Shown here: piece after piece, positions 1-64,000 of the stretch
Position numbering within the stretch: the stretch's first letter is position 1
Layout: every line of letters starts with the position of its first letter
Source of the DNA: a virus
DNA: 64,000 nucleotides
Virus genome (UHGV): UHGV-0098755
Reading direction: 5' to 3' (one strand)
The notes under the pieces: generated by a model
Database searches by the model: none
Seen by the model: the letters and a program-made list of their open reading frames with translations, nothing else
Told to the model about the DNA's origin: nothing
Made by a program: the position numbers and the translations under genes

Positions 1-1248
1 CCATCAAAAACTTATTCCATTTATTCTTATCACCATATCGTGATTTGATTTGCTTAATGAGTTGTTGTTCAGCAGCTGCTAACTCCTCAGTTTCAATGAC
101 CGCAAGCATAAAATCAGCTGTGGCTGGAAGACCAGCAGATTCTGCAATATCGCTCATGTTAACATCAGAAGAATCCCAAGCTTGCTTACCAACCTGTGCT
201 GCAGTCCAAAGAACAGTTTCGGTTTCAACAGCCAGAGCACGCAATTCTTCTGCGATGGCTTTAACAGTTGTGTAACTATTTTCTGAGTAAACTCTGATGC
301 GGCAAGATTTACAAATACCTAGATAGTCGACAATAATGATCGTTGGAACAAAATTCTTCTTGAGCTTCAATTCGTTTAAAAGCGATCGAAATGTATTAGC
401 GTCTGCTCCACCAGTAGGATATTGCTTAACGATTAAACGACCGAGAGTAGATTTCTCACGCCATTTTTCCATTTTTCCTTTATATTCAGCGTAAGAAATA
501 TGCCCATCATCAATGTCATCAAGAGAAACATCGAGCATATTAGCGTCAATACGTTTAGCACAGACTTCTTCTGCCATTTCCATTGAAATGTAAAGAACAT
601 TATGACCGAGCTGTAAATAATCTGCTGCCAATGAACACAATCCTAATGACTTACCAACGTTAACACCAGCCATTAAAACGTTCAGTGTTCCAGTCTCAGC
701 TCCGCCTTTAGTAATTTTATTTAGAATTTTGAGTTTAAATGGAACCTTACGAGCTTTATTCATATAAGATAGCCAACGTGCTTCATAGTCATCCATCCAA
801 TCATGACCAACGTAGCTATCAAATGAAATTGATAATGCTTGGCGCATGATGTCAGGAATAGCACCTACATCTGGCATTTTCTTATTTCGTTTTTCCGGAG
901 GAAGCTCAGCATTAGTTTGAATTTCGATTATTTTAGACGTAGCATTAAACATCGCCCTTTGCTGAACATATTTTTCTGTTTCTTTTACTAACCAGCTGTG
1001 GTCTTCCGGAGAATCAGCCAGTTTTGAAATAAGTGTTTTTACACCAGAATATTCTGTTTCAGTAAATGAACTATTTTCTAATGCAACATTTAACGCATTA
1101 ATAGATGGAACGCTATGATACTCATTGACATGAGATTTAATTAATTTGAATGTATTTTTAGCTGGACCACTTTCAAAATATTCTGAATCCATATATGGCC
1201 AAACTTTTGAAAAATAAGCTTGATCAAATATGAGATGAGAAAGAATAA
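1..1248 (-). CDS. 41: Replicative DNA helicase gp41 (DnaB-like), N-terminal ~415 codons; 3' end lies beyond window start
   Basis: Minus frame starts at GTG 1246-1248 after AAGGAG and reads MVEIILSHLIFDQAYFSKV; Walker A (AETGTLNVLMAGVNVGKS) encoded near 650-700; lies downstream of 40/uvsX as in T4. Not in ORF track because it runs off the edge. Confidence 0.85.
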
Positions 1249-1267
1249 TTTCTACCACACTTACTCC

Positions 1268-1630
1268 TTAAAAGAATTTAAATTTTTTCTTTGACCTTTT
1301 ATTAAATGCATCTTGTAGTTGCATTGTAATACATTTTTCTACATGAGGAGCTAACTCAGCTTTTCTTTCTTGGTCAAGAACAGCAAAGTCCATTACAACC
1401 TTTCCATCAACCCAATCCAGTTTAGTTACATACACTATATGTGTAGAACCATCTTCTAGTTTAATGACAATCTCCTGGATAACATTTTCCATGGCAGATT
1501 TAATTATCTTAAGAGATTCATTAAAAAGACGTTCTTTTCTTTCTTCTTCCCCCTCCGAAGAGGGGGATTCATCGATAATTTCTAGATCTAAATCTAAATC
1601 ATCTTTACTCATTAAATTCTTCCATATCAC
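1268..1630 (-). CDS. 40: gp40-like small protein (head vertex assembly chaperone in T4)
   Basis: 120-aa ORF between uvsX and gene 41, same slot as T4 gene 40; start overlaps uvsX 3' end. Confidence 0.6.
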   Translation of the reverse strand: MIWKNLMSKDDLDLDLEIIDESPSSEGEEERKERLFNESLKIIKSAMENVIQEIVIKLEDGSTHIVYVTKLDWVDGKVVMDFAVLDQERKAELAPHVEKCITMQLQDAFNKRSKKKFKFF

Positions 1631-2786
1631 TTAACTGCTCGAGGTCAGTTTCTAAATCAGCTGCTGATTTACTTTTACTTTCTGGAGATTTAAATTTTTC
1701 AACCTTTGAGTTAATCAATTCATCAACTTCAGCTTCAACAATTTCATTACTATCAATAGCACCTAACTGATAAGCACGTTTAATAGCATCTCGGAATGGT
1801 TGATGCTTAAATAAAGGACCCCAGAATGTAGTGCAGTTGGTATCTTTTGCACGCCAAGATTTTTCTTCGCGAATCATCTCGCCGGTTTCTTCATCAAGAA
1901 ATTCACGAGCATACCAGCCATTTTTAGGTTTTACCACGAATCCTAATTCTAGAGCCATATCTAACAATCCAGAATAAGGATCGATACCACCGTCAAATTT
2001 AACATCAATAAAGAATTTACTTTTTTCTTTAACAGTACGAGATTTTTCTACATTTAGAACAAATTGATACCCCTGAAGATCAGAACCATCTTTAATCTGA
2101 CGCTTACCGATAATGAATACAGTATCAGCCGAATACATTACGCCTGTACCACCTGTCATCACGGTTTTACTAAACATTTCAATTGTTTCAATTGTATGGT
2201 TAACCGCAACACATGGAATATTTTTAATGCTAAAGTAAGGAGTAACAATACGGAATAATGACTTCAGTGATTTAGCACGAGTCATATCTGCCACAGATTT
2301 TTCATTCAAGGCATCTTCCGTTTCTTTCTTAGAAGCCATATTACCGATTGAGTCGATGAATACAATAACTTTTTCACCGCGCTCAATAGCTTCAAGCTGA
2401 TTCACCATATCAATTTTCAGCTGTTCAACTGACTGGATTGGCGTATGAATTACTCGTTCCGGGTCAACCCCCATGGATCGCAAATAAGCTGGAGTAATAC
2501 CAAATTCACTATCATAGAATAGACAAACCGCGTCAGGATATTTGTTCAAATATGCCGCAACCATAGTCAAAGACATATTTGATTTAAAGTGTTTAGAAGG
2601 CCCTGCGAAAATAGTTAAACCAGACTGCATACCGCCATCAATCGCACCAGAAATAGCAATATTAAGCATTGGAATTTTTGTACGAATTACATCCTTTTCA
2701 TTAAAGAATTTAGATGTAGTCAGTTCAGCAGTCATTTTAGAAGTGGAAGCTTTAATCAAACGGGATTTTAAATCTGCAATAGACAT
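1605..2786 (-). CDS. uvsX: UvsX RecA-like recombinase
   Basis: 393-aa ORF; near-identical over its length to T4 UvsX as recalled (KSRLIKASTSK..., GPSKHFKS Walker A region, acidic C-terminus DLETDLEQLSDMEEFNE). Confidence 0.95.
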   Translation of the reverse strand: MSIADLKSRLIKASTSKMTAELTTSKFFNEKDVIRTKIPMLNIAISGAIDGGMQSGLTIFAGPSKHFKSNMSLTMVAAYLNKYPDAVCLFYDSEFGITPAYLRSMGVDPERVIHTPIQSVEQLKIDMVNQLEAIERGEKVIVFIDSIGNMASKKETEDALNEKSVADMTRAKSLKSLFRIVTPYFSIKNIPCVAVNHTIETIEMFSKTVMTGGTGVMYSADTVFIIGKRQIKDGSDLQGYQFVLNVEKSRTVKEKSKFFIDVKFDGGIDPYSGLLDMALELGFVVKPKNGWYAREFLDEETGEMIREEKSWRAKDTNCTTFWGPLFKHQPFRDAIKRAYQLGAIDSNEIVEAEVDELINSKVEKFKSPESKSKSAADLETDLEQLSDMEEFNE

Positions 2787-2863
2787 TCATTTTTTCCATA
2801 GGCATCATTATATTTTCCTCACTGGTTAAAGATAGGGTAATTATAACACAATAAATTTAGGCA

Positions 2864-3712
2864 TTAATCAACTGCTATTGGATGAATAGCATTAAACTTA
2901 TGAAATGCTTCTGATTTTTCTTTACGCGAAACACACATGCGAAGAACCTTTAATGGCTCGTCTTCTTCACCCAACGATTTTCGTTTTTCAATATTAGAAG
3001 TTTTCCAACGAGCTTGCTCTGGAAACTCTCTATTGATTTGCTCAAGCGCTCTATTATGTTTAGAATTACTACGAATTGAACTACACCCGCCAGGAGCTTG
3101 TGCTTTTCCAGATACAACCAGATATTTGAACAAGGCCAAATGCGGATAACCTTGATTAATTAAATTGAGAAATGCATACATATCTTCGCATAAATCAATT
3201 TTTCCATACCCAATTTGTTCTGTCGTAAGTTTTCCAAGGTCATACCATGTATTCGTGAATCCATATGAATTTTCACGATAATTACCCCAAGATGAAGTAA
3301 TTTTAAAAATAGGTAGACGAGCATGGCCATGATAATACCCGCAATCCATGGCATCTTCAACGTATTGAATCAATTCATAGAACTGTTCACGAGTTAATTG
3401 ATTAATTTTATCTACGCAGCGACGATCATCTTTCTTTCGCATTGAACTCATACGAATAGTAGTATCATCATCAATCATCCAAATTCGTTGACCTGCATAC
3501 ATATCAGTAATTGCTTTACGAGTACCAGCAATTCCGTTAACATCATCAGGAATAGTTATAATTTTAGCTCTAGACCCATAAGCGTCATAATAAGCTTTTT
3601 CTTCGTGTTCACGTACTACAATATGAGGTTCATAATCAGTCGGAAACATATCAAGGGCAGAAACTGCCCCTACGCGTTGATAGCTTGGAATTACGAATTG
3701 AATCATTTCCAC
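2864..3712 (-). CDS. Glycosyltransferase with DXD motif at the beta-gt locus; candidate HMC-DNA sugar transferase (beta-alpha-gt-like), not T4 beta-gt
   Basis: 282-aa ORF between uvsX and gene 42 where T4 has 351-aa beta-gt; contains IWMIDDDTTIR (DXD-type motif); no resemblance to T4 beta-gt N-terminus as recalled. Confidence 0.55.
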   Translation of the reverse strand: MEMIQFVIPSYQRVGAVSALDMFPTDYEPHIVVREHEEKAYYDAYGSRAKIITIPDDVNGIAGTRKAITDMYAGQRIWMIDDDTTIRMSSMRKKDDRRCVDKINQLTREQFYELIQYVEDAMDCGYYHGHARLPIFKITSSWGNYRENSYGFTNTWYDLGKLTTEQIGYGKIDLCEDMYAFLNLINQGYPHLALFKYLVVSGKAQAPGGCSSIRSNSKHNRALEQINREFPEQARWKTSNIEKRKSLGEEDEPLKVLRMCVSRKEKSEAFHKFNAIHPIAVD

Positions 3713-4443
3713 TCACCGTTATAATCTTTTTTCGCAATATGAGTTTCGCCAGTTTTCCACCAATGGTCAACCAAATAAAAATGGCGGGAATACACATGAA
3801 GGCTCCCGACATTCCATATAATGGAACCTGCTTTATACTGACGAGTTGAATCACCTGCATTCAAATCAGATACTAATTTATCTAGTACGTATTTTTGCCA
3901 TGCATAATCATTACGGAATCCGAAGACTACGTCATTTGAACGCATGCTTACTACTGCATTGACTTTCTTATCACGAATCAGGTACTGTACTGTATTCGTA
4001 CACATGAAATCTGACATACCATCTTTATTGTAGTCAAACTGCATGGATGGACGAGTATAAATCATGATACCACGCCGAGAATCAGGATTTTGACCAAGTT
4101 CAGCTAAACACATATCATATTGGGCATAGTTATCTTCTGACCAGATGGCCCAACCATAATTCGAGTTAATTTCGCCTTTAGAAGATGCTACCTGCTGCCA
4201 AATCTTTGGTATTTCACCTGGAATATCTTTAACAAACAGACTTTGAGACTTATACCATTCAAGTTCACGTTGAATGTATTCATCATTAAGAGCGCCAAAA
4301 ATAAAAGGTTCATCTGCTACAAATGATGCACCAATAATTTCAATAGTTTTAACACCGGTTTTATCAATTACGAAATCTTTTTCCTTTAATGCAATTCCTA
4401 AATGAAGACGGATTTCTTCAACTGTCATAGAGTCATTAATCAT
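3703..4443 (-). CDS. 42: dCMP hydroxymethylase
   Basis: 246-aa ORF, near-identical to T4 gp42 as recalled (MTVEEIRLHLG..., thymidylate-synthase-like fold motifs). Confidence 0.95.
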   Translation of the reverse strand: MINDSMTVEEIRLHLGIALKEKDFVIDKTGVKTIEIIGASFVADEPFIFGALNDEYIQRELEWYKSQSLFVKDIPGEIPKIWQQVASSKGEINSNYGWAIWSEDNYAQYDMCLAELGQNPDSRRGIMIYTRPSMQFDYNKDGMSDFMCTNTVQYLIRDKKVNAVVSMRSNDVVFGFRNDYAWQKYVLDKLVSDLNAGDSTRQYKAGSIIWNVGSLHVYSRHFYLVDHWWKTGETHIAKKDYNGEWK

Positions 4444-4596
4444 TTAAACCTCAATTGATACATTCATATTTAACTTGTAACAGTAATAAACTCCACCCTA
4501 TAATAAGCGTTGGAATCATACAAGGAACTGCTACGCTATAGTATATACTTATTATAACCATCAAGATTAAAAGCAATGCTGTTATAATTTTGCTTT

Positions 4597-4848
4597 TCAT
4601 TCCTTCTCTCTGATGATAATTACTTGATTTTGCTGTACAGATTTTTTAGTTTCACCTGCAATTGACCAAATAAATGTAATAAACCAACCAATAATTGACC
4701 AGTTAAACAGTAAAGATGTGAAAAAGATTCCTACTGTCGATTTTGACCCACGCATCAAGGCGATGAACCATGGAAGCATGTATATAATAATAGCCAACAC
4801 ACCTGAAACTAAAACCATAAAAATTGAACCTGCTACTAAAGTTTCCAT
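4597..4848 (-). CDS. imm: Superinfection immunity membrane protein
   Basis: 83-aa ORF with two hydrophobic helices, located between 42 and 43 as T4 imm (83 aa). Confidence 0.85.
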   Translation of the reverse strand: METLVAGSIFMVLVSGVLAIIIYMLPWFIALMRGSKSTVGIFFTSLLFNWSIIGWFITFIWSIAGETKKSVQQNQVIIIREKE

Positions 4849-4855
4849 GTTTTCC

Positions 4856-5236
4856 TCACTTAGTCAAATTTTTTACACATGAATTATAAGAATTTACTAC
4901 ATACTCCATCGGAGCATTTTTACCAGTACGCCATTGGTAATTATTAGCCCAATTTGCCCAAAGCTCAGCGCAGTAGTTTTCAATTTTTTCTTCGCGTGTA
5001 ATTACATCCGAATTACGATATGCTTGAGCAGATTCATCTGGGCGAATAGCTTCGTCAAAATTCGCCTGCATCTGTTCTACTGTCTGTTTTGGAGCTTCTT
5101 TATAACACTTGACGTTAGGATTATAAAATTTGCTTGAACAGTTTACAATTTTTCCTACATCAGACTGATTTACTACCGGTCCTTGAGCTACACAACCAGT
5201 AAGACCTAATGCAATAACCAAAATAGCGATTTTCAT
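4856..5236 (-). CDS. Small lipoprotein (signal peptide with lipobox LTGC)
   Basis: ORF track gives 4856..5347, but the upstream part is a translated promoter; likely start is ATG 5234-5236 (MKIAILVIALGLTGC) preceded by GGAG. Confidence 0.6.
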   Translation of the reverse strand: MKIAILVIALGLTGCVAQGPVVNQSDVGKIVNCSSKFYNPNVKCYKEAPKQTVEQMQANFDEAIRPDESAQAYRNSDVITREEKIENYCAELWANWANNYQWRTGKNAPMEYVVNSYNSCVKNLTK

Positions 5237-5261
5237 TTCATTCTCCAAATCCGTATCAGTT

Positions 5262-5315
5262 GATAGTTGTATAGTACCACAAAGGAACAGGGATGTAAAC
5301 AGTTTTGTGAAAAAA
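5262..5315 (-). promoter_or_regulatory. T4-type early promoter
   Basis: Minus strand reads GTTTACA, ~17 nt, TGGTACTATACA, with conserved upstream AAAATTTTTTTCACAAAACT region; drives the lipoprotein gene. Confidence 0.7.
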
Positions 5316-5384
5316 ATTTTTAGGGAATCCAAAGGGTCCAGAATCATCTCTTTTTCATAAGTATAGATTTATATTACTTGTATG

Positions 5385-5405
5385 AAAAAGGGACCTGGAG
5401 GTCCC
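5385..5405 (-). terminator. Intrinsic terminator after gene 43
   Basis: GGGACC-UCCA-GGUCCC hairpin followed by U-run on the minus-strand transcript. Confidence 0.7.
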
Positions 5406-5418
5406 TAGATTTATTCTA

Positions 5419-8115
5419 TCAGCCAAACAGGAAGTCTAACGAAGCTTTTTCTTCATAGTCCATGCCAGCCGATTCACACATACCCGCAAGCGGTTTAACA
5501 AACGATTTTTGGAACAAAGTTGAGTGGTCAATCCAAGATAGTACATCAGAACGAATTTCTTTTGGAAGTTCTGTACCCGACGGCCAAGCAATGCACTTGT
5601 CACCAAATGGATTTCCTTCACGTAATGGAAGAACCATTACCTTATTTCCATCCAAAATTGGAGCTACACCTAGACCACTAACAGCTCGACGATAAGTTAG
5701 CACCCCACGAATGTGGAACGGGCATTTAAATCCTGGCCAACCTTTATCGTCATATTTCGCTATATCGTTCGCGGTTTTTACTTCAGCAATAACTTTATAG
5801 TCAAGTTGACGATATTCTTTCTCGAAGTTCTTGTAGTATTCTTGGACAGACTCTTCACCTTCCTGAAGAATACGACGAATACTTTCTTCGAGAGCTTCTT
5901 GTACTGCTTTTGGTGTTGAACTCTGCTGAGTTTCCATACCCATGATTTTTAGATGTGGTTCAGCAAATCGCTTATCTTCCATATCATAAACGTTCAGAGC
6001 ATAACGTTTTTTCGCTTTCCAAAATCCACCGACACCCTTTGAACCAAGCGGAGGACAAGAAATAGCTTCACGGTCCATATGCATCAGATGCTCGCGGTTA
6101 TTCATATAATCACATAACTCACGATATGCAACATCAATCATAGGTTCCATCTTTTTCTTACCAAACTGATTCATGAATTCAACTAAATCATTTTGTTCTT
6201 TAAAGCGGTCAAGACCTACTTTTTCAATAACTTTATCTACACAGACATATACCGAATCAGTATCACCTGCTGCGATGAAATCTTCACCACCAGTTCCACA
6301 TACTTTATTCAGGTATTCATTAATTTTACGAGCAATCCACTGAATACCGACTTGACCAAAAATTGTGATAGCAGTAGCATTTCGCAAATCATAGTAACGG
6401 AAATGAATATTACCAAGAGCACCATAAAGACTGTTGATAAGAATTTTACGGTTTAGCTGATTTGTGTTAGCAAGTGTAGCTGCTTTTTCACATTCTTCAA
6501 TCAGACTATTGAGAACGGATTCGGTGTAATTCGATAGTTCATTTAAGAAATCATCACTGAACTTAACATATCGTTCAACTTCTGGTTTAGTTGAGCAAGA
6601 CCCTGCACCTTTCATAATAATCTTTTTAATAGCTTCGGCATTCATTTCTTCAGCGAACATTTTCTTTTTCCAATCTTTACGTTGGAAAAATACTTTAGCG
6701 ATTTCCTTTGGAATGATACCTTCTTGATGCTTATCATACATCCATCCATTCGGAGAACAAGAATATTCATCACTCGGTTTAGGAGCTGTTCCTGCAATAT
6801 ATTCATGAATTGGATGAACTTTAAACTGCCCACGAATAGTCTCAGGACTAATGTTAACCTGACGAATAATGCTAGGATACAGAGACGTCAAGTCAAAACT
6901 CATAATATATCGACGAGCAATTGGTTTAGGTTCAAACACAAATGCACCCGGAAAACTCTGTTTAACGTGCGAACCTTGTTGAGGAATAACCTTATGTTCA
7001 CCTTTCAATGAGTTAAAAATAATAGCATCCCAAGTTTTAATAGGACTCATTACACCGGAAAAAGGCATTTTAGCATAATAAGACATACTTAAAACTAGAT
7101 CGATAAACCCGCGAATTTTATCAATTGCTTGAACTGATTCTACGTCAATGATGTTATAACTAATGTATCGTTGATGATTAGTTTCACGAAGTTTATTAAT
7201 AGGACCGTCGTATGGTAATTTACCTTTTTTGGTTTCATGTTGAGCAACTGATTCCAAAGAGAATGACGGCAAATTAGTAAATGCGAATTTCTTATACAAA
7301 TCTAAATAATCAAGAATAGATACGCCATCAATAGAATAAATTTCTTTGCTACCGTACACATTTTGAATTAGTTTAGATTTTACTCGACCGATTGGAGAGA
7401 AGCGTTTCATACTACGTTCACCGAGAACCATTTTAACGCGATTCATGATATACGGAACGTCAAATCCCTCAATATTCCAACCAGTAAAAATAGCAGGTCG
7501 TTTCTGTTCCCAGAGATTGATATATTCCATGAGCATATCACGCTCATTATCGAATGGCATATAAATTACTCGGTCAAGAATTTCTTGAGGAACTTCATCA
7601 CCACCTTCACAGTCAAGCTTAGCAGCTAACTTTGCATCCCATTTTGATACTGAACCATACATTGAATTCAAAAGGTCGAAAACATAAAAACGATCGTCAA
7701 TTGAATCGTAATGAGTGATAGCATCAATTTCATATTCTGCTTTCATTGGGTCAGGAAATTTATCACCAGTAACCTCAATGTCACAGTTAGCTACACGAAC
7801 AAATTTTCGGTCATAAACAATTTCTGAACCGTATGTATCACTGATATAAGCGAGTTTAAAATCGTTCATACCGAGAGCTTCGAGACCGATGTCTTCCATT
7901 CGTTTCATCCAATCTCGAGCATCTTTCATTGATGGAAATTTTTGAGGAGCACAGTTTTTACCATAGATGTCTTTGTATTTTGACTCTTCCTTACAATGCC
8001 TAAACATAGTCGGAAGATATTCTACTTCACGAGTACGTTCCTTTCCGTTTTCATCAATATAACGTTCAACAATGTTATTTCCGACTGTTTCAATAGAGAT
8101 ATAAAATTCTTTCAT
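5419..8115 (-). CDS. 43: DNA polymerase (family B) gp43
   Basis: 898-aa ORF, same length as T4 gp43; exonuclease and polymerase motifs present (e.g. DIEV, YGDTDS-like AAGDTDSVYV). Confidence 0.97.
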   Translation of the reverse strand: MKEFYISIETVGNNIVERYIDENGKERTREVEYLPTMFRHCKEESKYKDIYGKNCAPQKFPSMKDARDWMKRMEDIGLEALGMNDFKLAYISDTYGSEIVYDRKFVRVANCDIEVTGDKFPDPMKAEYEIDAITHYDSIDDRFYVFDLLNSMYGSVSKWDAKLAAKLDCEGGDEVPQEILDRVIYMPFDNERDMLMEYINLWEQKRPAIFTGWNIEGFDVPYIMNRVKMVLGERSMKRFSPIGRVKSKLIQNVYGSKEIYSIDGVSILDYLDLYKKFAFTNLPSFSLESVAQHETKKGKLPYDGPINKLRETNHQRYISYNIIDVESVQAIDKIRGFIDLVLSMSYYAKMPFSGVMSPIKTWDAIIFNSLKGEHKVIPQQGSHVKQSFPGAFVFEPKPIARRYIMSFDLTSLYPSIIRQVNISPETIRGQFKVHPIHEYIAGTAPKPSDEYSCSPNGWMYDKHQEGIIPKEIAKVFFQRKDWKKKMFAEEMNAEAIKKIIMKGAGSCSTKPEVERYVKFSDDFLNELSNYTESVLNSLIEECEKAATLANTNQLNRKILINSLYGALGNIHFRYYDLRNATAITIFGQVGIQWIARKINEYLNKVCGTGGEDFIAAGDTDSVYVCVDKVIEKVGLDRFKEQNDLVEFMNQFGKKKMEPMIDVAYRELCDYMNNREHLMHMDREAISCPPLGSKGVGGFWKAKKRYALNVYDMEDKRFAEPHLKIMGMETQQSSTPKAVQEALEESIRRILQEGEESVQEYYKNFEKEYRQLDYKVIAEVKTANDIAKYDDKGWPGFKCPFHIRGVLTYRRAVSGLGVAPILDGNKVMVLPLREGNPFGDKCIAWPSGTELPKEIRSDVLSWIDHSTLFQKSFVKPLAGMCESAGMDYEEKASLDFLFG

Positions 8116-8169
8116 AGATATTCCTTAGTTTATAGCCCGAGTTATTAGGCTCTTGATATATTATACTCC

Positions 8170-8189
8170 AAATAAGGGGCCGAAGCCCC
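8170..8189 (-). terminator. C(UUCG)G hairpin after regA
   Basis: GGGGC-UUCG-GCCCC on the minus transcript. Confidence 0.6.
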
Positions 8190-8193
8190 TTGC

Positions 8194-8562
8194 TTAATTA
8201 CCAATCGTATATTTAGGAACGAGTTTCCATTCATGTTTTTGTTTAAAAGAAATAACTCGGAAGTTATTAGTTAAATCTTTCATAAAAGTTCTTTGACCGG
8301 GAGCGATTTCGATCAGTCCCCAATCTTCTAACAACCACGCAATCGAATCACGACGAACTTCATCTTCTTCTGTCATTTCAACCTGACGGCCATCCATACG
8401 AAGCATTTCTTTAAAATGAACGATATAGTATAGCCCTTTTTTCTGGAGAATGTGGCAGGATTGATACAGAACTTTATCTTTATTATTAGCAATTCCCATA
8501 CGAGTCAAAGTTTCTTTAACTTTCAGAAAATCTTCAGGTTTTTTAAGAGTAATTTCAATCAT
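8194..8562 (-). CDS. regA: Translational repressor RegA
   Basis: 122-aa ORF matching T4 RegA as recalled; immediately upstream of gene 43. Confidence 0.95.
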   Translation of the reverse strand: MIEITLKKPEDFLKVKETLTRMGIANNKDKVLYQSCHILQKKGLYYIVHFKEMLRMDGRQVEMTEEDEVRRDSIAWLLEDWGLIEIAPGQRTFMKDLTNNFRVISFKQKHEWKLVPKYTIGN

Positions 8563-8563
8563 T

Positions 8564-9127
8564 TTACCATTCCAATGCTAGTTTTTTGAGTTGTTTCTGT
8601 TCTTTTACATTCTTAGTCACTTCTTTCAAAAAATCATCCGTGACTAAACCTTTTAGTTCTTTTAATACTAAAGGAAGTTTTCCATTTTTAGTAAGAATTG
8701 ATTTATAGTTAATTGCATCATTTGTATTAACTTGATACCGCTTAGCAAGTAACTTAATAATCAATACTTCGGTAGAATCTTCAACCAGTTTTGCCCATTT
8801 ACCATATCTTTTACCCCGAGGAACAGCAGCCATCAGATAATTAAAATGGGCTTCATCGCTTAAACCCGATCCAATTAAATTCATAGCATATACAGCTGGC
8901 ATGCACTCCGGAAATTGCGATAATGCATTCTCAACCATGTATTTTGAATAATCTTTTTGAGCAATAGAGCATTTAGTTTTATTATTAATAGCTCCAATTA
9001 TTTCAAAAAACTCATTTTCAGCTTTTTCTTTAAAAGAATCAGCAGCAGATTGGACAGCTGTCCAATCTTTTGAATACCAAGCAACTTGATGCTCGTTTAA
9101 TTGAATATCATCTTCAAATAAGCTCAT
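8564..9127 (-). CDS. 62: Clamp loader small subunit gp62
   Basis: ORF 8564..9148; start at internal ATG ([10 protein letters not shown]) gives 187 aa as T4 gp62; lies just after the gene 44 stop. Confidence 0.85.
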
Positions 9128-9128
9128 A

Positions 9129-10088
9129 TCACTTCCACTGCATTTCACATGCCAATTGAATGAAAAGATATGCTAAATGTAATTCAGTATTAGCCGCAAT
9201 TCCATGGTACTGGTTATTTTCACCAACAATTTCATACATACGAATAATACTTTGCGGAGTTACGCGTGTATAGATTTCTTCAGCAAGTTTACCAACGAAC
9301 CACGAATAATCAGCCGCATATTTTGGTGCTAAAGCTCTGAGTTGTTTAACATCTTTATTTTTGAGAGACTCAAGAACATCATCAATAGCACCACGATCGT
9401 TAGTAACCAGTGATAAAATACCAGCATCCAAAACACCTTTAGATGAATAACTATCGAGCTCGCCAATAGTTTTACGAAAATCAGGAAAATTCTTTTTAAC
9501 CAAAGCTGCTACAACTTTCATATCAGCTATAGCAATTCCTTCACGCTTGCAGATTTCAGTCAATCGACGAATCATCTGCTTCATCATTTCAATTTTATCT
9601 TCATCGGTTGGTTGACCGAATGTAATAACTCGGCAGCGTGACTGAAGCGGTTTAATAATACCATCAATATTGTTAGCAGTAATAATAATACTACAGTTTG
9701 AACTATAAGCTTCCATAAAGGAACGAAGATGTCGCTGAGACTCTGCTAGCCCTGAGCGGTCAAATTCATCAATAACAATTACTTTTTGACGACCATCAAA
9801 TGAAGCTGCACTAGCAAAATTAGTCAAAGGACCACGAACGAAATCAATTTTACAATCTGACCCATTCACAAACATCATATCAGCATTTACATCATGACAC
9901 AATGCTTTTGCTACGGTTGTTTTACCTGTTCCTGGAGAAGGAGAATGAAGAATAATATGTGGAATCTTACCTTTACTTGTAATAGATTTAAAGGTTTCTT
10001 TATCAAAGGCGGGAAGAATACATTCATCGATAGTAGATGGACGATATTTCTGTTCAAGAATGTGTTCTTTTTCATTTACAGTAATCAT
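9129..10088 (-). CDS. 44: Clamp loader large subunit gp44 (AAA+)
   Basis: Start MITVNEKEH gives 319 aa; Walker [11 protein letters not shown]; T4 synteny. Confidence 0.95.
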
Positions 10089-10116
10089 AATTTCCTCATT
10101 CAAGTTTTAGTGTAAA

Positions 10117-10137
10117 TTATAAAGGGCCGAAGCCCTC
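10117..10137 (-). terminator. C(UUCG)G hairpin after gene 45
   Basis: AGGGC-UUCG-GCCCU then U-rich. Confidence 0.6.
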
Positions 10138-10139
10138 TA

Positions 10140-10826
10140 TTAAAAATCGTGGGTAGAATCAGCTTCAAGAGCTACTACATAATTCGCGTGTTCACCTTCA
10201 AATTTAGCAGCACCTTGTTTACCTTTTGCCCAGAGCAGAAGTTTATAATTTCCTGGTTGCATTTTCATATTTGCCATATTGATAATGAAATTAAATGTAT
10301 TTTCACCATCATAATCACCAAGAGTCAAAGAATATTTAACACGGGTTAAAGCAGAATCTTCTACTTTATTAAAACCGTTAATTACGATTTTACCTTCTTT
10401 TACTGTGATAGCAATTGTATCAATCTGCAGACCGCGAGATACACGCAACAGTTGTTGAAGGTCTTCAGCTTTAATTTCAGTAACAACAGATGCTACCGGG
10501 AATGGAATTGGTTTATTAGGAGCAACGACTGTACTCGGATCAGCTGCCGGCCAAAAAATTGTTGAACGGGCATCAGCAATTTTAATATTACCATCTTCTG
10601 ACTGGGAAATTTCTGCATCATCATTAACTAGAGACAGAATACCGAGAAAACCGTTCAAATCGTAAATCGCTACATCAAAATCAATAGTGTCAGAAATATT
10701 TGCTTCCGCATAAGTTGTACCATTAACCGCGCGAGTCATAATAAATTGACCGGATTTAAGCATAATACCGGAGTTAATAGTAGCGAAATTTTTAAGCAGA
10801 GCAGTAGTATCTTTAGACAGTTTCAT
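10140..10826 (-). CDS. 45: Sliding clamp gp45
   Basis: 228-aa ORF matching T4 gp45 length and sequence as recalled. Confidence 0.95.
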   Translation of the reverse strand: MKLSKDTTALLKNFATINSGIMLKSGQFIMTRAVNGTTYAEANISDTIDFDVAIYDLNGFLGILSLVNDDAEISQSEDGNIKIADARSTIFWPAADPSTVVAPNKPIPFPVASVVTEIKAEDLQQLLRVSRGLQIDTIAITVKEGKIVINGFNKVEDSALTRVKYSLTLGDYDGENTFNFIINMANMKMQPGNYKLLLWAKGKQGAAKFEGEHANYVVALEADSTHDF

Positions 10827-10834
10827 GTAATTTC

Positions 10835-10880
10835 CTTCAATTCAAATGAGATTTAATTTTATAACTAATTTAATAAAGCA
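10835..10880 (-). promoter_or_regulatory. MotA-dependent middle promoter upstream of gene 45
   Basis: Minus strand AATTGCTTTATT (MotA box), ~11 nt, TATAAA. Confidence 0.55.
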
Positions 10881-10881
10881 A

Positions 10882-11271
10882 TTAACGATTAAAATCAGCA
10901 GCAATTGTTTCAGCAACAATTTGAGCAGCAATAATTAGACGTTCATCTGCATTACCGCAATAATCATCTTCAAGGCGTTCACCACATGAAGTCATAATAA
11001 ATTTAGCACCAGCATTTAGAGATTCTGTCGTATGTTTGCGCATTAGTTCAATCCATTTATCACTTACTTCACGATCGATGGCTTCATAATATGCATGACG
11101 AGCAGGTGCAGATTTAATTTTGTTCTGAATAACTTCCATTGCGTTATCAGAAAGAGACAAAACCCATGCTCGACGAATTTTATTTTGGTTTTGTGGATTT
11201 GATTCAGAACGCACGTATTTTGGCTGAATATCTTTTACATCAACAGTATAATTCACAGTAATTTTAGTCAT
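10882..11271 (-). CDS. rpbA: RNA polymerase-binding protein RpbA
   Basis: 129-aa ORF in the T4 rpbA slot between 45 and 45.2/46. Confidence 0.8.
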
Positions 11272-11280
11272 AATACACCT

Positions 11281-11469
11281 TTAGTCATAATAATCAGTAA
11301 CAGTCCAAGCTTCATTTCTATTGGACATTATTTTCGTATATTCTGATTTAAATGCATTCTTAAGCATAGATTCAGTAACTATATGCTCTTCATTAGAAAA
11401 ATTATTTCTCAGAATATATCGTTTTATTTCAGGAATAGTTAATAGATGCTGTCCAGTTGAATATTCCAT
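11281..11469 (-). CDS. Small hypothetical protein (T4 45.2 slot)
   Basis: 62-aa ORF preceded by a MotA-box middle promoter; synteny only. Confidence 0.5.
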   Translation of the reverse strand: MEYSTGQHLLTIPEIKRYILRNNFSNEEHIVTESMLKNAFKSEYTKIMSNRNEAWTVTDYYD

Positions 11470-11477
11470 GTTTTTCC

Positions 11478-11515
11478 TCCATAGAGATTATACTCTAATA
11501 AATTAAAGCATAATC
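11478..11515 (-). promoter_or_regulatory. MotA-dependent middle promoter
   Basis: Minus strand TTATGCTTTAAT, 12 nt, TATAAT. Confidence 0.6.
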
Positions 11516-11524
11516 TCTTATAAA

Positions 11525-13207
11525 TTAAACCATTACAGTAAATCGACCAACTTTCTTCATTTGAAGATGCTGACCATATTCTTGCGGGTCATGGTCTTTA
11601 TGCGAAATTATAAAAACATTAGTGTTTTTCATTGAATTTATAATATTAGCTACACCTTTAATACCTTCGGCATCAAATGACCCATCAAACACTTCATCGA
11701 GTATTAATGTACTAATACTAACACCAGATACAATAGAAGCAATATCACGCCAAGTAAATAAAAGAGCAATATCGATTCGTGCTTTTTCACCTTCACTAAA
11801 TGAAGCATAACTAAAATCTTCACGACCACGGGATTTAATTGTCTCATTAAATTCTTCATCTAATGTAAACACATAATCCGCTTCCATTATTTTAAGATAA
11901 TGGTTAATCTGCTTATTAAATAATGGAATGTACTTTTTAATAATAGCACCTTTAATACCAGAATCTTTGAGCATATCAGTCAAAATTCCTCGGTGGTATT
12001 TTTCCATTACTAAATTAGTTTTTGTCTTAACAATTTTATCAAGTTCTTCTTGAAGCAGTGCTATTTCATCAGCATGGTCAATAAACTCAGATGATGCTTT
12101 TTCTATAGCCGCTTTAACTTTTTTAGCTTTATCTACTGCTGCGATCAGAGATTGCTTTTTATTGCGAATATCATTTGCCAACGACTGCTGAGTTTTAATA
12201 TTATCTCGGTATTCATCAACAAGAACTTTTAAATTATCACGATGTGTTGAAAGCTGTTCAAACGAATGCGTACATTCAGAAACTTTATCTTTAATTTTAG
12301 AAACAACTTTATCACCGGAACTCAATTGTGACAAACAGGTTGGACATAATCCGCCTTCGTGATACATATTAATGACTTTATTATACGAGTCAATTTTTGA
12401 TTTAATTAAAAATGCTTCTTGACCGATTTTATTAAACGCATCAGTTGGGTCTTCGTCTAAAACAATATTAACTAATCTTTCATTAGCTTCTTCTATTTCC
12501 GATTTTAGCGTTCTAGCTTCTTTTGCCAAATCATCATACATATTTTGTAGACGAGTAAGGTTGTCACCCGTTAATTTTTTCTGGCGTTCAACGTTATCAT
12601 TATATATTTTAATTTGCTGGATAATACTATCTTTTTTAACATCAAGCACTTGGTTTTGTGAATTTAATTCACGTATTAGTGCTTTATTAAGCTTATCCAT
12701 TTCAGCTAATGTTCCTACCTCAAGCAGGTCTTCCACAAGCTTTCTTCGCGCAGGGGTCGACAAACCCATGAAAGGGGTATACCCTGCTGTACCAAGGACA
12801 ACAATCTGCTTGAAACTGGCATATGACATTCCGATAAGCTGTTCAAATTCTGCTTGGAAATCTTTACTGCTGGCAGATTCATTAAGACGTGTACCGTTAA
12901 CGGTGATTTCGAAAACGTTTGGTTTTTGTCCTCTTTTGATATAGTACTTTTTCTCATCATATTCCATCCACAGTTCAACTAAAAGTTCTTTCTTATTTGT
13001 GCTGTTTATTAATTGACCTTTCTTTACATCACGAAATGGCTTGCCAAAAAGCCCAAATGTGATGGCTTCTAACATAGTAGACTTACCACCGCCATTTCGT
13101 CCAGTAATAAGAGTTTTTTGAACCTTATCTAGTTGAATGTCAATAGGATTTCCACCTACTGACATTATATTTTGATACCTAACTCGGTTTAGTTTAAAAT
13201 TCTTCAC
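11525..13207 (-). CDS. 46: Recombination endonuclease subunit gp46 (SbcC/Rad50-like)
   Basis: 560-aa ORF; Walker A GRNGGGKST, coiled-coil middle, C-terminal signature/Walker B LILDEVFDGSFD. Confidence 0.92.
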   Translation of the reverse strand: MKNFKLNRVRYQNIMSVGGNPIDIQLDKVQKTLITGRNGGGKSTMLEAITFGLFGKPFRDVKKGQLINSTNKKELLVELWMEYDEKKYYIKRGQKPNVFEITVNGTRLNESASSKDFQAEFEQLIGMSYASFKQIVVLGTAGYTPFMGLSTPARRKLVEDLLEVGTLAEMDKLNKALIRELNSQNQVLDVKKDSIIQQIKIYNDNVERQKKLTGDNLTRLQNMYDDLAKEARTLKSEIEEANERLVNIVLDEDPTDAFNKIGQEAFLIKSKIDSYNKVINMYHEGGLCPTCLSQLSSGDKVVSKIKDKVSECTHSFEQLSTHRDNLKVLVDEYRDNIKTQQSLANDIRNKKQSLIAAVDKAKKVKAAIEKASSEFIDHADEIALLQEELDKIVKTKTNLVMEKYHRGILTDMLKDSGIKGAIIKKYIPLFNKQINHYLKIMEADYVFTLDEEFNETIKSRGREDFSYASFSEGEKARIDIALLFTWRDIASIVSGVSISTLILDEVFDGSFDAEGIKGVANIINSMKNTNVFIISHKDHDPQEYGQHLQMKKVGRFTVMV

Positions 13208-13467
13208 AAAAGATTCCTTTTAATGTATCTTTTAGACCATTCTATCATATCATCATAATCTAAAAAGTATTCATCAAATTCAGCCATGCAAACAACACCT
13301 TGCGCTGCTTTTGATGTGATATAAATTATTCCAACATATCTAGAATCTTCTTCGGTGTAATCAATATTTGCTATGAATTCATCATTAATGTCAAATGTCG
13401 AAAACTTCACAGTATGCATCCTTAATACAAGATACAGCCATATCTTGTAATGATTTAGGTGTGTCAT
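13204..13467 (-). CDS. Small hypothetical protein (46.1 slot)
   Basis: 87-aa ORF between 46 and 47. Confidence 0.45.
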   Translation of the reverse strand: MTHLNHYKIWLYLVLRMHTVKFSTFDINDEFIANIDYTEEDSRYVGIIYITSKAAQGVVCMAEFDEYFLDYDDMIEWSKRYIKRNLL

Positions 13468-13654
13468 TATCTAAAATGTTGAAGTTAAAAGATACAGCCC
13501 AGTCAGTGCAGACCGTAACCTTTTTAATACAATTATCTTCAACTTCTAGGGGTTCAAACCAATATTCAATAATTTCTTTATGCCCAATATCATCTTTTAC
13601 TTCGCATTCAAAATGCTGACACATCATAACATTTTTAAATTCATCAAAAGTCAT
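13391..13654 (-). CDS. Small hypothetical protein (46.2 slot)
   Basis: 87-aa ORF; overlaps the previous ORF by 77 nt in another frame, true start uncertain. Confidence 0.4.
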   Translation of the reverse strand: MTFDEFKNVMMCQHFECEVKDDIGHKEIIEYWFEPLEVEDNCIKKVTVCTDWAVSFNFNILDNDTPKSLQDMAVSCIKDAYCEVFDI

Positions 13655-14670
13655 TGTGTTGCCTCTACATATAACTGATTTGCATATTGAATAAGTGCTT
13701 CACGGTCAGAATCAGTGATGTCTGGAATTGCATTAATGTATTCTTCCATCAATGTCTGAAGAGATTGAACTTCAACTTCTTCACTATCATCTGACTCGAC
13801 AGAGTTATCAATCTTTGACACAACTCGTAATGAATGCACAACTTTTTCTAGTTCAGATTCGAACTTCGTTAGATTTTTGTCTACCTCAGTTACTATAACA
13901 CGCACTGATAGATTTGTAAAATCTTTATAGTCAATTTTTCCTTTAAATGGATACTGAATTCGACGATGCCAGGTAGTGTTGTTTGGAATAAATTCCATTC
14001 GTTCTGTTTCTGTATCAAACATCCAGAACCCACGAGGGTCATTCTCGTCACCCGCAGTTAGTGTCCATGGTGTCCCAATATATCTGACGTTAGCAGCCTC
14101 AGAGATAGTATGGAAGTGACCAGACCACACTTCTTTATAAGTCTTAAGGAAATCAGGTTCAAGACCGTGAGATTTCATTCCTTTATAAAAATAAAATCCA
14201 TTCAGTTCCCAGTGACCAACACAAAAAGAAGCAGATGAAGTTTTGATGTGTTCAAGAATTTCACCAGTATTTTCTTCGCACATCCAAGGAATTAAATCAA
14301 TCAAACATCCGTCAAAATCTACTGTAGTAGGCTTATCATATACTTTAACATTAGGGTATTTAGCCAAAAGCTCAGTAGAAGCATTTGGAGTTAAAGTATT
14401 TTTAAAGTGCATATCATGGTTTCCTACAACAGTATGTAGGGTAATACCAGCATCATCAAGCATTTGAACTATTTCACGGGCAAACTCCATAGTTTTATGC
14501 GTGATTGCTTTTCGCACATCAAAAATATCACCGTATTGAATCCATGTAGTAATTCCGTTTTTCTTAGAATATTCTATCGCTTGCTTAATTCCATCCAGCT
14601 GAATAGATTGAACCCACTCATCATCAGCTTTAACGCCTAAATGCCAATCACCTAAATTTAAAATTTTCAT
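13651..14670 (-). CDS. 47: Recombination endonuclease subunit gp47 (Mre11/SbcD-like phosphoesterase)
   Basis: 339-aa ORF; metallophosphoesterase motifs (LGDWHLG, GNHD, GHWE). Confidence 0.92.
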   Translation of the reverse strand: MKILNLGDWHLGVKADDEWVQSIQLDGIKQAIEYSKKNGITTWIQYGDIFDVRKAITHKTMEFAREIVQMLDDAGITLHTVVGNHDMHFKNTLTPNASTELLAKYPNVKVYDKPTTVDFDGCLIDLIPWMCEENTGEILEHIKTSSASFCVGHWELNGFYFYKGMKSHGLEPDFLKTYKEVWSGHFHTISEAANVRYIGTPWTLTAGDENDPRGFWMFDTETERMEFIPNNTTWHRRIQYPFKGKIDYKDFTNLSVRVIVTEVDKNLTKFESELEKVVHSLRVVSKIDNSVESDDSEEVEVQSLQTLMEEYINAIPDITDSDREALIQYANQLYVEATQ

Positions 14671-14825
14671 ATATCAAGAACCGTCATTGAAATGCAAAAT
14701 AAAATTATTGAAATAAATCCATCTGGAGTACTAAAGAACCCAATCCAACACGCTCTGGTGAATAGATAAAATGCAAGAAAAAGTATCACATATCCAAGAA
14801 ATATCATTATATCAAACTCCGTATA

Positions 14826-14848
14826 AAGCTAAAGGGCCGAAGCCCTTT
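14826..14848 (-). terminator. C(UUCG)G hairpin after alpha-gt
   Basis: AAAGGGC-UUCG-GCCCUUU. Confidence 0.6.
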
Positions 14849-16049
14849 ATTTTGTAATAATGTCAAACTGCTCTTTAAAGCAGAAGCTTGAATCTTGGTG
14901 CTGATACAAAAATTCATAAGCTTTTTCACGTTCACGGTCATAAAGAGCTCGGTCAGATGACAGTTCTTTAATACGTTCAAATGTTGATTCCATGTCATTT
15001 TCATCAAACCAAACGATACCGCTATCGTGTGAAATTAATGGAGTATTATCAACACGGAATTTTAAATTTTCGCCAGTAGATTTCCAAAATACTGGAATTG
15101 TTCCACATGCACCAAGCTCGAGATGAGTGTATTCTAAAGAACGCTGTAGATATTTTTTATCTAATTTACTCAGCTGATAACCAAATCCGGATTTACTCAT
15201 GCGTTCAAGCATTTCGCTATTTACATAACGGTCAAGAATTTGCGTTGGCAAATTAGGAGCAATTTTAATTTGGTCTACTTGATGAAGACGATAATACTCG
15301 TATGGAATTCCTTTTTCTTTAATAGGAATGAACGCTGGAGAACGTTCCAGACCTTCCATAATAGTACTTAGTCCTGCAGGTTTAAGATGTTTTTCATGAA
15401 AATCAAACATCTGATAAAAGCCTTTCCATGTAGTAGTACGACCAATCCAACGGTTGATATTCATGTTAATTTCAGAAACATCTTTCCAGTAGGTTGATCG
15501 AACCTTCGCAATATCCATAGGAGGCTGAAAGTTATATACGGTCGGTGCTTCTTCAATATCATCAAACAAAGAAACAGTTTCCGGATACCATTCTTTCATT
15601 AAAACTTTATTAAAATCACCATTATCAGAATGGCTAAAAATAACATCAGCTCGACGAACAGTTTCTTCTAATCCCAAATTTCGACGCAAAGAAAGAGAAG
15701 AATGGTCATGCTGATAAACTACAACACGAACCGAAGGTTTAATGTTATCAATAATTTTTTTATAGTTATTAATCGTGTCTTCTTCAACTGAAGTAGCAGG
15801 AACTGAATTGATAACTAGAATATCACAATCATTTACCAGCTTAAGTGTTTTATCGTATTCTTTTGCCAATAAAACTGGAATTGAAAATGACTTATAATCA
15901 TGCGCACAATTACGAGTAAATGATTTATCTTTAGCATAAACCAAAGTTACTTCATGACCATTTTTAATAAACCAATCACGCTGCTCAAGAGAAAATTTAG
16001 TTACACCGCAACCTTCAAGACCTCGAGCCATAAAAATACATACTTTCAT
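14847..16049 (-). CDS. agt: DNA alpha-glucosyltransferase
   Basis: 400-aa ORF, same length and N-terminus type as T4 alpha-gt (ICIFMARGLEGCGVTKF...); position after gene 47. Confidence 0.88.
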   Translation of the reverse strand: MKVCIFMARGLEGCGVTKFSLEQRDWFIKNGHEVTLVYAKDKSFTRNCAHDYKSFSIPVLLAKEYDKTLKLVNDCDILVINSVPATSVEEDTINNYKKIIDNIKPSVRVVVYQHDHSSLSLRRNLGLEETVRRADVIFSHSDNGDFNKVLMKEWYPETVSLFDDIEEAPTVYNFQPPMDIAKVRSTYWKDVSEINMNINRWIGRTTTWKGFYQMFDFHEKHLKPAGLSTIMEGLERSPAFIPIKEKGIPYEYYRLHQVDQIKIAPNLPTQILDRYVNSEMLERMSKSGFGYQLSKLDKKYLQRSLEYTHLELGACGTIPVFWKSTGENLKFRVDNTPLISHDSGIVWFDENDMESTFERIKELSSDRALYDREREKAYEFLYQHQDSSFCFKEQFDIITK

Positions 16050-16067
16050 TTAATGTCCTCATTGTTT

Positions 16068-16100
16068 TGGTTTATTTTACCAAAAATTTATAAAGCAATA
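16068..16100 (-). promoter_or_regulatory. MotA-dependent middle promoter upstream of alpha-gt
   Basis: Minus strand TATTGCTTTATAAA, 12 nt, TAAAAT; sits between a terminator hairpin and the agt start. Confidence 0.5.
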
Positions 16101-16118
16101 TAGGAGCCGAGGCTCCTA
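16099..16118 (-). terminator. Hairpin (GGAGCC-UCGG-CUCC type)
   Basis: Perfect inverted repeat ataggagccgaggctcctat. Confidence 0.5.
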
Positions 16119-16292
16119 TCCACATAATACACCATACAGAGGCTCATTAGAGCTTCTAAATTTTATGCGCTTATATGTTATAGTTCCTTCTGCTTTAGCT
16201 TTATCATGAGACTCTTTAAAGCGTCTCATCATTTCTACTTTAGAGGAACGAATTTTATTATAATCTATTTCAGAAGTCTGGGTGTTCATCTT

Positions 16293-16499
16293 TCACAGTT
16301 GCCACCATTTTTTGACTTGATAAGAATCAACCCACACTTTCATATTAGGGTCTGCTCTTACAATAGGAGGATTAACTTCTTTAATTGAACTATCATGGTA
16401 TTCTTTTTCAGAAATTTTCACACAAAGATGACCATTCAAAGATTCAGTAAATCCTGCATTAATTTTAAGACGCTTGAATTTTACGTGTGTAAGCATCAA
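16293..16499 (-). CDS. Small hypothetical protein
   Basis: 68-aa ORF only; overlaps next ORF. Confidence 0.3.
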   Translation of the reverse strand: MMLTHVKFKRLKINAGFTESLNGHLCVKISEKEYHDSSIKEVNPPIVRADPNMKVWVDSYQVKKWWQL

Positions 16500-16782
16500 T
16501 CATATCCTCAATCTGTGATCTAGTAGTCTTCCAAAGAATACTAATGAGTTCATCATTATATGGCTGTTTTAGAATATCCCGACTTTTCTTGATAGCATAT
16601 TCGTATTGAGCAAAATTATTGTTTTCAGCTGCAATCTGAGCGTGTTTATAAAGACGGTTCAGTTCGCGTTTGTTTTTAGACAATAACTTATTTGCTTTTC
16701 TTTCTGCTTCAAGACGGTTCTTTTCTTCAATAGAAGAAATAAGCTTTTCCACTTCATCATTAATTTCGGGTTTATCAGTCAT
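16465..16782 (-). CDS. Small hypothetical protein downstream of gene 55
   Basis: 105-aa ORF, charged/helical. Confidence 0.5.
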   Translation of the reverse strand: MTDKPEINDEVEKLISSIEEKNRLEAERKANKLLSKNKRELNRLYKHAQIAAENNNFAQYEYAIKKSRDILKQPYNDELISILWKTTRSQIEDMIDAYTRKIQAS

Positions 16783-16783
16783 A

Positions 16784-17002
16784 TTATTTCTCTAATATAA
16801 AATAAAAATCATCATCTGTTAAATGATACCGATAGTTTAATTCTACACCATTAGATTTAAAAGCGGTATCATACGGATTTTCTGGATCAATATCAATGTC
16901 AAGAGCTAAAACTTCCCTGAGATACATTTTAAGTAAATAGGGAATAGCTTCAACTTCAGGTATTTCTTCCAAGAATCCGGAGAGGTTAATCGTTAGCCTC
17001 AT
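16784..17002 (-). CDS. Small hypothetical protein
   Basis: 72-aa ORF tightly packed after gene 55. Confidence 0.5.
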
Positions 17003-17543
17003 ATAAAAAATCCAAACTAGGAGAATCGTCTACAACACTTTTCTTTTCAGCCCCCGGTGTTCTATAGGTTGATTCTTCGTAATGCGTCATTTTATCGTAG
17101 ATGTCTTGAATAAAAGTTTCATCTACTAACGCAACCATATCGTCGTCACGACTGTCATAGACATTGTGAACGAAGTAACTATATTTCTTTGCAACTTCCT
17201 TACGTTCTTTTTTAATACGTTGGACGAATGCATTAAAACAAGCTTGAGTTATATATGCATGTGGGTTTTTATATTTCGTTTCATCAAAATTATGAAGCCC
17301 CTTAATAGAAGCTTCTATACCATCTGCAATCATTTCTTGTTTCCAAGACTGGGTGTATCCTGAAAAGTTGAAACGTTTAGATAAGCCTTCTGCAATAAGC
17401 ATAATGGCTAATCCGATAGTATCATTCTGACGAACTACTTTATTTGGGTCTTTATTATTTGCTAATTCTGTTTTCCAATCAATAATAGCTTGTAAAAGCT
17501 CTTTATTGTTTACGTAATTATATTTAGGCTTAGTTTCTGACAT
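16986..17543 (-). CDS. 55: Late-transcription sigma factor gp55
   Basis: Start [20 protein letters not shown] gives 185 aa, matching T4 gp55 as recalled. Confidence 0.9.
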
Positions 17544-17564
17544 TTTCACCTCTTAGCTCAATTC

Positions 17565-17600
17565 ATAGATCTATTATATCATAATATTTGAAGATCTATC
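17565..17600 (-). promoter_or_regulatory. MotA-box middle promoter candidate upstream of gene 55
   Basis: Minus strand TCTATGCTTTAAG followed by TATTAT. Confidence 0.4.
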
Positions 17601-17625
17601 TTAAAGCATAGAGGATGAATCAATT

Positions 17626-17841
17626 TTACGTATTCATTAAGTTAGCCGCTTCGAGAGCTGCATCTAGTGAATCAAATTGATCGACATATTCAATTAATTC
17701 GCCATAATTAGCATATAACCACCATTGGCTAAATTCATACTCAAGGATGAATCCATTTCCTTCAATTTGAGTTAAACCATTGCCGTTTGTATTTACTTCA
17801 TATCCGGCAAGACGCAAATCGTTAATAAGAGCTTCGTTCAT
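17626..17841 (-). CDS. Small hypothetical protein
   Basis: 71-aa ORF. Confidence 0.4.
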   Translation of the reverse strand: MNEALINDLRLAGYEVNTNGNGLTQIEGNGFILEYEFSQWWLYANYGELIEYVDQFDSLDAALEAANLMNT

Positions 17842-17843
17842 AA

Positions 17844-18170
17844 TTATACCTTAGTAATTTTCAGGTCTGCAAATTTTTTCTTGCGTTGATTTTTCATGCG
17901 ACGAATAGTTTTATCGGAAATTTCATGTTTTTGATAAGCTTTAGATTCTACGCCAAAAGCTTTAACATCAAATTCTGACAAGATATATTGAACTAACAAT
18001 TCACGGACAGTATTGCGTCCAATCTTCTGATCATTCTGTTTCATCGTCTGATGAAGCTCTTTTTCCCATTTATCCAAAATTTGAGGAGTTACAATATCGC
18101 CTTTTTCTAGCAGAGAAACTACTTTATCATATGCGTAAGAATTGATGGCGTTTTTAATTTGAATAGTCAT
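17844..18170 (-). CDS. Small hypothetical protein
   Basis: 108-aa ORF followed by a terminator hairpin. Confidence 0.5.
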   Translation of the reverse strand: MTIQIKNAINSYAYDKVVSLLEKGDIVTPQILDKWEKELHQTMKQNDQKIGRNTVRELLVQYILSEFDVKAFGVESKAYQKHEISDKTIRRMKNQRKKKFADLKITKV

Positions 18171-18199
18171 ACATTATCCTCAATTACGTTAAAATTTTA

Positions 18200-18224
18200 T
18201 TATCCAAAAAGGGCCGAAGCCCTT
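18200..18224 (-). terminator. C(UUCG)G hairpin terminator
   Basis: AAGGGC-UUCG-GCCCUU followed by UUUUU. Confidence 0.7.
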
Positions 18225-18423
18225 AGCTAAACTGTTTGGCACCCTTCCAGCCTTCGTACATCATTGCGGCTGATATTAATATTGCTCCTGAGCAACTCGA
18301 ATATTTGTGATTCCAAAACCAGTTTAGAAAAACTTCATCATCAATACCTTGGGCTATCATATTTTCAAAGAACTGACGACGAGATTCGGCAATTCGTTGT
18401 GATAATTTAGATTCAGGATTCAT
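18223..18423 (-). CDS. Small hypothetical protein
   Basis: 66-aa ORF. Confidence 0.4.
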   Translation of the reverse strand: MNPESKLSQRIAESRRQFFENMIAQGIDDEVFLNWFWNHKYSSCSGAILISAAMMYEGWKGAKQFS

Positions 18424-18562
18424 TTAAATTTTCCAGTTACCGTTTTCATCAATAAATTTAATCCAGTCATTTACTGACCACTTAGTTGTATCACCTTTTG
18501 GAGTAACATTTAAAGTGTATAATCCTTGTTTAAAAAGCATACGTTTGATATTCATATTTTCC

Positions 18563-18856
18563 TCAGCTGTAACGATAGCACTCGTTTGATTTACGTTTAG
18601 CAACTCGTTGAGAAGTATTATAATCAAAATCATCATCAATGTAAACTGATTTTTTCAACTTTCTTACTTCACTACGTAATTGACGATTTAGCTCATCTTT
18701 AACTTCTGAATCAATGCCTTTCATTCTACGCCATTTATCTGAGCGAAAAATGTTTTCAACCATATCTTTATGACTTACCCCATCAGGAGCTTTACGCTTT
18801 CCGAAATAGTCATAATCACGCACTTTTAAGTCTTTACGACGATACGTTTTACCCAT
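18563..18856 (-). CDS. Small basic hypothetical protein
   Basis: ORF 18563..18895; probable start MGKTYRRK at ATG 18854-18856. Confidence 0.4.
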   Translation of the reverse strand: MGKTYRRKDLKVRDYDYFGKRKAPDGVSHKDMVENIFRSDKWRRMKGIDSEVKDELNRQLRSEVRKLKKSVYIDDDFDYNTSQRVAKRKSNECYRYS

Positions 18857-19054
18857 GGAGTTTAATTTCCTTAGCAATTGAACTAAATGCAGCACGATCG
18901 CAAATCATGCGTTTATGTAACTTGAGTATAATATAGCAAACTTCAAAACTATTTACATGAGTAACACGAACAGCATTACCATTCACGAGATAATACTGTC
19001 CCTTTTTAATTTCTTTATCAACCACAACCATATCAATTCCTCAAAGGTAATTCA

Positions 19055-19112
19055 TATGTTAATAATACCACAGTTTGAACTTGTTGTAAACAACTTTGTG
19101 AAAATTATTTTA
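19055..19112 (-). promoter_or_regulatory. T4-type early promoter
   Basis: -35 GTTTAC (19086-19091) and -10 TGGTATTATTAA on the minus strand, conserved upstream block. Confidence 0.65.
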
Positions 19113-19189
19113 GGGAATGATAAGAAAGGAACGATAGCTTAGAATGGTAATATACAGAATGTGAGAAAGAAAGGCCCAGAGGGCCCGTC

Positions 19190-19498
19190 TTAATCTTCTA
19201 TGATATCTCTATCATATCCAAGTGAAATGAGAGTTTCTTTGAAGTGTTTAATGTTCTTTTGTCTAGAATCATTAATGAAAATGACTGGATAACGAATGTT
19301 AAGAGATGTGAATCCAGCGCGTTTAGCAAGAGATACAATCAGTGGACGATCATACTCAATCTTACCATTATTTGTAAGAACTTTATAGAAAGTAAAAGGA
19401 GCATTGAGCTCCTTTAGAAGTTTTGTAACTGATTGACATCCAGGACAACGACCTACTTCATCTGGAATTCCATAGACTTCAATCTTATTTTGTTTCAC
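19190..19498 (-). CDS. nrdH: Glutaredoxin-like protein NrdH
   Basis: 102-aa ORF with CPGC redox motif, upstream of nrdG/nrdD. Confidence 0.8.
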   Translation of the reverse strand: MKQNKIEVYGIPDEVGRCPGCQSVTKLLKELNAPFTFYKVLTNNGKIEYDRPLIVSLAKRAGFTSLNIRYPVIFINDSRQKNIKHFKETLISLGYDRDIIED

Positions 19499-19500
19499 AA

Positions 19501-19713
19501 CTATTCCTTACTAAGAGCAGCATTCAGCTTGTTAGTAATTTTATCCAGACGCTCACTGAACTCACTGGAAGATAAGCCTTTTTCTGGAGAAATTAAACTA
19601 ATCACGAAAAATATAGCAATAAAAGGAATAAGGAAAATAGCTCCAACTGCCATAAACAGAAAGAATGTTACAGTTGTAAGAAAATCAGCTAAACCTTTAC
19701 GAAATTTATACAT
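19501..19713 (-). CDS. Small membrane protein
   Basis: 70-aa ORF, one long hydrophobic segment. Confidence 0.45.
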   Translation of the reverse strand: MYKFRKGLADFLTTVTFFLFMAVGAIFLIPFIAIFFVISLISPEKGLSSSEFSERLDKITNKLNAALSKE

Positions 19714-19828
19714 ATTTTACCCTTAATTGATTAACCAAGCATTGATAAGCACTAAACTATATTGGGAATAAAATTCTGGACCAAAATGAAAAATCATATC
19801 ATTTATAGTATCCATAATGTAATTCAAT

Positions 19829-20299
19829 TTAATCATGTTTCCACACCCCATCGGTATTTGACCAAAGCCGCTGATTATCTGATCCTCGCCACAGCTTTTT
19901 GGTCGGAAGATTTTTCTCATACTTCCCATCAATAATAACATCAACATATTTAAGCATTTCTAGTTGTTTAATATCTTCAAACTTGTATCCTGTCCACAAC
20001 CAAATGCTTTTATTCGGATAAAGATTTTTTACCGTTTGAACAATGCAATGAACAACATCTCGGTTATCAGGATAAAGAGGGTCTCCTCCAGTTATAGTTA
20101 ATCCTTCTATATAATCATTATTCAAACATTCAATTAATTGTTCTAGTGTTTCACCAGTGAATGGAATACCATTTCTAGCATTCCATGTTGATTTATTATA
20201 ACACCCTTCGCATTTATGCAAACAACCTGTAACGAAAAGAACAACCCTGCAACCAGGGCCATTCACAAAATCGCAAGGATAAAATCTATCATAATTCAT
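19829..20299 (-). CDS. nrdG: Anaerobic ribonucleotide reductase activase NrdG (radical SAM)
   Basis: 156-aa ORF with cysteine cluster GCLHKCEGC. Confidence 0.9.
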   Translation of the reverse strand: MNYDRFYPCDFVNGPGCRVVLFVTGCLHKCEGCYNKSTWNARNGIPFTGETLEQLIECLNNDYIEGLTITGGDPLYPDNRDVVHCIVQTVKNLYPNKSIWLWTGYKFEDIKQLEMLKYVDVIIDGKYEKNLPTKKLWRGSDNQRLWSNTDGVWKHD

Positions 20300-22113
20300 T
20301 GGTGTTTAACCCTATGCATGATTTCTTTATTTTTACCGAGATTAAATCCGCGTTCGTTCGGGTTTCCAAGATATCCGCATGTTCTTCTTATTGTGTTCAT
20401 CTTTTTAGGATCAGTTTCTCCACAAATAGAACAAACAAATCCGTTTTCAGTAGGAGTCATTTCATGGGTACTTCCGCATGTAAAACATTTATCTACTGGC
20501 ATATTAACACCAAAATAATCTAAATGTTGTGCAGCATAATCCCATACAGCCTCAAGACCTTTTAGGTTATTTTTCATATCAGGAAGTTCAACATAAGAAA
20601 TGTGACCACCTGTCGCAATGAAATGATATGGGGCTTCTCGAGAAATCTTTTCAAACGGAGTGATATTTTCTTCTACTGAAACGTGGAAACTATTAGTGTA
20701 CCATCCTTTATCAGTAACATCCTTTACACTTCCATATTTCTCGGTATCAAGTTTACAGAAGCGATAGCACAGGTTTTCAGCAGGAGTAGAATACAAGCTA
20801 AAAGCAAAACCGGTTCTTTCAGTCCACTGCTTAAGATGTGCATTCATTTTAGTTAAAATTTCCTGTCCAATATCACGACCGACAAGAATATTCAATTCGT
20901 GAATACCGATGTATCCTAGGGACACTGAACTTCTACCGTTTTTAAATAACTCAATTATGTCGTCATCAGGTTTAAGACGAACCCCGAATGCACCTTCTTG
21001 GTAAAGAATAGGAGCAACAGTCGCTTTAACTCCTTTTAAGGAACTAATTCTACACATCAATGCTTCAAAACATAAATCCATTCGTTCATTGAACAATTCG
21101 ATAAATTTCTGTTCATTGAATTGTGTTCCAATATAAGAATCTAACGCGATGCGAGGAAGATTCAATGTTACAACGCCAAGATTATTACGTCCATCAAGAA
21201 TTTCATTACCAGTGGAATCTTTCCATACGCCCAAGAAACTACGACAACCCATTGGAGAAACAGGAATAGATGAACCTGTGATAGCTTTATTATTCTTAAC
21301 TGAAATAATATCAGGATACATTCTTTTACTTGCACACTCTAGGGCAAGTTGCTTAATATCATAGTTCGGATCGTCTTTATAAAGATTAACACCTTCTTCA
21401 ACGAACATAACAAGCTTAGGGAAAATAGGAGTTATCCCGTCACGACCGAGACCTTTAATGCGATTTTTCAGAATTGCTTTCTGAATCATTCGTTCAGTCC
21501 AGTCAGTTCCCGTACCAAATGTAATTGTTACAAAAGGCGTTTGTCCGTTTGAACTAAAGAGAGTATTTACTTCATATTCGTAAGCTTGGAATGCATCGTA
21601 TACGTCTTTTTCTGTTTTAGATTGGGCATAATTCAATGCATCTGCGATTTGCCATTTTTCTGCATCCTCAATATGTTTTGCATAGGTGCGTTTAACATAA
21701 GGAGAAAGTACTTTATCTACATTCGCAAAAGTCGTTCCGCCATATTGATGGGAAGCAACCTGTGCAGTAATTTGTGCCATAATTGCAGTAGCAACACCGA
21801 TTGATTTAGGAGTTTCAATCTGCGCATTACCGAGCTTAAATCCGTTCTCAAGCATTCCTTTTAAATCTACTAAACAGCAATTAGTAAATGGAAGAGCAGG
21901 GGAATAATCAATATCATGGAAATGAATAATTCCGCTTTCATGCGCTTTCATAATAAAAGACGGGACCATATTTTTGGCAATGTGTTTAGACACAATACCA
22001 GCCATAAGGTCCCGTTGAGTTGGAAAAACACGAGAATCTTTATTAGCATTCTCGTTTAAAAGGTCTTTATTAGTTTTATGAATCAATCCTTCAATTTCTT
22101 TTTCAATTGTCAT
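20296..22113 (-). CDS. nrdD: Anaerobic ribonucleoside-triphosphate reductase NrdD (glycyl radical enzyme), uninterrupted
   Basis: 605-aa continuous ORF; C-terminal glycyl-radical motif RRTCGYLG and Zn-ribbon cysteines. Confidence 0.95.
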   Translation of the reverse strand: MTIEKEIEGLIHKTNKDLLNENANKDSRVFPTQRDLMAGIVSKHIAKNMVPSFIMKAHESGIIHFHDIDYSPALPFTNCCLVDLKGMLENGFKLGNAQIETPKSIGVATAIMAQITAQVASHQYGGTTFANVDKVLSPYVKRTYAKHIEDAEKWQIADALNYAQSKTEKDVYDAFQAYEYEVNTLFSSNGQTPFVTITFGTGTDWTERMIQKAILKNRIKGLGRDGITPIFPKLVMFVEEGVNLYKDDPNYDIKQLALECASKRMYPDIISVKNNKAITGSSIPVSPMGCRSFLGVWKDSTGNEILDGRNNLGVVTLNLPRIALDSYIGTQFNEQKFIELFNERMDLCFEALMCRISSLKGVKATVAPILYQEGAFGVRLKPDDDIIELFKNGRSSVSLGYIGIHELNILVGRDIGQEILTKMNAHLKQWTERTGFAFSLYSTPAENLCYRFCKLDTEKYGSVKDVTDKGWYTNSFHVSVEENITPFEKISREAPYHFIATGGHISYVELPDMKNNLKGLEAVWDYAAQHLDYFGVNMPVDKCFTCGSTHEMTPTENGFVCSICGETDPKKMNTIRRTCGYLGNPNERGFNLGKNKEIMHRVKHQ

Positions 22114-22583
22114 TTTAAACTCTTTCTAAGCTGCTTCTTGAATGAAGCTATTAATTGTGTTTTGGTGTCAGATTCATTATATTCAAATCCTCTTTGAAGC
22201 ATCTCAGCCATCATTTCCTCTTTTCCTAAACGAGAAAATTCCTTTGATTTATCTCCAACGAAGTTAGGGTGAATATTATTTTGGGTGTAATCGGATTTTA
22301 AATAAGTAAGTAAATTTTCTAACCATTCAAGATAATCAACACCTTGTCCCTTTAAGCCAGAACGATTAAATTTATGCTTCATTTGACCTTCTGCGGCATT
22401 GCAGAGATTACAAAGCAATCCACGTACCTTTCCTGCTTTTGGTCCATTTAATTCATGGTCATGGTCGAGGTGATTAGCTTGAACATCAGGATTTAGTTCT
22501 CGTTGGCAAATTAAGCATTTACCGTTTTGTGCATCATAAAATTTCTGTTTTTCTTCTTTATATAATTTGCCAGTCAATAACAT
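22110..22583 (-). CDS. 49: Endonuclease VII (Holliday junction resolvase) gp49
   Basis: 157-aa ORF with N-terminal zinc-binding cysteines (CLICQ...CNLCN) and HxH motifs. Confidence 0.93.
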   Translation of the reverse strand: MLLTGKLYKEEKQKFYDAQNGKCLICQRELNPDVQANHLDHDHELNGPKAGKVRGLLCNLCNAAEGQMKHKFNRSGLKGQGVDYLEWLENLLTYLKSDYTQNNIHPNFVGDKSKEFSRLGKEEMMAEMLQRGFEYNESDTKTQLIASFKKQLRKSLK

Positions 22584-22625
22584 AATAAAACCCTTACCTT
22601 AAATAGATAAGGGTATTTATTATTT

Positions 22626-23129
22626 TCAAGTATTGTAAAACATTTGATTCAATCGCTTATATTGCCGAATCTTTTGGTCAGAAAAAGAAATTTGGGTTTC
22701 AAGCCATTCAATATATTCTGCCGCAGCTTGCATCAGGTTACCTTCATAGCCATCGTTATTTTCTTGTGCAGCTAATTTAGCTAATGCGTATGAAATACGT
22801 TCACCTTGAAAATCGGCTTTAGGTATTTGAACATCTTGACTAGTTCTCTCTACAACTTCTTCAATTTCGCCATTTTCAACGGATTCAGTATTCCATAAGC
22901 ACCAATACGTAATTGGCTTATCGTAGATGTTAATAATCTTTCCATCAGAAAGTTCAATTTCAATAATTCCAGTATCAGGTTCTATATCATCTTCGCATTC
23001 TTTTGCAAGTTCACGAACTTTAAAGACAGTACCTGCACTAAGTTCCGGCCAGTAATTACATAGCCCTCTATCAGCACGATTAATTCTAAACCACTTATCT
23101 ACTGTAATCATGTCCCATCTCCATATCAA
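22626..23129 (-). CDS. Hypothetical protein in the T4 pin (protease inhibitor) slot
   Basis: 167-aa ORF upstream of gene 49; assignment by position only. Confidence 0.45.
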   Translation of the reverse strand: MIWRWDMITVDKWFRINRADRGLCNYWPELSAGTVFKVRELAKECEDDIEPDTGIIEIELSDGKIINIYDKPITYWCLWNTESVENGEIEEVVERTSQDVQIPKADFQGERISYALAKLAAQENNDGYEGNLMQAAAEYIEWLETQISFSDQKIRQYKRLNQMFYNT

Positions 23130-23234
23130 TTAAGTCATTTATCGTTGGTTCATTATATACTGTTTCTTCATCAGTGTAAACCGGTTCTTCCGGCTCTGGC
23201 TCTACAGTTTCCCATCTAGCCGCCCACCAAGGTT

Positions 23235-23555
23235 TTATAGCGTAATCCATTCTCGTACTGTCTGAGTTACTACACGTTCTCGAAGCTCAACCAGTTCAAC
23301 AGTAGGAACTGCATAATACCAGTCAGAATGGTAAGAACCTGAGCGAGATTCATTTACGGAAACATATACGTAGTGTTTTGGGCTAAAGTAAATTACTCGA
23401 CGATATTGGCATTTGCCTTGTTGAGTCCATTCTTCGGATTCAATCTGAATAAGATAGTCGGAAAAATCGAAATCATAGTTTTCCGAAAATGCATCATGGT
23501 CTTCGATGATTTCGCTCAGAACTGCATCAACATCTAATTTATTTTCAATAGTCAT
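23235..23555 (-). CDS. Hypothetical protein
   Basis: 106-aa ORF. Confidence 0.45.
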   Translation of the reverse strand: MTIENKLDVDAVLSEIIEDHDAFSENYDFDFSDYLIQIESEEWTQQGKCQYRRVIYFSPKHYVYVSVNESRSGSYHSDWYYAVPTVELVELRERVVTQTVREWITL

Positions 23556-23566
23556 TTTTTCACCAA

Positions 23567-23776
23567 TTAATTTCGCAATTTATTAAGTTCTTCATAATCA
23601 ATCCAGGATTCTAATCCTGATGGCAAATCAGATTCAATTTCACAAAGAAGCTCTTCAATTTTCTGAAGACGATCTAATTCTTCAGCTGGAATAGTAACCA
23701 TTGACGGAGTTCTTGATACACTAATATCGTAAATCATATTTACCCCAGTTTGACCATACAATCGCCATATTTCCAT
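23567..23776 (-). CDS. Small hypothetical protein
   Basis: 69-aa ORF. Confidence 0.4.
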   Translation of the reverse strand: MEIWRLYGQTGVNMIYDISVSRTPSMVTIPAEELDRLQKIEELLCEIESDLPSGLESWIDYEELNKLRN

Positions 23777-23955
23777 TTAGAAATAGACTTTTCGCCGTTA
23801 GAATAATAAACTTCGAGTTTAGCGCGGCCATTTTTAATTTGAATAACCTTGGCTGTCATCAAAGTTCCATACCCATAGTAAACTGCAACTTCATCACCTA
23901 CATATACCGCGCTTCCGCGGTAATCATGGATATAATCAGTTCCTTCTAGCATCAT
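23740..23955 (-). CDS. Small hypothetical protein
   Basis: 71-aa ORF. Confidence 0.4.
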   Translation of the reverse strand: MMLEGTDYIHDYRGSAVYVGDEVAVYYGYGTLMTAKVIQIKNGRAKLEVYYSNGEKSISKWKYGDCMVKLG

Positions 23956-24215
23956 TTAAAGTATTCCCGCAATTGGTCAAATCCACCAATATGACTTCCA
24001 TCAGGAGCAAATACCTGAGGCATTGTCAAGCCGATTTGAGTATCACGACCTAGTTTAGTCAGAAGCTCAGCAATTTTCTCATCATCAAAAACACCTTTTT
24101 CCGGCATAATGTTGATAAATTCAAACGGCTGTTTCTTCACGGTCAAAAGACGTTTTGCATTATCGCAATACACACATTTGTGGATGTTGCTATCATAACC
24201 ATATACTTTAAACAT
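23952..24215 (-). CDS. nrdC: Thioredoxin/glutaredoxin NrdC
   Basis: 87-aa ORF with CVYC active site, matching T4 NrdC as recalled. Confidence 0.9.
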   Translation of the reverse strand: MFKVYGYDSNIHKCVYCDNAKRLLTVKKQPFEFINIMPEKGVFDDEKIAELLTKLGRDTQIGLTMPQVFAPDGSHIGGFDQLREYFK

Positions 24216-24216
24216 A

Positions 24217-24474
24217 TTATTCCTTAATTCCTAGTACTTGTTTAAAAGTCTCGTCGTAATCAAGACTTTGGCCCGTTTGTTCTTTATGTTTGTATATAAT
24301 ATCACTTACTTCTGATAGCATATTTTTATATGAACGAGTTAAAGCAGATTTAAGCACGCTGTATCTATCAGGAAATTTACCATGTTCATTATAATACGCT
24401 ATTGCTAATTCACGGACTGCCTTTTCAGCAGTCTCCATATATTCTTTACGCTTGGTCATTTTCTTCTCGGTCAA
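24217..24474 (-). CDS. Small hypothetical protein
   Basis: 85-aa ORF. Confidence 0.4.
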
Positions 24475-24760
24475 ATCGGTGTTTACAATGGCGACATTTA
24501 TAACGAAGATTACTAGTCTGCCAATGAACTAATTGTACCTGTTCAGTACCGCATTCAGGACAATTAGGAACGTTTTTAGAAGCCCTTTCGCGACGTTTAA
24601 CCATGACCATTACAGAATCCCAATTAACAGGAGGGCTATAATCATCACAACCATGAATCTTTCCACGCATTTCCAAATCGTCTTCTTCACCGGCCATAAT
24701 AATTTTAATTAAACTGGAATTACTTGAAGCTGCAATGTCTTCTAATAGACGCTTTTTCAT
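24446..24760 (-). CDS. Zinc-ribbon protein
   Basis: 104-aa ORF with CPEC...CRHCKH pairs. Confidence 0.5.
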
Positions 24761-25686
24761 TTCAATACCTCAATAGCATTACGTAAACCATTTGCTTTTG
24801 CATTAAGAGCTTTTAACAATTTGGTGTGTTCTGCAATTTGGGCTTCAACTTCAATCAAACGGGCATTGAGATATTCACGTTCTTCACTCAGATTATCAAC
24901 CTTTTCTGCTTTAGGTTCTTTTACAACTTGCTTATATGTATTAGGGTTCTTCAGTTTAATTAGAATGCGTGAACTGTACAGCATTGAACCATTATCTTCG
25001 GTTTCGTCATACATTTCCACTACGTCCATCATCTCCACCATCGTGCAGAGTTTATAAGACAACGAACGAATAATTTTGTTGTGCTTATTAATTTCTCTAG
25101 CTGTCATGGTGCCGAGATTACGTGAGTAATAATAAGGAACCTGGATATTAATTAATACTGATGAACCACCTGGCTTGTGTGTTACTTCATCAGCAATAAC
25201 CCAATCCTTAACATGAACTGTATTTGTACGGTCATCGCCCGCGGTAAATAGTTTACGAGCATGCTTAAAAAGCATATTCACTTGGTCATTGAATTGACAA
25301 GCGAATTTATCAGCAAATTTAGTTTCGGGAATGGTAGATAACCAATCAGCCAAATGGGTCTTTTTAACATCGTTAACAATAGTAAATTCAACCAAATCGG
25401 TTATAGATGTCTCAGATTTAATGAAGCTCGGCTTCATAAAGTTTTTAATGTTATCACTAGCTACAGTAGAAGATAACAGACGAGAACGTTTAAACCATTC
25501 AAGCAAATTACCTAACGAATGAGAATAAGCGTTTTGAGTATCTTTACAGATATGATTTTCCTGGCCAACATATTGAAGGAAATCACGAAGAATATTATTG
25601 ATTACTGCCCTGTGTCCTATCTGATAATTACGATGTTTAGTAATAAGACTGTCAAAATAATCAATATAATGTTTACGAGTTTTCAT
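24757..25686 (-). CDS. Hypothetical protein with C-terminal coiled coil (paralog family member 1)
   Basis: 309-aa ORF; heptad-rich C-terminal ~50 aa; internal LCTMVEMMDVVEMY segment resembling the next gene. Confidence 0.6.
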   Translation of the reverse strand: MKTRKHYIDYFDSLITKHRNYQIGHRAVINNILRDFLQYVGQENHICKDTQNAYSHSLGNLLEWFKRSRLLSSTVASDNIKNFMKPSFIKSETSITDLVEFTIVNDVKKTHLADWLSTIPETKFADKFACQFNDQVNMLFKHARKLFTAGDDRTNTVHVKDWVIADEVTHKPGGSSVLINIQVPYYYSRNLGTMTAREINKHNKIIRSLSYKLCTMVEMMDVVEMYDETEDNGSMLYSSRILIKLKNPNTYKQVVKEPKAEKVDNLSEEREYLNARLIEVEAQIAEHTKLLKALNAKANGLRNAIEVLK

Positions 25687-25738
25687 GTTCTTCTCACTTT
25701 GTTAATGATTTATACTCCGAGCCATCCTTGGCTTTAAA

Positions 25739-26740
25739 TTACTTAATTAACTGTAAAGCTTGTTCCAGACGATCAAGACGATTAACGGATTCTTCCCAAA
25801 TCTTTTTAGCCTGCTCATATTCTTTCTGCGCTTTATTAGAAATTTCTAGAACTTCTTTATAAGCTTTTTCTAGTGCAATAACTTCTGGACGAATTTCTAC
25901 CGGTTCAGGTGAATCATCAAGATTATCCATTAGTTCCTCAAGGGTAGTTTCTTCTTTAGGAGTATTCACAACTTCATCACATTTTTGTTGGTAAATTTCT
26001 TTATCAGTCGGTGAGTACGCGCACTTTACTTCACGAAGGCTAATTACGAGTTTATATCCTTCCCAACCGCATATATTCTTAAAAGGATATGTATGAATAT
26101 TTTCTACTGTTTCCATACAAAGTAATGCGGTCTCTAATTGACGAGTTATAGTACTAGCAATTGAGAAAAATTTATTAATATTCTTTTGGTTAGTTTCTGG
26201 TGTAAAAAATCCATAATTCACAAAAATAGATACTTTATTTTTATCAAGTTCATATTCTTTTATGATAATCATATCAGAAGCCAAAGGATGAATTTGACGA
26301 TAATCGCCATAACATAATTTAGAAGCTGATTTTAGAATCTGTCCTTTGAAAAGTCTGAAATTACTAATCCAACGACGAGTAAAAATATTCTCAGGGTCTT
26401 CTTTATTATTAAGATGATAAGAATTAACATCACCAAACCAATTATATCCTACTACATCTTTGGTTCGTTTAATTTCTTTCCCAAAATTACCAAGAATATC
26501 CCGATTAACCAAATATGAAAGAAGACGAGACTCTTTAAAGGTTTTCTTGATAAGATCTTTATCTACACGGCTAGAAATTTTACGAATTTCATGAATAAAT
26601 TTAGTAGAAGAAACAATACTTGCATCAACACTATTGAGCCATTGATTGATAATAGAAAGAACGATATTTTGACCAAACATCGGTATAGCTTTATCATCAA
26701 TAACGCTATTGAATGATTTGATATATTCGTTACGAGTCAT
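25739..26740 (-). CDS. Hypothetical protein with C-terminal coiled coil (paralog family member 2)
   Basis: ORF 25739..26770; likely start MTRNEY at 26738-26740 with GGAG; shares LFKGQILKSASKL-type segment with the next gene. Confidence 0.6.
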   Translation of the reverse strand: MTRNEYIKSFNSVIDDKAIPMFGQNIVLSIINQWLNSVDASIVSSTKFIHEIRKISSRVDKDLIKKTFKESRLLSYLVNRDILGNFGKEIKRTKDVVGYNWFGDVNSYHLNNKEDPENIFTRRWISNFRLFKGQILKSASKLCYGDYRQIHPLASDMIIIKEYELDKNKVSIFVNYGFFTPETNQKNINKFFSIASTITRQLETALLCMETVENIHTYPFKNICGWEGYKLVISLREVKCAYSPTDKEIYQQKCDEVVNTPKEETTLEELMDNLDDSPEPVEIRPEVIALEKAYKEVLEISNKAQKEYEQAKKIWEESVNRLDRLEQALQLIK

Positions 26741-26764
26741 ATTAATCTCCTCAGTAGAAAGTAA

Positions 26765-26805
26765 GAACATTATACCACATCCTTGTGACGAAGTAAACTA
26801 GTTTA
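26765..26805 (-). promoter_or_regulatory. T4-type early promoter
   Basis: GTTTAC, 17 nt, TGTGGTATAATG on the minus strand. Confidence 0.7.
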
Positions 26806-27823
26806 GTGCATTTAGTGCATTGTTCAGTTTAGAACGCTGCTTTGTCAGATTTTGAACCCTTGACTGAGCTTGTTCTAACACCTTTTCAGCTTCTAGCACT
26901 TCATTGGTCGCTTTAACGAGTTCATCATCTACTGCCTTAAGAGACTTCTCAATCGCGTCAGCGTGCCATTTTTCAACAGGTTTAAGACTCGGATTTTCAA
27001 TAGGAAGAAAATTCACTTTATTGAATTTCCATGCATCCTTATTACCTGAACTATACATCCAAAATTTAGGATCGTTTGATAAGTAATTGGATAAATTTAA
27101 ATTTAAGTTATCTTGTACTTCTTGCTTTTTCTCTTGTGTAACTTCGTCCTTTCTCAAAAAATCATATTTAAATGAAACGATCATATCAAGTTCATATGTT
27201 GTCGTATCTAACTTAAATCGTTCAAAACGAGGTAAAATCTTAGATTGAACAGCAGAAACAACATCCATATACTTAAATGCTTCTGTCAACTGTGATTTAA
27301 GGCATTCACAAATTGAAAGAGAATTTTTAGTATTAGGCTTAAAGCTAATTCGTGCAGTTCTATTATTTTCTTTTAATGGTCTTACTTCCATTTGAAGAGT
27401 ATAACCATCAAATTTCAGATTCTTTAAGTTAATATCAGAACCTTTTAATCGACTAGCAGTAGACAAAATTTGTTTTAATTGTCTACGGAACAGAGCAATA
27501 AATCTCCATTCAAGACGATAATGATTTGGATTAAAAAATCCTGTTGATAAATCGACCTTACTTTGACCAACGCCTTGAACAAATAGAGGATTTTTATAAT
27601 CAACAGTTTTACAGAAATCGGTGAGCTGCTCACGAGCAGTCATTTGAGTAATATACCCCGCTTTACTAAAATGACGTAACCATTCACTGCTATTCATATA
27701 CTTAAAGTGAATATCACGATTAACTTTATCAGGGTCTAAATTATTTTGGCACAAAAATGTCATAACATCACGAGTATAACTGGCATTACGAACCATATCT
27801 TCAATTTGAGAACGAGTTTTCAT
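26798..27823 (-). CDS. Hypothetical protein with C-terminal coiled coil (paralog family member 3)
   Basis: 341-aa ORF; ALFRRQLKQILSTASRL segment similar to member 2; coiled-coil tail. Confidence 0.6.
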   Translation of the reverse strand: MKTRSQIEDMVRNASYTRDVMTFLCQNNLDPDKVNRDIHFKYMNSSEWLRHFSKAGYITQMTAREQLTDFCKTVDYKNPLFVQGVGQSKVDLSTGFFNPNHYRLEWRFIALFRRQLKQILSTASRLKGSDINLKNLKFDGYTLQMEVRPLKENNRTARISFKPNTKNSLSICECLKSQLTEAFKYMDVVSAVQSKILPRFERFKLDTTTYELDMIVSFKYDFLRKDEVTQEKKQEVQDNLNLNLSNYLSNDPKFWMYSSGNKDAWKFNKVNFLPIENPSLKPVEKWHADAIEKSLKAVDDELVKATNEVLEAEKVLEQAQSRVQNLTKQRSKLNNALNALN

Positions 27824-27831
27824 GGTGTTCC

Positions 27832-28743
27832 TTAAGATTTAAGTAAATCAACAATTTTAATTAATTTTTCACGCTCAGATTTAGCTTTACTACTCAATCC
27901 AGATAGTCTGAAAATTTCATCGTCATATTGTTGAATAGAAATATTCAGCTCTTCAATTTGCTTATTAAAATAATCAATTTGTTCAGAATGTTTTTCGTTA
28001 CTACGAACTGGTGCAGGTTTTGTAGGCAATTTAGTTGAACTGGATTCATCCGGGCGATAAATTAAAATACAACTTGAACCAATCGGACATTTAGCACCAG
28101 ACACATATTCTAATGTTCCAGCTTCTTTTAAAATTTCAAAAGCTAAACAGAGATGATGCCCCATATTAACATAATCTGTAGAGTGAGCTCTGACGTAATA
28201 ATCATCTCCACGAGTGCTAAATTTAAAGCATTTAAGGTCTTCTGTATTATTAGTTTTAAAAATCATTTGTTTATCTAGACCTTTAGCCAATCGAGCGCCT
28301 AATGCTAATAATCGTCGTTGATTTTCCCACAAATCTGCGATCATTTGGTCAAATGATAATTTCGGCATTAGTCGACCATAAAGGTCATATCCTTTATTAT
28401 AATTACGAAGGATTTCACTCGCGTTAATACGAGACAATGCTCCAATTTTATTAAGGGCTTTCATAATGCGATTAGATAAACCCATTCCAGACCCGTTTGT
28501 TCGCTGTAAATGTTTTTCTAATCCAAATCCAATATCAACTTTAAATTTATCTAAAATTTCAGCATGAACATCTCTGTCAATAACATTCAAATCCAAAGTT
28601 GGGTTAAATCTATGAAAAAATTTATCTGGCTCTCCACGACGAAGTACAGTCCATTCATTCATCATTTTTTTATTAACTAAAGATTTAATTACTGCATTGA
28701 CATTATTAATTACTACTGACATATTTTCCTCACTCAATTTCAA
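27832..28743 (-). CDS. Hypothetical protein with C-terminal coiled coil (paralog family member 4)
   Basis: 303-aa ORF; coiled-coil tail; weaker similarity to members 2-3. Confidence 0.55.
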   Translation of the reverse strand: MKLSEENMSVVINNVNAVIKSLVNKKMMNEWTVLRRGEPDKFFHRFNPTLDLNVIDRDVHAEILDKFKVDIGFGLEKHLQRTNGSGMGLSNRIMKALNKIGALSRINASEILRNYNKGYDLYGRLMPKLSFDQMIADLWENQRRLLALGARLAKGLDKQMIFKTNNTEDLKCFKFSTRGDDYYVRAHSTDYVNMGHHLCLAFEILKEAGTLEYVSGAKCPIGSSCILIYRPDESSSTKLPTKPAPVRSNEKHSEQIDYFNKQIEELNISIQQYDDEIFRLSGLSSKAKSEREKLIKIVDLLKS

Positions 28744-29137
28744 TTTTACTAAATATACAGAATAAAATGGAACAGACTATATAAGCACCACACACAGATT
28801 GAACTAATACCATTCCAAAGAACCAAACAATATTATCAAACAATGTCTGTTTTACGTCGAAAGGACGTAAACTTACAGTAATATTATCACCTTTTTCTAT
28901 TGAAGAATACATCTCTGGTGAAATATATTCGCTAAATCTATAACCGTCTTTGAGTTCATATACAGCAATAAACGATAAACTAGACCCCTTTCCTTGAGTT
29001 CCTGTAAGGGTATTAACTACAGTAACATCATAATCTTTATAATGCATATAATCATTAATAGCATAATAACCATATGCAATTACTATACATAAACAACATA
29101 TCAATAAATTCAATCTTTTAATTATCAACTGTTTCAT
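28730..29137 (-). CDS. Membrane protein
   Basis: 135-aa ORF with N- and C-terminal hydrophobic helices. Confidence 0.5.
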   Translation of the reverse strand: MKQLIIKRLNLLICCLCIVIAYGYYAINDYMHYKDYDVTVVNTLTGTQGKGSSLSFIAVYELKDGYRFSEYISPEMYSSIEKGDNITVSLRPFDVKQTLFDNIVWFFGMVLVQSVCGAYIVCSILFCIFSKIEIE

Positions 29138-29192
29138 AATAATCTCAATTAAAAGGGCTTAGAACCATTATACCATCCTTGGTATAAAGCGG

Positions 29193-29720
29193 TTATGCGA
29201 GTACCGTCTTTAACCGTTCTTCAAACTTCCGAAGAGTATTTTGGCGTTCAGCTCTTTGCTTTTTGTAAGTTTCAATACGCTCTGAAATGAGAGTGTATCG
29301 TTCATTTACTGATTCTTTCATAAAATCAGGAATTTCACGAGAAGCTTTAATCTCGTCAAATTTATCAATAACAGCTTGCTCTTCAGCAATTAAGTTATCA
29401 TACATCAAAATATCTTTCTTGATGAACTCAATATCTTCTTGAGTTACACGAGATAATTTAGATGCTTTATCCTTTTTGTACTGTTCGTTAGTATCACGAG
29501 ACCAGTGTAATGTACGATTTTTATTCGTATTCTTGTAAATTTCTACAATACCAATCTCATCAATAATAACGATCCAATTCCAGCGGGATTTGTAAATTTG
29601 TCCTCCATCAACAGTGATTTCACCTCCGATTGAGATGTCGTTAAAGAACTTGCTTTGTGCTTCAGATTTAAATTTACCATCGTTGTAATTTACCAAGTTG
29701 AAAATATCTTTAGCGTTCAT
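29193..29720 (-). CDS. Hypothetical protein with C-terminal coiled coil
   Basis: 175-aa ORF directly downstream of an early promoter. Confidence 0.55.
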   Translation of the reverse strand: MNAKDIFNLVNYNDGKFKSEAQSKFFNDISIGGEITVDGGQIYKSRWNWIVIIDEIGIVEIYKNTNKNRTLHWSRDTNEQYKKDKASKLSRVTQEDIEFIKKDILMYDNLIAEEQAVIDKFDEIKASREIPDFMKESVNERYTLISERIETYKKQRAERQNTLRKFEERLKTVLA

Positions 29721-29737
29721 TTTCTGTTCCTCCGTAG

Positions 29738-29792
29738 TTGATAGTTGTATAGTACCACAGAGGAACAGTCTTGTAAACCACTAAAAGAAACT
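29738..29792 (-). promoter_or_regulatory. T4-type early promoter
   Basis: GTTTACA, 17 nt, TGGTACTATACAAC; upstream of gene starting at 29720. Confidence 0.7.
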
Positions 29793-30095
29793 TCTTTCAC
29801 AATTTTTTCCACTGAACCAAGCGCTCACTGCTTTCTTAGTCTCAGGAGCAGTGTTATCCATAAACCATTCAAAGGCAGCCTTTTTATGATTCTGGAGGGC
29901 TTCTCGGGCTTTAATCTGCTCACGGTCTATTAACACTAACATATGAGCCTTTCTTGTCACCATGGGCTTCTTATGATTTTTTGAATACTCCCAGTCATTT
30001 GTCCATCGCATTGTCGTTGCGAATTGAAATACAGCTTCTTTAATCTTAGTTTCGTAAATTTCACGAGCCTTTGAGTATAACATCACTACCTCCAT
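29781..30095 (-). CDS. Hypothetical protein
   Basis: 104-aa ORF. Confidence 0.45.
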   Translation of the reverse strand: MEVVMLYSKAREIYETKIKEAVFQFATTMRWTNDWEYSKNHKKPMVTRKAHMLVLIDREQIKAREALQNHKKAAFEWFMDNTAPETKKAVSAWFSGKNCERSFF

Positions 30096-30184
30096 TTACC
30101 AGTTTAATTCTAATCATCTTTTTGATGGCAGTCCATATAATCTATTTCTGAACTGCCTTTTTGTCATAGAAGTCCTCTTATGAA

Positions 30185-31165
30185 TTATTTTAGAAGAGTA
30201 ACCTCAGCAATTTCTTCCCAACCATTTTTGTCGGTCATAATAAAGTCAGCAAGATAAAGAGCAGTACGCAGTGAAACATTGCGTAAACGATTAACATTAA
30301 CTTTCATCCATGATAATGCTTTATAAGTTTCTTCATCAGAAAGACCGCGCTTTTGCATCATGTCAGTTGAAAGAATAACATCTTCAACCCTGACCATAAT
30401 TTCTTCATTAGTGTGAACACCCAAATCTAAATAAACCGAGCGGGACACTAATGCTTGTAAGTGTGGAGCAAGTTTAGTACCACGGTCTAATTCGCGGTCA
30501 ATGTCAACGTTTGTGATAAAAACAATCGTTCCTTTAAATTCAAACTCACGGTCAATGCCTTTTTCTTCTAAGTAAGAAGATGCAGTGCTCCAGCAGACTT
30601 TACGGGTCTCTCCAGTGTCCAGAGCAGCTTTTAGAAGATTAAGAATGTCCATATCAGAGAAAACATCCACATCATCAATCAAAAGGACAGAATTCTCTTC
30701 ACGATTATTCCAAAGCTGTTCATAAAGACCAATACCAGAGATTTTACCATTAATGCTTTTATATTCAATGTATCCATTATCATTTGCTTTATTTAAAGCT
30801 TTATCTAAAGAATACGTTTTACCAATACCTGCTGCGCCAGAGATAATTAATGAACGAATATTTCCATTAATAATACCATTCGTCATCATTCCCATAACAT
30901 TAAATCTTTTATTAATGCGGGTTTTCATATCTTCATACGATTCTTTAACTTCTTCAACTTTTACACCATCATATGAAATATCTGATTTGTAAACCCAAAC
31001 ACCGCGACGTTTACCGTCAATTTCAACAAAAACTTTACCATCTCCTTGTGCATCTACCGGAGCATTATCTGGGAACCATTCGCCTAAGAGCTCAAAAGTT
31101 CCAGAGATTTCTTTACCGAAGTAGATACCCTTATTGATAGTTACAGTTTTCATTTTATTCTCCAA
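30185..31165 (-). CDS. AAA+/P-loop ATPase
   Basis: 326-aa ORF; Walker A GAAGIGKTY, Walker B VLLIDDVD. Confidence 0.7.
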   Translation of the reverse strand: MENKMKTVTINKGIYFGKEISGTFELLGEWFPDNAPVDAQGDGKVFVEIDGKRRGVWVYKSDISYDGVKVEEVKESYEDMKTRINKRFNVMGMMTNGIINGNIRSLIISGAAGIGKTYSLDKALNKANDNGYIEYKSINGKISGIGLYEQLWNNREENSVLLIDDVDVFSDMDILNLLKAALDTGETRKVCWSTASSYLEEKGIDREFEFKGTIVFITNVDIDRELDRGTKLAPHLQALVSRSVYLDLGVHTNEEIMVRVEDVILSTDMMQKRGLSDEETYKALSWMKVNVNRLRNVSLRTALYLADFIMTDKNGWEEIAEVTLLK

Positions 31166-31177
31166 TTTTACATTTGT

Positions 31178-31222
31178 TTTGATAGGGTAATAGTATCACA
31201 CTACTACCCTGCTGTAAACAAT
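31178..31222 (-). promoter_or_regulatory. T4-type early promoter
   Basis: GTTTACAGCAGGG...GTGATACTATTACC pattern upstream of the AAA+ ATPase gene. Confidence 0.65.
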
Positions 31223-31486
31223 TTATTTTAATGTTTGCCAAATTTTTACTGCTTCGCGACGAGATACTTCTACGGCGCCAAGTTCTATAGCTTTTTGGCG
31301 TCGCCGAGCGTGTAAGTCATAATGTTTAATGCGTTTATCTTGAAACCAAGAACGTTTCATTCCTATTGCTTCTGCCATTTCGTGAAGCTCTTCAATATCT
31401 CCATCAGTGAACATATGACAATTTTTAGTTGGATGACCGCGAAGTTTCCATCCATGATTCATTAAAACATCTACGTAAACTGTCAT
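31223..31486 (-). CDS. DUF4031-like small protein
   Basis: 87-aa ORF with MTVYVD...HMFTD...WFQ...HYDL pattern recalled for DUF4031. Confidence 0.5.
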   Translation of the reverse strand: MTVYVDVLMNHGWKLRGHPTKNCHMFTDGDIEELHEMAEAIGMKRSWFQDKRIKHYDLHARRRQKAIELGAVEVSRREAVKIWQTLK

Positions 31487-31651
31487 TGATTCTTCTCCAA
31501 ATAAGTTTCGATAATTTTCTGGGCGAGATAAACCGCGTTATCTTCAGTTGCGTCTTCTAAGAAACTTTCAAAACACTCTGAAATTTCTTCTGTATCAATC
31601 AACTTTTTTACTTCAATTGGTGTAATTTTCATTTTGTTTTCCGTTTAAGTG

Positions 31652-31705
31652 TTTGTTTTGATAGTTGTATAGTACCATAAAGCTTTATGCTTGTAAACCA
31701 CTTTG
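31652..31705 (-). promoter_or_regulatory. T4-type early promoter
   Basis: GTTTACAAGCATAAAGCTTTATGGTACTATACAAC. Confidence 0.7.
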
Positions 31706-31722
31706 TGAAAAATTTTTGAAAT

Positions 31723-31750
31723 AAAAAAGGGGACCTCTAGGGCCCCTTTG
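31723..31750 (-). terminator. Intrinsic terminator
   Basis: GGGGCCC...GGUCCCC hairpin followed by UUUUUU. Confidence 0.65.
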
Positions 31751-31757
31751 TGTTGAT

Positions 31758-32243
31758 TTATTCCATTTCTACTATATGCATGTTCTTTTTGCTATCAAAA
31801 TATATGTTTTTAACTATTAACTCAGAATTAATTGGCAGTAAAAACTCTCTTTCATAATCTACCATACAAAGATTATCATAAAGCTTGTTAAGCTTATCAT
31901 CGTCAGTTTGGCCAGATTCTTCAATTGCGATTAAATTTTCTAAAATGTCAATCATAGCAGTCGAATAGTCGAAAACGTTTGCATTTTTTAACACTACTAA
32001 AACATTAGTCATATAGCGTTCTGCCGCAAACGTTTCAGCTATATGAGACTCACTGCTAAAGGAAGTTATTCTTTTAAATTTGATTCTCCTATTAACTTCA
32101 AACTTATAAGATAGCACTTCCTCTATTGTAAGTCCTCTAAAAAGCACGTCTTTAATCTCAAGTTTGTCTTTAATGTAATCATTAACACGCTTATGATTAA
32201 AATCATTAATTTTGTTGCCAAGGCATTGCATTAAAATATGCAT
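31758..32243 (-). CDS. Hypothetical protein
   Basis: 161-aa ORF between an early promoter and a terminator. Confidence 0.5.
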   Translation of the reverse strand: MHILMQCLGNKINDFNHKRVNDYIKDKLEIKDVLFRGLTIEEVLSYKFEVNRRIKFKRITSFSSESHIAETFAAERYMTNVLVVLKNANVFDYSTAMIDILENLIAIEESGQTDDDKLNKLYDNLCMVDYEREFLLPINSELIVKNIYFDSKKNMHIVEME

Positions 32244-32284
32244 TGTATTCTCCTCAATTTTTAAAGAGCAATTAATTAACTACA

Positions 32285-32335
32285 CATATATTATAATATG
32301 CTTTGCGATAGAAGTAAACAACTTTGTGACGTCAT
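32285..32335 (-). promoter_or_regulatory. T4-type early promoter
   Basis: GTTTAC (32314-32319) with TATTATAAT -10 region; upstream of gene starting at 32243. Confidence 0.65.
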
Positions 32336-32342
32336 TTTAAAC

Positions 32343-32368
32343 AAAAAAAGGGGAGCCCGAAGGCTCCC
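32343..32368 (-). terminator. Strong intrinsic terminator after the NTase gene
   Basis: GGGAGCC-UUCG-GGCUCCC followed by UUUUUUU. Confidence 0.8.
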
Positions 32369-32370
32369 TA

Positions 32371-33384
32371 TCATTTATAATAACTTCGGTGGTTTTCAAG
32401 ATAAACCCTCTCAAGGAAGTCATCCCAGAAACCCATGTCTACTTTTTGCTGCATACCGTTCTTAGAAGCTTCAATTGATGCTGCTTCTACTTGATCGACC
32501 ACATCTTCCAAAAACTCTTGAACCGTTTTAAATGGATGTTTACCAAGCTTCACGTCGAGAATAAATGGAGCGTCTTGGAGTGGATAGACTAAGTCACCAG
32601 TTTTGTAAATTTCCAATAGTTGGAGTCCACCACGACAAGCATGACTCAGAGCTTTCCAGTCAATACCCTCATTCGCTTCAGCCTTACGAGCGCGTTCACC
32701 ATATTCGGCATCAAGTTTATTCAAAGACTGCTTAAGCTCAATAAGAGAAAGTGTTGTCTGATATTTACGACCCAACACGGTATAAAACGTTTGTGGGCCT
32801 GTTTTCTCATGATTATGGAATACCCATTCGCAGAATTCGTTCTCTGGAAGACGATGCTTAATATCTTCAACTTTAGTGCGACGTTGCTTAATAGAACCAT
32901 CTTCTTGGTAATCAACCCACTGGTCAGGGATTTGATTAACTACTTTCAATACATCACGTAATGCGGCCAAACGAGAACCCTTGACACCGTATTTAGAAGC
33001 TTGCTTGCGAACATATCCTAAATAGGATTTCATGTTAGTCGTATAAAAACGAGAACGATTGTCTTGAATGAACTTCCATACATCAGGCAAATCAGATTTA
33101 ACTACCAGTTCAGGTGGAGTGTGGAGCATATCCAATGCTACAGTTTCACCATCTGCTGCTAATTTAAAGAAATACTTAAGACTGTACAGTTCATGGTCAA
33201 TATCATCTTTAGTGTTTTTAGATGATGTGTTGTTAGTGTTTTTACTCATATGCTCTTTAACATTTCCAATAAGAATATCACGAGCAGGAGGAACAAAGAT
33301 TTCTTTAAAATCTACATCAGATTCTGGAGTAGAAGTTCCATAAAGATGACTACCAAAATAGCTTTTCATTACTGTTTTCATCAT
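32371..33384 (-). CDS. Pol-beta-superfamily nucleotidyltransferase
   Basis: 337-aa ORF; N-terminal FGSHLYGTSTPESDVDF (GS-x10-SDVD) plus downstream DIDHE acidic patch; strong terminator immediately after stop. Confidence 0.65.
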   Translation of the reverse strand: MMKTVMKSYFGSHLYGTSTPESDVDFKEIFVPPARDILIGNVKEHMSKNTNNTSSKNTKDDIDHELYSLKYFFKLAADGETVALDMLHTPPELVVKSDLPDVWKFIQDNRSRFYTTNMKSYLGYVRKQASKYGVKGSRLAALRDVLKVVNQIPDQWVDYQEDGSIKQRRTKVEDIKHRLPENEFCEWVFHNHEKTGPQTFYTVLGRKYQTTLSLIELKQSLNKLDAEYGERARKAEANEGIDWKALSHACRGGLQLLEIYKTGDLVYPLQDAPFILDVKLGKHPFKTVQEFLEDVVDQVEAASIEASKNGMQQKVDMGFWDDFLERVYLENHRSYYK

Positions 33385-33842
33385 TCAGCCTTATATTCAA
33401 TAACAGGACATACTTTAGCTTTACGCGCTTTTAAAAATTCGACGATAATAGATTTCTTGGGTTGAATAGGAGGTAAACCTTTATACGCCCTATCAATATT
33501 TTCTACGTGTAAAGCATAGTCCTTTTTCCATTTATAATCTTTATATTTTTCATGCAGTTGTGCAGGAATAACAAATGAACCAATAATAAGTAAAACAAGC
33601 AAAATGGCAAGTATAAATGCTGATGGAATAAGAGTCCATAAACTACCAAAAATAAGCCATTTCTGTATGATTTCTGCGCAGATGATAGTTAGACCTGCGA
33701 GTATAGTACATCCGAAAAAAGAAACGAAAAATGTAGGGATAACAATAGACCAAAAGTATGCGCACAGCGTCTTAGGTCGTTGCCATTCATCGTTAAACAA
33801 TTTGAATAATTTATAGTGCCAAGAGTTTTCATTAATAATCAT
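33381..33842 (-). CDS. Multi-pass membrane protein
   Basis: 153-aa ORF with at least three hydrophobic helices; stop overlaps the NTase start. Confidence 0.6.
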   Translation of the reverse strand: MIINENSWHYKLFKLFNDEWQRPKTLCAYFWSIVIPTFFVSFFGCTILAGLTIICAEIIQKWLIFGSLWTLIPSAFILAILLVLLIIGSFVIPAQLHEKYKDYKWKKDYALHVENIDRAYKGLPPIQPKKSIIVEFLKARKAKVCPVIEYKAE

Positions 33843-33844
33843 AA

Positions 33845-34366
33845 TTATCCTTTCATTGAAGGTGTAACAGTTGTTAAATATTTAATCATAGCTTCAGCTT
33901 CTGATTTTGATAATGAAATTTCTCCATTGTTTTGACGAATAGAAATAAAATCCGGATGACGGTCACCACCGGCTTTTAAAACACACATATAAGTATCAGA
34001 TTCGTCTTCGATATTTGAAATGATTGAAGCAGTTCCACACGAATGTGGTTTTTGATAAATCAATACAGCTTTTCTTCCACCGTTTGACTGTTCATAAACT
34101 TTTAACACATCAAACAAATCACTTCTTTTATCAATAGCTAAGATGTTATTTTCATCTTCAATGTTAAATCCTTCGGATACTTCATAAAGTGTTACCCATA
34201 AATCACCTATATCGATAGTAGCATTTACTTTTCCATGACTTTCAAGAGCATGACAAATTTTCTTGATTTCGTCATAACTCATTTTAATAATATCATCTCC
34301 TTGAATAAGGAAGATGTCATTTTTAAATTCAACACGAATTAAACCACTTTCACTTGAAATAAACAT
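33845..34366 (-). CDS. Hypothetical protein (paralog A of NTase-cassette pair)
   Basis: 173-aa ORF; GFNIEDENNI and C-terminal EAEAMIKYLTTVTPSM resemble the upstream paralog. Confidence 0.55.
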   Translation of the reverse strand: MFISSESGLIRVEFKNDIFLIQGDDIIKMSYDEIKKICHALESHGKVNATIDIGDLWVTLYEVSEGFNIEDENNILAIDKRSDLFDVLKVYEQSNGGRKAVLIYQKPHSCGTASIISNIEDESDTYMCVLKAGGDRHPDFISIRQNNGEISLSKSEAEAMIKYLTTVTPSMKG

Positions 34367-34372
34367 ATTTCC

Positions 34373-34930
34373 TCACTTTGAAATCATAGTTGGAATGACA
34401 GAATCAAGATAAGTCTTTAGCGCAATAGCTTCGTCTTTGGTAAATGTGACAATATGTGATCGAAAATCGTCAATTTGGCGAATAGTTAAGACATCTCCTT
34501 CTTCATAACATTTTGATACATTTAAAACAGTTTCATCATTCTGATCACAAGCGTTAGTAATAATAGCATTGCAATTTTTAAACCATTTTAAACTATGTTT
34601 TCTTTCATTAGAATAATAAAAATATTTAATCTTAGTTATAAAATTATCCCAATTATTAATTGATAAGCATATTGACTCGCTTTCAATATTAAATCCTGGG
34701 CATGAAGAATAAAAATGAATTTTATGCTCATCATTAATGCTTACAATTTTATCAGTATAAGGATTTTCAATTTGGGTTAAATGAATGATTTCACTAGGCG
34801 TAAAATACAGCATATCGTCTTCTTGCGTCAAACGATACATATTATTTACTTTTTCTATAGCCAATTCACCAAAAAGTGAACTAACTTCTAGTACTAATCG
34901 TTTCATATTGATTCTCTTCGACTCACTCAC
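34373..34930 (-). CDS. Hypothetical protein (paralog B of NTase-cassette pair)
   Basis: 185-aa ORF; GFNIESESIC and C-terminal EAIALKTYLDSVIPTM. Confidence 0.55.
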   Translation of the reverse strand: MSESKRINMKRLVLEVSSLFGELAIEKVNNMYRLTQEDDMLYFTPSEIIHLTQIENPYTDKIVSINDEHKIHFYSSCPGFNIESESICLSINNWDNFITKIKYFYYSNERKHSLKWFKNCNAIITNACDQNDETVLNVSKCYEEGDVLTIRQIDDFRSHIVTFTKDEAIALKTYLDSVIPTMISK

Positions 34931-35065
34931 AATTACATACTCCTTTGAATAATATCAATAATATTGTTCACTAGATTATAAGTAAACATTGGGTAATTAT
35001 ATTGAATCATCACATACACAACAAACAAAACTTTCATTCTCTTCTCCTTGACAGTTGACAAGATT

Positions 35066-35105
35066 ACTATATCATAACCTTGCCAACTTGTAAACCATTA
35101 AATGA
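35066..35105 (-). promoter_or_regulatory. T4-type early promoter heading the NTase cassette
   Basis: GTTTACAAGTTGGCAAGGTTATGATATAGTAAT on the minus strand; next downstream gene starts at 34930. Confidence 0.6.
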
Positions 35106-35260
35106 CGTTTTCAATAAAATTCTGAAGCTTTGTGTGCGCATCAACCATAATTTTCATTTCTTCCTTTGCGAAAGCTGTACCTCTTTCCCGAGCAGAATAC
35201 TCATAGTCAGAAACTGCATTAGCATATTCTTCAATTAGCTTCATTAAAAACATCTGCTTT

Positions 35261-35455
35261 TCAGTTTTCATTATTCCACCTAATCATTTCAAGATATTGA
35301 ACTAACTTAGCTTTGGATTTATCCAAATCCTTTTTAGCTGCTTCTATACCATCGTATGAATATCCTTCACAATGCTCAACTGCTAATTGATATGAATCTA
35401 TTTCAATATCACGTGCTAATTTAATGATTTTTTCAAACTGTTCGCATGTTAGCAT
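35261..35455 (-). CDS. Small hypothetical protein
   Basis: 64-aa ORF. Confidence 0.4.
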   Translation of the reverse strand: MLTCEQFEKIIKLARDIEIDSYQLAVEHCEGYSYDGIEAAKKDLDKSKAKLVQYLEMIRWNNEN

Positions 35456-35457
35456 AC

Positions 35458-35676
35458 TTAAACTCTCGTATTGTGATCGATAATTTCATCAAGAAACATA
35501 TCTAAAGCTTCTAAAGCATTATCAACTTTAGCTTCAAGTTCTTCAATACCTGATAAGGCAAAGTTAATGCGTTCCTCATCTGCTTTGCGAATTAAAGCTA
35601 CCAATTCTTTAATTTTATCTGCTTGTTCGATACTAATCATTATTCCACCACATATGAAAGAGAGAATATTGCACAC
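35458..35676 (-). CDS. Small hypothetical protein
   Basis: 72-aa ORF. Confidence 0.4.
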
Positions 35677-35828
35677 GCCATGTGAGTTGCAACTTCATCA
35701 CACATATCATAACGTTTCTTAAGAAGTTCTACAAGTTCTTCACTAGTAACTTCATCCATGTCGACGAAAAAATCACCATTAATGATGACGTAGATATTTC
35801 CTTCTTGATTAAGTGCTTCAATTTTCAT
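35640..35828 (-). CDS. Small hypothetical protein
   Basis: ORF 35640..35873; upstream codons are a translated promoter; likely start MKIEALNQ at 35826-35828. Confidence 0.4.
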
Positions 35829-35839
35829 GATGTTCTCCT

Positions 35840-35890
35840 CTTTATCCGATGGTTGTATAGTATCACAGTTCAAATGGAAAGTAAACCAGT
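35840..35890 (-). promoter_or_regulatory. T4-type early promoter
   Basis: GTTTAC (35881-35886) and GTGATACTATACAACC -10 region. Confidence 0.65.
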
Positions 35891-35895
35891 AAAAT

Positions 35896-35919
35896 GAAAA
35901 AAGTCTCCCGAAGGAGACT
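35896..35919 (-). terminator. Intrinsic terminator after rI.-1 slot gene
   Basis: AGUCUCC-UUCG-GGAGACU followed by UUUUU. Confidence 0.75.
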
Positions 35920-35923
35920 AATG

Positions 35924-36310
35924 TTATTCGAGGGAAAGAAGATACTTACTCTGGTAAAACATTCCAGTAATATCATCTATCGTGCTTTGGATGGCTGGAG
36001 GCATTTCTTTATAAATGCTGTTAGATTGGTCTAGTATGCGATCAATCATTTTAATTGTGTCGGTAGGAAGTTTACTGGCATCTGGAATTGAAGGTGTGTA
36101 TTTTCTACCAGAATACCCCAAATATTGCTCACCAAATTTATCAATCAAATCTGGCAACTCGGAGAAAATAAAATCGTATGCTTTGTGTCTAGCATAACTT
36201 TTAGTTTCAAAATGTGCAGAATGAAAATAAGCTTGTGCAGCCATTAATAAACCTAAGTATTCATCTGCCTTTGAAGGTTTTCCACTTTGTGAAAAGTCGC
36301 TGAATTTCAT
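35924..36310 (-). CDS. Hypothetical protein in the T4 rI.-1 slot
   Basis: 128-aa ORF downstream of rI; synteny only. Confidence 0.5.
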
Positions 36311-36600
36311 TCAGTCTCCAATTTAATGTTCATAATTCTAGCGTATGATTGTGCCATCTCCGCGCCTCGTTCTATACATTCAAAATCAGAAGAGCACGGG
36401 TCATTTTTATAGGTCGTTCTCATAAAACTATAGAATTGTTCAGACGATTCTACGCTTTTATTTTCAAAAAGCATATAAACGTGCCTAATACCAGATTCCA
36501 TAAATTTATCAAAATGAGGATCGACATTCGCTTCAATCGATGGGGATAAAACAAATGACAATCCTAGCATGGCAAATAGTGCCGTTGCTTTTAAGGCCAT
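36307..36600 (-). CDS. rI: Lysis-inhibition regulator RI
   Basis: 97-aa ORF with N-terminal signal-anchor, same length as T4 RI; adjacent to tk. Confidence 0.85.
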   Translation of the reverse strand: MALKATALFAMLGLSFVLSPSIEANVDPHFDKFMESGIRHVYMLFENKSVESSEQFYSFMRTTYKNDPCSSDFECIERGAEMAQSYARIMNIKLETE

Positions 36601-36612
36601 AAAGGCCTCCTA

Positions 36613-36825
36613 TCATTTTTGCCCTGTATTTACTTTATGCCGATGCACGGCCTTAACTTTATCAAGGTATTTTTCAAAATTTCGCAATCTAGTATAGTCT
36701 GCCGGAGATTGGTTGAGTGATACTTCTCGACGCAAAGCTGAAATGATATTTCCAACTTCCCTACGAATTTCATCTAATTGAAGAACAGTAAGATTGCGAA
36801 GTTGCTTTTCAGTTAATTGTAGCAT
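36613..36825 (-). CDS. Small hypothetical protein (rI.1 slot)
   Basis: 70-aa ORF between tk and rI. Confidence 0.5.
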
Positions 36826-36867
36826 ATATACCCCTTTAGTTAGATAAACCTATTTATAACTTTTGCA

Positions 36868-37449
36868 CTAACCAAGCTTTTTAGTTAATTCATTCCAATG
36901 TTTTCTACACAAAGAAACATAAATTTCATCACCAATACAGATTTGATTACCTTCTTTAACTGGTGTTCCATCTTCCATTAATCGAGCTGTCATAATCGCT
37001 TTTTTACCGCAATGACAAACTGCCTTTAGTTCAATAAGTTTATCTGCAATCGCCAAAAGTTCTTTAGAACCTTCAAACAATTTTCCAGCGAAATCAGTCC
37101 TTAATCCATAAGCCATAACAGGAACATTATATGTATCAACAATTCGACTCAATTGATGCACTTGTTCAGTTTTTAAAAACTGGGCTTCATCTACAAATAC
37201 GCAATGAATATCTTTTTGTGCTTCAGCCCATTTATAGAACTCGAAAATATCCATATCATCTGTAATAATATTTGCTTCCTGCCTAATTCCAATGCGAGAA
37301 ACGACTTCACAGACAGAATCGCGAGTATCAATAGCAGGCTTAAGAACTAATACACTCATTCCACGTTCTTTATAATTATGTGCAGCAGTCAAAAGAGAAG
37401 CAGATTTTCCAGCATTCATTGCTGCATAAGTAAAAATTAAACTCGCCAT
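36868..37449 (-). CDS. tk: Thymidine kinase
   Basis: 193-aa ORF; P-loop AAMNAGKS; C-terminal zinc cysteines. Confidence 0.95.
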   Translation of the reverse strand: MASLIFTYAAMNAGKSASLLTAAHNYKERGMSVLVLKPAIDTRDSVCEVVSRIGIRQEANIITDDMDIFEFYKWAEAQKDIHCVFVDEAQFLKTEQVHQLSRIVDTYNVPVMAYGLRTDFAGKLFEGSKELLAIADKLIELKAVCHCGKKAIMTARLMEDGTPVKEGNQICIGDEIYVSLCRKHWNELTKKLG

Positions 37450-37450
37450 T

Positions 37451-37639
37451 TTAGTCCTTAGTTAAATTTTCTAAATATGTTTCTAAATCATTTTCAGCTT
37501 TATCGATAGATTTTACTAATTCGTAATATGTTTCGGCATCTCCATAATCAGAAGATAATTCAAAAGACAAATCCTTTTCTAAACTAATAATTTCACCAAC
37601 TAAAAATAATATTTCGTTCTTTTGTTCGCGAGTAATCAT
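37451..37639 (-). CDS. Small acidic hypothetical protein
   Basis: 62-aa ORF. Confidence 0.4.
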   Translation of the reverse strand: MITREQKNEILFLVGEIISLEKDLSFELSSDYGDAETYYELVKSIDKAENDLETYLENLTKD

Positions 37640-37842
37640 AAGGAATTTATATAATCAATAAGTTCTTGTTCTTTATTATCGAATTCTTTAGAAAGTTCTT
37701 CGTACTCGTTTGCACTAAAAGGACCGCATTCATTACAAACTTTTTCCAATTCACTATTTTTATCCATAACTTCGTGGATAAGAGAAAAGAGTTTGTCTTT
37801 TTGTTCTTTGCTTAAACTCATAACCATGTCACCTTTAAGCAA
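37636..37842 (-). CDS. Small hypothetical protein
   Basis: 68-aa ORF. Confidence 0.4.
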   Translation of the reverse strand: MLKGDMVMSLSKEQKDKLFSLIHEVMDKNSELEKVCNECGPFSANEYEELSKEFDNKEQELIDYINSL

Positions 37843-38045
37843 TATTCTTCTACGTGCTGTTTACGACCTTTCTTATCAATAAAGGTGTATTCAACGAATG
37901 TTCCAATGTAGTCTTTATCGACATCATGTGGACTATTAATTGGACATTTAGTACGGCAAATGCGTTCCCATTGACGAATAATTACTGCCTTATTCTTTGG
38001 GTCATACGGATGTGGATAATGTATATTCATAATAATGGTTCCCAA
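37818..38045 (-). CDS. Small hypothetical protein
   Basis: 75-aa ORF. Confidence 0.4.
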   Translation of the reverse strand: MGTIIMNIHYPHPYDPKNKAVIIRQWERICRTKCPINSPHDVDKDYIGTFVEYTFIDKKGRKQHVEEYCLKVTWL

Positions 38046-38494
38046 TCAACAATCACAATTTCTAATTTAGAGGAATATGTATCTAAAATCCCCTCAATAA
38101 TATCCCAGTTCCCTTTACCTATGCCTGCACCAATCCTAGGCATATAGATTGTAGGTTTAATCAGTTTATTTTCACCAAACTCATTTAATTCTAACATACA
38201 ATTCATTAAAGCGGAATATTCAAAATTTGGCCCTGGTTGAAATTGAGTATAAAGATTAAAGCAGTAAGCTTTATGAGTCCTAAAGTATTTTTCATAGACT
38301 GAGTAAGAACCAAGTTTAGTTACATCACCCCATTCAGTCTGTAATTTATCAGCTTCCAAAATTTTAGGGAAAGCTTTGGTTAATTGACCTGCGACTCCAG
38401 CTTTCATCGTATGAAAACAATTGCATCCATGCGCAATATTTTTACCTTCAGTGAAAAGGGCGACAATATCGCCCTTGATATATTTTATAATCAT
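38027..38494 (-). CDS. Macro-domain protein (ADP-ribose binding/processing fold)
   Basis: 155-aa ORF; KGDIVALFTEGKNIAHGCNCFHTMKAGVAGQL and later MPRIGAGIGKGNW fit macro-domain N- and C-terminal signature positions as recalled. Confidence 0.55.
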   Translation of the reverse strand: MIIKYIKGDIVALFTEGKNIAHGCNCFHTMKAGVAGQLTKAFPKILEADKLQTEWGDVTKLGSYSVYEKYFRTHKAYCFNLYTQFQPGPNFEYSALMNCMLELNEFGENKLIKPTIYMPRIGAGIGKGNWDIIEGILDTYSSKLEIVIVDWEPLL

Positions 38495-38838
38495 TTAGTA
38501 CTCAATCCTCGATTATAAGAATCTACCAAACGGTCAACCATTGAATGACAAGCGGCTTTATCTTTCTCCTCCGCAACTGAACATTCTAAGGTATTCCACT
38601 TTTTAGCATATCGTTTTAATAATGTATCGTTTTTGTATCTGCTTGATTTATCTCTTTCTCCGTCTTTATATGCATATATTAATTTCTGCGCAAATTCAGC
38701 TTGGCATGCTTTATTTTTCCCACAATAATCTGCCGCAGTGCGATTTACATATTCTCTAATTTCAGTATATGATGTATCTGCTGACGCAGAAGCAGAAAAT
38801 GAAATTAATCCTATACATAAAACCAAAATTTTAGTCAT
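38491..38838 (-). CDS. Secreted small protein in the T4 vs slot
   Basis: 115-aa ORF with signal peptide; assignment by position only. Confidence 0.45.
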   Translation of the reverse strand: MTKILVLCIGLISFSASASADTSYTEIREYVNRTAADYCGKNKACQAEFAQKLIYAYKDGERDKSSRYKNDTLLKRYAKKWNTLECSVAEEKDKAACHSMVDRLVDSYNRGLSTK

Positions 38839-39376
38839 TTACTATTTCCAAAAGTTTATTATTTTTAAGGTAATTAGCCTTTTCTAGGACTTCAGAAGCA
38901 TATTTAGAACCAGCTTTAACATTCCATCCCGAATTATAAGAGGATATTGCTTTTCTTATATCGCCCTTATGTATATTTAACCAATAAGAAAGTTCAATGT
39001 ACGCCCAGGAAGCTGAATTGGATCGTTTATTCAACATTCTTTTTATTTCAGCATCGGTCATATTATAACCAAGTTCCTTAACTCTCGCTCGCATAGTAGG
39101 CAAATAATTTTGGAACATTCCGTAGGCGTGATGCTTTGGTTTAGATTTTAAATTAACTCCGCCAGAGCTTTCTTGCCATAAAATAGCAGCCATTATATGA
39201 CCTAATCCGCTCTTGTGGATATTTTTGTGTGTTTTATATTTTCCATCCTTAGAAAACTGTTCCCCGAATTGATACGCGTAACGCATGTTATCGAGTTGGA
39301 CATTACTGAAAGTATGCTCGGAGCTATGTGCCATCATAGAAATGGCCAATAGACCAGCGAGTAGTGCTTTTCTCAT
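38831..39376 (-). CDS. Secreted lytic-transglycosylase-like protein
   Basis: 181-aa ORF with signal peptide and ILWQESSGG motif typical of SLT-type catalytic glutamate. Confidence 0.5.
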   Translation of the reverse strand: MRKALLAGLLAISMMAHSSEHTFSNVQLDNMRYAYQFGEQFSKDGKYKTHKNIHKSGLGHIMAAILWQESSGGVNLKSKPKHHAYGMFQNYLPTMRARVKELGYNMTDAEIKRMLNKRSNSASWAYIELSYWLNIHKGDIRKAISSYNSGWNVKAGSKYASEVLEKANYLKNNKLLEIVND

Positions 39377-39383
39377 GCTTACC

Positions 39384-39845
39384 TCATTGAGTTTTAATTA
39401 CTGCTTTAGAAGCCTTTCCTGGTAAACGACGACTGTTGATAATTGCCATCCTACATTGAAGTGACGGGTCTTTGAACTTCGCGTTAGGTTTACAAACTGT
39501 AAATCCAAGCCAAAGATTTCCATCTGTGATTTCTAAACGTCCAGGACGATATTCAACCCCATCAATAAAATCCTCGTCAATGTCAGGACGCGGAGGCATA
39601 CTAAGGAATTCATTAACTTCTAAAACATGGTCTTTTATTTTATGGAATAATTCAAAAACATATGTCTCGTCAATCTCCCGTTGAATTGCACGATCAAGAA
39701 GATGCTGAGAATATTTTAGATGAAACGATGAGACCCCTGCTGCTTTTGATGCCTCACGAATCTCATTGTTAATTTGACGAAACTCCGACTCAAAGTGACG
39801 ACGAAGCTTATTTCGACGGATAAAAACTTCTGTATTGATAGTCAT
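39384..39845 (-). CDS. regB: Sequence-specific mRNA endoribonuclease RegB
   Basis: 153-aa ORF matching T4 RegB as recalled; own early promoter upstream. Confidence 0.9.
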   Translation of the reverse strand: MTINTEVFIRRNKLRRHFESEFRQINNEIREASKAAGVSSFHLKYSQHLLDRAIQREIDETYVFELFHKIKDHVLEVNEFLSMPPRPDIDEDFIDGVEYRPGRLEITDGNLWLGFTVCKPNAKFKDPSLQCRMAIINSRRLPGKASKAVIKTQ

Positions 39846-39867
39846 GTTATTCTCCTCTTAACTGATA

Positions 39868-39905
39868 GAAAAATTATACCACAGTCAAGAGGAAAAGTAA
39901 ACAGT
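39868..39905 (-). promoter_or_regulatory. T4-type early promoter upstream of regB
   Basis: GTTTAC (39897-39902), TGTGGTATAATTT -10 region. Confidence 0.7.
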
Positions 39906-40225
39906 TATTCTTTAAATCTAATCAATTTATTCATAGACTTTGAAACTTCTGCACGAACCTCATGTAGATTTTTGAGCTGTTCAAGACGCTGCTCATAGTA
40001 AGCAATTTCATCTTCTTCGAGACAGTCCTGTGAATCTTCTTTAAGATAACGTGCATAGTCCTGGAAAGCGTTACGAACTACTTCCTGGAAGTCATCAAGA
40101 CTTTGAATTTTCTTAGGAGCAACAGATACACGACGAGGGGCAGTATAATACTCATAACCAAACCCTGCGCTTAATTGAGCCATTAGTATTTTTCCTCTGG
40201 TTGGAACACAGCACGGCAAGCCCAC
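39905..40225 (-). CDS. Hypothetical protein (vs.3 slot)
   Basis: 106-aa ORF. Confidence 0.45.
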
Positions 40226-40485
40226 ATACTGGCTTCTTTGAGTTTCGTTTTAGCAATAGTTAACTGATCGAGGCTTTCGGCGTAATTCTTCGCGAGTTCA
40301 TCATCTTCACAGCTATCAAATGCTTCCCAAAATTCATCGTATAAAGCATCAAAGATAAGTCCTAAACGAACTTCAGCGTCTTTAATAGCATTTACTTTAC
40401 CGATTTTTTCGTCGGTATGTGGCTTATAACCTTTAATATCTTCAATCATATTTGACTTCCTCACCAGTACATAAATCGTATTCAA
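40183..40485 (-). CDS. Hypothetical protein (vs.4 slot; candidate Acb2-type position)
   Basis: 100-aa ORF; positional inference only. Confidence 0.4.
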
Positions 40486-40663
40486 CTAAACGAATAGGTT
40501 CATGAATGCCATATCCTTGAACAGAAATTTCTGTCGTAGGATAAATTCCATTAATATCACCCATGTTCCATGCTTCGTTAAATTGCTGTTCGCCTGAATT
40601 ACTAAACCATTCGGCGAAAGCATTTAGCACATCTTCAGAACCTTCAATAATTATCTTTGCCAT
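40442..40663 (-). CDS. Hypothetical protein (vs.5 slot)
   Basis: 73-aa ORF. Confidence 0.4.
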   Translation of the reverse strand: MAKIIIEGSEDVLNAFAEWFSNSGEQQFNEAWNMGDINGIYPTTEISVQGYGIHEPIRLVEYDLCTGEEVKYD

Positions 40664-41025
40664 TACAAACTCTCGGTAAAGGTACGAGCGATAACGTCGC
40701 GCTGCTGTTCCGGAGTCAGAGAGTTAAAGCGAACTGCATAACCGGATACACGGATGGTCAGCTGCGGATATTTTTCCGGATGCTTAACTGCATCTTCCAG
40801 AGTTTCGCGACGCAGAACGTTAACGTTCAGGTGTTGACCACCTTCAATTTTAACTGTAGGTTGTGTTTCAATTTCAATTTCACGGGCATGCAAACCATAG
40901 AAAATTTCTGGGTCTACAAAAGAGTCCTCTTTAAAGGTTTTAGAAACGATAATTCGTGCTTGAATACCATCTTCAAAATAAATAGTACCTTTATGTGTGC
41001 CTTCAAGAATTTGATATGCTTTCAT
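40663..41025 (-). CDS. Autonomous glycyl-radical cofactor (GrcA/YfiD-like)
   Basis: 120-aa ORF; C-terminal half almost identical to E. coli GrcA as recalled, including glycyl-radical motif [13 protein letters not shown]. Confidence 0.9.
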
Positions 41026-41032
41026 ATAAACC

Positions 41033-41362
41033 TCAATTAGAAAATAAATTTATCCAAGATTGTTCTTTAATTAAAAATGGCTCAGAATCATATGCCATTA
41101 AACTTTGGGTGATTAGTCCTTTAAAAGGCCCATCAATAAATTCCATGGTAAAATATGGAATTTTATTCATTAGCCGTGCATTAGGAGCAGTGCACAAAAC
41201 TCTGCATCCTTTGAATACGCCTTTTTGTAATTTGTATTGCTTAGGATAAAATTCGCTCAAAATGTTATTTTTTGCCAAAATTTCAAAATGATTCACCAAT
41301 TTATTTTTAATAGTTTTTGGTGAAAAATAAAGATATTCGAAAAGCTGAGTGTCTGTCATCAT
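41033..41362 (-). CDS. Hypothetical protein translationally coupled to upstream P-loop gene
   Basis: ORF 41033..41413; likely start at ATG 41360-41362 overlapping upstream TGA (ATGA). Confidence 0.45.
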
Positions 41363-41946
41363 TGCATTCCGATTACGAAAAACTGTGGACGAGTAATACC
41401 ACCAATGCAACATTTAATATTACAGCAGCAGTGTACAGTGTCAATATGGACACTATAAATCTTATCCATATCAGGAGATTTGACAGGCTCATCAATTATA
41501 TATAAAATTCGCGAAAGCTTTAAACCTCTGAACTTGCTTCCTTTATTACCGATAAAACTGCGCACAGAATCAGTAAATAAACGAAAACGTATATCATCAT
41601 TAGAATAACGCGAAAATTCCTTTTTGATGCTATTTGCAGAAATTTTAGCGTAAGCTGAAGTATTAGAAAGAACAATAACTGTTCCACCGTCATACAACCA
41701 ATTAGCGGCAAAATTAGTTACTGCAGTTGATTTACCGGATTGACGTCCACCATCTAGTCGAAGTGTGCAATACTGTTTGAGTAAGTCTTCAAATGGTGGG
41801 ATATAATCGTTTTTACAAATTTCTTCTACTCTAGCATCAGAATGGTGTGTAAAAGCATTCATCAGGGATAGATAAGGACCAGTTAAAAATGTTCTCATTT
41901 TGTTATCTCTAAATTTGGGCCATTCCGTGGCGCGTGAATTGTCCAT
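41359..41946 (-). CDS. P-loop NTPase with cysteine-rich N-terminal segment
   Basis: 195-aa ORF; Walker A GGRQSGKST, Walker B ILYIIDEP; cysteine cluster HCCCNIKCC near the N-terminus. Confidence 0.5.
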   Translation of the reverse strand: MDNSRATEWPKFRDNKMRTFLTGPYLSLMNAFTHHSDARVEEICKNDYIPPFEDLLKQYCTLRLDGGRQSGKSTAVTNFAANWLYDGGTVIVLSNTSAYAKISANSIKKEFSRYSNDDIRFRLFTDSVRSFIGNKGSKFRGLKLSRILYIIDEPVKSPDMDKIYSVHIDTVHCCCNIKCCIGGITRPQFFVIGMQ

Positions 41947-42049
41947 TTCTGTATTTACCCATTACCGCACTTGGGCTCGACCTTATTACAGGTTGGCGGG
42001 AATCCCTCACAGAATCATGAGGTCCAGCTTGTTCCCATGTTATTTGAAT

Positions 42050-42073
42050 GTAAATAGGCCTAAGTATAGGCCT
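42050..42073 (-). terminator. Hairpin after ipIII
   Basis: AGGCCUA...UAGGCCU inverted repeat right after the stop codon. Confidence 0.5.
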
Positions 42074-42075
42074 TA

Positions 42076-42654
42076 TTAATTACCACGGGCTGCATTAGCA
42101 ACGGCATAAGCGTACTGAACATTAGCGTCCTTAAACGTACCTTTAGAGGTATCTATTTCTGCCTTAAAGCCGCCTTTAGCCATAACATCGGCAAATTCTT
42201 TACGGAAAGCCATTGCATCAAGACCTTTCCATGATGATTTGTGCTTAGCGAATTCAAGACCAGCGTAGTTGACAGCCTTAGCTAATTTATTATCAATGAC
42301 CCATTTACCGGCTTTAGGCACAAACTTCGGGCCTTTTTGTTTAGAGAACAGTTTTAAATTCCAGCGACGAAGGTCACTGTCGGCTTTAACAAAAGCTGCG
42401 TCTAAGTTACTAGCAACAACATCTTCAATATGAGCAAATTTAAGTCCGTCAACTTCAATATTTAGATCGTTACGCCAGCGAAGTCCTTCCCAAGCGAAGG
42501 CTTTAAAGTCGGAAGCCTTTGTAGCTAAGTACCGTTCAATAGGAGCTGTTTTAGGGTCAAAGCCGTTTCCCGATCGGTAGGTCCACTCATCTTTATTAAT
42601 GCCTTTGGCCTTTACTATAGAAGCTTCGGCAATAAATTCTTGATAGGTTTTCAT
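42076..42654 (-). CDS. ipIII: Internal protein III (capsid-targeted)
   Basis: 192-aa basic ORF beginning MKTYQEFIAEA (capsid targeting sequence); length close to T4 IPIII. Confidence 0.8.
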   Translation of the reverse strand: MKTYQEFIAEASIVKAKGINKDEWTYRSGNGFDPKTAPIERYLATKASDFKAFAWEGLRWRNDLNIEVDGLKFAHIEDVVASNLDAAFVKADSDLRRWNLKLFSKQKGPKFVPKAGKWVIDNKLAKAVNYAGLEFAKHKSSWKGLDAMAFRKEFADVMAKGGFKAEIDTSKGTFKDANVQYAYAVANAARGN

Positions 42655-42677
42655 GTGTTTCCTTGTTTGTTTTGATA

Positions 42678-42716
42678 GAGTAATTATACCATATTAATAC
42701 TTAAGCGTAAACCGTT
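42678..42716 (-). promoter_or_regulatory. T4-type early promoter upstream of ipIII
   Basis: GTTTAC (42707-42712), TGGTATAATTAC. Confidence 0.7.
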
Positions 42717-42976
42717 TAAGCTTTACCGCCAGAAATAATTCCGAAGTTGTTAAAATCATATCCAATATCGTCAACATCTACTTTAGGACTTGCTACAACA
42801 TAAGCAATTTCACTACGTTTTGCACAGGTGTTGATTTCTTTACCATCGCCACCTAAGAAAGAATACCCATTACGTTTTAATGAGCCAAAGTCTTCCGCAT
42901 CACCAATGAAAGCTTTAACTTTAAATTTAGAACCTTTGGCATCTGCTTCAACGATAAATTCTTGATACATTTTCAT
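42716..42976 (-). CDS. Internal-protein-like small protein with capsid targeting sequence
   Basis: 86-aa ORF beginning MKMYQEFIVEA; own early promoter upstream. Confidence 0.65.
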   Translation of the reverse strand: MKMYQEFIVEADAKGSKFKVKAFIGDAEDFGSLKRNGYSFLGGDGKEINTCAKRSEIAYVVASPKVDVDDIGYDFNNFGIISGGKA

Positions 42977-43107
42977 TTTTCCTTAGTAAATTGATTTACC
43001 AAAGTATTTGTACCAAGTCGGACGTTGATCAATTTTTTCATCTAAGCGTGCTTGATTTATCGCAATGGACGCTTCGGACGGGTCATAATTTCCTCCAAGT
43101 AGTTGAT

Positions 43108-43145
43108 GAATATATAGTATCAAAACCCTTGGAGGAAGTAAACAA

Positions 43146-43146
<1 letters not shown>
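43108..43146 (-). promoter_or_regulatory. T4-type early promoter inside the denV remnant
   Basis: GTTTAC (43138-43143), 17 nt, GATACTATATATTC. Confidence 0.65.
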
Positions 43147-44386
<1,240 letters not shown>

Positions 44387-44405
<19 letters not shown>

Positions 44406-44875
44406 TCAGTGATAAAGCTATTTAAATTTTGAGCATATTTCTTTTCATCATAAATCTTTTGCTGTCTGCGTAAACGCCATGGCATTTCAATGAACATACG
44501 CCATGTTCCTGATAATACTGCTGCTGTAAAAATATTAACAAGTATAGTTAAAAGAACCCAATCTCCTATTCTGTCCATTGGATTTTTTATAAAAAAGTAA
44601 AATACTAACGATGATATAGGAAGACTAATGATATACCACAGAAGAACCTTCTTATCTGTGAACCAATCAGCATTCGTTAACTTAGCGCGACCATTTTGAA
44701 TACACACGAATTTATCATCTGTTACCGTAAATGGCTTAGCTGCTTGATATCCCATTCTAAACTCCCTAATCAGCAAATTTTTCATATCTTCGGAACAGCC
44801 ATTCCAGTCAACTCTATCAACTGAAATGCCATCGTCCCCATCATCTAAATCATACCAGCGAGTTTTTAAAATCAT
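44387..44875 (-). CDS. Membrane protein (paralog trio member)
   Basis: 162-aa ORF; hydrophobic helices; C-terminal tail ending ...FITECRKLK. Confidence 0.5.
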
Positions 44876-45234
44876 TTAATTTTCCTACAATCACTCACAA
44901 ACTCTTCCATTGATTCATTTTCAATATAAGACATGTAGTTATTATATTCTTTTAATTGTATTTTGTAATCCTTTTTTCTTTGCCAATTTATTTTAAAATT
45001 ATCATAATGAAAATATAGCATGGTACCAAAGAATGAAAATAATGTAATCGCTATAGTAAAACGAAGTTCACTCCAAACCTCTGTTATAATTGCTGAACCA
45101 TCGATGTTTAAAATAATACAGTCAATTAACAATCCAATAAGACTACCAGCAAGAGCTGCAAATACTGACACGGCAAGAATTAATAGTGCCTCGGGAAACG
45201 AATATTTGACTTTATTTAGTTTTGGCTTTTGCAT
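44872..45234 (-). CDS. Membrane protein (paralog trio member)
   Basis: 120-aa ORF; two hydrophobic helices; tail ending ...EFVSDCRKIK. Confidence 0.5.
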   Translation of the reverse strand: MQKPKLNKVKYSFPEALLILAVSVFAALAGSLIGLLIDCIILNIDGSAIITEVWSELRFTIAITLFSFFGTMLYFHYDNFKINWQRKKDYKIQLKEYNNYMSYIENESMEEFVSDCRKIK

Positions 45235-45629
45235 CGTGATTCCTTAACAAATTTCATAATTTCATTAAATTCATACTCAGCAAGTTTAAGCTGGTGTTCC
45301 TTTTTAATCTTTTTACACTGTGCTTTCCAATCACGTACACGTTTACGATAATGTCTTCCTTGATACCAATATCCTATCCAATTTACAGGTACTAATAAAA
45401 GTGGAACTATTAATGGAAGAATTAGCATTAACACAAGTATTTCGCCAGAATCAATATCAGTCATAACATCTAAAACACCTCCAATAATCAATAGAATTAC
45501 AAATGATATGAGTATAACAGGACCTATTAATACATCAGTAGGAATTAGCTGGCGTTTTAATTCATACTTCAAAGGTTTACTTGGAAGGTATAGTGATGGC
45601 TTTGACATATTCTCTACATTCCTTAACAA
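45216..45629 (-). CDS. Membrane protein (paralog trio member)
   Basis: 137-aa ORF; hydrophobic helices; tail ...FVKESRCKSQN. Confidence 0.5.
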   Translation of the reverse strand: MLRNVENMSKPSLYLPSKPLKYELKRQLIPTDVLIGPVILISFVILLIIGGVLDVMTDIDSGEILVLMLILPLIVPLLLVPVNWIGYWYQGRHYRKRVRDWKAQCKKIKKEHQLKLAEYEFNEIMKFVKESRCKSQN

Positions 45630-46185
45630 ATTTTTCTAGTAATAAATCACTTTCAAAATTAGGATTTTCCACTAATTTATCAAAAAGATCATCAACAATA
45701 TTCAAGATATTTCTTTTACTAAGAATACGTTTATTTTCATGCTTCGTTTCAGAATCAACTATAAGAGTAAAGAAATATTTCTTTCCCTGAAATTTTACTG
45801 TAGTATCAATATAGAATAAATTTGACTTTTGTAAGTTACGTTTAAACCATGCGTCACTTAAACTATAAACGCCGAGATAATCAAAATCGTCGTTTAAATA
45901 ACATACTGTCCATTCAGGAGAAATGAAATCAGTAAATTCAACATCAAAATCACACGTCAATGAATGAATTGATTCAATACTGTTAATAAGTATTCCAGGA
46001 CGTATTAAAGACTTTTTACCTCTAGAAAATCTTCCAGAAAGACTTTCATCAGTTTCATATGAAGACCCCCAATAGTAATTACGTCCTTCTGCCATACGTT
46101 TAAGAGCATTTAATAATTGGTCTGGAACATCAACTTGTCTTTGGAATTCTTCAAACATTGAATTGAAATCACTTTGCATTTTCAT
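45577..46185 (-). CDS. Hypothetical protein
   Basis: 202-aa ORF. Confidence 0.5.
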   Translation of the reverse strand: MKMQSDFNSMFEEFQRQVDVPDQLLNALKRMAEGRNYYWGSSYETDESLSGRFSRGKKSLIRPGILINSIESIHSLTCDFDVEFTDFISPEWTVCYLNDDFDYLGVYSLSDAWFKRNLQKSNLFYIDTTVKFQGKKYFFTLIVDSETKHENKRILSKRNILNIVDDLFDKLVENPNFESDLLLEKFVKECREYVKAITIPSK

Positions 46186-46206
46186 TCCTATTTACTCCAA
46201 GTAATA

Positions 46207-46220
46207 GGGGCCGAAGCCCC
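46207..46220 (-). terminator. C(UUCG)G hairpin
   Basis: GGGGC-UUCG-GCCCC. Confidence 0.55.
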
Positions 46221-46226
46221 TTATCA

Positions 46227-46820
46227 TTATTTCAGAGAATTAATATATTCCTGAACATCGGCAGAGGTAGTTTCAACCCCAGAAATATTACCGTTAAAGG
46301 TTTCAACTCGAGCGAGAGTGTCTTCAATATCAACCTTAGTCAGCGCTGCAATTTCAACTACATCATCAGCAGTACTAATTCCAAGTGCATTCGCTGCACG
46401 AGTTTCACGGATATATTCCAATTTAACTGCAAGTTCTTGGCGAGCATCATCCAATTCAACTACTTTCTTGGCGATTTCAATTCGCATTTCAGCATAACCA
46501 TCAGCTTTAGTAGTCAACTGTTCAGCTGTTCGACGATATAGCAAACCGAGTTTAGCATGCATTGTTACATCTTGACCCTCGGAAAGAAGCTTGCGAATTT
46601 CACGCTCTTTTGATTCGGCCTGCTTATTCTTTTCAATAACAAGTTCACGAATACGTTTTTCTTCATTAATAGATTTAACAGAAGCAGTTTTTAGATCTTT
46701 AATTTTATCAAGTAGTTTTGCTGCTGCAGCAGTATACTGTTCTTCAACAGATAGATTTTTAGCCATAGCAGAACCAAGTTTAGTGCGAATAAACTCAACA
46801 ATTTTCTTCAGCATGTTCAT
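46227..46820 (-). CDS. Coiled-coil protein (possible PspA/IM30-like)
   Basis: 197-aa largely helical ORF with amphipathic N-terminus; family assignment tentative. Confidence 0.45.
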
Positions 46821-47044
46821 AGCATTTCCTTTAGTTAATTAAGGGTTTTATAATCCATGGGAGTATTATACTCCGGATAGTTTGTAAACTATTTCAACAT
46901 CGCCTTTTGCTGCTTTATAACCTTCAGCCCAAGATACAACCGAGTTTTTATCCGAAGATTCAAATTCTGGCATTGGGCTTTCGCCAATGTTCACGCAGTA
47001 TGTTTCTTCATTTTCGTCAAACCAAATAATTAAAGTAGTCATTT

Positions 47045-47100
47045 ATTTCTCTGTTTCTGTATTTGTTTTGATAAGTCTATAATAACACCGTCCTTGGTGT
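47045..47100 (-). promoter_or_regulatory. Early-promoter-like element (variant -35)
   Basis: Minus strand GTGTACAAACACC...TATTATAGAC; upstream of an unlisted 58-codon ORF (46868-47044). Confidence 0.4.
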
Positions 47101-47110
47101 TTGTACACAA

Positions 47111-47371
47111 TTATTTCATATTATTGAAATATTCTTCAGCGATTTCGTCGTTATCATGGTAAACTTTAGAAGACAGTTTAACATAACTTTCAGCAGTGAA
47201 CATGTTAATCACAACCTTTACAGTATACCACTGACCATCTTCATTACCCATTACTGCATAGGTTTCAAACATCGGATGGTCAGGACCGATAACTTTAATA
47301 TCATTCACTGTACGACCGAAATCTTCTGAAACACATTTCATAAAGAAGTTGAACAGTTCGCCGTAATTATC
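47111..47371 (-). CDS. Small hypothetical protein
   Basis: ORF 47111..47437; upstream codons are a translated promoter; likely start MDNYGELF at 47369-47371 with GGAG. Confidence 0.45.
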   Translation of the reverse strand, partial: DNYGELFNFFMKCVSEDFGRTVNDIKVIGPDHPMFETYAVMGNEDGQWYTVKVVINMFTAESYVKLSSKVYHDNDEIAEEYFNNMK

Positions 47372-47397
47372 CATTTCGTTCTCCAAGTTGTTTTCTG

Positions 47398-47455
47398 TAT
47401 CAGTAGTTGATAGTTGTATAGTACCATGGAATGACAAGGGTGTAAACAGTTTTGT
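47398..47455 (-). promoter_or_regulatory. T4-type early promoter
   Basis: GTTTACACCCTTGTCATTCCATGGTACTATACAAC with conserved upstream block. Confidence 0.7.
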
Positions 47456-47576
47456 GAAAAAATTTTTAAAAAGTTTTAGGGAATTCTAGGGCAAAGAGGG
47501 GCAATTAAAGGATAGGATAATATATTAAAAGGGTAGAAACTAAATGATGCCTAGAGAGGTCCAGAAAGGCCTAGAT

Positions 47577-47607
47577 ACTAAAAAGCCCCAACCTTTCGGT
47601 CGGGGCT
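47577..47607 (-). terminator. Intrinsic terminator at the end of the tRNA/stable-RNA transcription unit
   Basis: GCCCCGACC-GAAA-GGUUGGGGC hairpin followed by UUUUU. Confidence 0.65.
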
Positions 47608-47619
47608 AAGCCTTGCGGC

Positions 47620-47915
47620 AACCTTGTCGGGGTTCCACCTGCTAAGGCAAGTGTTTGTACGAAACGCCGGGATTCGAACCCGGTTATTAAGTAGTTGACG
47701 CTACTCAATATTTTTAAAAGGCCATATCTCGACCATATCCGAACGTTCCGTCAAAAACGCTACTCGGCTTACGGCAAAGATATTTCCTCGAATCGATAAT
47801 TCTGTGCGCCGTTTCTGCTGTGATGTAAGGGGACATTAACAGATCGTAAAGATTTGTTAATGCCAGTCCTTACCCAGGGAACATCAGTCCGACGACTTAC
47901 CGGTAGCGACCCGGT
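47620..47915 (-). ncRNA. Candidate small stable RNA region (tRNA-like T-arm, no ORF)
   Basis: About 300 nt without ORFs next to the tRNA cluster; contains CCGGGTTCGAATCCCGG T-arm-like hairpin and other stems; ends at a terminator hairpin. Boundaries not defined. Confidence 0.35.
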
Positions 47916-47918
47916 TTC

Positions 47919-48269
47919 TTAGTATTCTTTTAAAGCATCAATCTGTTCACGGCGTTTACGCCATAAATCAATTGCCTCATACGCGGATTCAGCATTTCGA
48001 ATTGGTCGGCATTTATGTAAAGACTTGTGATTTTGATATTTTGTAGATAATGGAATTTTATCTAAAAGGTCTTTACGTTCAAAGTATTCGTAACCATCTA
48101 AACCAAATGAACGATTTTTGAGAAATTGCCAATGACCATATTCGTTTTGGATGTAAATATAATCCGCGTGTTGATAAAGCAAATTAGTTTCACGAGATGA
48201 GATATGGTTTTCATATTCATTGAAGTAAAATGTTAAATCATGAACTACTAAATAAACATTACCTTTCAT
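47919..48269 (-). CDS. Hypothetical protein between tRNA-Arg and the ORF-free RNA region
   Basis: 116-aa ORF. Confidence 0.4.
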   Translation of the reverse strand: MKGNVYLVVHDLTFYFNEYENHISSRETNLLYQHADYIYIQNEYGHWQFLKNRSFGLDGYEYFERKDLLDKIPLSTKYQNHKSLHKCRPIRNAESAYEAIDLWRKRREQIDALKEY

Positions 48270-48287
48270 ATTTTCCTCACTTATAAT

Positions 48288-48363
48288 TGGTCGAGGCAGT
48301 AGGGATCGAACCTACGACCCAGGACTTAGAAGGTCCTTGCTCTTCCTTCTGAGCTATGCCTCG
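48288..48363 (-). tRNA. tRNA-Arg (anticodon UCU), CCA encoded
   Basis: Hand-folded cloverleaf: acceptor CGAGGCA/UGCCUCG, anticodon loop CUUCUAA, T-arm GGUUCGAUCC. Confidence 0.85.
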
Positions 48364-48367
48364 TATT

Positions 48368-48442
48368 TGGCGGACGTGATAGGATTCGAACCTATAACCA
48401 ATCGCTTAACAGGCGATCGCTCTGCCATTGAGCTACACATCC
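48368..48442 (-). tRNA. tRNA-Asn (anticodon GUU), CCA encoded
   Basis: Acceptor GGAUGUG/CACGUCC, anticodon stem AUCGC/GCGAU, loop CUGUUAA, T-arm GGUUCGAAUCC. Confidence 0.8.
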
Positions 48443-48446
48443 AAAT

Positions 48447-48534
48447 TGGTGGGGAGTGATGGAGTCGAACCACCCGAGTCGCAATGACAATGGATTTACA
48501 GTCCACACCGCTACCTCTACGGGATAACTCCCCA
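48447..48534 (-). tRNA. tRNA-Tyr (anticodon GUA), type II with long variable arm, CCA encoded
   Basis: Acceptor GGGGAGU/ACUCCCC, anticodon loop CUGUAAA, long extra arm, T-arm GGUUCGACUCC. Confidence 0.8.
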
Positions 48535-48543
48535 AATTAATTT

Positions 48544-48617
48544 GGTGGCCCTGGGTGGAATTGAACCACCATCTGGCGATTATGAGTCGCTTGCTTGAAC
48601 CTTCCAGCTACAGGGCC
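48544..48617 (-). tRNA. tRNA with anticodon CAU (Ile-lysidine type or Met), CCA encoded
   Basis: Acceptor GGCCCUG/CAGGGCC, anticodon loop CUCAUAA; T4 tRNA-Ile is known to carry CAU. Confidence 0.75.
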
Positions 48618-48618
48618 T

Positions 48619-48694
48619 TGGTGCTGATTGACGGAATCGAACCGCCGACCTTCTCATTACAAGTGAGTTGCTCTACCTACTGAGCTAAATCAGC
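48619..48694 (-). tRNA. tRNA-Thr (anticodon UGU), CCA encoded
   Basis: Acceptor GCUGAUU/AAUCAGC, anticodon loop CUUGUAA, T-arm GGUUCGAUUCC. Confidence 0.8.
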
Positions 48695-48699
48695 AAAAC

Positions 48700-48789
48700 T
48701 GGCGGAGGCGATAGGATTTGAACCTATGAGTCGCCGGAGCGACTGCCGGTTTTCAAGACCGGTGCATTAAACCACTCTGCCACGCCTCC
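48700..48789 (-). tRNA. tRNA-Ser (anticodon UGA), type II, CCA encoded
   Basis: Acceptor GGAGGCG/CGCCUCC, anticodon stem CCGGU/ACCGG, loop CUUGAAA, long variable arm. Confidence 0.85.
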
Positions 48790-48791
48790 AG

Positions 48792-48865
48792 TCTCCATAC
48801 AAGGATTTGAACCTTGGACCTCCTGATCCCAAATCAGGCGCTCTACCAAACTGAGCTACACGGAG
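48792..48865 (-). tRNA. tRNA-Pro (anticodon UGG), CCA not encoded; 2 nt from tRNA-Ser (dimeric precursor arrangement)
   Basis: Acceptor CUCCGUG/UAUGGAG, anticodon stem CCUGA/UCAGG, loop UUUGGGA. Confidence 0.8.
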
Positions 48866-48875
48866 TAAATTAAAT

Positions 48876-48949
<74 letters not shown>

Positions 48950-48954
48950 AAATT

Positions 48955-49041
48955 TGGTGCGAGAAGTGGGACTCGAACCCACAAGGAAATCATTCCGCAG
49001 CATTTTAAGTGCTGTGCCTTTACCAATTTGACCATTCTCGC
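48955..49041 (-). tRNA. tRNA-Leu (anticodon UAA), type II, CCA encoded
   Basis: Acceptor GCGAGAA/UUCUCGC, anticodon stem CAGCA/UGCUG, loop CUUAAAA, long variable arm. Confidence 0.85.
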
Positions 49042-49042
49042 G

Positions 49043-49115
49043 CTGGGAATAAAGGACTCGAACCTTTGCATCTAGCAGTCAAAGTGCTATGCCTTACCAA
49101 CTTGGCTAATTCCCA
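49043..49115 (-). tRNA. tRNA-Gln (anticodon UUG), CCA not encoded; 1 nt from tRNA-Leu
   Basis: Acceptor UGGGAAU/AUUCCCA (U1-A72), anticodon stem UAGCA/UGCUA, loop CUUUGAC. Confidence 0.85.
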
Positions 49116-49275
49116 ATTATTAACAAAGGCTCTTAAGCAAGAACCCTTGATGATAGAGGGTATTAATCAGTGCGATATGAGTTAATAATAACAAATAATT
49201 CTTAAAGCAAATTAAACATTTTAACGGTCGGCAAAACAATTTCTTCTTCTATATAAGAGTATTTAACACTCTCAA

Positions 49276-49725
49276 CTACACGCAAAAATCATAATCATAA
49301 TACTCAGAAGCATTACCTAAAATATTAATAAGTCCTTCAAGCACTTTATTACCATTCACAAAGAATAAGTCAAATACACGTTCTTCATCTTCTTCAGATT
49401 TATTACCAAGGTCAACTTCTATATCAAAGACCTTTTTAATGAATTCTGGATAAAGTTGGTCTGAGAACAGTCCTTCAACCAAGTATTCATAGATAAAAAG
49501 CGATTGCTCACTGAACGAAGCATTACCACAATAGTGCTCAATTTTAGTACTAGAATGTCGGCTTTTAAACTTCTTTAAAAGATATTGGAATTGTAAGATT
49601 TCATGCTCTTCTACGCCAAACAGTGTTTTGGTTTTATAGTTGTCACCATCATTTTCCCAGGTAGTGACATCAATTACGTAACCCTGCGGAATTGTAGTAC
49701 CCAAACAAATATTCATTTTCACCAC
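49276..49725 (-). CDS. Hypothetical protein
   Basis: 149-aa ORF. Confidence 0.45.
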   Translation of the reverse strand: MVKMNICLGTTIPQGYVIDVTTWENDGDNYKTKTLFGVEEHEILQFQYLLKKFKSRHSSTKIEHYCGNASFSEQSLFIYEYLVEGLFSDQLYPEFIKKVFDIEVDLGNKSEEDEERVFDLFFVNGNKVLEGLINILGNASEYYDYDFCV

Positions 49726-50015
49726 GCTGCATTAATGTAAGTATATTTAATACATTCAAGACCCAAAGGATTCTTGAAAATATCATATTCAAGAGGACCT
49801 TTTTCTGTTTCAATAAAGAAATCAAAATTTACTGTATTAAATTTACGGTCTTCCTTTACTAATTTAACTTGAGAAGATGAACGGTCAATGTAAACCTTTT
49901 CAACTTCAAAACATGTTAAAATGCCATAATCATCAATCAAGGCTTTAGCCGCATCTTGATCATATTTATATCCATTTTCAATGGATGATACTTTCGCATA
50001 AAGAATCACTATCAA
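49719..50015 (-). CDS. Hypothetical protein
   Basis: 98-aa ORF. Confidence 0.45.
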   Translation of the reverse strand: MIVILYAKVSSIENGYKYDQDAAKALIDDYGILTCFEVEKVYIDRSSSQVKLVKEDRKFNTVNFDFFIETEKGPLEYDIFKNPLGLECIKYTYINAAW

Positions 50016-50422
50016 CCTCTATCAACAATAGCATGAGTATGGGCATTTACAATTTGCCACCAATCGAAACGATTGGAACCATAATCTGGTTTATTTTCAT
50101 TTTCTTTAATGATATCACGCAGTTTATCTTCTGTTTCAGCATACGCAATTAAATCATCATATCCACCACAAGGATAATAATTATCACCCGCGAATAAAAG
50201 AAAATTTACCTTAGATGGATTTACGTAATAATGGTCTTTAGGATATTTAGTTCCTCTCCAATCAGTTACTTCAACATAACGATAAGAAAATCCATTTTTA
50301 CTTTCAATCCAACTCCACGCTTCAAAAGGAGTATTAAAAACTTTATCAGGTATTAAATTACCTTCAAAATGAGAAGGATTTGCATAATCCCCGGCATAAA
50401 CATAATATTCGTTAATACTCAT
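50012..50422 (-). CDS. Hypothetical protein
   Basis: 136-aa ORF, Tyr/Trp-rich. Confidence 0.45.
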   Translation of the reverse strand: MSINEYYVYAGDYANPSHFEGNLIPDKVFNTPFEAWSWIESKNGFSYRYVEVTDWRGTKYPKDHYYVNPSKVNFLLFAGDNYYPCGGYDDLIAYAETEDKLRDIIKENENKPDYGSNRFDWWQIVNAHTHAIVDRG

Positions 50423-50608
50423 TTATTCACCTTTAGAAATTTTATCCATAACGATAGCGATTAAACCAATTAAAAATGCTACTACAAGTGAAAACACATT
50501 TTCTGCTGTAGTTAATAATCCGCATATAAATCCAGCAAACATTGAAAAACTAAAAGCGGAAGCAGAAATTGCAATAGCAACATTTCGAATTAATTCACAA
50601 CGTTTCAT
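50423..50608 (-). CDS. Small membrane protein
   Basis: 61-aa ORF, two hydrophobic helices; own early promoter. Confidence 0.45.
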   Translation of the reverse strand: MKRCELIRNVAIAISASAFSFSMFAGFICGLLTTAENVFSLVVAFLIGLIAIVMDKISKGE

Positions 50609-50617
50609 TTTATTCTC

Positions 50618-50672
50618 CTCAGTAGTTGATAGGGTAATAATATCACTACCCCATCTAAAAGTAAACGGTTTA
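50618..50672 (-). promoter_or_regulatory. T4-type early promoter
   Basis: GTTTAC...GTGATATTATTACC. Confidence 0.65.
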
Positions 50673-50676
50673 TAAA

Positions 50677-50985
50677 CTATTTTATTCCGCGTGATGCAAT
50701 TGTGTTCTGCCGTTTAACGCCAGTTTGTTTAAAGTCATGATTGTCAATTTGATCGGTACGAGCAACTCCGAATGATGATTTGATCTTAGCTTTAGATCCT
50801 TTAGTTATAGAAATAAACATCTCGGAAGCCCCTTTCTTAAAGTCCGAGGCGATTACTTCAACGCCGTTCTTAGCAAGTGACTTCAGAATTGCCTCTGCAT
50901 ACTCATCGTCAAGACTCGTCTGAGTATTAATAACGAATGTCTTTGGCGCAGCCGCTTCATTGATAAATTCTTTAAATGTTTTCAT
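50677..50985 (-). CDS. Internal-protein-like small protein with capsid targeting sequence
   Basis: 102-aa ORF beginning MKTFKEFINEA; own early promoter. Confidence 0.6.
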   Translation of the reverse strand: MKTFKEFINEAAAPKTFVINTQTSLDDEYAEAILKSLAKNGVEVIASDFKKGASEMFISITKGSKAKIKSSFGVARTDQIDNHDFKQTGVKRQNTIASRGIK

Positions 50986-51007
50986 TTTATTTTCCTAATT
51001 AATTTTT

Positions 51008-51052
51008 GATGAGATAATAGTATCACAACCCTATTTAAAAGTAAACTCATTT
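51008..51052 (-). promoter_or_regulatory. T4-type early promoter
   Basis: GTTTACTTTTAAATAGGGTTGTGATACTATTATC. Confidence 0.65.
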
Positions 51053-51319
51053 TAAATAAATTGCGTATTTTTTATAACCCGCTGACTCATGACGAAGACC
51101 CTTATCATTAGCAAAACGCTCAATGTTGTTAATTTGATTCTGGTCAAGTTCAGAGATGTCAAACACGAAAAAATTACGTTTGTTACCAACTGTTACATAG
51201 TCAGTTAAATCAATATCATATAGGTAATTGATGTCAGCAATCAAAGTCTTGACAGCTTTGCTAATTTTTACTTTTTCGTTAAAAGCAGCTTCAGCAATAA
51301 ATTCTTGATACGTTTTCAT
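51047..51319 (-). CDS. Internal-protein-like small protein with capsid targeting sequence (ipI slot)
   Basis: 90-aa ORF beginning MKTYQEFIAEA, adjacent to 57B; own early promoter. Confidence 0.65.
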   Translation of the reverse strand: MKTYQEFIAEAAFNEKVKISKAVKTLIADINYLYDIDLTDYVTVGNKRNFFVFDISELDQNQINNIERFANDKGLRHESAGYKKYAIYLK

Positions 51320-51344
51320 TTTATTTTCCTAATTAATTTTGATG

Positions 51345-52088
<744 letters not shown>

Positions 52089-52089
<1 letters not shown>

Positions 52090-52814
52090 TATAGTACCTT
52101 TAGTGTATTTTTAATTTTAGAAAAAAGTTCTTCAAGAGAACCATCGTTTGTAATTACTAAATCGCCATCACGAATTGGCAATCCAGCTTCTGTAATATGT
52201 GTATCATTGGATTTTTGACCAGGACGAACTACATGAATTACTGTAGCACCCATCGCCCTAGCCGCATCCATTTCATGATCTTGACGAGTATCAGGAACGA
52301 TATAATAATCATAACCTGAGTTAAATTTATCAAGATAATCTAAAGCAAATAATTTTACCCAATACATGCGGTCGAAGTTATTAACAATCAAATCCGTACC
52401 TAGGGCTTGCATCAGACGACGGACTGACCATTGATCTTCAATATTATTTATAACGTCAGCAATCTTGTTAAATGCTACGAAAGTAACTGATTCCTTTCCT
52501 TCGTCATCAAAAACAAACACACCTTTAATTGGGCTTTTACTATTAAGATAGCAAAATGCTTGTTCCATAATCGTAATTACTTCTAATTTAGTCAGATTTA
52601 AATTAGTCTCACGATCATAGTCAATTCCTTCAAACTCTTTACGAGTTAAACAAGGATAGTCAGTGTTTGCTGCAAATACTCCCCATGCATAAGCCAATGC
52701 ATCTTTAATAGGACCAGCAAGTTGATATTTAACTGCAGAATAATTATTCATGATAAAATCTGCAGTAGTATCTTTTCCACTACGCTTTACACCACTTAAA
52801 AAGATTAGTTTCAT
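52089..52814 (-). CDS. 1: dNMP kinase gp1
   Basis: 241-aa ORF with P-loop SGVKRSGKDT; same length as T4 gp1. Confidence 0.93.
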
Positions 52815-52863
52815 ATGTTTCTCCTCAAATTTAGTTAAGATTATAACACATGAAACTGAAGCA

Positions 52864-53394
52864 TTAAACTTCTGCTATAATTTTACCATCTTTTTCTACT
52901 TGAAAATACGTATAAGGAATCGTTGCTGTACATACTAAAGCTGGGTCTGAATCTTCCGTGTAGCTAAATTCTACTTCAGACAGGTCAGAAACCCAAGGCT
53001 TATAAAAATTTATTGACATCACGATTTCAGTTTTACTGTTATCTAAAATGTAAAGCGTAATGTATTCAGGACCTGTTTTTTGGGCAGTATTTTCGCCTGT
53101 AAGATAGTTGCTAGTTCCTAGCATCCATTCATACATTCCTATCCACGACTTAAGTTCTTCATCAACTATAAATCTCACAATGAGTGGGTCGTACTCAAAT
53201 GTAACACCTGGACGTTGTGCTCGGCCTAGTCCAAACGGCCCAGTCACGGTATCAGTAACAGGTATCCTAATTCCCGGAATAGGAACTGACTGAGCATTTA
53301 AAGTAAAAGCGGATGTAGTATTACTATGCGGTATTGATACTACAAAGTTAGTTGTATTTGCTTGGTTAAAAATTTGTTGTAGTGCTTGCGACAT
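52864..53394 (-). CDS. 3: Tail sheath stabilizer/completion protein gp3
   Basis: ORF 52864..53475; start MSQALQQIF gives 176 aa as T4 gp3. Confidence 0.8.
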   Translation of the reverse strand: MSQALQQIFNQANTTNFVVSIPHSNTTSAFTLNAQSVPIPGIRIPVTDTVTGPFGLGRAQRPGVTFEYDPLIVRFIVDEELKSWIGMYEWMLGTSNYLTGENTAQKTGPEYITLYILDNSKTEIVMSINFYKPWVSDLSEVEFSYTEDSDPALVCTATIPYTYFQVEKDGKIIAEV

Positions 53395-53500
53395 ATATTC
53401 CTCATAATGCTTCATAAATGTTGGTGGTATAATGGGTCTAAGTCCCTTCCATTCAATTCCAATTAGAACAAACAATAGAAAAGAATGGAAGATAATAGAA

Positions 53501-54325
53501 TTAGATATTTGACCAGACTTTGTTTGCAGAGAAACGTTTTCCTTTTGAAACGAACTGCTGAAGTGGCATTAATACAACGTTCGCCCAGTCTTTCGGGGCG
53601 ATTTCAACAAGGTTACCCATAATATTACCAGGTATATATGCCTTAATCATTTGGTCTGCACCCCTAAATCCTTTCACTTGACTCCAATCAATTTTTAATT
53701 TCGTTTTATTAGTAATAGTAGGTGTATTTGAATATTGCTTTAAAAGCTCTTCTAGAAATTGCTGACGAGCTTTAGGTGGAATATAGTGCAAGTTCAATCC
53801 ATACATTAAATTATGTTTACCTAAACCAAGGTAGATTATCAAAGGAAATTTATCCCAGTAAGGAAGAGTTTCTTTGTGTTTAGCATCGTAAGCAAAAGCA
53901 TATATTCGTCCCGGCTGCGGGCGAACAACTTTATGTCCTTTTACTTGCTTAATAGTTTCAGCAAACCACTTTCTGGTTTTATTATTAATTGCTGCACCTT
54001 CATTACGAATTTTATCACGCAATGTTTGCCTGAATGAATTTATCATAAGCAGTTGTCTTTCTTGCTTATTGAGTTTATTCATTGGTTTTGATTCAAGCTT
54101 TTGAATCTTTTCAGCCGTTTTAATTCCTGAAGCATATTTTGACATTGCCGAAGTAAACGTAGAGTATTTGATTCCTCTTTCTTCAGCAAATTGCTTTCCT
54201 GACATTCCTTTTGCTTTGGCCTTTCTGTATTCAAGACCTATCTGAATCCATTTCTTTTCGTTTAATGATTGCTTAACCTTTGGAACTTGGGGAGTGCTTT
54301 CATTAATTATTTGAAAAATAGCCAT
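53501..54325 (-). CDS. 2: DNA end-protector protein gp2
   Basis: 274-aa ORF, T4 gp2 length and position. Confidence 0.88.
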
Positions 54326-54777
54326 TATGCCCCCTTAAAGCCAAGAGCTCTTAATCCATCTTCTGTTAGAATTCTAAATTTTATTCCACGCTTTTCAGCT
54401 AAAGCTTGAGCTGCTTTCCATTTGTCAGTATTAACGGAATATGTATAAATTTCATTCATAAATCTTTTCTTCGCTGCAGTTGTTAGATGTGCTGGTTTAA
54501 CTGGTGGTTGTGTTTCTTTTTTAGGCTTTATTTCAATAAAAAATTCTTGTCCAGAAGAATCTTTCATCCAAATATCCATGAAGTATCTACGTTTTTTCCC
54601 TTCTGCATTACAAAAATAAGGAATTACTGCTGTTTCACTACCCCATGCAATAATTTCTGGATTTTTATCTAACCATTCAAAAAAGAATTTTTCCCAATTT
54701 GATCTATACGTAATTTTTTTAGGGTCACCTCTATATTTTGATATATTTTTAGGAACCCATTTTCCAGAATATGCCAT
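54325..54777 (-). CDS. 4: Head completion protein gp4
   Basis: 150-aa ORF; late promoter upstream; T4 synteny. Confidence 0.88.
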
Positions 54778-54788
54778 TGGATTCTCCT

Positions 54789-54812
54789 TATAAATAGATA
54801 ATATATTTATAA
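54789..54812. promoter_or_regulatory. Divergent late promoters: TATAAATA for gene 53 (plus) and gene 4 (minus)
   Basis: tataaata at 54789-54796 on plus; tatttata at 54805-54812 (TATAAATA on minus); located in the 47-bp gap between genes 4 and 53. Confidence 0.75.
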
Positions 54813-54824
54813 ACAGGAGGGCCC

Positions 54825-55415
54825 ATGCTCTTTACATTTTTTGATCCGATTGAATATGCGGCCAAAACGGTGAATAAAAACGCGCCGACTATTCCTATGA
54901 CAGATATTTTTAGAAACTATAAAGACTATTTTAAACGCGCTCTTGCGGGATACCGCTTACGTACTTATTATATTAAAGGTTCACCACGCCCGGAAGAATT
55001 AGCAAATGCTATATATGGAAATCCGCAGTTGTATTGGGTTTTATTGATGTGTAATGATAATTATGATCCGTATTATGGATGGATTACTTCGCAAGAAGCT
55101 GCTTATCAAGCATCTATACAAAAATACAAAAATGTAGGTGGAGACCAAATAGTATATCATGTGAATGAAAACGGTGAAAAATTTTATAATTTAATATCAT
55201 ACGATGATAATCCATATGTTTGGTATGACAAAGGCGATAAAGCTAGAAAATATCCTCAATATGAAGGAGCACTTGCTGCGGTAGATACGTATGAAGCTGC
55301 TGTTCTTGAAAATGAAAAACTTCGTCAAATAAAAATAATAGCAAAATCAGACATCAATTCATTTATGAACGACCTTATACGTATAATGGAGAAATCTTAT
55401 GGAAATGATAAGTAA
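54825..55415 (+). CDS. 53: Baseplate wedge protein gp53
   Basis: 196-aa ORF; late promoter TATAAATA 30 nt upstream; T4 synteny. Confidence 0.9.
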   Translation: MLFTFFDPIEYAAKTVNKNAPTIPMTDIFRNYKDYFKRALAGYRLRTYYIKGSPRPEELANAIYGNPQLYWVLLMCNDNYDPYYGWITSQEAAYQASIQKYKNVGGDQIVYHVNENGEKFYNLISYDDNPYVWYDKGDKARKYPQYEGALAAVDTYEAAVLENEKLRQIKIIAKSDINSFMNDLIRIMEKSYGNDK

Positions 55416-57126
55416 TAACCTTAATTGGTTTGTTGGTGTTGTTGAAGATAGAATGGACCCATTAAAATTAGGTCGTGTTCGTGTTCGTGTAGTTGGTCTG
55501 CATCCACCTCAAAGAGCACAAGGCGACGTAATGGGTATTCCAACCGATAAATTGCCATGGATGTCAGTTATTCAACCTATAACTTCTGCAGCAATGTCTG
55601 GAATTGGAGGTTCTGTTACAGGGCCAGTAGAAGGAACTAGAGTTTATGGTCATTTTTTAGACAAATGGAAAACTAACGGAATTGTCCTTGGCACTTATGG
55701 CGGAATAGTTCGCGAAAAGCCTAATAGACTTGAAGGATTTTCTGACCCGACTGGACAGTATCCTAGACGTCTAGGAAATGATACTAACGTATTAAACCAA
55801 GGCGGAGAAGTAGGATATGATTCGTCTTCTAATATTATTCAAGATAGTAATCTAGACACTGCGATAAATCCTGATGATAGACCGCTATCAGAGATTCCAA
55901 CTGATGATAATCCAAATATGTCAATGGCTGAAATGCTTCGCCGTGATGAAGGATTAAGACTAAAAGTTTATTGGGATACTGAAGGATATCCGACAATTGG
56001 TATTGGTCATCTTATCATGAAGCAGCCAGTTCGTGATATGGCCCAAATTAATAAAGTTTTATCAAAACAAGTTGGTCGTGAAATTACTGGAAATCCAGGT
56101 TCTATTACAATGGAAGAAGCGGTAACTTTATTTGAACGTGATTTGGCTGATATGCAACGTGACATTAAATCACATTCTAAAGTTGGCCCAGTTTGGCAGG
56201 CAGTTAATCGTTCTCGTCAAATGGCATTAGAAAATATGGCATTTCAGATGGGTGTTGGTGGTGTAGCTAAATTTAACACAATGTTAACTGCTATGTTAGC
56301 CGGAGATTGGGAAAAAGCATATAAAGCCGGTCGTGATTCATTGTGGTATCAACAAACAAAAGGCCGTGCATCCCGTGTTACCATGATTATTCTTACAGGG
56401 AATTTGGAATCATACGGTATTGAAGTGAAAACTCCAGCTAGGTCTTTATCAGCAATGGCTGCGACTGTAGCTAAATCTTCTGATCCAGCTGATCCTCCTA
56501 TTCCGAATGATTCGAGAATTTTATTCAAAGAACCTGTTTCTTCATATAAAGGTGAATATCCGTATGTTCACACAATGGAAACTGAAAGCGGTCATATTCA
56601 GGAATTTGATGATACCCCTGGGCAAGAACGATACAGATTAGTTCATCCAACTGGAACTTATGAAGAAGTATCACCGTCAGGAAGAAGAACAAGAAAAACT
56701 GTTGATAATTTGTATGATATAACCAACGCTGATGGTAATTTTTTGGTAGCTGGCGATAAAAAGACTAACGTCGGTGGATCAGAAATTTATTACAACATGG
56801 ATAATCGTCTTCACCAAATAGATGGAAGCAATACAATATTTGTACGTGGCGATGAAACTAAGACGGTTGAAGGTAATGGAACTATCCTAGTCAAAGGTAA
56901 TGTTACTATTGTAGTTGAAGGTAATGCTGACATTACAGTTAAAGGAGATGCTACCACTTTAGTTGAAGGTAATCAAACTAATACAGTAAATGGAAATCTT
57001 TCTTGGAAAGTTGCTGGGACAGTTGATTGGGACGTTGGTGGTGATTGGACAGAAAAAATGGCATCTATGAGTTCTATTTCATCTGGTCAATACACAATTG
57101 ATGGATCGAGGATTGACATTGGCTAA
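55399..57126 (+). CDS. 5: Baseplate hub and tail lysozyme gp5
   Basis: 575-aa ORF; internal lysozyme domain (LRRDEGLRLKVYWDTEGYPTIGIGHL) and C-terminal beta-helix VxGxxxxx repeats. Confidence 0.95.
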   Translation: MEMISNNLNWFVGVVEDRMDPLKLGRVRVRVVGLHPPQRAQGDVMGIPTDKLPWMSVIQPITSAAMSGIGGSVTGPVEGTRVYGHFLDKWKTNGIVLGTYGGIVREKPNRLEGFSDPTGQYPRRLGNDTNVLNQGGEVGYDSSSNIIQDSNLDTAINPDDRPLSEIPTDDNPNMSMAEMLRRDEGLRLKVYWDTEGYPTIGIGHLIMKQPVRDMAQINKVLSKQVGREITGNPGSITMEEAVTLFERDLADMQRDIKSHSKVGPVWQAVNRSRQMALENMAFQMGVGGVAKFNTMLTAMLAGDWEKAYKAGRDSLWYQQTKGRASRVTMIILTGNLESYGIEVKTPARSLSAMAATVAKSSDPADPPIPNDSRILFKEPVSSYKGEYPYVHTMETESGHIQEFDDTPGQERYRLVHPTGTYEEVSPSGRRTRKTVDNLYDITNADGNFLVAGDKKTNVGGSEIYYNMDNRLHQIDGSNTIFVRGDETKTVEGNGTILVKGNVTIVVEGNADITVKGDATTLVEGNQTNTVNGNLSWKVAGTVDWDVGGDWTEKMASMSSISSGQYTIDGSRIDIG

Positions 57127-57655
57127 TATACTTCCAATGAGCGCTGATTTAGGAGAATCCATGGAAGGTTCTTCTATCGACGTCACCTTTACCGCTCAAT
57201 TAGAAACAGGTGAAACGTTAGTATCTATAAATATAACTAGTTACGAAGAAACTCCTGGGGTTTTAGTAGAAGAAAATCGTTTATATGGAACGTATGAATC
57301 TGTATTTGGATTTGGAAATGATGCATTGAAATATCGTTTAGATAATGAATTTAAAACCGCTGCTTCATGGGAAGACCTTCCAACTGATTCTAATACTCAG
57401 TTATATCTATGGAAAGCTCCTCAAAACCTCCAGAAGACATTCACTTACGAAGTAACATTAATATATGACTACCAAGAACAAAGTGAATCTGGAGGTTCTG
57501 GCAGTAATTCTAGGTCATCTTCTGATACTACTGAACCAACGAATCCTCCAGCTCCAATAAGAAAAACTCTTGTTAAAAATTACACAAAAACTATAGTTGG
57601 AAATTGGAGTCGTTGGGCTAATAAATTGAGAAGCTATGTGTATGAGAGGCCATAA
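57098..57655 (+). CDS. Hypothetical protein (gp5.1 slot)
   Basis: 185-aa ORF between genes 5 and 5.4. Confidence 0.55.
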   Translation: MMDRGLTLANILPMSADLGESMEGSSIDVTFTAQLETGETLVSINITSYEETPGVLVEENRLYGTYESVFGFGNDALKYRLDNEFKTAASWEDLPTDSNTQLYLWKAPQNLQKTFTYEVTLIYDYQEQSESGGSGSNSRSSSDTTEPTNPPAPIRKTLVKNYTKTIVGNWSRWANKLRSYVYERP

Positions 57656-57949
57656 ATGTCAGGATTAAGTTATGATAAGTGTGTTACTGCTGGCCATGAA
57701 GCATGGCCTCCAACAGTTGTGAATTCTACACAAAGTAAAGTATTCACTGGAGGAATTGCTGTTCTCGTAGCAGGTGATCCAATTACAGAACATACAGAAA
57801 TTAAAAAGCCATATGAAACACATGGCGGAGTGACACAACCTAGAACTTCTAAGGTATATGTCACTGGAAAGAAAGCTGTTCAAATGGCTGATCCAATATC
57901 ATGCGGTGATACTGTGGCTCAGGCATCATCTAAAGTATTCATTAAATAG
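57656..57949 (+). CDS. 5.4: PAAR-repeat spike tip protein gp5.4
   Basis: 97-aa ORF, same length as T4 gp5.4; PAAR-like motifs. Confidence 0.8.
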
Positions 57950-57957
57950 GATTTAAA

Positions 57958-59940
57958 ATGGCAAATACCCCTGTAAATTATCAATTAACAAGAACAGCAA
58001 ATGCTATTCCCGAGATATTCGTCGGGGGTACATTTGCTGAAATAAAACAAAACCTCATTGAATGGCTTAATGGCCAAAATGAATTTTTGGATTATGATTT
58101 TGAAGGCTCAAGATTAAACGTTCTGTGTGACCTTTTGGCTTATAATACGCTGTACATTCAGCAGTTTGGTAATGCTGCTGTGTATGAAAGCTTTATGCGT
58201 ACTGCTAACTTACGAAGTTCAGTTGTTCAAGCTGCGCAAGATAACGGATATTTACCTACTTCAAAATCCGCTGCGCAGACCGAAATTATGTTAACATGCA
58301 CCGACGCATTGAATAGGAATTACATTACTATTCCTCGCGGTACTCGCTTTTTAGCATATGCAAAAGATACTTCTGTTAATCCATATAACTTCGTTTCTAC
58401 CGAAGACGTTATTGCTATTCGTGATAAAAATAACCAATATTTTCCACGTTTAAAATTAGCTCAGGGACGTATAGTAAGAACTGAAATCATTTATGATAAA
58501 TTAACACCTATTATCATTTATGATAAAAATATTGATAGAAACCAGGTTAAATTGTATGTTGATGGAGCGGAATGGATTAACTGGACGAGAAAGTCAATGG
58601 TTCATGCTGGTTCAACATCAACGATTTACTATATGCGTGAAACTATTGATGGAAACACTGAATTTTATTTTGGCGAAGGTGAAATTTCTGTTAATGCTTC
58701 TGAAGGAGCTTTGACCGCTAATTATATCGGAGGTCTTAAACCTACTCAGAACTCTACGATTGTTATTGAGTACATCAGTACTAATGGTGCTGACGCGAAC
58801 GGAGCAGTCGGATTTTCATATGCAGATACATTAACAAATATAACTGTCATCAATATTAATGAAAATCCAAACGATGACCCAGATTTTGTTGGGGCAGATG
58901 GCGGCGGTGATCCAGAAGATATTGAGCGTATTCGCGAATTGGGTACTATTAAACGCGAAACCCAGCAACGCTGCGTAACTGCAACTGACTATGATACATT
59001 CGTTTCAGAAAGATTTGGTTCTATTATTCAAGCAGTTCAAACTTTCACTGATTCTACTAAACCTGGGTATGCATTTATTGCTGCTAAACCTAAATCAGGG
59101 TTGTATTTAACTACTGTACAACGCGAAGATATTAAAAATTATCTCAAAGACTATAATTTAGCTCCTATTACGCCATCAATTATTTCTCCTAATTATCTTT
59201 TTATTAAGACTAATTTAAAAGTCACATATGCTTTAAATAAGCTGCAAGAATCTGAACAGTGGCTTGAAGGTCAAATAATTGATAAAATTGACCGCTATTA
59301 TACTGAAGATGTAGAAATTTTTAACTCATCTTTCGCTAAATCTAAGATGTTGACATATGTAGATGATGCAGATCATTCTATCATTGGTTCATCAGCGACA
59401 ATTCAAATTGTTCGTGAAGTACAAAACTTCTATAAAACGCCTGAAGCAGGTATTAAATACAATAATCAAATAAAAGATCGTTCTATGGAATCTAATACGT
59501 TTTCATTTAATTCTGGACGAAAGGTTGTAAATCCTGATACTGGTTTAGAAGAAGATGTATTATATGACGTTCGTATAGTATCAACAGACCGAGATTCTAA
59601 AGGAATTGGTAAAGTTATTATTGGTCCATTTGCTTCTGGCGATGTTACAGAAAATGAAAACATTCAGCCATATACAGGCAACGATTTTAACAAATTAGCA
59701 AATTCTGATGGACGCGACAAATACTATGTTATCGGTGAAATAAATTATCCAGCTGATGTGATTTACTGGAATATCGCTAAAATTAATTTAACATCTGAAA
59801 AATTTGAAGTTCAGACTATTGAATTATATTCTGACCCAACAGATGATGTTATCTTTACTCGCGATGGTTCACTGATTGTATTTGAAAATGACTTACGTCC
59901 ACAATACTTAACTATCGATTTGGAGCCTATATCACAATGA
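57958..59940 (+). CDS. 6: Baseplate wedge protein gp6
   Basis: 660-aa ORF, T4 gp6 length and position. Confidence 0.93.
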   Translation: MANTPVNYQLTRTANAIPEIFVGGTFAEIKQNLIEWLNGQNEFLDYDFEGSRLNVLCDLLAYNTLYIQQFGNAAVYESFMRTANLRSSVVQAAQDNGYLPTSKSAAQTEIMLTCTDALNRNYITIPRGTRFLAYAKDTSVNPYNFVSTEDVIAIRDKNNQYFPRLKLAQGRIVRTEIIYDKLTPIIIYDKNIDRNQVKLYVDGAEWINWTRKSMVHAGSTSTIYYMRETIDGNTEFYFGEGEISVNASEGALTANYIGGLKPTQNSTIVIEYISTNGADANGAVGFSYADTLTNITVININENPNDDPDFVGADGGGDPEDIERIRELGTIKRETQQRCVTATDYDTFVSERFGSIIQAVQTFTDSTKPGYAFIAAKPKSGLYLTTVQREDIKNYLKDYNLAPITPSIISPNYLFIKTNLKVTYALNKLQESEQWLEGQIIDKIDRYYTEDVEIFNSSFAKSKMLTYVDDADHSIIGSSATIQIVREVQNFYKTPEAGIKYNNQIKDRSMESNTFSFNSGRKVVNPDTGLEEDVLYDVRIVSTDRDSKGIGKVIIGPFASGDVTENENIQPYTGNDFNKLANSDGRDKYYVIGEINYPADVIYWNIAKINLTSEKFEVQTIELYSDPTDDVIFTRDGSLIVFENDLRPQYLTIDLEPISQ

Positions 59941-62900
59941 CAGTAAAAGCACCTTCAGTCACTAGTCTCAGAATTTCCAAGTTATCCGCAAATCAGGTGC
60001 AAGTACGCTGGGATGACGTTGGTGCTAATTTCTACTATTTTGTAGAAATCGCTGAGACAAAAACAGACTCGGGGGAAAATCTCCCGAGTAATCAATACAG
60101 ATGGATTAACTTAGGATATACTGCAAATAACAGCTTCTTTTTTGATGATGCCGACCCATTGACATCATACGTTATTAGAGTAGCTACAGCTGCGCAGGAT
60201 TTTGAGCAGTCTGATTGGATTTATACCGAAGAGTTTGAAACTTTTGCTACAAACGCTTATACATTTCAAAACATGATTGAAATGCAATTAGCTAATAAAT
60301 TCATTCAGGAAAAATTTACTCTTAATAATTCTGATTATGTTAATTTTAATAATGACACTATAATGGCTGCATTGATGAATGAATCATTTCAATTCAGCCC
60401 GTCATATGTTGACGTTTCATCAATAAGTAATTTTATTATTGGTGAAAATGAGTATCATGAAATACAAGGTTCTATTCAGCAAGTATGTAAGGATATTAAC
60501 CGAGTTTATTTGATGGAATCAGAAGGGATTCTATATCTTTTTGAGCGTTATCAACCTGTAGTTAAAGTATCCAATGATAAAGGACAAACCTGGAAAGCGG
60601 TAAAGCTCTTCAATGACCGTGTAGGATATCCTTTATCTAAGACAGTATATTACCAATCTGCGAACACAACATACGTTCTAGGATACGACAAGATTTTCTA
60701 TGGCCGCAAATCTACTGATGTTAGATGGTCAGCTGACGATGTCAGATTTAGTTCGCAGGATATAACATTCGCTAAACTTGGCGACCAATTACATCTAGGA
60801 TTTGATGTAGAAATTTTTGCCACTTACGCAACTTTGCCAGCGAATGTATACCGTATAGCTGAGGCTATTACTTGCACGGATGATTATATCTATGTTGTTG
60901 CCAGAGATAAAGTTAGATACATAAAAACGAGTAATGCACCTATAGATTCTGATCCATTATCTCCGACATATTCGGAAAGACTTTTTGAACCTGATACTAT
61001 GACTATAACCGGAAATCCTAAAGCAGTATGCTATAAAATGGATTCTATCGGTGATAAAGTTTTTGCTCTTATTATTGGTGAAGTTGAAACATTAAATGCT
61101 AATCCTAGAACATCAAAAATAATTGATTCTGTTGATAAAGGAATATATGTTTTAAATCATGACACAAAAACGTGGAAAAGAGTTTTTGGCAACACTGAAG
61201 AAGAAAGAAGACGTATTCAACCAGGGTATGCGAATATGTCAACTGATGGTAAATTAGTTTCTCTATCATCGAGTAATTTTAAATTTTTAAGTGATAATGT
61301 TGTTAATGACCCTGAAACTGCAGCAAAATATCAGTTAATCGGTGCTGTTAAATATGAATTTCCTCGTGAATGGTTAGCTGATAAGCATTATCATATGATG
61401 GCATTTATAGCAGATGAAAAGTCTGATTGGGAAACTTTTACTCCTCAGCCGATGAAATACTACGCTGAACCATTCTTTAACTGGTCTAAAAAATCTAACA
61501 CACGCTGTTGGATAAACAACTCTGATAGGGTTGTAGTAGTTTATGCTGATTTAAAATACACTAAAGTTATAGAAAATATTCCGGAAACATCACCAGATAG
61601 ATTAGTTCATGAATACTGGGATGATGGCGATTGCACTATAGTAATGCCAAATGTTAAATTCACTGGATTTAAAAAATATGCATCTGGGATGCTTTTCTAT
61701 AAAGCCTCTGGTGAAATAATTTCTTACTATGATTTTAACTATCGTGTTAGAGACACTGTCGAAATTATTTGGAAGCCAACTGAAGTATTTTTAAAAGCAT
61801 TTTTACAAAACCAAGAGCATGAAACTCCTTGGTCGCCCGAAGAAGAGCGTGGATTAGCTGACCCTGATTTAAGACCATTGATTGGCACAATGATGCCTGA
61901 TTCTTATTTGTTACAGGATTCGAATTTTGAGGCATTTTGCGAAGCATATATTCAGTATCTTTCTGATGGATATGGAACTCAGTATAACAATTTACGAAAT
62001 TTAATTCGTAACAAATATCCACGAGAAGAGCATGCATGGGAATATTTGTGGTCAGAGATATATAAAAGAAACATTTATTTAAATGCTGATAAACGCGATG
62101 CTGTTGCGAGATTCTTTGAATCACGTAGCTACGATTTTTATTCTACTAAAGGAATTGAAGCATCATACAAGTTTCTTTTTAAAGTTCTTTATAATGAAGA
62201 AGTTGAAATTGAAATTGAATCTGGGGCTGGTACTGAATATGACATAATCGTTCAATCTGATTCTTTGACTGAAGATTTAGTAGGACAAACGATTTATACG
62301 GCAACAGGAAGATGTAATGTTACTTATATAGAAAGAAGCTATTCTAATGGTAAATTGCAATGGACCGTAACTATTCATAATCTTTTGGGAAGATTAATTG
62401 CTGGTCAAGAAGTTAAAGCAGAAAGACTCCCTAGTTTTGAAGGCGAAATTATTCGTGGCGTTAAAGGAAAGGATTTGCTTCAAAACAATATAGACTATAT
62501 TAATAGAAGTAGATCATACTATGTAATGAAAATTAAATCCAATTTACCTTCTTCCCGCTGGAAATCTGACGTTATTCGTTTTGTTCATCCAGTAGGATTT
62601 GGATTTATAGCAATTACACTTTTAACAATGTTTATTAATGTTGGTTTAACTCTTAAACATACAGAGACTATAATTAATAAATACAAAAACTATAAATGGG
62701 ATTCTGGATTGCCTACTGAATACGCTGATAGAGTAGCTAAATTGACTCCAACTGGCGAAATTGAGCATGATTCAGTAACAGGCGAAGCAATTTATGAGCC
62801 TGGCCCAATGGCTGGCGTAAAATATCCTCTTCCTGATGACTATAATGCTGAAAATAATAATTCAATATTTCAAGGTCAATTGCCGTCTGAACGACGTAAA

Positions 62901-63035
62901 TTAATGAGTCCTTTATTTGATGCATCTGGAACAACATTTGCGCAATTTAGAGATTTAGTTAATAAACGTTTAAAAGATAATATAGGAAATCCAAGAGACC
63001 CTGAAAATCCAACACAGGTTAAAATAGATGAATGA
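59937..63035 (+). CDS. 7: Baseplate wedge protein gp7
   Basis: 1032-aa ORF, T4 gp7 length and position. Confidence 0.93.
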   Translation: MTVKAPSVTSLRISKLSANQVQVRWDDVGANFYYFVEIAETKTDSGENLPSNQYRWINLGYTANNSFFFDDADPLTSYVIRVATAAQDFEQSDWIYTEEFETFATNAYTFQNMIEMQLANKFIQEKFTLNNSDYVNFNNDTIMAALMNESFQFSPSYVDVSSISNFIIGENEYHEIQGSIQQVCKDINRVYLMESEGILYLFERYQPVVKVSNDKGQTWKAVKLFNDRVGYPLSKTVYYQSANTTYVLGYDKIFYGRKSTDVRWSADDVRFSSQDITFAKLGDQLHLGFDVEIFATYATLPANVYRIAEAITCTDDYIYVVARDKVRYIKTSNAPIDSDPLSPTYSERLFEPDTMTITGNPKAVCYKMDSIGDKVFALIIGEVETLNANPRTSKIIDSVDKGIYVLNHDTKTWKRVFGNTEEERRRIQPGYANMSTDGKLVSLSSSNFKFLSDNVVNDPETAAKYQLIGAVKYEFPREWLADKHYHMMAFIADEKSDWETFTPQPMKYYAEPFFNWSKKSNTRCWINNSDRVVVVYADLKYTKVIENIPETSPDRLVHEYWDDGDCTIVMPNVKFTGFKKYASGMLFYKASGEIISYYDFNYRVRDTVEIIWKPTEVFLKAFLQNQEHETPWSPEEERGLADPDLRPLIGTMMPDSYLLQDSNFEAFCEAYIQYLSDGYGTQYNNLRNLIRNKYPREEHAWEYLWSEIYKRNIYLNADKRDAVARFFESRSYDFYSTKGIEASYKFLFKVLYNEEVEIEIESGAGTEYDIIVQSDSLTEDLVGQTIYTATGRCNVTYIERSYSNGKLQWTVTIHNLLGRLIAGQEVKAERLPSFEGEIIRGVKGKDLLQNNIDYINRSRSYYVMKIKSNLPSSRWKSDVIRFVHPVGFGFIAITLLTMFINVGLTLKHTETIINKYKNYKWDSGLPTEYADRVAKLTPTGEIEHDSVTGEAIYEPGPMAGVKYPLPDDYNAENNNSIFQGQLPSERRKLMSPLFDASGTTFAQFRDLVNKRLKDNIGNPRDPENPTQVKIDE

Positions 63036-64000
63036 TTCAAGTGTTATCTATCGTGCGATAGTTACTTCAAAATTTAGAACAGAAAAAATGTTGAATTTTT
63101 ATAATTCAATTGGAAGTGGTCCGGATAAAAACACTATCTTTATCACATTTGGAAGATCAGAACCATGGTCATCAAATGAAAATGAGGTGGGATTTGCCCC
63201 ACCTTATCCCACCGATTCTGTATTAGGTGTAACTGACATGTGGACTCATATGATGGGAACCGTGAAGGTTCTTCCATCTATGCTTGATGCAGTTATTCCT
63301 CGTCGAGATTGGGGAGATACTAGATATCCGGATCCATACACATTTAGAATTAACGATATTGTAGTATGTAACTCAGCTCCTTACAATGCTACCGAATCAG
63401 GCGCAGGCTGGTTAGTATATCGATGTTTAGATGTTCCTGATACCGGAATGTGTTCAATAGCATCTTTAACTGATAAAGATGAATGCCTTAAGTTAGGTGG
63501 AAAATGGACTCCTTCCGCTAGGTCAATGACTCCTCCTGAAGGTCGAGGAGACGCGGAAGGAACAATTGAACCTGGAGACGGATATGTTTGGGAATATCTT
63601 TTTGAGATTCCGCCTGATGTATCTATAAATAGATGTACGAATGAATATATCGTGGTTCCTTGGCCTGAGGAATTAAAAGAAGACCCGACTAGATGGGGAT
63701 ATGAAGATAATCTCACATGGCAGCAAGATGATTTTGGATTAATTTACCGGGTTAAGGCAAATACTATTCGTTTTAAAGCATATTTAGATTCAGTTTATTT
63801 TCCTGAAGCTGCATTGCCGGGAAATAAAGGATTTAGACAAATATCAATAATCACGAATCCTCTTGAAGCTAAAGCTCATCCAAATGACCCAAACGTTAAA
63901 GCTGAAAAGGATTATTATGATCCAGAAGATTTAATGAGGCATTCGGGCGAAATGATTTATATGGAAAATAGGCCACCTATTATCATGGCAATGGATCAAA
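63028..64000 (+). CDS. 8: Baseplate wedge protein gp8, N-terminal ~324 codons; continues beyond window end
   Basis: ATG 63028 overlaps the gp7 stop by 8 nt; open frame MNDSSVIYRAIV... to the window end; T4 synteny. Confidence 0.85.
   Translation, partial: MNDSSVIYRAIVTSKFRTEKMLNFYNSIGSGPDKNTIFITFGRSEPWSSNENEVGFAPPYPTDSVLGVTDMWTHMMGTVKVLPSMLDAVIPRRDWGDTRYPDPYTFRINDIVVCNSAPYNATESGAGWLVYRCLDVPDTGMCSIASLTDKDECLKLGGKWTPSARSMTPPEGRGDAEGTIEPGDGYVWEYLFEIPPDVSINRCTNEYIVVPWPEELKEDPTRWGYEDNLTWQQDDFGLIYRVKANTIRFKAYLDSVYFPEAALPGNKGFRQISIITNPLEAKAHPNDPNVKAEKDYYDPEDLMRHSGEMIYMENRPPIIMAMDQ

Follow-up and report, generated by a model that had tools for sequence, protein, structure and literature searches.

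Known spare-part proteins

The closest described relatives of the gene analyzed here are the autonomous glycyl-radical proteins of bacteriophage T4 and Escherichia coli. T4 Y06I and E. coli YfiD are presented, in PMC8683613, as the only two experimentally validated spare parts of pyruvate formate-lyase (PFL). According to the same paper, which summarises Wagner et al. 2001, the PFL activase puts a glycyl radical on both proteins and the activity of O2-cleaved PFL is restored. In PflB the radical, and the site of cleavage by O2, is Gly734 (PMC8683613). Residues 1-60 of YfiD are disordered and are required to bind cleaved PFL and for efficient activation, and residues 61-127 form a structured module that has the fold of PFL residues 693-759 and replaces that part (PMC8683613). 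Earlier, vs.6 was placed among 11 ORFs of unknown function conserved in T4-like genomes, and its Gly_radical domain was noted (Nolan et al. 2006, PMC1524935).

Here we analyzed the vs.6 locus in a 64,000-nucleotide stretch of a virus genome (UHGV virus genome UHGV-0098755), which is called the window throughout. The gene and its function are already known from T4 as vs.6/Y06I. The reading that we prefer, with a probability of about 0.8, is that a known spare-part gene has had its structured domain overwritten by host grcA at least twice. No description of a nucleotide-level mosaic in vs.6, or of host-specific tracts in it, was found in the searchable literature, and an earlier mention is possible.

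Identity of the gene and its surroundings

The coordinates of the gene, its segments and two context genes are given in Table 1. The product is a small stand-alone protein of about 14 kDa, which carries a glycyl-radical domain without the barrel of glycyl-radical enzymes (GRE), and Gly_radical is its sole Pfam domain (residues 60-101, E 2e-18). The motif RVSGYAV occupies residues 92-98, and in the alignments Gly95 corresponds to Gly102 of GrcA and Gly734 of PflB. An earlier note, made from the letters of the window, had claimed a GrcA/YfiD-type autonomous glycyl-radical gene at this place, whose C-terminal 60 or so residues are almost identical to E. coli GrcA and include RVSGYAV. The ORF, the Pfam domain and BLASTP against E. 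coli K-12-type GrcA bear this out, with residues 61-120 identical to GrcA 68-127 at 60/60 positions. The closest structure match is E. coli GrcA (PDB 6OWR, E 5e-42), and PflB is matched over its residues 697-759 (E 5e-26), where 49 of the C-terminal 63 residues are identical when counted from the alignment (~78%). A single-sequence AlphaFold2 model of the window protein had a mean pLDDT of 35 and was unusable.

Table 1. Coordinates of vs.6, its segments and two context genes in the window
Feature	Position	Strand	Description
vs.6 (Y06I) CDS	40663..41025	-	ATG..TAA ORF, 120 aa + stop; autonomous glycyl-radical "spare part" of the phage
Phage-type 5′ half, codons 1-59	40849..41025	-	~50% nt identity to E. 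coli grcA; GC 27-35%
Host-identical tract, gene nt 179-350, codons 60-117	40676..40847	-	172/172 to E. coli grcA
Phage-type 3′ end, last four codons + stop	40663..40675	-	4 synonymous differences vs E. coli
Gly95 codon GGT, radical glycine of RVSG95YAV	40741..40743	-	sequence and GrcA/PflB alignments
GAGG, putative Shine-Dalgarno	41031..41034	-	5 nt upstream of vs.6 ATG; read from sequence
nrdD, class III (glycyl-radical) ribonucleotide reductase	20296..22113	-	uninterrupted, 605 aa; Pfam NRDD E 6e-171 + Gly_radical
nrdG, radical-SAM activase of NrdD	19829..20299	-	Pfam Fer4_12 E 2e-48 + Radical_SAM

The protein is identical to T4 Vs.6/Y06I (NP_049730) at 118 of 120 residues, and the T4 counterpart that the earlier note had mentioned as a PFL spare part is indeed the homolog of this ORF. 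We take Y06I to be the product of T4 vs.6, for which RefSeq gives the label "autonomous glycyl radical cofactor GrcA"; the gene is annotated as vs.6 or GrcA in both RB51 and T4. These two phages share the order regB-vs.3-vs.4-vs.5-vs.6-vs.7-vs.8-denV. Judged by its sequence, the window ORF is the T2/RB51-type allele of T4 vs.6 and an ortholog of Y06I. At least 80% of its 363 nt is covered in 745 phage records, and the identity is at least 95% (95-99%) in 488 of all matching records. The matching phage records belong mostly to Tequatrovirus, including T2, RB51 and T4.

Curated family models were used for further classification. The GrcA equivalog model NCBIfam TIGR04365 ("spare_glycyl") gave 154.6 bits over residues 20-120, under its curated cut-off of 170, while E. 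coli GrcA reaches 234 bits on the same model; the shortfall of the window protein arises because its N-terminal half is divergent. The models for the short proteins GrcA2 and GrcA3 (NF008341 and NF038360) gave 106 and 94 bits on residues ~59-120, both under cut-off. By curated sequence thresholds the protein is therefore a member of a phage-specific sub-family, since its N-terminal half differs. Among phage protein families, PHROG phrog_1209 is matched over the full length (E 5.4e-63, residues 1-120 on profile positions 1-121). This family is labelled "unknown function" in PHROGs v4.

The gene is closely packed with its neighbours. Its TAA stop overlaps the ATG of vs.5 (TAATG; ATG at 40663..40661), and the GAGG before it, a putative ribosome-binding site, overlaps the TGA stop of vs.7 (41035..41033). 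These two overlaps suggest that vs.6 is translated within a tight vs.8-vs.3 operon. A search for promoters at 39300-43000 gave 11 promoter-like sites against 11.7 in shuffles, which is no excess, and none was assigned. It was also considered that the synonymous changes in the last four codons of vs.6 might create a ribosome-binding site (GAGAG) for vs.5; this was rejected, as T4 has GAAAG there. The phage also encodes NrdD and NrdG, as the earlier note had said, at a distance of 19 kb from vs.6.

Mosaic structure of vs.6

The junctions between the segments of the gene were read from sequence alignments. Similarity to E. coli genomes is limited to gene nt 179-363 (97.8%), and the part upstream has no match in them. 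In the direct alignment with grcA the identity falls to about 50% upstream of nt 179, and past the stop codon there is no further homology to E. coli and no host flank. The left junction directly precedes GAAGG (codon 61), the right one follows ACCTTTAC (codon 117), and both are the same in E. coli phages and in Jiaodaviruses. The host-identical tract between them codes for nearly all of the structured glycyl-radical domain, and its boundary is also the protein domain boundary when it is set against YfiD 1-60 and 61-127 (PMC8683613).

Many E. coli genomes contain the exact 172-mer, with at most one mismatch in 3686 of 5426, and the tract region was found in all 5426, within which it is polymorphic. 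Its GC content is 0.50 against 0.35 window-wide, a level reached by just 0.7% of 172-nt windows. All five of its Leu codons are CTG and all three of its Pro codons are CCG, which are 9% and 17% choices in the long ORFs of the phage. Between positions 28500 and 53499 of the window, the tract is the sole match to the E. coli chromosome. The other 172-nt windows at this GC level lie in a tRNA cluster and a nearby non-coding stretch.

The 5′ half has a different character. Compared with residues 25-66 of host GrcA it gave an hhalign probability of 91.8% (E 7e-7, 41 columns, 32% identity), with the first ~18 residues unaligned, and the patches IQI, AR-IV-K, ED and RE-x-hE-x-P-V are common to phage and host. 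This phage-type half (MKAYQILEG...) is conserved in Tequatro-, Mosig-, Jiaoda-, Pseudoteven-, Slopek- and Krischvirus, and T5-like phages have at least the MKAYQ start in common with it. It is an old, phage-lineage, distant homolog of grcA.

The suggestion in the earlier note, that near identity to the host reflects a recent host-derived acquisition, accordingly divides into two parts. It holds for the 3′ tract of 172-178 nt, where the nucleotide alignment is perfect over nt 179-350 and the codons are those of the host, and it fails for the 5′ half, which is an old phage-type homolog with 32% amino acid identity. The sequences fit a gene conversion that was recent and host-specific and changed the domain-encoding 3′ half of an old phage gene, and they do not fit capture of a host gene, because only the 3′ tract is host-identical and the 5′ half is anciently diverged and conserved across genera.

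Distribution of host-type tracts among phage genera

The same arrangement was found in phages of Klebsiella with another donor. In Jiaodavirus the 5′ half is phage-type and 75% identical to the window at nucleotide level, and in the tract there are sites of Klebsiella type, among them the codons that give LLDAVEH in place of LEDAVKH. A search with grcA of K. variicola returned 108 phage records with 95-99% identity, confined to grcA nt 202-369. Among the 108, the ones listed were almost all Klebsiella phages, and the four that were examined (KP179, PSE-D1, Roth01 and AM_K4) have the Jiaodavirus-type gene. Over the first ~100 nt of the tract, Roth01 and PSE-D1 do not differ from a K. pneumoniae allele; for the tract as a whole the identity is 95-97%, against only 86-89% to E. 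coli or to the window and T4. For comparison, the alleles of the K. pneumoniae complex are 92-96.5% identical among themselves. In a neighbour-joining (NJ) tree of 171 nt of the tract, the clade of Jiaodavirus with K. variicola had a bootstrap value of 0.47. The 288-kb Klebsiella phage vB_Kpn_AM_K4 was considered as an independent event and was rejected, as its gene is Jiaodavirus-type over the full length.

Queries with grcA of Salmonella, Enterobacter and Yersinia gave no phage match above 84%, 86% and 81%, respectively. One IMG/VR locus with 91% identity to Yersinia grcA was discarded as a phage copy, since it is host DNA (ung-grcA) beside a prophage. Host tracking is thereby documented, as far as these alignments go, only for Escherichia and Klebsiella phages. 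Although Pseudoteven-, Slopek-, Krisch- and T5-like phages code for a C-terminal peptide that hardly differs, their tracts reach 72-85% identity to any host of the panel, and many A/T third-position changes are seen in the Pseudoteven/Slopek group. Protein and codon constraint therefore does not by itself yield near-identity to a host.

Age and direction of the transfer

The age of the tract in E. coli phages was estimated from pS, the proportion of synonymous differences, between the window (Tequatrovirus) and mogra (Mosigvirus). In the order of the genes, pS was 0.47 for vs.8, 0.56 for vs.7, 0.31 for the 5′ half of vs.6, 0.068 for the tract, 0.70 for vs.5 and 0.69 for vs.4. The difference between the tract and the 5′ half of the same gene is significant (Fisher p = 0.004). 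The tract is evidently far younger than the split of Tequatrovirus and Mosigvirus, because its pS of 0.068 compares with 0.31-0.70 in the flanks. It also postdates the divergence between E. coli and its sister species, since it falls within the allelic diversity of present-day E. coli; an Escherichia sp. allele has 3 differences in the tract and Citrobacter has 14.

The NJ tree of these 171 nt places Tequatrovirus and Mosigvirus inside Escherichia with a bootstrap value of 0.99, and the tracts of T4-like phages were monophyletic in 0 of 300 replicates. On the sequence evidence the direction of transfer is from host to phage, because the tract agrees with the hosts both in the species tree and in composition, and is present in every one of the E. 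coli genomes searched.

Finer traces of the donor were also sought within the tract. At tract position 39 there is a C/T difference, each form of which perfectly matches an E. coli allele. It is weak evidence for separate donors, as other phages have G or AT at this site, and it may be a recurrent mutation. Two phages isolated on E. fergusonii carry A24 and T39, which are two of the three sites marking a non-coli Escherichia allele (L003), and this combination is only suggestive of a host trace at the level of alleles.

Alternative explanations

That the whole of host grcA was recently captured as one unit would account well for a 3′ half which equals E. coli grcA at 60/60 residues and 172/172 nucleotides. 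The 5′ 178 nt, with only ~50% nucleotide and 32% amino acid identity to grcA, do not belong to such a unit; the phage-type half is moreover conserved in at least six T4-like genera, with its MKAYQ start also in T5-like phages, and the homology stops at the stop codon with no host flanks, so that this explanation is hardly credible. A single ancient acquisition without any exchange afterwards, in which purifying selection and codon constraint preserved the host identity, draws on the near invariance of the C-terminal 60 residues across all phages and hosts and on the strong codon bias of grcA. It is nevertheless highly improbable, as it would have to produce zero differences over ~57 codons, yet host species differ by 8-14% in the tract and even K. 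pneumoniae-complex alleles by 3.5-8% among themselves. Other phage genera with the same protein sequence are 15-28% away from every host, the CTG and CCG of the tract are minor codons in the phage, and Klebsiella phages have Klebsiella-type synonymous sites. An artefact, in which host reads or a chimeric assembly put E. coli sequence into a phage contig, could explain an abrupt GC step together with perfect identity to the propagation-host species, but T4, T2, RB51 and hundreds of other phages isolated independently show this mosaic too (the 745 records with coverage of at least 80%), the frame is unbroken, and unrelated assemblies have identical junctions; the probability of an artefact is negligible.

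With regard to function, Vs.6 might serve the phage NrdD, as a spare part or regulator, or nucleotide metabolism more generally, and not PFL. The window does code for NrdD and NrdG, and a role in nucleotide metabolism was proposed from the shared Pfam domain (Nolan et al. 2006, PMC1524935). Against this, the protein has no significant similarity to the NrdD of the window (best BLASTP E 5.8), it shares ~78% with PflB 697-759 and 100% with GrcA 68-127, and rescue of PFL by T4 Y06I is reported in PMC8683613. By these similarities the glycyl-radical domain is of the PFL type and not of the ribonucleotide reductase (RNR) type, and a role with NrdD is very improbable. A further alternative concerns the number of conversions. 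One conversion per host genus, followed by spread among co-infecting phages, would agree with the identical junctions and almost identical tracts of Tequatrovirus and Mosigvirus, and T4-like phages readily recombine together. Repeated conversions per lineage are suggested by three observations: the A24 and T39 sites of L003 in the E. fergusonii phages; a Ser codon that Roth01 shares with K. variicola, where PSE-D1 and KP179 have a Pro codon in common with K. pneumoniae; and two Jiaodaviruses whose tracts are further apart (pS 0.31) than their 5′ halves (pS 0.13). Each of these is suggestive and not decisive, and a single conversion with spread is on balance doubtful, though it keeps real weight.

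Proposed mechanism and role

In the preferred reading, that of an old gene whose domain segment was overwritten from the host, a grcA homolog of the phage lineage supplies the 5′ half, and the 3′ 172-178 nt were replaced by host grcA through homologous recombination (gene conversion). In this reading at least two replacements with the same junctions took place, one from E. coli into Tequatrovirus/Mosigvirus and one from the K. pneumoniae complex into Jiaodavirus. The phage genome, while it replicates, would recombine with DNA of the host chromosome. The marker rescue of T4 from cloned homologous DNA is an analogous process. The crossovers would be confined to the sole part of the gene that is similar enough, and the host-like tract, once in place, may act as a homology island at which further conversion of the marker-rescue type takes place from each new host chromosome.

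A stronger proposal, to which we give slightly better than even odds, is that vs.6 is a standing conversion hotspot in which the domain segment is repeatedly overwritten by grcA of the current enterobacterial host, with traces of single alleles among both the Escherichia and the Klebsiella phages, and the N-terminal half is never replaced. If this is true, the tract is a self-renewing homology island, which possibly keeps the spare part matched to host PflA and PflB, and lytic T4-like phages carry in it a molecular record of the hosts that they used recently. Here a strictly lytic phage with modified DNA carries 172 nt that are indistinguishable from present E. coli alleles, and vs.6 may thus be used as a simple and measurable natural example of homologous recombination from the host chromosome into a T4-like phage. 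The mosaic also splits the protein into a host-matched catalytic module and a phage-evolved N-terminal half, and the latter may be phage-optimised to recognise damaged PFL.

By analogy with the T4 protein, from which it differs at two residues, the window allele probably acts as a PFL spare part. During infection, O2 would cleave active host PflB at its radical glycine, the spare part would bind the cleaved enzyme, and its C-terminal domain (residues 61-120) would stand in for the lost strand, glycyl loop and helix. Host PflA would then install the radical on Gly95 and PFL activity would return. As T4 halts host gene expression, no new GrcA or PflB would be made, and phage-expressed vs.6 would keep the spare part supplied. 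The output of acetyl-CoA/ATP and formate may thereby be sustained through O2 transients in the micro-oxic gut. Formate is the reductant of class III ribonucleotide reductases. It would link vs.6 to the phage NrdD and NrdG, and the benefit to the phage may include this link.

Comparison with known systems

T4 Vs.6/Y06I is the same gene at the same genomic position and has the same kind of host-identical 3′ tract as the window. It differs at two residues, with P for T54 and H for R73 of the window protein; at nucleotide level the tract of T4 has CAT where the window and E. coli K-12 have CGC, and it remains identical to E. coli for ~6 nt further at the 3′ end. GrcA of E. coli (YfiD, 6OWR) is likewise a stand-alone glycyl-radical protein of ~14 kDa, whose gene shares the 172 identical nucleotides, and the N-terminal halves of the two proteins are detectably homologous. 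That of the window is 7 residues shorter and ~32% identical, and vs.6 sits in a phage operon, whereas E. coli grcA has its own host promoter. The C-terminal domain of PflB (1H16/2PFL, residues 693-759) is the part that is replaced, and its RVSGYAV loop is also that of Vs.6; PflB, an enzyme of 759 residues, carries the domain joined to a 10-stranded barrel, and in Vs.6 it stands alone. The spare parts GrcA2 and GrcA3 have the glycyl-radical domain in common with Vs.6, but their models are of ~80 aa and are without the N-terminal half of ~60 residues.

Outside this family, the psbA and psbD genes of cyanophages are host-like genes with intragenic recombination between host and phage (Sullivan et al. 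2006, PMC1484495). In both cases the phage would carry a copy of a damage-prone host protein (D1 in one, the PFL glycyl loop in the other) with patches exchanged with the host. Unlike psbA/psbD, vs.6 has one fixed patch with the same junctions in two phage genera and up to 100% identity to current host alleles, and the protein and the ecosystem are other ones. By analogy, psbA may be regarded as the nearest conceptual precedent and vs.6 as an enterobacterial counterpart of it.

Distribution of Vs.6-like genes in phages

Genes similar to vs.6 (the GrcA-type glycyl-radical spare part gene of the window) were traced in the database records, and the features described in this part are collected in the table below. 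A protein start of MKAYQ, or a close variant of it, was found in the Vs.6-like proteins of T5-like Demerecviridae (L091, cott162) and Krischvirus (L092, MIZ3), and, taken together, some 1500 phage records carry Vs.6-like proteins with such a start. The phage-type vs.6 gene has therefore passed between unrelated phage families. A longer version is present in a different phage group, represented by seven IMG/VR contigs of 32-154 kb (L111-L116 and L123). Of its tracts, the parts corresponding to the host-identical segment of vs.6, four have Haemophilus parainfluenzae grcA as their nearest match (82-86%), and for the remaining three this is Pantoea or Yersinia (79-81%). These affinities suggest that Pasteurellaceae phages, too, carry this gene and may have gone through the same process.

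The 'viral' contig IMGVR_UViG_2706794630_000006 (L121) was rejected as a case of phage grcA, since the gene there lies in host flanking DNA: the ung-grcA locus is truly bacterial (91%, Yersinia-like) and adjoins P2-like prophage genes. In Klebsiella phage vB_Kpn_AM_K4 (PP355766.1, Straboviridae, 288,685 bp) a Jiaodavirus-type vs.6 lies beside tRNA genes, and as the record is unusually long for a carrier of this type it may have been assembled as a composite or belong to an exceptionally large relative.

Features of the window

Features analyzed, with coordinates in the window unless a locus is named
Feature	Position	Strand	Description
Vs.6-like gene, different phage group	e.g. L113:1192-1593		133 aa, starts MQKLKAIQIIDD...
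nrdD	20296..22113	-	single uninterrupted ORF, 605 aa
vs.4-position gene	40183..40485	-	Pfam PF24729 (Acb2/Tad1 hairpin domain), E 1.4e-19
Inverted repeat AGGTG-GTCAA-CACCT	40829..40843		in first 20 nt of host-identical tract
vs.8	41362..41901	-	phrog_1488 (own family, unknown function) and weak phrog_2
ORF-free stretch	~47450..47900		no ORF of at least 50 aa
tRNA cluster	48288..49115	-	10 genes; ARAGORN and Rfam in agreement

The inverted repeat is also part of E. coli grcA and is probably incidental, because the Klebsiella version of the tract retains it only in part. Two ORFs downstream of vs.6, the Pfam match of the vs.4-position gene marks its product as a putative T4 Vs.4/Acb2-type anti-CBASS cyclic-nucleotide sponge. 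The vs.8 product has a Walker-A-like motif (GGRQSGKST), and its weak PHROG match (E 2e-6) is to the ATPase region of the terminase large subunit.

Comparison with the host and with T4

The cluster encodes Arg-tct, Asn-gtt, Tyr-gta, Met/Ile-cat, Thr-tgt, Ser-tga, Pro-tgg, Gly-tcc, Leu-taa and Gln-ttg tRNAs, several of which (Leu-taa, Arg-tct, Gly-tcc, Pro-tgg) decode codons that end in A, in contrast to the vs.6 tract with its host-type codons CTG and CCG. 172-nt segments reach 50% GC at only three places in the window, and one of these lies within the ORF-free stretch (starts 47528-47598); no Rfam family match was found for this stretch, which may be the counterpart of the stable RNAs C/D that adjoin the tRNA cluster in T4. 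The nrdD gene of T4 (sunY) bears a group I intron, and the uninterrupted gene here is thus taken by us to be an intron-less allele, as in T2.

Follow-up and report, generated by a model that had tools for sequence, protein, structure and literature searches.

Two adjoining open reading frames of 195 and 109 aa on the minus strand of a T4-like phage genome are almost certainly the orthologues of the T4 early genes vs.8 and vs.7, and the vs.8 product is, by its predicted fold and motifs, a stand-alone, minimal P-loop ATPase. Sequence profiles place its nearest characterised relatives among the ATPase cores of T4-type large terminases; vs.8 is related to the terminase ATPase core and is not itself a terminase. 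Both genes are already catalogued T4 early genes, and the ATPase family relationship has already been published. The genes of the window are ordinary orthologues of annotated T4 genes, and the main added value of the analysis lies in a corrected start codon, a reassessed cysteine loop, the position of denV and a conserved upstream element. What is chiefly new here is this non-coding, deeply conserved element, which spans ~115 nt and lies upstream of vs.8. The explanation that best covers the material as a whole, and that we would accept about as readily as doubt, is that vs.8 is a terminase-like ATPase acting as an early accessory host-interaction or counter-defence factor, with vs.7 as its partner.

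Identity, start and order of the genes

The window, by which we mean the whole stretch of 64,000 nucleotides that was analysed, comes from a T4-like phage: bases 40600-42700 are 97.5% identical at the nucleotide level to Tequatrovirus genomes, for example Lutter and 235Ecol030PP. Two minus-strand ORFs are found here, one at 41359..41946 (195 aa) and a second at 41033..41413, or at 41033..41362 if read from an internal start. The coding features that we assign are as follows.

41359..41898, minus strand: vs.8 coding sequence in its probable true form, 179 aa plus stop, starting at Met17 (MRTFLTG...), as judged from homologue starts and ~97% T4 identity.
41899..41946, minus strand: 16-codon upstream extension of the 195-aa ORF, probably an untranslated leader; in another frame in T4, with an 8-nt indel.
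41033..41362, minus strand: vs.7 coding sequence, 109 aa plus stop (MMTDTQ...), 100% identical to T4 vs.7.
41359..41362, minus strand: ATGA stop/start overlap of vs.8 and vs.7 (TGA at 41359..41361, ATG at 41360..41362).

Three lines of evidence establish the identity of the pair. First, the nucleotide identity of the region is high, as given above. Second, vs.8 and vs.7 share the identical 4-nt overlap in the T4 annotation. Third, T4 proteins aligned to the window by tblastn give 100% identity for vs.7 and 90.8% for the annotated form of vs.8; over the vs.8 core, counted from the alignment, there are five differences in 179 aa (~97% identical). The profile matches agree. The vs.8 ORF matches PHROG 1488 (E 3e-79) over residues 19-195 of its 195-aa form, with T4 synteny kept, and vs.7 matches PHROG 2049 over its full length (E 3.6e-54) from a position directly downstream of vs.8. 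The flanking genes recovered by tblastn keep the T4 order, namely vs.6, vs.5, vs.4, vs.3, regB, vs.1 and vs; vs.8 and vs.7 form the head of a vs.8-to-vs.3 early gene block. An earlier, sequence-only reading had set the two ORFs in the vs.7/vs.8 slots; they are not newcomers there but vs.8 (~97% over the 179-aa core) and vs.7 (100%) themselves.

By sequence comparison, the vs.8 protein is most likely 179 aa long and starts at 41898, the 195-aa length being probably over-extended. Most vs.8 homologues begin at the residue equivalent to Met17, and the 48 nt lying 5' of this codon are conserved with T4 as DNA and are read there in another frame, with the 8-nt indel falling just before Met17. The vs.7 protein is likewise the 109-aa form that begins MMTDTQ, not the product of the 126-aa ORF.

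The same reading had the pair lying immediately upstream of a disrupted denV locus. The disruption is real, and a 42-codon C-terminal remnant persists at 42986..43111. The adjacency is not: the remnant lies ~1 kb away, separated from vs.8 by ipIII (42076..42654) and by an 86-aa ip-like gene (42716..42976).

The ATPase core of vs.8 and its relation to the large terminase

The P-loop NTPase assignment rests on three motifs of the vs.8 protein, each of which aligns to a counterpart in the T4 large terminase gp17.

41728..41751, minus strand: Walker A or P-loop, GGRQSGKS, of the terminase type RQxGK[ST]; aligns to gp17 SRQLGKT.
41524..41529, minus strand: invariant Arg-Gly pair (R124-G125 in the 179-aa form) before the Walker B strand; aligns to gp17 R245-G246.
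41485..41508, minus strand: Walker B with the catalytic Glu, ILYIIDEP; aligns to gp17 D255-E256.

In 30 homologues, with identities down to 39%, the Walker A motif, the Arg-Gly pair, the Walker B Glu and a C-terminal G..Q are invariant, and the Walker B Asp is nearly so; the Walker motifs persist to identities of about 35-40%. Because the Walker motifs are invariant or nearly invariant across this set, they are not a chance occurrence. An AlphaFold2 model of vs.8, built from 29 sequences, reached a pLDDT of 82.8 and a pTM of 0.83, and in its predicted topology a pair of N-terminal helices leads into a core where five strands alternate with helices. The P-loop comes after the first core strand (residues 45-49) and precedes the helix at residues 56-69, and Walker B is carried by the fourth strand (residues 131-136). 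The NTPase claim, first based on the Walker A and B motifs, is upheld by their conservation in the 30 homologues, by the five-strand core and by a terminase profile match of 95.7% probability. The sequence-only reading had also considered that the ORFs might prove to be conserved T4 ORFs devoid of an NTPase fold: conserved T4 ORFs they are, and the NTPase fold is present. From these features, we consider it quite probable that vs.8 binds ATP; having bound it, the protein would probably hydrolyse it as an oligomer.

General searches placed vs.8 only broadly. Nothing above threshold was returned for it by Pfam, NCBIfam or PADLOC, the Pfam family Terminase_6N reaching E 0.038, below the family cut-off. 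Foldseek against the PDB matched the model to generic RecA-like cores (RecD, helicases and the P74-26 and phi29 packaging ATPases) with TM values of ~0.45-0.53 and E at best ~1e-3, and Foldseek against predicted viral structures matched it to small uncharacterised ATPases of other large phages.

The link to the terminase comes from profiles. The sole annotated PHROG family matched by vs.8 is PHROG 2, the terminase large subunit (E 2e-6). An hhalign comparison of 35 unique vs.8 sequences, taken from 36 loci, with an alignment of 61 T4-type terminase N-domain sequences drawn from IMG/VR loci gave a probability of 95.7% and E 9e-9, placing vs.8 residues 31-155 on gp17 residues 141-274 at an identity of only about 16%. 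All three motifs fall in register in this alignment: RQxGK[ST], the Arg-Gly before Walker B and the D-E pair. Two results weigh against a specific terminase link. Foldseek scores RecD, helicases and terminase ATPases alike (TM ~0.45-0.5, E >=1e-3), and when the vs.8 family profile was run in one pass against PDB sequences, it did not reach gp17 and returned no terminase, with a best E of 0.1 or worse. The relationship had been described in a paper of August 2026, in which vs.8 is an uncharacterised ATPase-like protein homologous to the T4 terminase's ATPase domain (PMC13601566), and our profile link independently confirms that report.

Two further parts of the vs.8 core can be read against the terminases. 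In the P74-26 terminase, the position of the Arg-Gly pair holds a proven trans-acting arginine finger, and T4 has an arginine there too (PMC5727402); by analogy, the vs.8 Arg-Gly may be equivalent to this trans-arginine finger. The final strand of vs.8 ends in G-M-Q, which possibly sits where terminases carry the coupling motif ([ST][ST]T; TTT in gp17), the hhalign alignment itself stopping earlier, at residue 155. The likeness ends with the core. The protein terminates at residue 179, straight after the core sheet, and representative relatives (n=57) are all 66-259 aa long. It is because vs.8 has neither the lid subdomain nor the C-terminal RNase-H-like nuclease domain that we do not regard it as a terminase.

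The proposed partner vs.7 and the possible role of the pair

Stop of vs.8 and start of the next gene overlap or abut in all 36 loci compared (the window and 35 IMG/VR loci). What follows vs.8 is a vs.7 homologue in 30 of them and a truncated or frameshifted one in two more; a vs.5-like gene directly follows vs.8 in L020 and L039, and L036 and L038 have no recognisable vs.7. A phage collection likewise holds vs.8 in 1010 records and vs.7 in 930. The two-component unit earlier proposed from the ATGA overlap is supported by this tight linkage in nearly all relatives. On its own, the overlap is weak evidence for a special unit: such overlaps are routine, and in the equivalent 8 kb of T4 they occur at eight of 19 gene junctions. 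Nor does a physical complex of vs.8 and vs.7 follow, since overlaps are common in the region and vs.8 occurs without vs.7 in a few phages. We envisage vs.7 as a partner of vs.8, possibly a co-made partner or adaptor.

For the vs.7 protein itself, word-indexed searches for homologues brought back few sequences, no match was found in Pfam, PDB sequences (with a 13-sequence profile), NCBIfam or PADLOC, and the literature searched yielded no function. Its conserved core of ~50 residues contains two GPxKG turns (Y.F..GPFKG......AP...LMN..P.F..EFI.GP.KG....SLI.YD), preceded by N-terminal helices that are variable or absent among homologues. The AlphaFold2 model is moderate (pLDDT 77), and its top Foldseek matches, to Spt5 KOW, ribosomal KOW proteins, NdhS, WYL and SH3, are non-significant (E >0.2, TM ~0.3).

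The block headed by vs.8 includes vs.4, a cGAMP sponge also called Acb2, and vs.3, the type IV Thoeris sponge TadIV-1, so that two of its six genes are proven immune-signal sponges. Engineered relatives tolerate the loss of ~7 kb reaching from pin to vs.7; the Lutter vs.8 carries a frameshift; and the T2 gene carries two 2-nt deletions, one of them at a T-run near Lutter's frame break. Given that the pin-vs.7 region can be deleted and that vs.8 is frameshifted in Lutter and T2, the vs.8/vs.7 pair is most likely dispensable and accessory, set among counter-defence genes. We propose that vs.8 would serve at an early stage of infection in host interaction or counter-defence, as a dispensable factor resembling the terminase ATPase.

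Evidence for contact with host immunity comes from a single study, in which vs.8 had a toxic effect on co-expression with the terminase sensor EcAvs2, and AlphaFold 3 modelling placed vs.8 in the EcAvs2 terminase pocket (PMC13601566). This published toxicity suggests that EcAvs2 can recognise vs.8; vs.8 is one of the few known non-terminase triggers of a terminase-sensing bacterial immune receptor. A counter-defence role proper is a tentative proposal that we think somewhat more likely to fail than to hold. In the sole reported assay, vs.8 activates EcAvs2 rather than blocking it. Furthermore, when a plasmid with the native T4 vs.8 promoter was used to express Vs.3-Vs.8 individually, only Vs.3 was reported to impair type IV Thoeris. 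A passive decoy also sits poorly with a catalytic Glu and an Arg that are strictly conserved, since this suggests real enzymatic turnover, needless for a decoy. Proof that vs.8 and vs.7 work as a counter-defence pair would explain why a second, truncated copy of a packaging ATPase is kept in T4-like phages, and would add a decoy-type strategy against NLR-like sensors.

The main rival takes that conservation at face value. It holds vs.8 to be a working nucleic-acid-directed ATPase, for example a small translocase or a remodeller at work in DNA or RNA transactions of the early phase, with vs.7 as a small beta-barrel adaptor that binds nucleic acid, and regards the anti-defence neighbourhood as incidental. 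All catalytic residues are invariant, the best structural matches of vs.8 are to the RecA-like domains of RecD, other helicases and packaging ATPases, and the KOW, SH3 and WYL barrels that top the vs.7 list are often nucleic-acid binders. The conservation of Glu and Arg favours this accessory ATPase over a passive decoy. Overall, we judge it unlikely, though the strongest of the alternatives: vs.8 has a single RecA-like core and lacks both a second domain and any recognisable DNA-binding element, the frameshifts in T2 and Lutter and the deletable region argue against an essential role, and the vs.7 fold matches remain above E 0.2.

A role in the phage's own packaging, in which vs.8 joins or caps gp17 oligomers or binds the small terminase gp16 through a shared ATPase interface, seems distinctly improbable. 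It would draw on the homology of vs.8 to the gp17 ATPase core and on the Arg-Gly retained where one terminase has its trans-acting finger. The gene nevertheless belongs to an accessory operon of the early class, far away from where the late packaging genes lie, and is dispensable, and vs.7 is unrelated to gp16 or gp17, showing no similarity to either or to the terminase N-domain.

The cysteine run of vs.8 invites a different reading, and the features concerned are these.

41407..41433, minus strand: HCCCNIKCC, residues 172-180 of 195, in a variable C-terminal loop.
41417..41444, minus strand: promoter-like site TTGACA-16-TAATAT within the coding region of the cysteine loop, found by consensus scan with 10/12 matches.

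Five Cys and one His fall within nine residues, and the run exists as the sequence-only reading described it; it lies near the C-terminus rather than the N-terminus, and is not conserved enough to define the protein. The counterparts are HYCCNSKCC in T4 and HCCCCNIKCC at locus L006, which differ in how many TGC repeats they have. At 62-88% identity, relatives retain just H-C-C...C, and homologues at 35-56% identity have 0-1 Cys with every ATPase motif kept. The lowest-confidence segment of the AlphaFold2 model (residues 162-167, pLDDT <50) lies within and just after the run. We infer that the loop is specific to this lineage and that a (TGC)n repeat encodes part of it. The idea of a conserved metal site was rejected because the run is lost below about 60% identity, varies in length and is modelled with low confidence. 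It is correspondingly very improbable that the cluster binds a metal or iron-sulphur centre and makes vs.8 a redox-linked NTPase, maybe tied to the glycyl-radical protein vs.6: the density of Cys and His, the GrcA-like vs.6 two genes downstream and the persistence of H-C-C...C among relatives of at least about 62% identity speak for it, and against it stand the loss of the cysteines from homologues that retain all ATPase motifs, the low-confidence loop whose length varies through the TGC repeat, and the absence of radical-SAM or known cluster spacing. As a separate observation, a position matching the promoter-like site is annotated as a promoter in phage Lutter, and the site is also present in T4 and lost beyond close relatives.

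Scarcely credible is the notion that a frameshift has split one gene into the two ORFs, or that they are a toxin-antitoxin-like pair, as the 4-nt overlap and the label 'endoribonuclease', attached to both in some database records, might suggest: in all 36 loci the ORFs are separate and have their own conserved ends (...GMQ* and MMT...), a finding that rejects the single frameshifted gene, vs.8 occurs without vs.7, vs.7 is unlike RegB, and a plasmid with vs.3-vs.8 can be cloned in E. coli. The RegB-type endoribonuclease was discarded as a candidate for vs.7 when BLASTP against the window's RegB gave no meaningful alignment and Pfam and NCBIfam gave no match.

The conserved leader and comparison with known systems

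The stretch between ipIII and the vs.8 start contains the following non-coding features.

41915..42030, minus strand: conserved non-coding element of ~115 nt, single copy in the window (nhmmer E 1e-27).
41919..41931, minus strand: hairpin GCCA-CGGAA-UGGC within the element, with compensatory stem variants.
42056..42073, minus strand: terminator-like hairpin after ipIII, bounding the vs.8 leader (consensus scan).

With nhmmer, the element was detected in every one of the 35 IMG/VR vs.8 loci but L036, as well as in T4, T2 and Lutter (E 1e-17 to 1e-38). Its conservation extends far beyond that of the proteins, and it is kept whatever gene lies upstream, ipIII in the window and denV in T4. The hairpin, GCCA-NGGAA-UGGC in general form, is located ~20 nt before the start codon and occurs with the stem variants GGCA/UGCC, CAGCA/UGCUG and GACA/UGUC; in a second hairpin, ACCU...AGGU is replaced by GCCU...AGGC. 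Four loci have an internal-protein gene inserted, with the full element ahead of that gene and a partial 3' copy ahead of vs.8, an arrangement that looks like a recombination joint.

The element has no match in Rfam, none in E. coli genomes and no second copy elsewhere in the window; its single-sequence fold is no better than that of shuffles (z = 0.36), and RNAalifold gave a weak consensus of three short hairpins. A promoter of the sigma-70 or T4-early type (GTTTAC at -35) was set aside, as the -10 is not conserved and T4 and the window have no -35, and coding sequence was ruled out by indels of 1 and 2 nt. The most far-reaching proposal, which we put forward as a speculation with a small chance of being right, combines the leader with the genes. 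Here, vs.8 and vs.7 would be an early terminase look-alike module that engages or blunts terminase sensors (of the Avs1-3 or Upx classes), EcAvs2 having later evolved to use it as a trigger, and the vs.8-to-vs.3 operon would be controlled by the ~115-nt leader, whose GGA-loop hairpin would be part of a new regulatory RNA or recombination cassette.

Four known systems provide the comparison. The closest is T4 itself. T4 Vs.7 (NP_049731; PHROG 2049) is an identical protein in the same position, with no difference found, and Pfam PF26834 is listed for its relatives. T4 Vs.8 (NP_049732; PHROG 1488) is the orthologue, in the same position and with the same overlap with vs.7; its record annotates a 219-aa form, whose N-terminal 40 residues lie in a frame other than that of the window's extension. 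The T4-type large terminase is the nearest characterised relative of the fold: over gp17 residues of about 141-290, it shares with vs.8, in the same order, the P-loop RQxGK[ST], the Arg-Gly pair and the hhhhDE motif. Gp17 is a late gene product of 610 aa with a lid and a nuclease domain, whereas vs.8 is encoded among early genes and has 179 aa and neither domain. Finally, the non-terminase Avs2 activators Ksap1 and Ksap2 are described as small proteins of phages that have a terminase-ATPase-like sheet, fit into the pocket of Avs2 and trigger it, and as restricted to specific phage taxa, and it is by their description that we liken them to vs.8.

A conserved element upstream of vs.8

The stretch preceding vs.8, which encodes a terminase-like P-loop ATPase, carries a conserved non-coding element that is present in a single copy in the window.

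41915..42030, minus strand: conserved non-coding element of ~115 nt, located 5' of vs.8

The element is also found in the IMG/VR vs.8 loci L005-L039, with the exception of L036, as well as in Lutter (L001), L002 and T2 (L119). It has a higher G+C content than the flanking sequence and is retained even between phages whose vs.8 proteins are just 35-45% identical. A GGA-loop hairpin lies within it, ~20 nt 5' of the start codon, and the changes observed in its stem are compensatory. At four loci, the full element stands 5' of an inserted internal-protein gene, while a partial copy of its 3' portion precedes vs.8. Searches returned no match to the element in Rfam and none in E. coli. Candidate roles include a regulatory leader, a CsrA-type site and a recombination cassette.

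Variation within and around vs.8

In both the Lutter and T2 records, vs.8 is a pseudogene. The Lutter copy (L001, 3260..3846) is frameshifted past ...SVRS, and the T2 copy (L119, 1501..2083) has two deletions of 2 nt each, one of them at a T-run close to the Lutter frame break. T2 is reportedly sensitive to type IV Thoeris even though its homologue of vs.3, the Thoeris sponge gene downstream of vs.8, is functional, and low expression has been put forward as a possible cause (PMC13243611). The disrupted vs.8 might exert a polar effect on the genes behind it.

P0068 and P0083, distant vs.8 relatives that came from the search of representative sequences, carry histidine where Walker A otherwise has its lysine. 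The catalytic glutamate is missing from both, with DV or DC replacing DE. Judged from these substitutions, some vs.8 lineages may retain the fold but not catalysis.

A promoter-like site overlaps the codons of the cysteine run (HCCCNIKCC) in the variable C-terminal loop of vs.8.

41417..41444, minus strand: near-consensus TTGACA-16-TAATAT, upstream of vs.7

The Lutter annotation places a promoter at this site, and its spacer holds a TGC repeat whose copy number differs among relatives.

Neighbouring genes and comparison with T4

Four further features, all on the minus strand, bear on the comparison with T4.

40442..40663, minus strand: vs.5 homologue, a continuous 73-aa ORF
42716..42976, minus strand: short internal-protein-like gene beside the denV remnant, with the capsid-targeting start MK(T/M)Y(Q/S)EF
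42986..43111, minus strand: denV remnant, last 42 codons only, 74% identical to T4
43146..43442, minus strand: short internal-protein-like gene on the other side of the remnant, with the same type of start

The window also has a putative tRNA cluster.

48291..49115, minus strand: ten tRNA-model matches, one only just over threshold (30.2 bits)

T4 itself has eight tRNAs and two small tRNA-like RNAs. The 73-aa vs.5 product is similar to vs.5 of distant phages, whereas the annotated T4 vs.5 (58 aa) matches the window ORF in two frames, over residues 1-17 and 17-58; this split suggests that the T4 reference form may be frameshifted or truncated. Gene order differs as well: the window reads e, internal-protein-like gene, denV remnant, internal-protein-like gene, ipIII, vs.8, whereas T4 reads e, ipIII, ipII, denV, vs.8.

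What the first reader, a model, noticed from the sequence alone, without database searches (positions are those of the whole stretch)
44387..45629. Three tandem paralogous membrane proteins with conserved cytoplasmic tail
Three consecutive ORFs (162, 120, 137 aa) each have hydrophobic helices followed by a similar basic tail ending in a Cys-Arg-Lys/Cys-Lys motif ([26 protein letters not shown]), and their starts and stops overlap. Duplicated small membrane proteins in T-even accessory regions are candidates for superinfection exclusion or modulation of host envelope functions.
Basis: seen in the sequence. Interest (0 to 1): 0.4.

Follow-up and report, generated by a model that had tools for sequence, protein, structure and literature searches.

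The report
T4 e.2–e.4 membrane proteins, shared tail
The three ORFs are the known but uncharacterised T4-type genes e.2, e.3 and e.4: small inner-membrane proteins that share only a short conserved cytoplasmic end-piece, which the soluble upstream protein e.5 also carries, so they probably tether a common partner to the membrane.

Summary
The window is a Tequatrovirus (T4-like) genome. The three minus-strand ORFs are orthologues of T4 e.2 (44387-44875), e.3 (44872-45234) and e.4 (true start 45608, 130 aa rather than 137). They lie between e.5 and nudE/lysozyme e. Each has two hydrophobic helices, a short acidic loop and a basic cytoplasmic tail. Starts and stops overlap as described.

Paralogy is only partly supported. 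Pairwise and narrow-profile comparisons are not significant. Profiles spanning several genera link the tails of e.3 and e.4 (hhalign 81%, 42 columns). e.2 joins only through its last 12 residues and through RB69 ORF133c.

The robust feature is a C-terminal motif, Φ-E-x-F-[IV]-K-E-C-[RK]. It occurs three times in the six-frame translation of the window (0.16 expected), at the ends of e.2, e.3 and the soluble e.5; e.4 has a variant. It recurs in at least eight genera with synonymous codon turnover. It overlaps the next gene's ribosome-binding site, but that does not explain it.

In T4 these proteins are made early and are dispensable in the laboratory. The upstream neighbour e.6 models as a Vipp1/PspA-like hairpin.

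Best reading: duplicated membrane anchors that present a shared docking helix. The function is untested.

The parts
44387..44875 (-). e.2 orthologue, 162 aa. Soluble N-domain residues 1-76 (44648-44875), TM1 77-97 (44585-44647), loop 98-104, TM2 105-127 (44495-44563), cytoplasmic tail 128-162 (44390-44494), stop 44387-44389.
   Evidence: ORF. T4 annotation. 51 homologues, 82-99% identity, Pfam PF26896 Phage_T4_Y06M. PHROG 2203 'membrane protein'. Hydropathy and charge. AF2 helices 70-96 and 103-161, pLDDT 52.
44399..44416 (-). e.2 C-terminal motif FITECR. The next codons AGG AAA double as the Shine-Dalgarno sequence for nudE.
44872..45234 (-). e.3 orthologue, 120 aa. N-terminus 1-15, TM1 16-43 (45106-45189), loop 44-56, TM2 57-75 (45010-45066), tail 76-120 (44875-45009).
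   Evidence: ORF. T4 annotation. 46 homologues. PHROG 2330. An exhaustive HMMER search finds only Tequatrovirus and Mosigvirus representatives.
44884..44901 (-). e.3 C-terminal motif FVSDCR. The next codons AGG AAA are the Shine-Dalgarno sequence for e.2, and the stop overlaps e.2's start (ATGA).
N-terminus 1-26 with the conserved LYLPSKP, TM1 27-46 (45471-45530), loop 47-55, TM2 56-79 (45372-45443), tail 80-130 (45219-45371).
   Evidence: 98 homologues, Pfam PF26873 Phage_T4_Y06O; PHROG 2604
45234..45251 (-). e.4 variant motif FVKESR. AAGGAA is the Shine-Dalgarno sequence for e.3, and e.3's ATG lies in the following Arg-Cys codons.
45239..45254 (.). Copy 1 of a 16-nt exact direct repeat, AAATTTGTTAAGGAAT on the coding strand, encoding K-F-V-K-E in the e.4 tail.
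   Evidence: D9. A repeat this long occurred in 0.3% of Markov simulations.
45618..45633 (.). Copy 2 of the 16-nt repeat, encoding K-F-V-K-E in the e.5 tail, just upstream of e.4's start.
45577..46185 (-). e.5 orthologue, 202 aa, soluble (no TM segment). It carries the same motif FVKECR at 45613-45630, 11 residues before its stop.
   Evidence: Pfam PF26876 Phage_T4_Y06P.
46227..46820 (-). e.6 orthologue, 197 aa, all-helical. It is the conserved upstream neighbour of e.5 in every genus examined and models as a Vipp1/PspA-like helical hairpin.
   Evidence: synteny; AF2, pLDDT 75, above 90 for residues 30-135; top 10 PDB matches are all Vipp1
43950..44390 (-). nudE (Nudix hydrolase), the last gene of the translationally coupled chain e.5>e.4>e.3>e.2>nudE. 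The start with a Shine-Dalgarno sequence is the ATG at 44390 (MKTLS...).

Best explanation
e.2, e.3 and e.4 are genuine early genes of a T4-type phage. Each encodes an N-in/C-in hairpin of two transmembrane helices in the inner membrane.

The transmembrane parts act as loosely constrained anchors. The conserved, functional part is the cytoplasmic tail: a juxtamembrane aromatic/basic cluster, a helical stretch, and a terminal helix with the motif Φ-E-x-F-[IV]-K-E-C-[RK]. The hydrophobic positions fall at i, i+3, i+4 and i+7.

The genes are highly diverged products of local duplication and recombination within the translationally coupled block e.5>e.4>e.3>e.2>nudE. The soluble upstream protein e.5 ends in the same helix.

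The most likely mechanism is that the three proteins are membrane anchors. They present this terminal helix as a docking or oligomerisation element, either to one another and e.5, or to a common cytoplasmic partner. The best candidate partner is the conserved neighbour e.6, which models as a Vipp1/PspA (ESCRT-III-type) protein. The module would then act on inner-membrane integrity early in infection.

Shown: gene identity, topology pattern, motif, selection pattern, synteny and copy-number variation. Inferred: docking function, partner, and physiological role. The confidence given (0.45) is for the anchor-plus-docking-helix mechanism as a whole. The descriptive part alone (real genes, two-TM hairpins, conserved shared C-terminal motif under protein-level selection) I would put at about 0.85, and the specific link to e.6 at about 0.25.
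For: Identity: 95-96% DNA identity to Tequatroviruses and orthology with T4 e.2, e.3 and e.4.

Topology.

Selection within seven Tequatrovirus genomes: pN/pS is 0.43-0.73 in the TM regions and 0.07-0.25 in the tails. pS is normal (0.18-0.26) in the e.2 and e.3 tails. It falls to about 0 only where the reading frames overlap.

Motif statistics: three hits against 0.16 expected, all C-terminal and within 1.3 kb.

Motif conservation at the protein level: 24 non-redundant instances from Tequatro-, Mosig-, Dhaka-, Jiaoda-, Kanagawa-, Moon- and Biquartavirus and phage 212/SP18. Positions the search pattern did not force are also conserved: -3 hydrophobic 88%, -2 acidic 54%, +2 Lys 54%, +3 Glu 67%. 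Arg is encoded by AGG, AGA, CGA, CGC or CGT, and Cys by TGT or TGC. All differences in the e.5 E-C-R-E-Y codons between T4 and Dhakavirus are synonymous.

Independence from the ribosome-binding site: in Aeromonas phage SW69-9 the e.5-like gene keeps LFVDYCRR although a 67-nt gap follows it. In RB43-type phages the motif is internal.

Paralogy: e.3 vs e.4, 81%, E = 1.3e-5, 42 columns. e.3 vs e.2, 85%, 12 columns. RB69 133c vs e.3, 92%, and vs e.2, 80% over loop, TM2 and tail, 64 columns. A local iterative hmmsearch from e.3 pulls in the e.4 orthologues in round 1 with no decoy. A 16-nt exact repeat links the e.5 and e.4 tails.

Copy number: one 2-TM gene in Dhakavirus, two in phage 212 and Merlin, three in Jiaodavirus and T4-likes, four in RB69, none in Aeromonas or RB43 types. 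e.6-e.5 is always present.

Modularity: a natural in-frame e.4::e.2 fusion that deletes e.3 exists in phage UFV05, with the breakpoint at the shared 'PVT..SFV' in TM1.

Expression: early RNA, and all five proteins detected in T4 (PMC9697503 supplement).

e.6 fold. The review PMC7619361 describes small inner-membrane proteins PspB/PspC and LiaI recruiting PspA/LiaH, which is an analogous architecture.
Against: No direct evidence exists for any interaction or phenotype.

Knock-down of e.2-e.6 in T4 had no fitness effect in the laboratory (PMC11879866 supplement file 15). T4 itself carries a frameshifted e.2.

Whole-length homology among the three proteins is not demonstrable. e.2 vs e.4 is not significant. 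PHROGs and Pfam keep them as separate families. HMMER searches on TM proteins recruited one decoy.

The amphipathicity of the terminal helix is only weak statistically, with z = 0.9-1.8.

e.6 has no sequence-level match to PspA/IM30. Its model was built from a single sequence, and helical hairpins are a simple fold. A hairpin separates e.6 from e.5. Phages with e.6 and e.5 but no 2-TM genes show that the anchors are optional.
Confidence: 0.45

Rival explanations
1. Junction (translation-initiation) cassette. The shared 'tail' is conserved at the RNA level because it holds the Shine-Dalgarno sequence and spacer for the next, translationally coupled gene. The protein similarity would be a by-product, and the genes need not be related.
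For: In the window, every motif sits 0-10 nt upstream of the next start codon. CRK is TGY-AGG-AAA, giving the SD sequence AGGAAA, followed by an ATGA overlap. KE is AAG-GAA, giving the SD sequence for e.3 and e.4. pS is about 0 in the e.5 and e.4 ends. A 16-nt exact repeat links the two junctions.
Against: Of about 55 tight junctions in the window, none other carries the motif. Codon usage for the conserved residues varies freely between genera. RB69 133c uses AAA GAA TGT CGA, and Dhakavirus e.5 uses GAA TGC CGC, where the SD sequence lies further downstream. pS is normal in the e.2 and e.3 tails. The motif is kept in Aeromonas SW69-9 with no adjacent downstream gene, and at an internal position in RB43 types.
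Confidence: 0.08
2. Holin- or antiholin-like lysis regulators. These would be small two-TM proteins with charged C-terminal tails, encoded next to the endolysin gene e as a remnant or accessory lysis cassette.
For: Size, two TM helices, N-in/C-in topology and a basic C-terminal tail fit the generic description of class II holins (established knowledge). The genes lie two genes upstream of lysozyme e.
Against: There is no hit to any holin family in Pfam or PHROGs. RNA is early, and e.4 protein is early, in T4, whereas holins act late. T4 lysis depends on the holin t, encoded elsewhere (established knowledge). Knock-downs show no fitness effect. A holin role does not explain the motif shared with the soluble e.5.
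Confidence: 0.07
3. Superinfection exclusion or another exclusion function, as for T4 Imm. The membrane proteins would alter the envelope so that secondary phage DNA cannot enter.
For: They are early, small inner-membrane proteins that are non-essential in single infection. The fast-evolving TM segments could reflect an arms race.
Against: There is no similarity to Imm or Sp. The periplasmic loops are only 7-13 residues and poorly conserved, while the conserved part is cytoplasmic. The idea does not explain the motif shared with e.5.
Confidence: 0.1
4. Counter-defence or host-takeover effectors. They would target a host membrane protein through their TM helices, or inhibit a membrane-acting abortive-infection effector. 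The tail motif would serve regulation or turnover.
For: High pN/pS in the TM regions. Lineage-specific copy number. No phenotype on laboratory E. coli. The genes sit in a hyperplastic accessory region.
Against: No PADLOC or other family hit. Relaxed constraint on a generic anchor explains the TM variation more simply. No target is known.
Confidence: 0.15
5. Unrelated ORFans whose resemblance is due to chance and composition.
For: Pairwise BLASTP is insignificant. They form separate PHROG and Pfam families.
Against: Motif statistics. Cross-genus conservation. Profile links.
Confidence: 0.03

Closest known systems
T4 genes e.2, e.3 and e.4 (UniProt P32273, P32274, P39222; Pfam Phage_T4_Y06M and Phage_T4_Y06O; PHROGs 2203, 2330, 2604)
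   Same: Orthologues: same position between e.5 and nudE, with 95/120 (e.3) and 120/130 (e.4) identical residues. T4 annotates them as 'conserved hypothetical, predicted membrane protein'.
   Different: The window has the intact 162-aa e.2. The T4 reference has a -1/+1 frameshift pair and annotates only 102 aa. The databases treat the three as unrelated families and do not record the C-terminal motif shared with e.5.
Membrane anchors of PspA-family proteins: PspB/PspC (E. coli) and LiaI (B. subtilis)
   Same: Small inner-membrane proteins with cytoplasmic tails, encoded next to a PspA/Vipp1-type gene, which recruit it to the membrane (review PMC7619361). Here, two-TM proteins of 120-160 aa lie two genes downstream of e.6, whose model matches Vipp1/PspA.
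   Different: There is no sequence similarity to PspB, PspC or LiaI. There are several diverged copies plus a soluble protein with the same end-helix. They are phage-encoded and early. No interaction has been shown.
T4 Imm (superinfection immunity protein)
   Same: An early, small, non-essential inner-membrane protein of the same phage group (established knowledge; annotation).
   Different: No detectable homology. The conserved part of e.2-e.4 is a long cytoplasmic tail.
Class II holins
   Same: Two TM helices, N-in/C-in topology, a charged C-terminal tail, and proximity to an endolysin gene.
   Different: Early expression, no family match, and dispensability.

Membership tests
T4 e.2 / e.3 / e.4 orthologous groups | Significant full-length sequence similarity to the T4 proteins and the same genomic position (e.5 ... 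nudE, e) | tested here: met
One paralogous family comprising e.2, e.3 and e.4 | Statistically significant similarity between the families over most of their length | tested here: not met
   BLASTP E = 0.005-0.1 on stretches of 37 residues or fewer. hhalign aligns only tails or termini. The TM regions never align.
One paralogous family comprising e.2, e.3 and e.4 | Profile-level similarity of the cytoplasmic tails, including transitive links | tested here: inconclusive
   e.3-e.4 81% over 42 columns. e.3-e.2 85% but over only 12 columns. 133c-e.2 80% over 64 columns and 133c-e.3 92% over 18 columns. e.4-e.2 not significant. One decoy was recruited by iterative HMMER.
Proteins carrying the Φ-E-x-F-[IV]-K-E-C-[RK] C-terminal helix (defined here) | Motif within 18 residues of the C-terminus, conserved in orthologues from other genera | tested here: met
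   e.2, e.3 and e.5 match strictly. e.4 matches with Ser, Ile, Val or Met at the Cys position.
Imm superinfection-immunity family | Match to the Pfam/PHROG family profile | tested here: not met
   No hit at E <= 1 (Pfam) or E <= 0.1 (PHROGs).
Imm superinfection-immunity family | Blocks DNA entry of superinfecting phage | not testable with these tools
   Needs an experiment.
Holins (class II) | Small protein with two TM helices and a charged C-terminal tail | tested here: met
   This description is generic and not specific to holins.
Holins (class II) | Homology to a described holin family, and late expression timed with lysis | tested here: not met
   No family hit. RNA is early, and e.4 protein early, in T4.
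PspB/PspC/LiaI-type anchors of PspA-family proteins | Sequence membership in the PspB, PspC or LiaI families | tested here: not met
   No Pfam or NCBIfam hit.
PspB/PspC/LiaI-type anchors of PspA-family proteins | Encoded beside a PspA/Vipp1-family gene | tested here: inconclusive
   e.6 is always two genes upstream. Its single-sequence AF2 model has Vipp1 as all of its top 10 PDB matches, with E = 1.7e-4 to 1.5e-2 and TM-scores mostly 0.5-0.6. There is no sequence-level match.
PspB/PspC/LiaI-type anchors of PspA-family proteins | Physically recruits the PspA-like protein to the membrane | not testable with these tools
   No multimer prediction or experiment was available.

The most novel reading that the evidence does not exclude
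T4-type phages would encode their own Psp/Lia-like membrane-maintenance module. It would consist of e.6 as a Vipp1/PspA (ESCRT-III superfamily) protein, e.5 as a soluble adaptor, and a variable set of two-TM anchors (e.4, e.3, e.2; RB69 133c). All would be joined through the shared C-terminal helix Φ-E-x-F-[IV]-K-E-C-[RK]. The module would be made early, to keep the inner membrane and proton-motive force intact during infection or to counter membrane-targeting host defences.
Probability: 0.25. Interest if true: 0.8.

Novelty: new variant of a known kind. Interest (0 to 1): 0.45.

Why it matters
The genes themselves are catalogued but uncharacterised ORFs of the best-studied phage.

What appears to be unrecorded is a short C-terminal helix that ties together three or four membrane proteins and a soluble neighbour. 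I found no mention of it in the Pfam or PHROG family definitions or in the papers searched. It is conserved at the protein level across at least eight genera of Straboviridae. This gives a concrete, mutable handle of nine residues for finding the partner and function of a block of five 'hypothetical' early genes.

If the partner is e.6, and e.6 is truly Vipp1/PspA-like, T4 would carry a viral counterpart of the bacterial phage-shock membrane-repair system. That would bear on how phages keep the host membrane energised until lysis.

If not, the result is still a clean example of two things. Tandem membrane-protein paralogues can diverge beyond recognition except for their functional tail. A ribosome-binding-site overlap can mimic such conservation without explaining it.

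Tried and rejected
1. Pairwise BLASTP and profiles built only from Tequatrovirus homologues showed no usable similarity. The families are too narrow (66% identity or more), so other genera had to be fetched.

2. An exhaustive HMMER search of 1.84 billion representatives with the e.3 profile gave only five hits, all Tequatrovirus or Mosigvirus e.3. It provided no bridge to e.2 or e.4.

3. Pfam, PHROGs, NCBIfam, PADLOC and PDB sequence searches gave no informative family. The 'sulfurtransferase', 'DNA primase' and 'host specificity protein' names on some database entries have no support from these searches.

4. AF2 of e.2 had pLDDT 52, which is too poor for a fold search.

5. I considered that the tail motif is merely the downstream Shine-Dalgarno sequence and rejected this as the main cause.

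6. I considered Cys as a metal or redox ligand. This is unlikely, because e.4 orthologues have Ser, Ile, Val or Met there and the position lies on the hydrophobic face.

7. The I/V-x-E of the motif resembles the gp21 prohead-protease cleavage consensus. I rejected this because these are membrane and early proteins and e.3 has V-S-D (reasoning only).

8. I noted a RegA-operator resemblance of AAAUUUGUUA from memory and did not pursue it.

9. A two-TM ORF at 33381-33842 was recruited by iterative HMMER, but hhalign does not support it (2.8% and 0.3%).

10. hhalign of e.6 against E. coli PspA, with the PspA sequence recalled from memory, found nothing.

11. The search for related loci with the wide alignment failed, and with the narrow alignment it gave only four loci.

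12. Full-text searches for e.2-e.6 or for a phage-encoded PspA in T4 found no functional study.
Full report
**What is there.**

The window is a Tequatrovirus (T4-like) genome. The 3.5 kb around the finding is 95-96% identical to many E. coli, Shigella and Yersinia T4-like phages.

On the minus strand the gene order matches T4: e.6, e.5, e.4, e.3, e.2, nudE, e. The finding's three ORFs are e.2 (44387-44875, 162 aa), e.3 (44872-45234, 120 aa) and e.4.

The annotated start is the ATG at 45608, giving MSKPSLYLPSKP... and 130 aa. That start is conserved in RB69, phage 212 and Jiaodavirus.

Against T4, e.3 is 95/120 identical, e.4 120/130 and e.5 198/202. T4's annotated e.2 has only 102 aa, because of a 1-nt deletion in an A-run followed 78 nt later by a 1-nt insertion.

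The overlaps are as described: e.5/e.4 32 nt, e.4/e.3 19 nt, e.3/e.2 ATGA, e.2/nudE ATGA at the start that has a Shine-Dalgarno sequence.

**Membrane character.**

Each protein has two hydrophobic segments. The loops between them are 7-13 residues, with 0-1 Lys/Arg and 1-3 acidic residues. The N-terminal flank and the tail are Lys/Arg-rich. By the positive-inside rule this gives N-in/C-in hairpins with tails of 35-51 residues in the cytoplasm.

e.2 also has a 76-residue soluble N-domain. AF2 for e.2 is poor (pLDDT 52), but it shows helices 70-96 and 103-161, so TM2 runs on into the tail.

**Are they paralogues?**

- Pairwise BLASTP gives only short terminal matches, E = 0.005-0.1.
- Each family is narrow. 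Homologues are 66-99% identical, and all are T4-like.
- Profiles built from those homologues do not match each other (hhalign 1-12%).
- PHROGs and Pfam keep the three apart.
- An exhaustive HMMER search with the e.3 profile found five representatives, all e.3.

I therefore fetched the same region from other genera: RB69, phage 212/SP18, three Dhakaviruses, Jiaoda-, Kanagawa-, Moon-, Biquarta- and Pseudotevenvirus. With these wider profiles:

| Comparison | hhalign probability | E-value | Columns aligned |
|---|---|---|---|
| e.3 vs e.4 | 81% | 1.3e-5 | 42 (whole cytoplasmic tail) |
| e.3 vs e.2 | 85% | 6e-6 | last 12 only |
| e.4 vs e.2 | not significant | – | – |
| RB69 ORF133c vs e.3 | 92% | 5e-7 | 18 |
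| RB69 ORF133c vs e.2 | 80% | 1.4e-5 | 64 (loop, TM2 and tail) |

ORF133c is a 101-aa two-TM protein.

A local iterative hmmsearch seeded with e.3 orthologues recruited e.4 orthologues in round 1 with no decoy. Round 2 also pulled in one unrelated two-TM decoy, which hhalign rejects. HMMER E-values on TM proteins therefore need caution.

Verdict on paralogy: common origin of e.3 and e.4 is probable. For e.2 it is plausible through its C-terminal half. Nothing is demonstrable for the TM helices.

**The tail motif.**

The pattern F[IV]x[ED]C[RK] occurs three times in the six-frame translation of the window, against 0.16 expected. The three hits are FITECR in e.2, FVSDCR in e.3 and FVKECR in e.5. 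It does not occur in T4 1-45000. e.5 has no TM segment. e.4 has FVKESR.

Across the fetched genera, 24 non-redundant proteins end in the motif. These are all e.5-like proteins and all the two-TM proteins that follow them. Positions I did not impose are also conserved: -3 hydrophobic 88%, -2 acidic 54%, +2 Lys 54%, +3 Glu 67%. The consensus is Φ-E-x-F-[IV]-K-E-C-[RK], with hydrophobic residues at i, i+3, i+4 and i+7.

In e.4 orthologues the Cys position holds Ser, Ile, Val or Met. Cys is therefore probably a hydrophobic-face residue rather than a ligand. The hydrophobic moment gives only weak support.

**Is the motif just the next gene's ribosome-binding site?**

In the window, CRK is TGY-AGG-AAA, which supplies the Shine-Dalgarno sequence and the ATGA overlap for the next gene. 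KE is AAG-GAA, which supplies the Shine-Dalgarno sequence for e.3 and e.4. A 16-nt exact repeat (AAATTTGTTAAGGAAT) links the e.5 and e.4 tails. A repeat that long arose in 0.3% of simulations.

This confound is real, but it does not explain the motif:

- None of about 55 other tight junctions in the window has it.
- Codons for the conserved residues vary freely. Arg is AGG, AGA, CGA, CGC or CGT, Lys is AAA or AAG, and Cys is TGT or TGC.
- All differences in the e.5 E-C-R-E-Y codons between T4 and Dhakavirus are synonymous.
- In Dhakavirus and Jiaodavirus e.5 the Shine-Dalgarno sequence lies downstream of the motif.
- Aeromonas phage SW69-9 keeps LFVDYCRR before a 67-nt gap.
- RB43-type e.5 has the motif 27 residues from its end.
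- Within seven Tequatrovirus genomes, synonymous diversity is normal in the e.2 and e.3 tails (pS 0.18-0.26). It vanishes only where the frames overlap.

**Selection and dynamics.**

pN/pS is 0.43-0.73 in the TM regions and 0.07-0.25 in the tails and N-termini. The cytoplasmic parts carry the constraint.

Copy number varies while e.6-e.5 is constant:

| Group | Two-TM genes after e.5 |
|---|---|
| Aeromonas and RB43 types | 0 |
| Dhakavirus, Kanagawavirus | 1 |
| Phage 212, Merlin | 2 |
| T4-likes, Jiaodavirus | 3 |
| RB69 (e.4, e.3, 133c, e.2; about 3 kb of other ORFs between e.3 and e.2) | 4 |

Phage UFV05 carries an in-frame e.4(1-31)::e.2(89-162) fusion that lacks e.3. The join lies at a shared 'PVT..SFV' stretch in TM1.

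**What is known.**

T4 annotation and two genome-wide studies list these genes as 'conserved hypothetical, predicted membrane protein'.

- RNA is early for all five genes. Proteins are detected early for e.4 and e.5, in the middle period for e.2, e.6 and nudE, and late for e.3 (PMC9697503 supplement files 4 and 6).
- CRISPRi-ART knock-downs of e.2-e.6 are 'Not Fit', meaning no fitness effect (PMC11879866 supplement file 15).
- I found no functional study.

**Context.**

e.6 is widespread, in 1107 phage records. A single-sequence AF2 model has pLDDT 75, above 90 for residues 30-135. It shows a hairpin (H3-80, H86-145) followed by three short helices.

Its ten best PDB matches are all Vipp1, with E = 1.7e-4 to 1.5e-2 and near full-length coverage. 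CHMP1B follows, with PspA lower in the list. Sequence methods see nothing. I found no paper on this.

In bacteria, small membrane proteins (PspB/PspC, LiaI) recruit PspA/LiaH (PMC7619361).

**Mechanism.**

I commit to the following. e.2, e.3 and e.4 are duplicated, diverged two-TM anchors whose function lies in the cytoplasmic tail. The terminal helix is a docking or oligomerisation element shared with e.5. The most attractive partner is e.6, which would make a phage Psp/Lia-like membrane module.

The anatomy, motif, selection pattern and synteny are shown. The docking function, the partner and the physiological role are inferred.

Rivals are weighed in the dedicated fields. The RBS-cassette and chance explanations are largely excluded. 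A holin-like role is disfavoured by the early expression. Superinfection exclusion and counter-defence remain open.

**Verdict.**

Whole-length paralogy is overstated. There is an unrecorded conserved C-terminal motif that extends to e.5. The finding is of moderate interest, and of higher interest if the link to e.6 holds.

Noticed in passing
window 46227-46820 (minus), e.6: The single-sequence AF2 model is a long helical hairpin followed by three short helices. Its ten best PDB matches are all Vipp1, followed by CHMP1B (ESCRT-III), with PspA lower in the list. No sequence-level match to PspA/IM30 was found, and no paper on it. e.6 is conserved in 1107 phage records across Straboviridae.
   Followed up: partly
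L005 (RB69) 4746-5541; L006 (phage 212) 4191-5252; L017 4311-5390; L018 4666-5435: Downstream of e.3 in Mosig-, Dhaka-, Kanagawa- and Moonviruses lies a tandem array of three to four small soluble proteins. Most end in G-x-W-[VI]-S-S-S-x-x-C followed by a stop, and some have shorter variants (W-x-P-S-S-C, SSMSC). Many are followed by TAAGGAAA...ATG. This is a second family of tandem paralogues with a C-terminal Cys motif, and it is absent from the T4-like window.
   Followed up: no
L001 (T4) 3153-3461 versus window 44387-44875: The T4 reference e.2 differs from the intact 162-aa gene by a 1-nt deletion in an A-run (nt 287) and a 1-nt insertion 78 nt later. T4 therefore annotates a 102-aa product, and a separate 36-aa PHROG (35580) covers the C-terminal remainder.
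   Followed up: partly
L015 2501-2821 (phage vB_EcoM-UFV05): A natural in-frame fusion of e.4 residues 1-31 to e.2 residues 89-162 deletes e.3. It is seen on five contigs. The breakpoint lies in a short stretch shared by both TM1 helices (CCTGTGAC; PVT..SFV).
   Followed up: yes
window 44390-44405: The nudE start is ambiguous. The 151-aa form annotated in T4 starts at an ATG formed by e.2's Glu-Cys codons and has no Shine-Dalgarno sequence. The second ATG (MKTLS) has AGGAAA 5 nt upstream and overlaps e.2's stop as ATGA.
   Followed up: partly
window 45569-45589 (e.4 residues 7-13): The e.4 N-terminus LYLPS[KE]P is nearly invariant in Tequatro-, Mosig- and Jiaodavirus and phage 212 (RB69 has LYMPSKP). 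It is a second conserved cytoplasmic peptide of unknown role. e.3 starts with a related M-x-K-P-x-L.
   Followed up: no
window 33381-33842 (minus): A 153-aa two-TM ORF in the nrdC region has a tail ...KWKKDYALHVEN...IIVEFLKARK that loosely resembles the e.3 tail. Iterative HMMER recruited it (E = 7e-4), but hhalign does not support it (2.8%).
   Followed up: yes
database names of P0007, P0009, P0068, P0076; records under H158 and others: Homologues of e.3 and e.4 are named 'sulfurtransferase' or 'DNA primase', and e.6 is named 'host specificity protein', in several GenBank records. No Pfam or NCBIfam model supports these names.
   Followed up: partly
window 42076-42654, 42716-42976, 43146-43442 (minus): Three ORFs downstream of lysozyme e begin, or contain near the start, MK(T/M)Y(Q/S)EF... 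. From memory, this is the capsid-targeting leader typical of T4 internal proteins. The set differs from T4's ipII/ipIII arrangement.
   Followed up: no
window 46206-46221: A GC-rich hairpin, GGGGCTTCGGCCCC, lies between e.6 and e.5. It marks the start of the tightly coupled e.5-nudE block.
   Followed up: no

What the first reader, a model, noticed from the sequence alone, without database searches (positions are those of the whole stretch)
47612..47915. ORF-free 300-nt region with tRNA-like T-arm: candidate small stable RNAs
Between the terminator at 47577-47607 and the ORF at 47919 there are no ORFs on either strand, yet the minus strand contains a perfect T-arm-like element (CCGGGUUCGAAUCCCGG) and several other stems. 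T4 encodes two small stable RNAs of unknown function beside its tRNA genes; this could be their counterpart, or a tRNA-like/tmRNA-like element.
Basis: partly seen in the sequence, partly recalled or inferred. Interest (0 to 1): 0.45.

Follow-up and report, generated by a model that had tools for sequence, protein, structure and literature searches.

The report
T4 small stable RNAs rnaC, rnaD
This 300-base stretch encodes this phage's copies of the two small stable RNAs (rnaC and rnaD) long known beside phage T4's tRNA genes, so the find is not new, though their job is still unknown after 50 years.

Summary
On the minus strand, window 47803-47921 is the orthologue of T4 rnaD (species 2 RNA, about 91% identical). 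Window 47658-47796 is the orthologue of T4 rnaC (species 1 RNA, 138/139 identical). They are the last two genes of the phage tRNA operon and are followed by a 50-nt trailer and the intrinsic terminator at 47577-47607. The window has a T2-type tRNA region.

Rfam has no family for either RNA, and ARAGORN calls neither. The papers I could search still describe their function as unknown.

Comparison of 26 to 30 rnaC variants from at least ten T4-like genera gives a covariation-backed fold. It is a tRNA-like cloverleaf: a 7-bp acceptor stem, a canonical T arm, a 3-bp D-like stem carrying a 64-66-nt arm, and a 10-bp arm in place of the anticodon arm. The two arm tips (UUGACG and CGUCAA) are perfectly complementary in every variant, with two independent compensatory changes.

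rnaD is a conserved frame around a hypervariable hairpin.

Verdict: already known genes, function unknown. Most likely they are stable tRNA-mimic RNAs matured by tRNA-processing enzymes.

The parts
47803..47921 (-). rnaD (species 2 RNA) orthologue, about 119 nt. It has a conserved 5' part (about 45 nt) and a conserved 3' part (about 21 nt) around a variable central hairpin.
   Evidence: Local alignment to T4 rnaD covers window 47804-47919. Fold: -39.9 kcal/mol, z = -3.7. Covariation: 4 pairs with changes on both sides against 1.0 +/- 0.9 in shuffles.
47899..47915 (-). rnaD 5' hairpin: a 5-6-bp stem (ACCGG/CCGGU) with the 7-nt loop GUCGCUA.
   Evidence: Present in the minimum-energy and consensus folds. 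One A-U to G-C compensatory change and one C-G to U-G change.
47823..47875 (-). rnaD hypervariable central hairpin. It exists in three unrelated sequence versions among close relatives: window/T4 type, T2 type and JS10 type.
   Evidence: Sequences and alignment A5. All three versions fold as a hairpin closed by the same conserved frame.
47797..47802 (-). 6-nt spacer between rnaD and rnaC (GAAUUA here, AAAUUA in T4). It is the 5' leader of rnaC.
   Evidence: T4 annotation.
47658..47796 (-). rnaC (species 1 RNA) orthologue, 139 nt by the T4 annotation. The covariance model match runs to 47655 and includes the conserved CAA.
   Evidence: 138/139 identical to T4 rnaC. Single model hit in the window at 167.8 bits. 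Covariation: 32 pairs with changes on both sides against 13 +/- 2.2 in shuffles.
47789..47795 (-). rnaC acceptor-like stem, 5' strand (nt 2-8). It pairs with nt 131-137 (47660-47666).
   Evidence: A4-U135 changes to G4-C135 (12 versus 14 variants). The two U.U mismatches become U-A and C-G in the Yersinia phage TG1 lineage.
47660..47666 (-). rnaC acceptor-like stem, 3' strand (nt 131-137). It is followed by U138 and a conserved N-C-A-A (ACAA here).
47719..47788 (-). rnaC long arm (nt 9-78). A 3-bp D-like stem is followed by an internal loop containing G74 G75, then a 64-nt irregular helix.
   Evidence: 14 of 16 pairs in the middle helices and 5 of 6 pairs in the apical stem show changes on both sides. 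Arm length stays 64-66 nt across three non-homologous sequence types.
47749..47754 (-). Apical loop of the long arm, UUGACG (nt 43-48). Proposed partner of the CGUCAA loop.
47685..47710 (-). rnaC hairpin 2 (nt 87-112): a 10-bp stem with the 6-nt loop CGUCAA (47695-47700), in the position of a tRNA anticodon arm.
   Evidence: 8 of 10 stem pairs show changes on both sides. The loop is complementary to the apical loop in every variant.
47711..47718 (-). Single-stranded U/A-rich linker (nt 79-86) between the long arm and hairpin 2.
   Evidence: Unpaired in all folds. The U-rich half varies and the A-run is conserved.
47667..47683 (-). rnaC T arm (nt 114-130): a 5-bp stem and the canonical T-loop UUCGAAU.
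   Evidence: Exact match, 0 expected by chance. Two of the 5 stem pairs show changes on both sides, G-C to U-A in 12 variants and C-G to U-A in 2.
47608..47657 (-). Conserved 3' trailer between rnaC and the terminator. It is predicted to form small hairpins.
   Evidence: Nearly identical in T4 and Kha5h. Kept directly after rnaD in Dhakavirus phages, which lack rnaC. Fold.
47577..47607 (-). Intrinsic terminator of the tRNA/rnaD/rnaC transcription unit.
   Evidence: 10-bp G+C-rich stem plus T-run. Annotated as a terminator in the Kha5h and X03016 records.
47919..48269 (-). Context: a 116-aa ORF of unknown function inserted between tRNA-Arg and rnaD (T2-type layout). Its stop codon overlaps the start of rnaD homology.
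   Evidence: PHROG 3355, function unknown. Same ORF in T2. T2L map in PMC2330249.
48288..49115 (-). Context: a cluster of 10 tRNA genes transcribed in the same direction, upstream of the two RNAs.
   Evidence: ARAGORN and Rfam.

Best explanation
The region holds the orthologues of phage T4 rnaD (species 2 RNA) and rnaC (species 1 RNA). They are the last two genes of the minus-strand tRNA operon of a Tequatrovirus with a T2-type tRNA region.

Shown here:
- Homology, order and synteny with the T4 genes.
- The terminator downstream.
- No late-promoter motif between tRNA-Arg and rnaD.
- A fold for rnaC that is backed by covariation.

The rnaC fold is a tRNA-shaped cloverleaf. It has a 7-bp acceptor stem stacked directly on a canonical T arm. 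A 3-bp D-like stem has its 'D-loop' expanded by a 64-66-nt arm. A 10-bp hairpin stands where the anticodon arm would be. The 6-nt loops at the tips of the long arm and of that hairpin (UUGACG and CGUCAA) are complementary in every variant and co-vary.

rnaD is a 5' hairpin plus a long rod. Its frame is invariant and its central hairpin is hypervariable.

Inferred:
- Both RNAs are cut from the polycistronic tRNA transcript by the host tRNA-maturation machinery. For rnaC this would be RNase P at the 5' end of the acceptor/T-arm mimic, then 3' trimming. In other genera rnaC sits exactly between two tRNA genes, with 5-6-nt spacers.
- They accumulate because they fold compactly.
- rnaC cannot be a translational adaptor. 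It has no anticodon stem-loop, and most lineages, including this window, encode N-C-A rather than CCA.

Most likely role (about 0.3, inference only): a stable tRNA mimic that occupies or titrates a protein that recognises tRNA by its acceptor/T-arm shape. That protein could be a host tRNA-directed defence or processing enzyme, or a phage protein. The exchangeable arm of rnaC and the variable hairpin of rnaD would then be the parts that evolve with the partner.

Confidence that these are the rnaC/rnaD orthologues and that rnaC is tRNA-like is about 0.95.
For: Identity and synteny:
- The T4 annotation and alignments give 138/139 identity for rnaC and about 91% for rnaD.
- More than 680 phage records hold the whole region. 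A few annotate rnaC/rnaD or species 1/2 RNA.
- TATAAATA occurs only upstream of the tRNA cluster.

rnaC fold:
- On the MAFFT alignment, 95.9% of cells are paired. 18 pairs show changes on both sides, against 7.8 +/- 1.6 in shuffles (0/500) and 1-3 when the partners are slid.
- On the model-fitted alignment of 26 variants, 32 pairs show changes on both sides, against 13 +/- 2.2 (0/500) and 7-11 when slid.
- The loop-loop helix was not part of the covariance model. It is paired in 26 of 26 variants. Two positions show compensatory double changes in two separate lineages: UUGAUG/CAUCAA in Tegunavirus and UUGGCG/CGCCAA in Marfavirus. No change is one-sided.
- Three non-homologous long-arm sequences all keep UUGACG at the apex and an arm length of 64-66 nt.

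tRNA-likeness and processing context:
- rnaC lies between tRNA genes in EcS1, KM16, Pet-CM3-4, Ursula and ABTNLPp2.
- Real tRNAs score 16-26 bits end to end against the rnaC model.
- ARAGORN and one GenBank record mistake part of rnaC for a tRNA.

Expression in T4:
- RNAC and RNAD are detected and classed as late RNAs, with a Northern blot (PMC9697503).

Hint of interaction with the host:
- One SNP in rnaD arose in all three lines of a T4-like phage adapting to a semi-permissive E. coli strain (PMC12685909).
- The rnaD central hairpin is replaced wholesale between close relatives.
Against: There are no expression or end-mapping data for this particular phage. The ends are transferred from the T4 annotation, and that annotation is itself inconsistent: 137 nt in X03016 against 139 nt in NC_000866.

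Here a 116-aa ORF separates tRNA-Arg from rnaD, so the way the rnaD 5' end forms is unknown.

No partner protein or target is identified. The decoy idea rests on shape and evolutionary pattern only.

The T4 tRNA region is dispensable in laboratory hosts (PMC2330249). Reviews and recent omics papers state that the function is unknown.

Support for the rnaD fold is modest. The basal helices never vary, and the short CUG/CAG helix is broken in several lineages.

Covariation cannot tell whether the loop-loop pairing forms within one molecule or between molecules. Two inverted DNA half-sites would also co-vary.
Confidence: 0.9

Rival explanations
1. Self-assembling RNA. The complementary loops of rnaC pair between molecules ('hand in hand'), giving dimers or closed oligomers. 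This would be a small counterpart of the phage RNAs ROOL and GOLLD, which sit in tRNA islands and form cages.
For: Two perfectly complementary 6-nt loops are conserved and co-vary. Arm lengths are held constant while sequences are swapped. ROOL and GOLLD are phage RNAs of unknown function, often near tRNA islands, and they form homo-oligomeric cages (PMC12286853). RNAs under 200 nt can form cages through kissing loops (bioRxiv 10.64898/2026.07.01.735769).
Against: There are no data on oligomeric state. An intramolecular contact explains the same covariation. With only one complementary loop pair per molecule, a dimer or an open chain is as likely as a defined cage. rnaC has no similarity to ROOL or GOLLD (no Rfam match).
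Confidence: 0.12
2. Cis-acting parts of the tRNA operon only. On this view the structured segments serve as entry or pause sites for RNase P, RNase E or exonucleases, or protect the 3' end of the polycistronic precursor. The stable products would be by-products with no function in trans.
For: They always lie inside or at the 3' end of tRNA clusters. The tRNA-like shape invites the processing enzymes. The region is dispensable in the laboratory.
Against: tRNAs themselves already supply processing sites on both sides of rnaC in most genera. A spacer would not need an invariant 45-nt arm core, a co-varying loop-loop contact, or a constant arm length. Dhakavirus phages remove rnaC cleanly and keep the trailer and terminator, so rnaC is not needed for 3' end formation.
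Confidence: 0.15
3. Trans-acting base-pairing regulatory RNAs. Conserved single-stranded segments would pair with phage or host mRNAs. Candidates are the rnaD internal loop GUUCCCUG and hairpin loop GUCGCUA, and the rnaC linker.
For: They are described as 'small regulatory RNAs' of unknown function and are expressed late. There are invariant unpaired stretches. The variable rnaD hairpin could be a specificity region.
Against: BLAST finds no similar sequence on either strand of any E. coli genome, so no extended complementarity either; short seed-length complementarity was not tested. No T4 trans-acting sRNA has been characterised (PMC3014915). The most conserved parts of rnaC are base-paired. 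No target search against the phage genome was done here.
Confidence: 0.12
4. Decayed tRNA genes or relics of mobile-element activity in the tRNA region, with no function.
For: There is a tRNA-like T arm and acceptor stem but no anticodon arm. The region is a hotspot for homing-endonuclease-driven exchange, and SegB recognises the T-arm motif in DNA. The region is dispensable in the laboratory.
Against: rnaC is 99% identical between this phage and T4, while neighbouring sequence differs more. It is found in at least ten genera with compensatory changes in every helix. Relics do not keep helices paired at 95%, nor a loop-loop complement through two double changes.
Confidence: 0.04
5. Small protein-coding genes, as annotated ('hypothetical protein') in hundreds of GenBank phage records.
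For: Mechanical ORFs of 22-45 aa exist here, and many records annotate CDSs over the region.
Against: Single-base indels occur between close relatives and the rnaD centre is replaced wholesale. Substitutions are paired across helices rather than spaced by codon. T4 biochemistry defines these as RNAs.
Confidence: 0.01

Closest known systems
Phage T4 rnaC (species 1 RNA; NC_000866 70908-71046)
   Same: 138/139 identical. Same strand and order: after rnaD, before the trailer, terminator and e.8. Same T arm.
   Different: Essentially nothing in the RNA itself. The operon upstream is the T2 type (tRNA Met, Tyr, Asn, Arg plus an ORF; no segB or tRNA-Ile).
Phage T4 rnaD (species 2 RNA; NC_000866 71053-71171)
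   Same: The 5' 45 nt and 3' 21 nt are conserved. The central hairpin is of the same type. The 6-nt spacer to rnaC is the same.
   Different: About 9% divergence, concentrated in the central hairpin. In T4, rnaD abuts tRNA-Arg and its end reads ...GCGCACCA. Here a 116-aa ORF precedes it and the end reads ...GCGCACAG, so CCA is not encoded.
Canonical tRNA (Rfam RF00005)
   Same: A 7-bp acceptor stem continuous with a 5-bp T stem and a UUCGAAU T-loop. A four-way junction. Location within tRNA arrays with tRNA-like spacers. An unpaired nucleotide after the acceptor stem. Marfavirus copies even encode U-CCA.
   Different: The D-loop carries a 64-66-nt arm. The anticodon arm is a 10-bp stem with a 6-nt loop that pairs with the long arm. 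An 8-nt linker replaces nucleotide 26. Most lineages encode ACA or UCA instead of CCA. Neither ARAGORN nor Rfam calls it.
ROOL and GOLLD RNAs (phage and prophage RNAs near tRNA islands; PMC12286853)
   Same: Phage-encoded, highly structured RNAs of unknown function embedded in tRNA arrays. Loop-loop contacts are central to their architecture.
   Different: They are 500-800+ nt with no sequence or secondary-structure similarity to rnaC. Their oligomeric cages are demonstrated by cryo-EM, whereas nothing is known about rnaC assembly.
phi29 pRNA (own knowledge, not tested here)
   Same: A phage RNA of about 120-170 nt with two loops complementary to each other.
   Different: The pRNA loops pair between molecules to form a ring on the packaging motor. 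T4 packaging needs no RNA. There is no Rfam match to the pRNA family.

Membership tests
T4 rnaC / species 1 RNA | Sequence homology to the T4 gene over its full length | tested here: met
   138/139 identical. The covariance model built from family members scores 167.8 bits.
T4 rnaC / species 1 RNA | Position at the 3' end of, or inside, the phage tRNA cluster, on the same strand | tested here: met
   It lies between tRNA genes in other genera.
T4 rnaC / species 1 RNA | Accumulates as a discrete stable RNA of about 140 nt in infected cells | not testable with these tools
   Shown for T4 only (Northern blot in PMC9697503). No data for this phage.
T4 rnaD / species 2 RNA | Sequence homology to the T4 gene | tested here: met
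   116-nt local alignment at about 91% identity. Conserved frame in 16 variants.
T4 rnaD / species 2 RNA | Immediately upstream of rnaC, or of the rnaC trailer, and downstream of tRNA-Arg | tested here: met
   One difference: a 116-aa ORF lies between tRNA-Arg and rnaD, as in T2.
T4 rnaD / species 2 RNA | Accumulates as a discrete stable RNA of about 120 nt | not testable with these tools
   T4 literature only.
tRNA (RF00005) | 7-bp acceptor stem continuous with a T arm that has a canonical T-loop | tested here: met
   rnaC nt 2-8/131-137 and 114-130, with covariation. In this window two of the seven acceptor pairs are U.U.
tRNA (RF00005) | Anticodon arm with a 5-bp stem and a 7-nt loop | tested here: not met
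   In that position there is a 10-bp stem with a 6-nt loop, CGUCAA.
tRNA (RF00005) | D arm of normal size | tested here: not met
   A 3-bp stem followed by a 64-66-nt arm.
tRNA (RF00005) | Recognised by tRNA detectors at their thresholds | tested here: not met
   ARAGORN finds 10 tRNAs, none in 47612-47921. Rfam gives nothing at gathering score. The best sub-threshold match is tRNA-Sec at 17 bits, E = 2.3.
tRNA (RF00005) | 3' CCA end, encoded or added | tested here: inconclusive
   The window encodes U-ACA-A. Marfavirus copies encode U-CCA-A. Post-transcriptional CCA addition cannot be tested here.
tmRNA | tRNA-like domain plus a tag reading frame and pseudoknots | tested here: not met
   ARAGORN reports no tmRNA. 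There is no Rfam tmRNA match even at E <= 10.
ROOL / GOLLD / phi29 pRNA | Match to the curated covariance models | tested here: not met
   No such match in Rfam scans of the window or of 47400-48300 at E <= 10.

The most novel reading that the evidence does not exclude
rnaC would be a new class of tRNA-shaped RNA. The acceptor/T-arm half of a tRNA is kept so that host tRNA enzymes mature it. The D-loop carries an exchangeable 65-nt arm, locked to the anticodon-arm substitute by a conserved 6-bp loop-loop helix. That helix may instead join molecules into oligomers. rnaC and rnaD would each be a conserved scaffold carrying a swappable specificity module, and would act in phage-host conflict, for example as decoys for tRNA-directed defence or processing proteins. 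This would explain the recurrent rnaD SNP during host adaptation.
Probability: 0.2. Interest if true: 0.7.

Novelty: already known. Interest (0 to 1): 0.3.

Why it matters
As a finding it is a correct rediscovery. The two RNAs were sequenced from T4 in the 1970s and are annotated in the T4 reference genome.

It still matters in three ways:
- Rfam has no family for these RNAs, and hundreds of T4-like genomes carry spurious 'hypothetical protein' or tRNA annotations over them.
- Their function has been unknown for about 50 years.
- The comparative analysis here gives concrete handles for testing that function. For rnaC these are a covariation-backed tRNA-like fold, a co-varying loop-loop contact and interchangeable arm modules. 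For rnaD it is an invariant frame around a hypervariable hairpin.

Tried and rejected
- **Rfam.** At gathering thresholds, and at E <= 10 on 47400-48300, only chance-level matches appeared (tRNA-Sec 17 bits, isrK, and others).
- **ARAGORN.** No tRNA or tmRNA in the region.
- **My first fold for rnaC.** I took the 3' 93 nt as a tRNA with acceptor ACGGAACG/CGUUUCGU. ARAGORN makes the same call in one Enterobacter phage. I rejected it: it has no double changes, its pairing is below every shuffle, and it has an A.C mismatch in half the variants.
- **IMG/VR scan with the 14-mer CACAGCAGAAACGG.** It was too unspecific. It returned 120 loci, nearly all chance, and only L075 was a real rnaD.
- **Locus L154 from the gapped pattern.** A chance match.
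- **BLAST of both RNAs against all complete E. coli genomes.** No match, so no evidence of mimicry of a specific host RNA or of extended antisense to host genes.
- **Literature searches for species 1/2 RNA, p2Sp1 and RNase F.** Nothing usable in the library. The classical papers (Paddock and Abelson 1975; Broida and Abelson 1985; Miller et al. 2003) are not held.
- **Two apparent hits for rnaC/rnaD in CASP and aptamer papers.** False positives on words such as 'RNAComposer'.
- **Reading the rnaC linker as an anticodon-loop mimic.** It reads CUUUUAA, the same as the tRNA-Lys anticodon loop, and N-U-NNN-A-A in other variants. I considered it but did not adopt it. Two of the seven nucleotides are paired in the supported fold, the pattern could come from U-rich/A-rich composition, and the 'anticodons' do not track the phages' tRNA sets.
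- **rnaD hairpin loop pairing with rnaC GUAGCG.** Only 5-6 nt of complementarity, and each RNA occurs without the other in several genera, so I did not pursue it.
Full report
**What is there**

The window is a T4-like (Tequatrovirus) genome segment. ARAGORN and Rfam find ten tRNA genes on the minus strand at 48288-49115. The order is Gln, Leu, Gly, Pro, Ser, Thr, Met, Tyr, Asn, Arg.

Downstream on the same strand come five features:
- a 116-aa ORF at 47919-48269 (PHROG 3355, function unknown);
- a 10-bp intrinsic terminator with a T-run at 47607-47584 and onward.

It is unique in the window, and shuffles give no match even with two mismatches.

Only mechanical ORFs of 22-45 aa overlap the region.

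**Identity**

BLAST against phage genomes finds the region in about 800 records, mostly Escherichia and Shigella T4-like phages. A few of them annotate rnaC or rnaD under the match.

The T4 reference record annotates rnaC (species 1 RNA) at 70908-71046 and rnaD (species 2 RNA) at 71053-71171, directly after tRNA-Arg. The older record X03016 has the same features with slightly different ends.

The alignment gives these results:

| RNA | Window coordinates (minus strand) | Match to T4 |
|---|---|---|
| rnaC | 47658-47796 | 138/139 identical |
| rnaD | about 47803-47921 | 116 nt at about 91% |

The 6-nt spacer between the two RNAs is kept. The trailer and terminator are almost identical to T4.

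The tRNA set and the ORF between tRNA-Arg and rnaD match the T2 layout, which was described for T2L, RB1 and RB3 in PMC2330249.

TATAAATA late-promoter motifs occur upstream of the tRNA cluster (49963-49970, minus strand) but not between tRNA-Arg and rnaD. The two RNAs are therefore most simply the tail of the tRNA operon transcript.

Rfam has no family for either RNA.

The papers I could search say the function is unknown (PMC3014915; PMC9697503). The second paper detects both RNAs as late RNAs and confirms this by Northern blot.

The genes are already known.

**Structure of rnaC**

I collected variants from:
- annotated phage records;
- IMG/VR scans;
- one metagenome scan.

The minimum-energy fold of the window sequence (-50.2 kcal/mol, z = -4.6) is a four-way junction. 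Its parts are:

| Element | Nucleotides | Note |
|---|---|---|
| Acceptor-like stem | 2-8 with 131-137 | Runs straight into the T arm |
| Long irregular arm | 9-78 | In the D-arm position |
| Linker | 79-86 | U/A-rich, unpaired |
| Hairpin 2 | 87-112 | 10-bp stem, loop CGUCAA |
| T arm | 114-130 | Loop UUCGAAU |

On a MAFFT alignment of 19 distinct variants, 95.9% of cells are paired. Eighteen pairs show changes on both sides, against 7.8 +/- 1.6 in column shuffles (0/500) and 1-3 when partners are slid.

A covariance model built from that alignment finds exactly one copy in the window. It aligns 26 variants, including four whose long arm is not homologous in sequence.

On that alignment, 32 of 53 pairs show changes on both sides, against 13 +/- 2.2 in shuffles (0/500) and 7-11 when slid. 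This alignment is fitted to the nested structure, so those counts lean towards it. The MAFFT result does not have that bias.

Real tRNAs in the fetched loci score 16-26 bits end to end against the model. This fits the shared acceptor/T-arm geometry.

The acceptor stem is well supported. A4-U135 changes to G4-C135. The two U.U mismatches of the T4 type are U-A and C-G in Yersinia phage TG1.

**Loop-loop pairing in rnaC**

The apical loop of the long arm (UUGACG, nt 43-48, window 47749-47754) is the exact reverse complement of the hairpin-2 loop (CGUCAA, nt 97-102, window 47695-47700).

All distinct variants keep perfect complementarity. Two lineages carry compensatory double changes at different positions:
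- UUGAUG/CAUCAA in Tegunavirus phages;
- UUGGCG/CGCCAA in Klebsiella Marfavirus phages.

Counted alone, the helix is paired in 26 of 26 variants. Two pairs change on both sides and none changes on one side. Slid registers pair at 16-51%. These columns were unpaired in the covariance model, so the alignment is not biased towards them.

Three unrelated long-arm sequences all place UUGACG at the apex and keep the arm at 64-66 nt:
- the T4 type;
- the NM4.3/PEi20/Marfa type;
- the fGh-Ecl01 type.

Covariation cannot say whether the contact forms within one molecule or between molecules. A pair of inverted DNA half-sites is a less parsimonious alternative.

**Other rnaC features**

A conserved G74 G75 lies in the internal loop just above the 3-bp D-like stem. 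One lineage changes G74 and also has a non-canonical T-loop, UGCAUGC. This would fit a D-loop/T-loop-type contact, but it is a single event.

After the acceptor stem comes U138 and then N-C-A-A: ACAA here, UCAA in TG1 and CCAA in Marfavirus. The window copy therefore does not encode CCA.

An alternative acceptor (nt 46-53 with 131-138) makes ARAGORN call a 'tRNA-Met' in one phage. It has no covariation and was rejected.

**Structure of rnaD**

The fold is a 5' hairpin (stem ACCGG/CCGGU, loop GUCGCUA) followed by a long rod closed by GUCGUCG/CGGCG-C-AC.

Among ten window- or T4-type variants, four pairs change on both sides, against 1.0 +/- 0.9 in shuffles (1/500) and 0-1 when slid. The basal helices never vary, so they are uninformative. 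The short CUG/CAG helix is broken in several lineages.

The striking feature is the central hairpin of about 50 nt. It occurs in three unrelated sequence versions among close relatives (window/T4, T2/Mosigvirus and Dhakavirus). The 5' 45 nt and 3' 21 nt are nearly invariant, and each version still folds as a hairpin in the same frame.

T4 and Providencia phage PSTCR6 encode ...CACCA at the 3' end. The window encodes ...CACAG.

**Distribution and modularity**

The two RNAs are independent cassettes.
- rnaC alone sits between two tRNA genes, often Trp and Gly. This is seen in Karamvirus, Moonvirus, Kagamiyamavirus, Tegunavirus, Gelderlandvirus and other phages.
- rnaD alone follows tRNA-Arg in Dhakavirus phages and in Providencia phage PSTCR6.
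- In Dhakavirus phages rnaC is removed cleanly. rnaD joins directly to the trailer that follows rnaC elsewhere.
- Phages of one genus can carry different rnaC arm types: KM16 against NM4.3 in Moonvirus, and Pet-CM3-4 against fGh-Ecl01 in Karamvirus.

**Mechanism**

Shown here:
- homology, operon position and terminator;
- the tRNA-like fold of rnaC and its loop-loop complementarity;
- a conserved frame plus a swappable module in both RNAs.

From the literature:
- both RNAs are expressed in T4;
- the T4 tRNA region is dispensable in the laboratory;
- a single SNP in rnaD arose in all three lines of a T4-like phage adapting to a semi-permissive E. coli strain. The authors could not explain the effect, and the variant may have pre-existed in the stock.

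Inferred:
- maturation by the tRNA-processing machinery. RNase P acting at the rnaC 5' end and a dimeric species 2 + species 1 precursor are what I recall from the classical T4 literature, which I could not read here;
- stability through compact folding;
- no adaptor role in translation.

I commit to a tRNA-mimic or decoy role acting on a protein that recognises the acceptor/T-arm shape, at about 0.3. The rivals are:

| Rival | Confidence |
|---|---|
| Cis-only processing element | 0.15 |
| Self-assembling RNA through intermolecular kissing, by analogy with ROOL/GOLLD and small cage-forming RNAs | 0.12 |
| Base-pairing sRNA | 0.12 |
| Functionless relic | 0.04 |
| Small protein-coding gene | 0.01 |

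**Verdict**

Some interest remains because the function is a long-standing unknown, no Rfam family exists, and the fold and loop-loop contact derived here make specific experiments possible. I could not check whether the 1975 secondary-structure proposals already include these features.

Noticed in passing
window 47919-48269 (-): A 116-aa ORF (PHROG 3355, no Pfam hit) sits between tRNA-Arg and rnaD. It has its own Shine-Dalgarno sequence right after the tRNA-Arg CCA, and its stop codon overlaps the first bases of rnaD homology. T4 has no ORF here and T2 has the same one. How the rnaD 5' end is made in this layout is unclear.
   Followed up: partly
window 47612-47921; phage records: Hundreds of GenBank T4-like genomes annotate 'hypothetical protein' CDSs over rnaC and rnaD. 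A few label part of rnaC as tRNA-Lys, tRNA-Met or tRNA-Asn. Only a handful annotate rnaC/rnaD. No Rfam family exists.
   Followed up: partly
window 47711-47720 (-), rnaC nt 77-86: The segment C77-A83 reads CUUUUAA, identical to the E. coli tRNA-Lys(UUU) anticodon loop (own knowledge). In other variants the same place reads N-U-NNN-A-A with a variable triplet: UAC, UUG, CUU, UCU, CAU, CUC, CCA. It could be an anticodon-loop mimic or just U-rich/A-rich composition.
   Followed up: partly
L010, L024, L026 (Enterobacter phage CIP9 group), rnaC T-loop: One lineage replaces the canonical T-loop UUCGAAU with UGCAUGC while keeping the T stem. The same lineage changes the conserved G74 in the internal loop above the D-like stem. 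This may be a sign of a T-loop/D-loop-like tertiary contact.
   Followed up: no
L150, L151 (Dhakavirus JS10, UP19) about 600-830: rnaC is absent. rnaD is fused directly to the trailer that follows rnaC in T4-type phages, as if the rnaC cassette had been excised precisely.
   Followed up: partly
window 47608-47657 (-): The 50-nt trailer between rnaC and the terminator is almost invariant among T4-type phages and is kept in phages that lack rnaC. It folds into two or three small hairpins (z = -3.6 together with the terminator). Its role is unknown; it may be a processing site.
   Followed up: partly
window 48447-48533 (-): tRNA-Tyr(GTA) scores only 30.2 bits against the Rfam tRNA model (threshold 29), while the other nine tRNAs score 59-74 bits. 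A GTA-anticodon gene in Cronobacter phage Pet-CM3-4 is annotated 'tRNA-Pseudo-GTA'.
   Followed up: no
L174 (Klebsiella phage Marfa) 306-448; L170 3422-3564: Marfavirus copies of rnaC encode U-CCA-A after the acceptor stem, where T4-type copies have U-ACA-A. So at least one lineage has a genuine tRNA-like 3' end encoded.
   Followed up: partly
window 47111-47437 (-): The e.8 homologue is listed as 108 aa from a TTG start. The PHROG profile and T4 e.8 (87 aa) match only residues 22-108, so the real start is probably the internal ATG.
   Followed up: no
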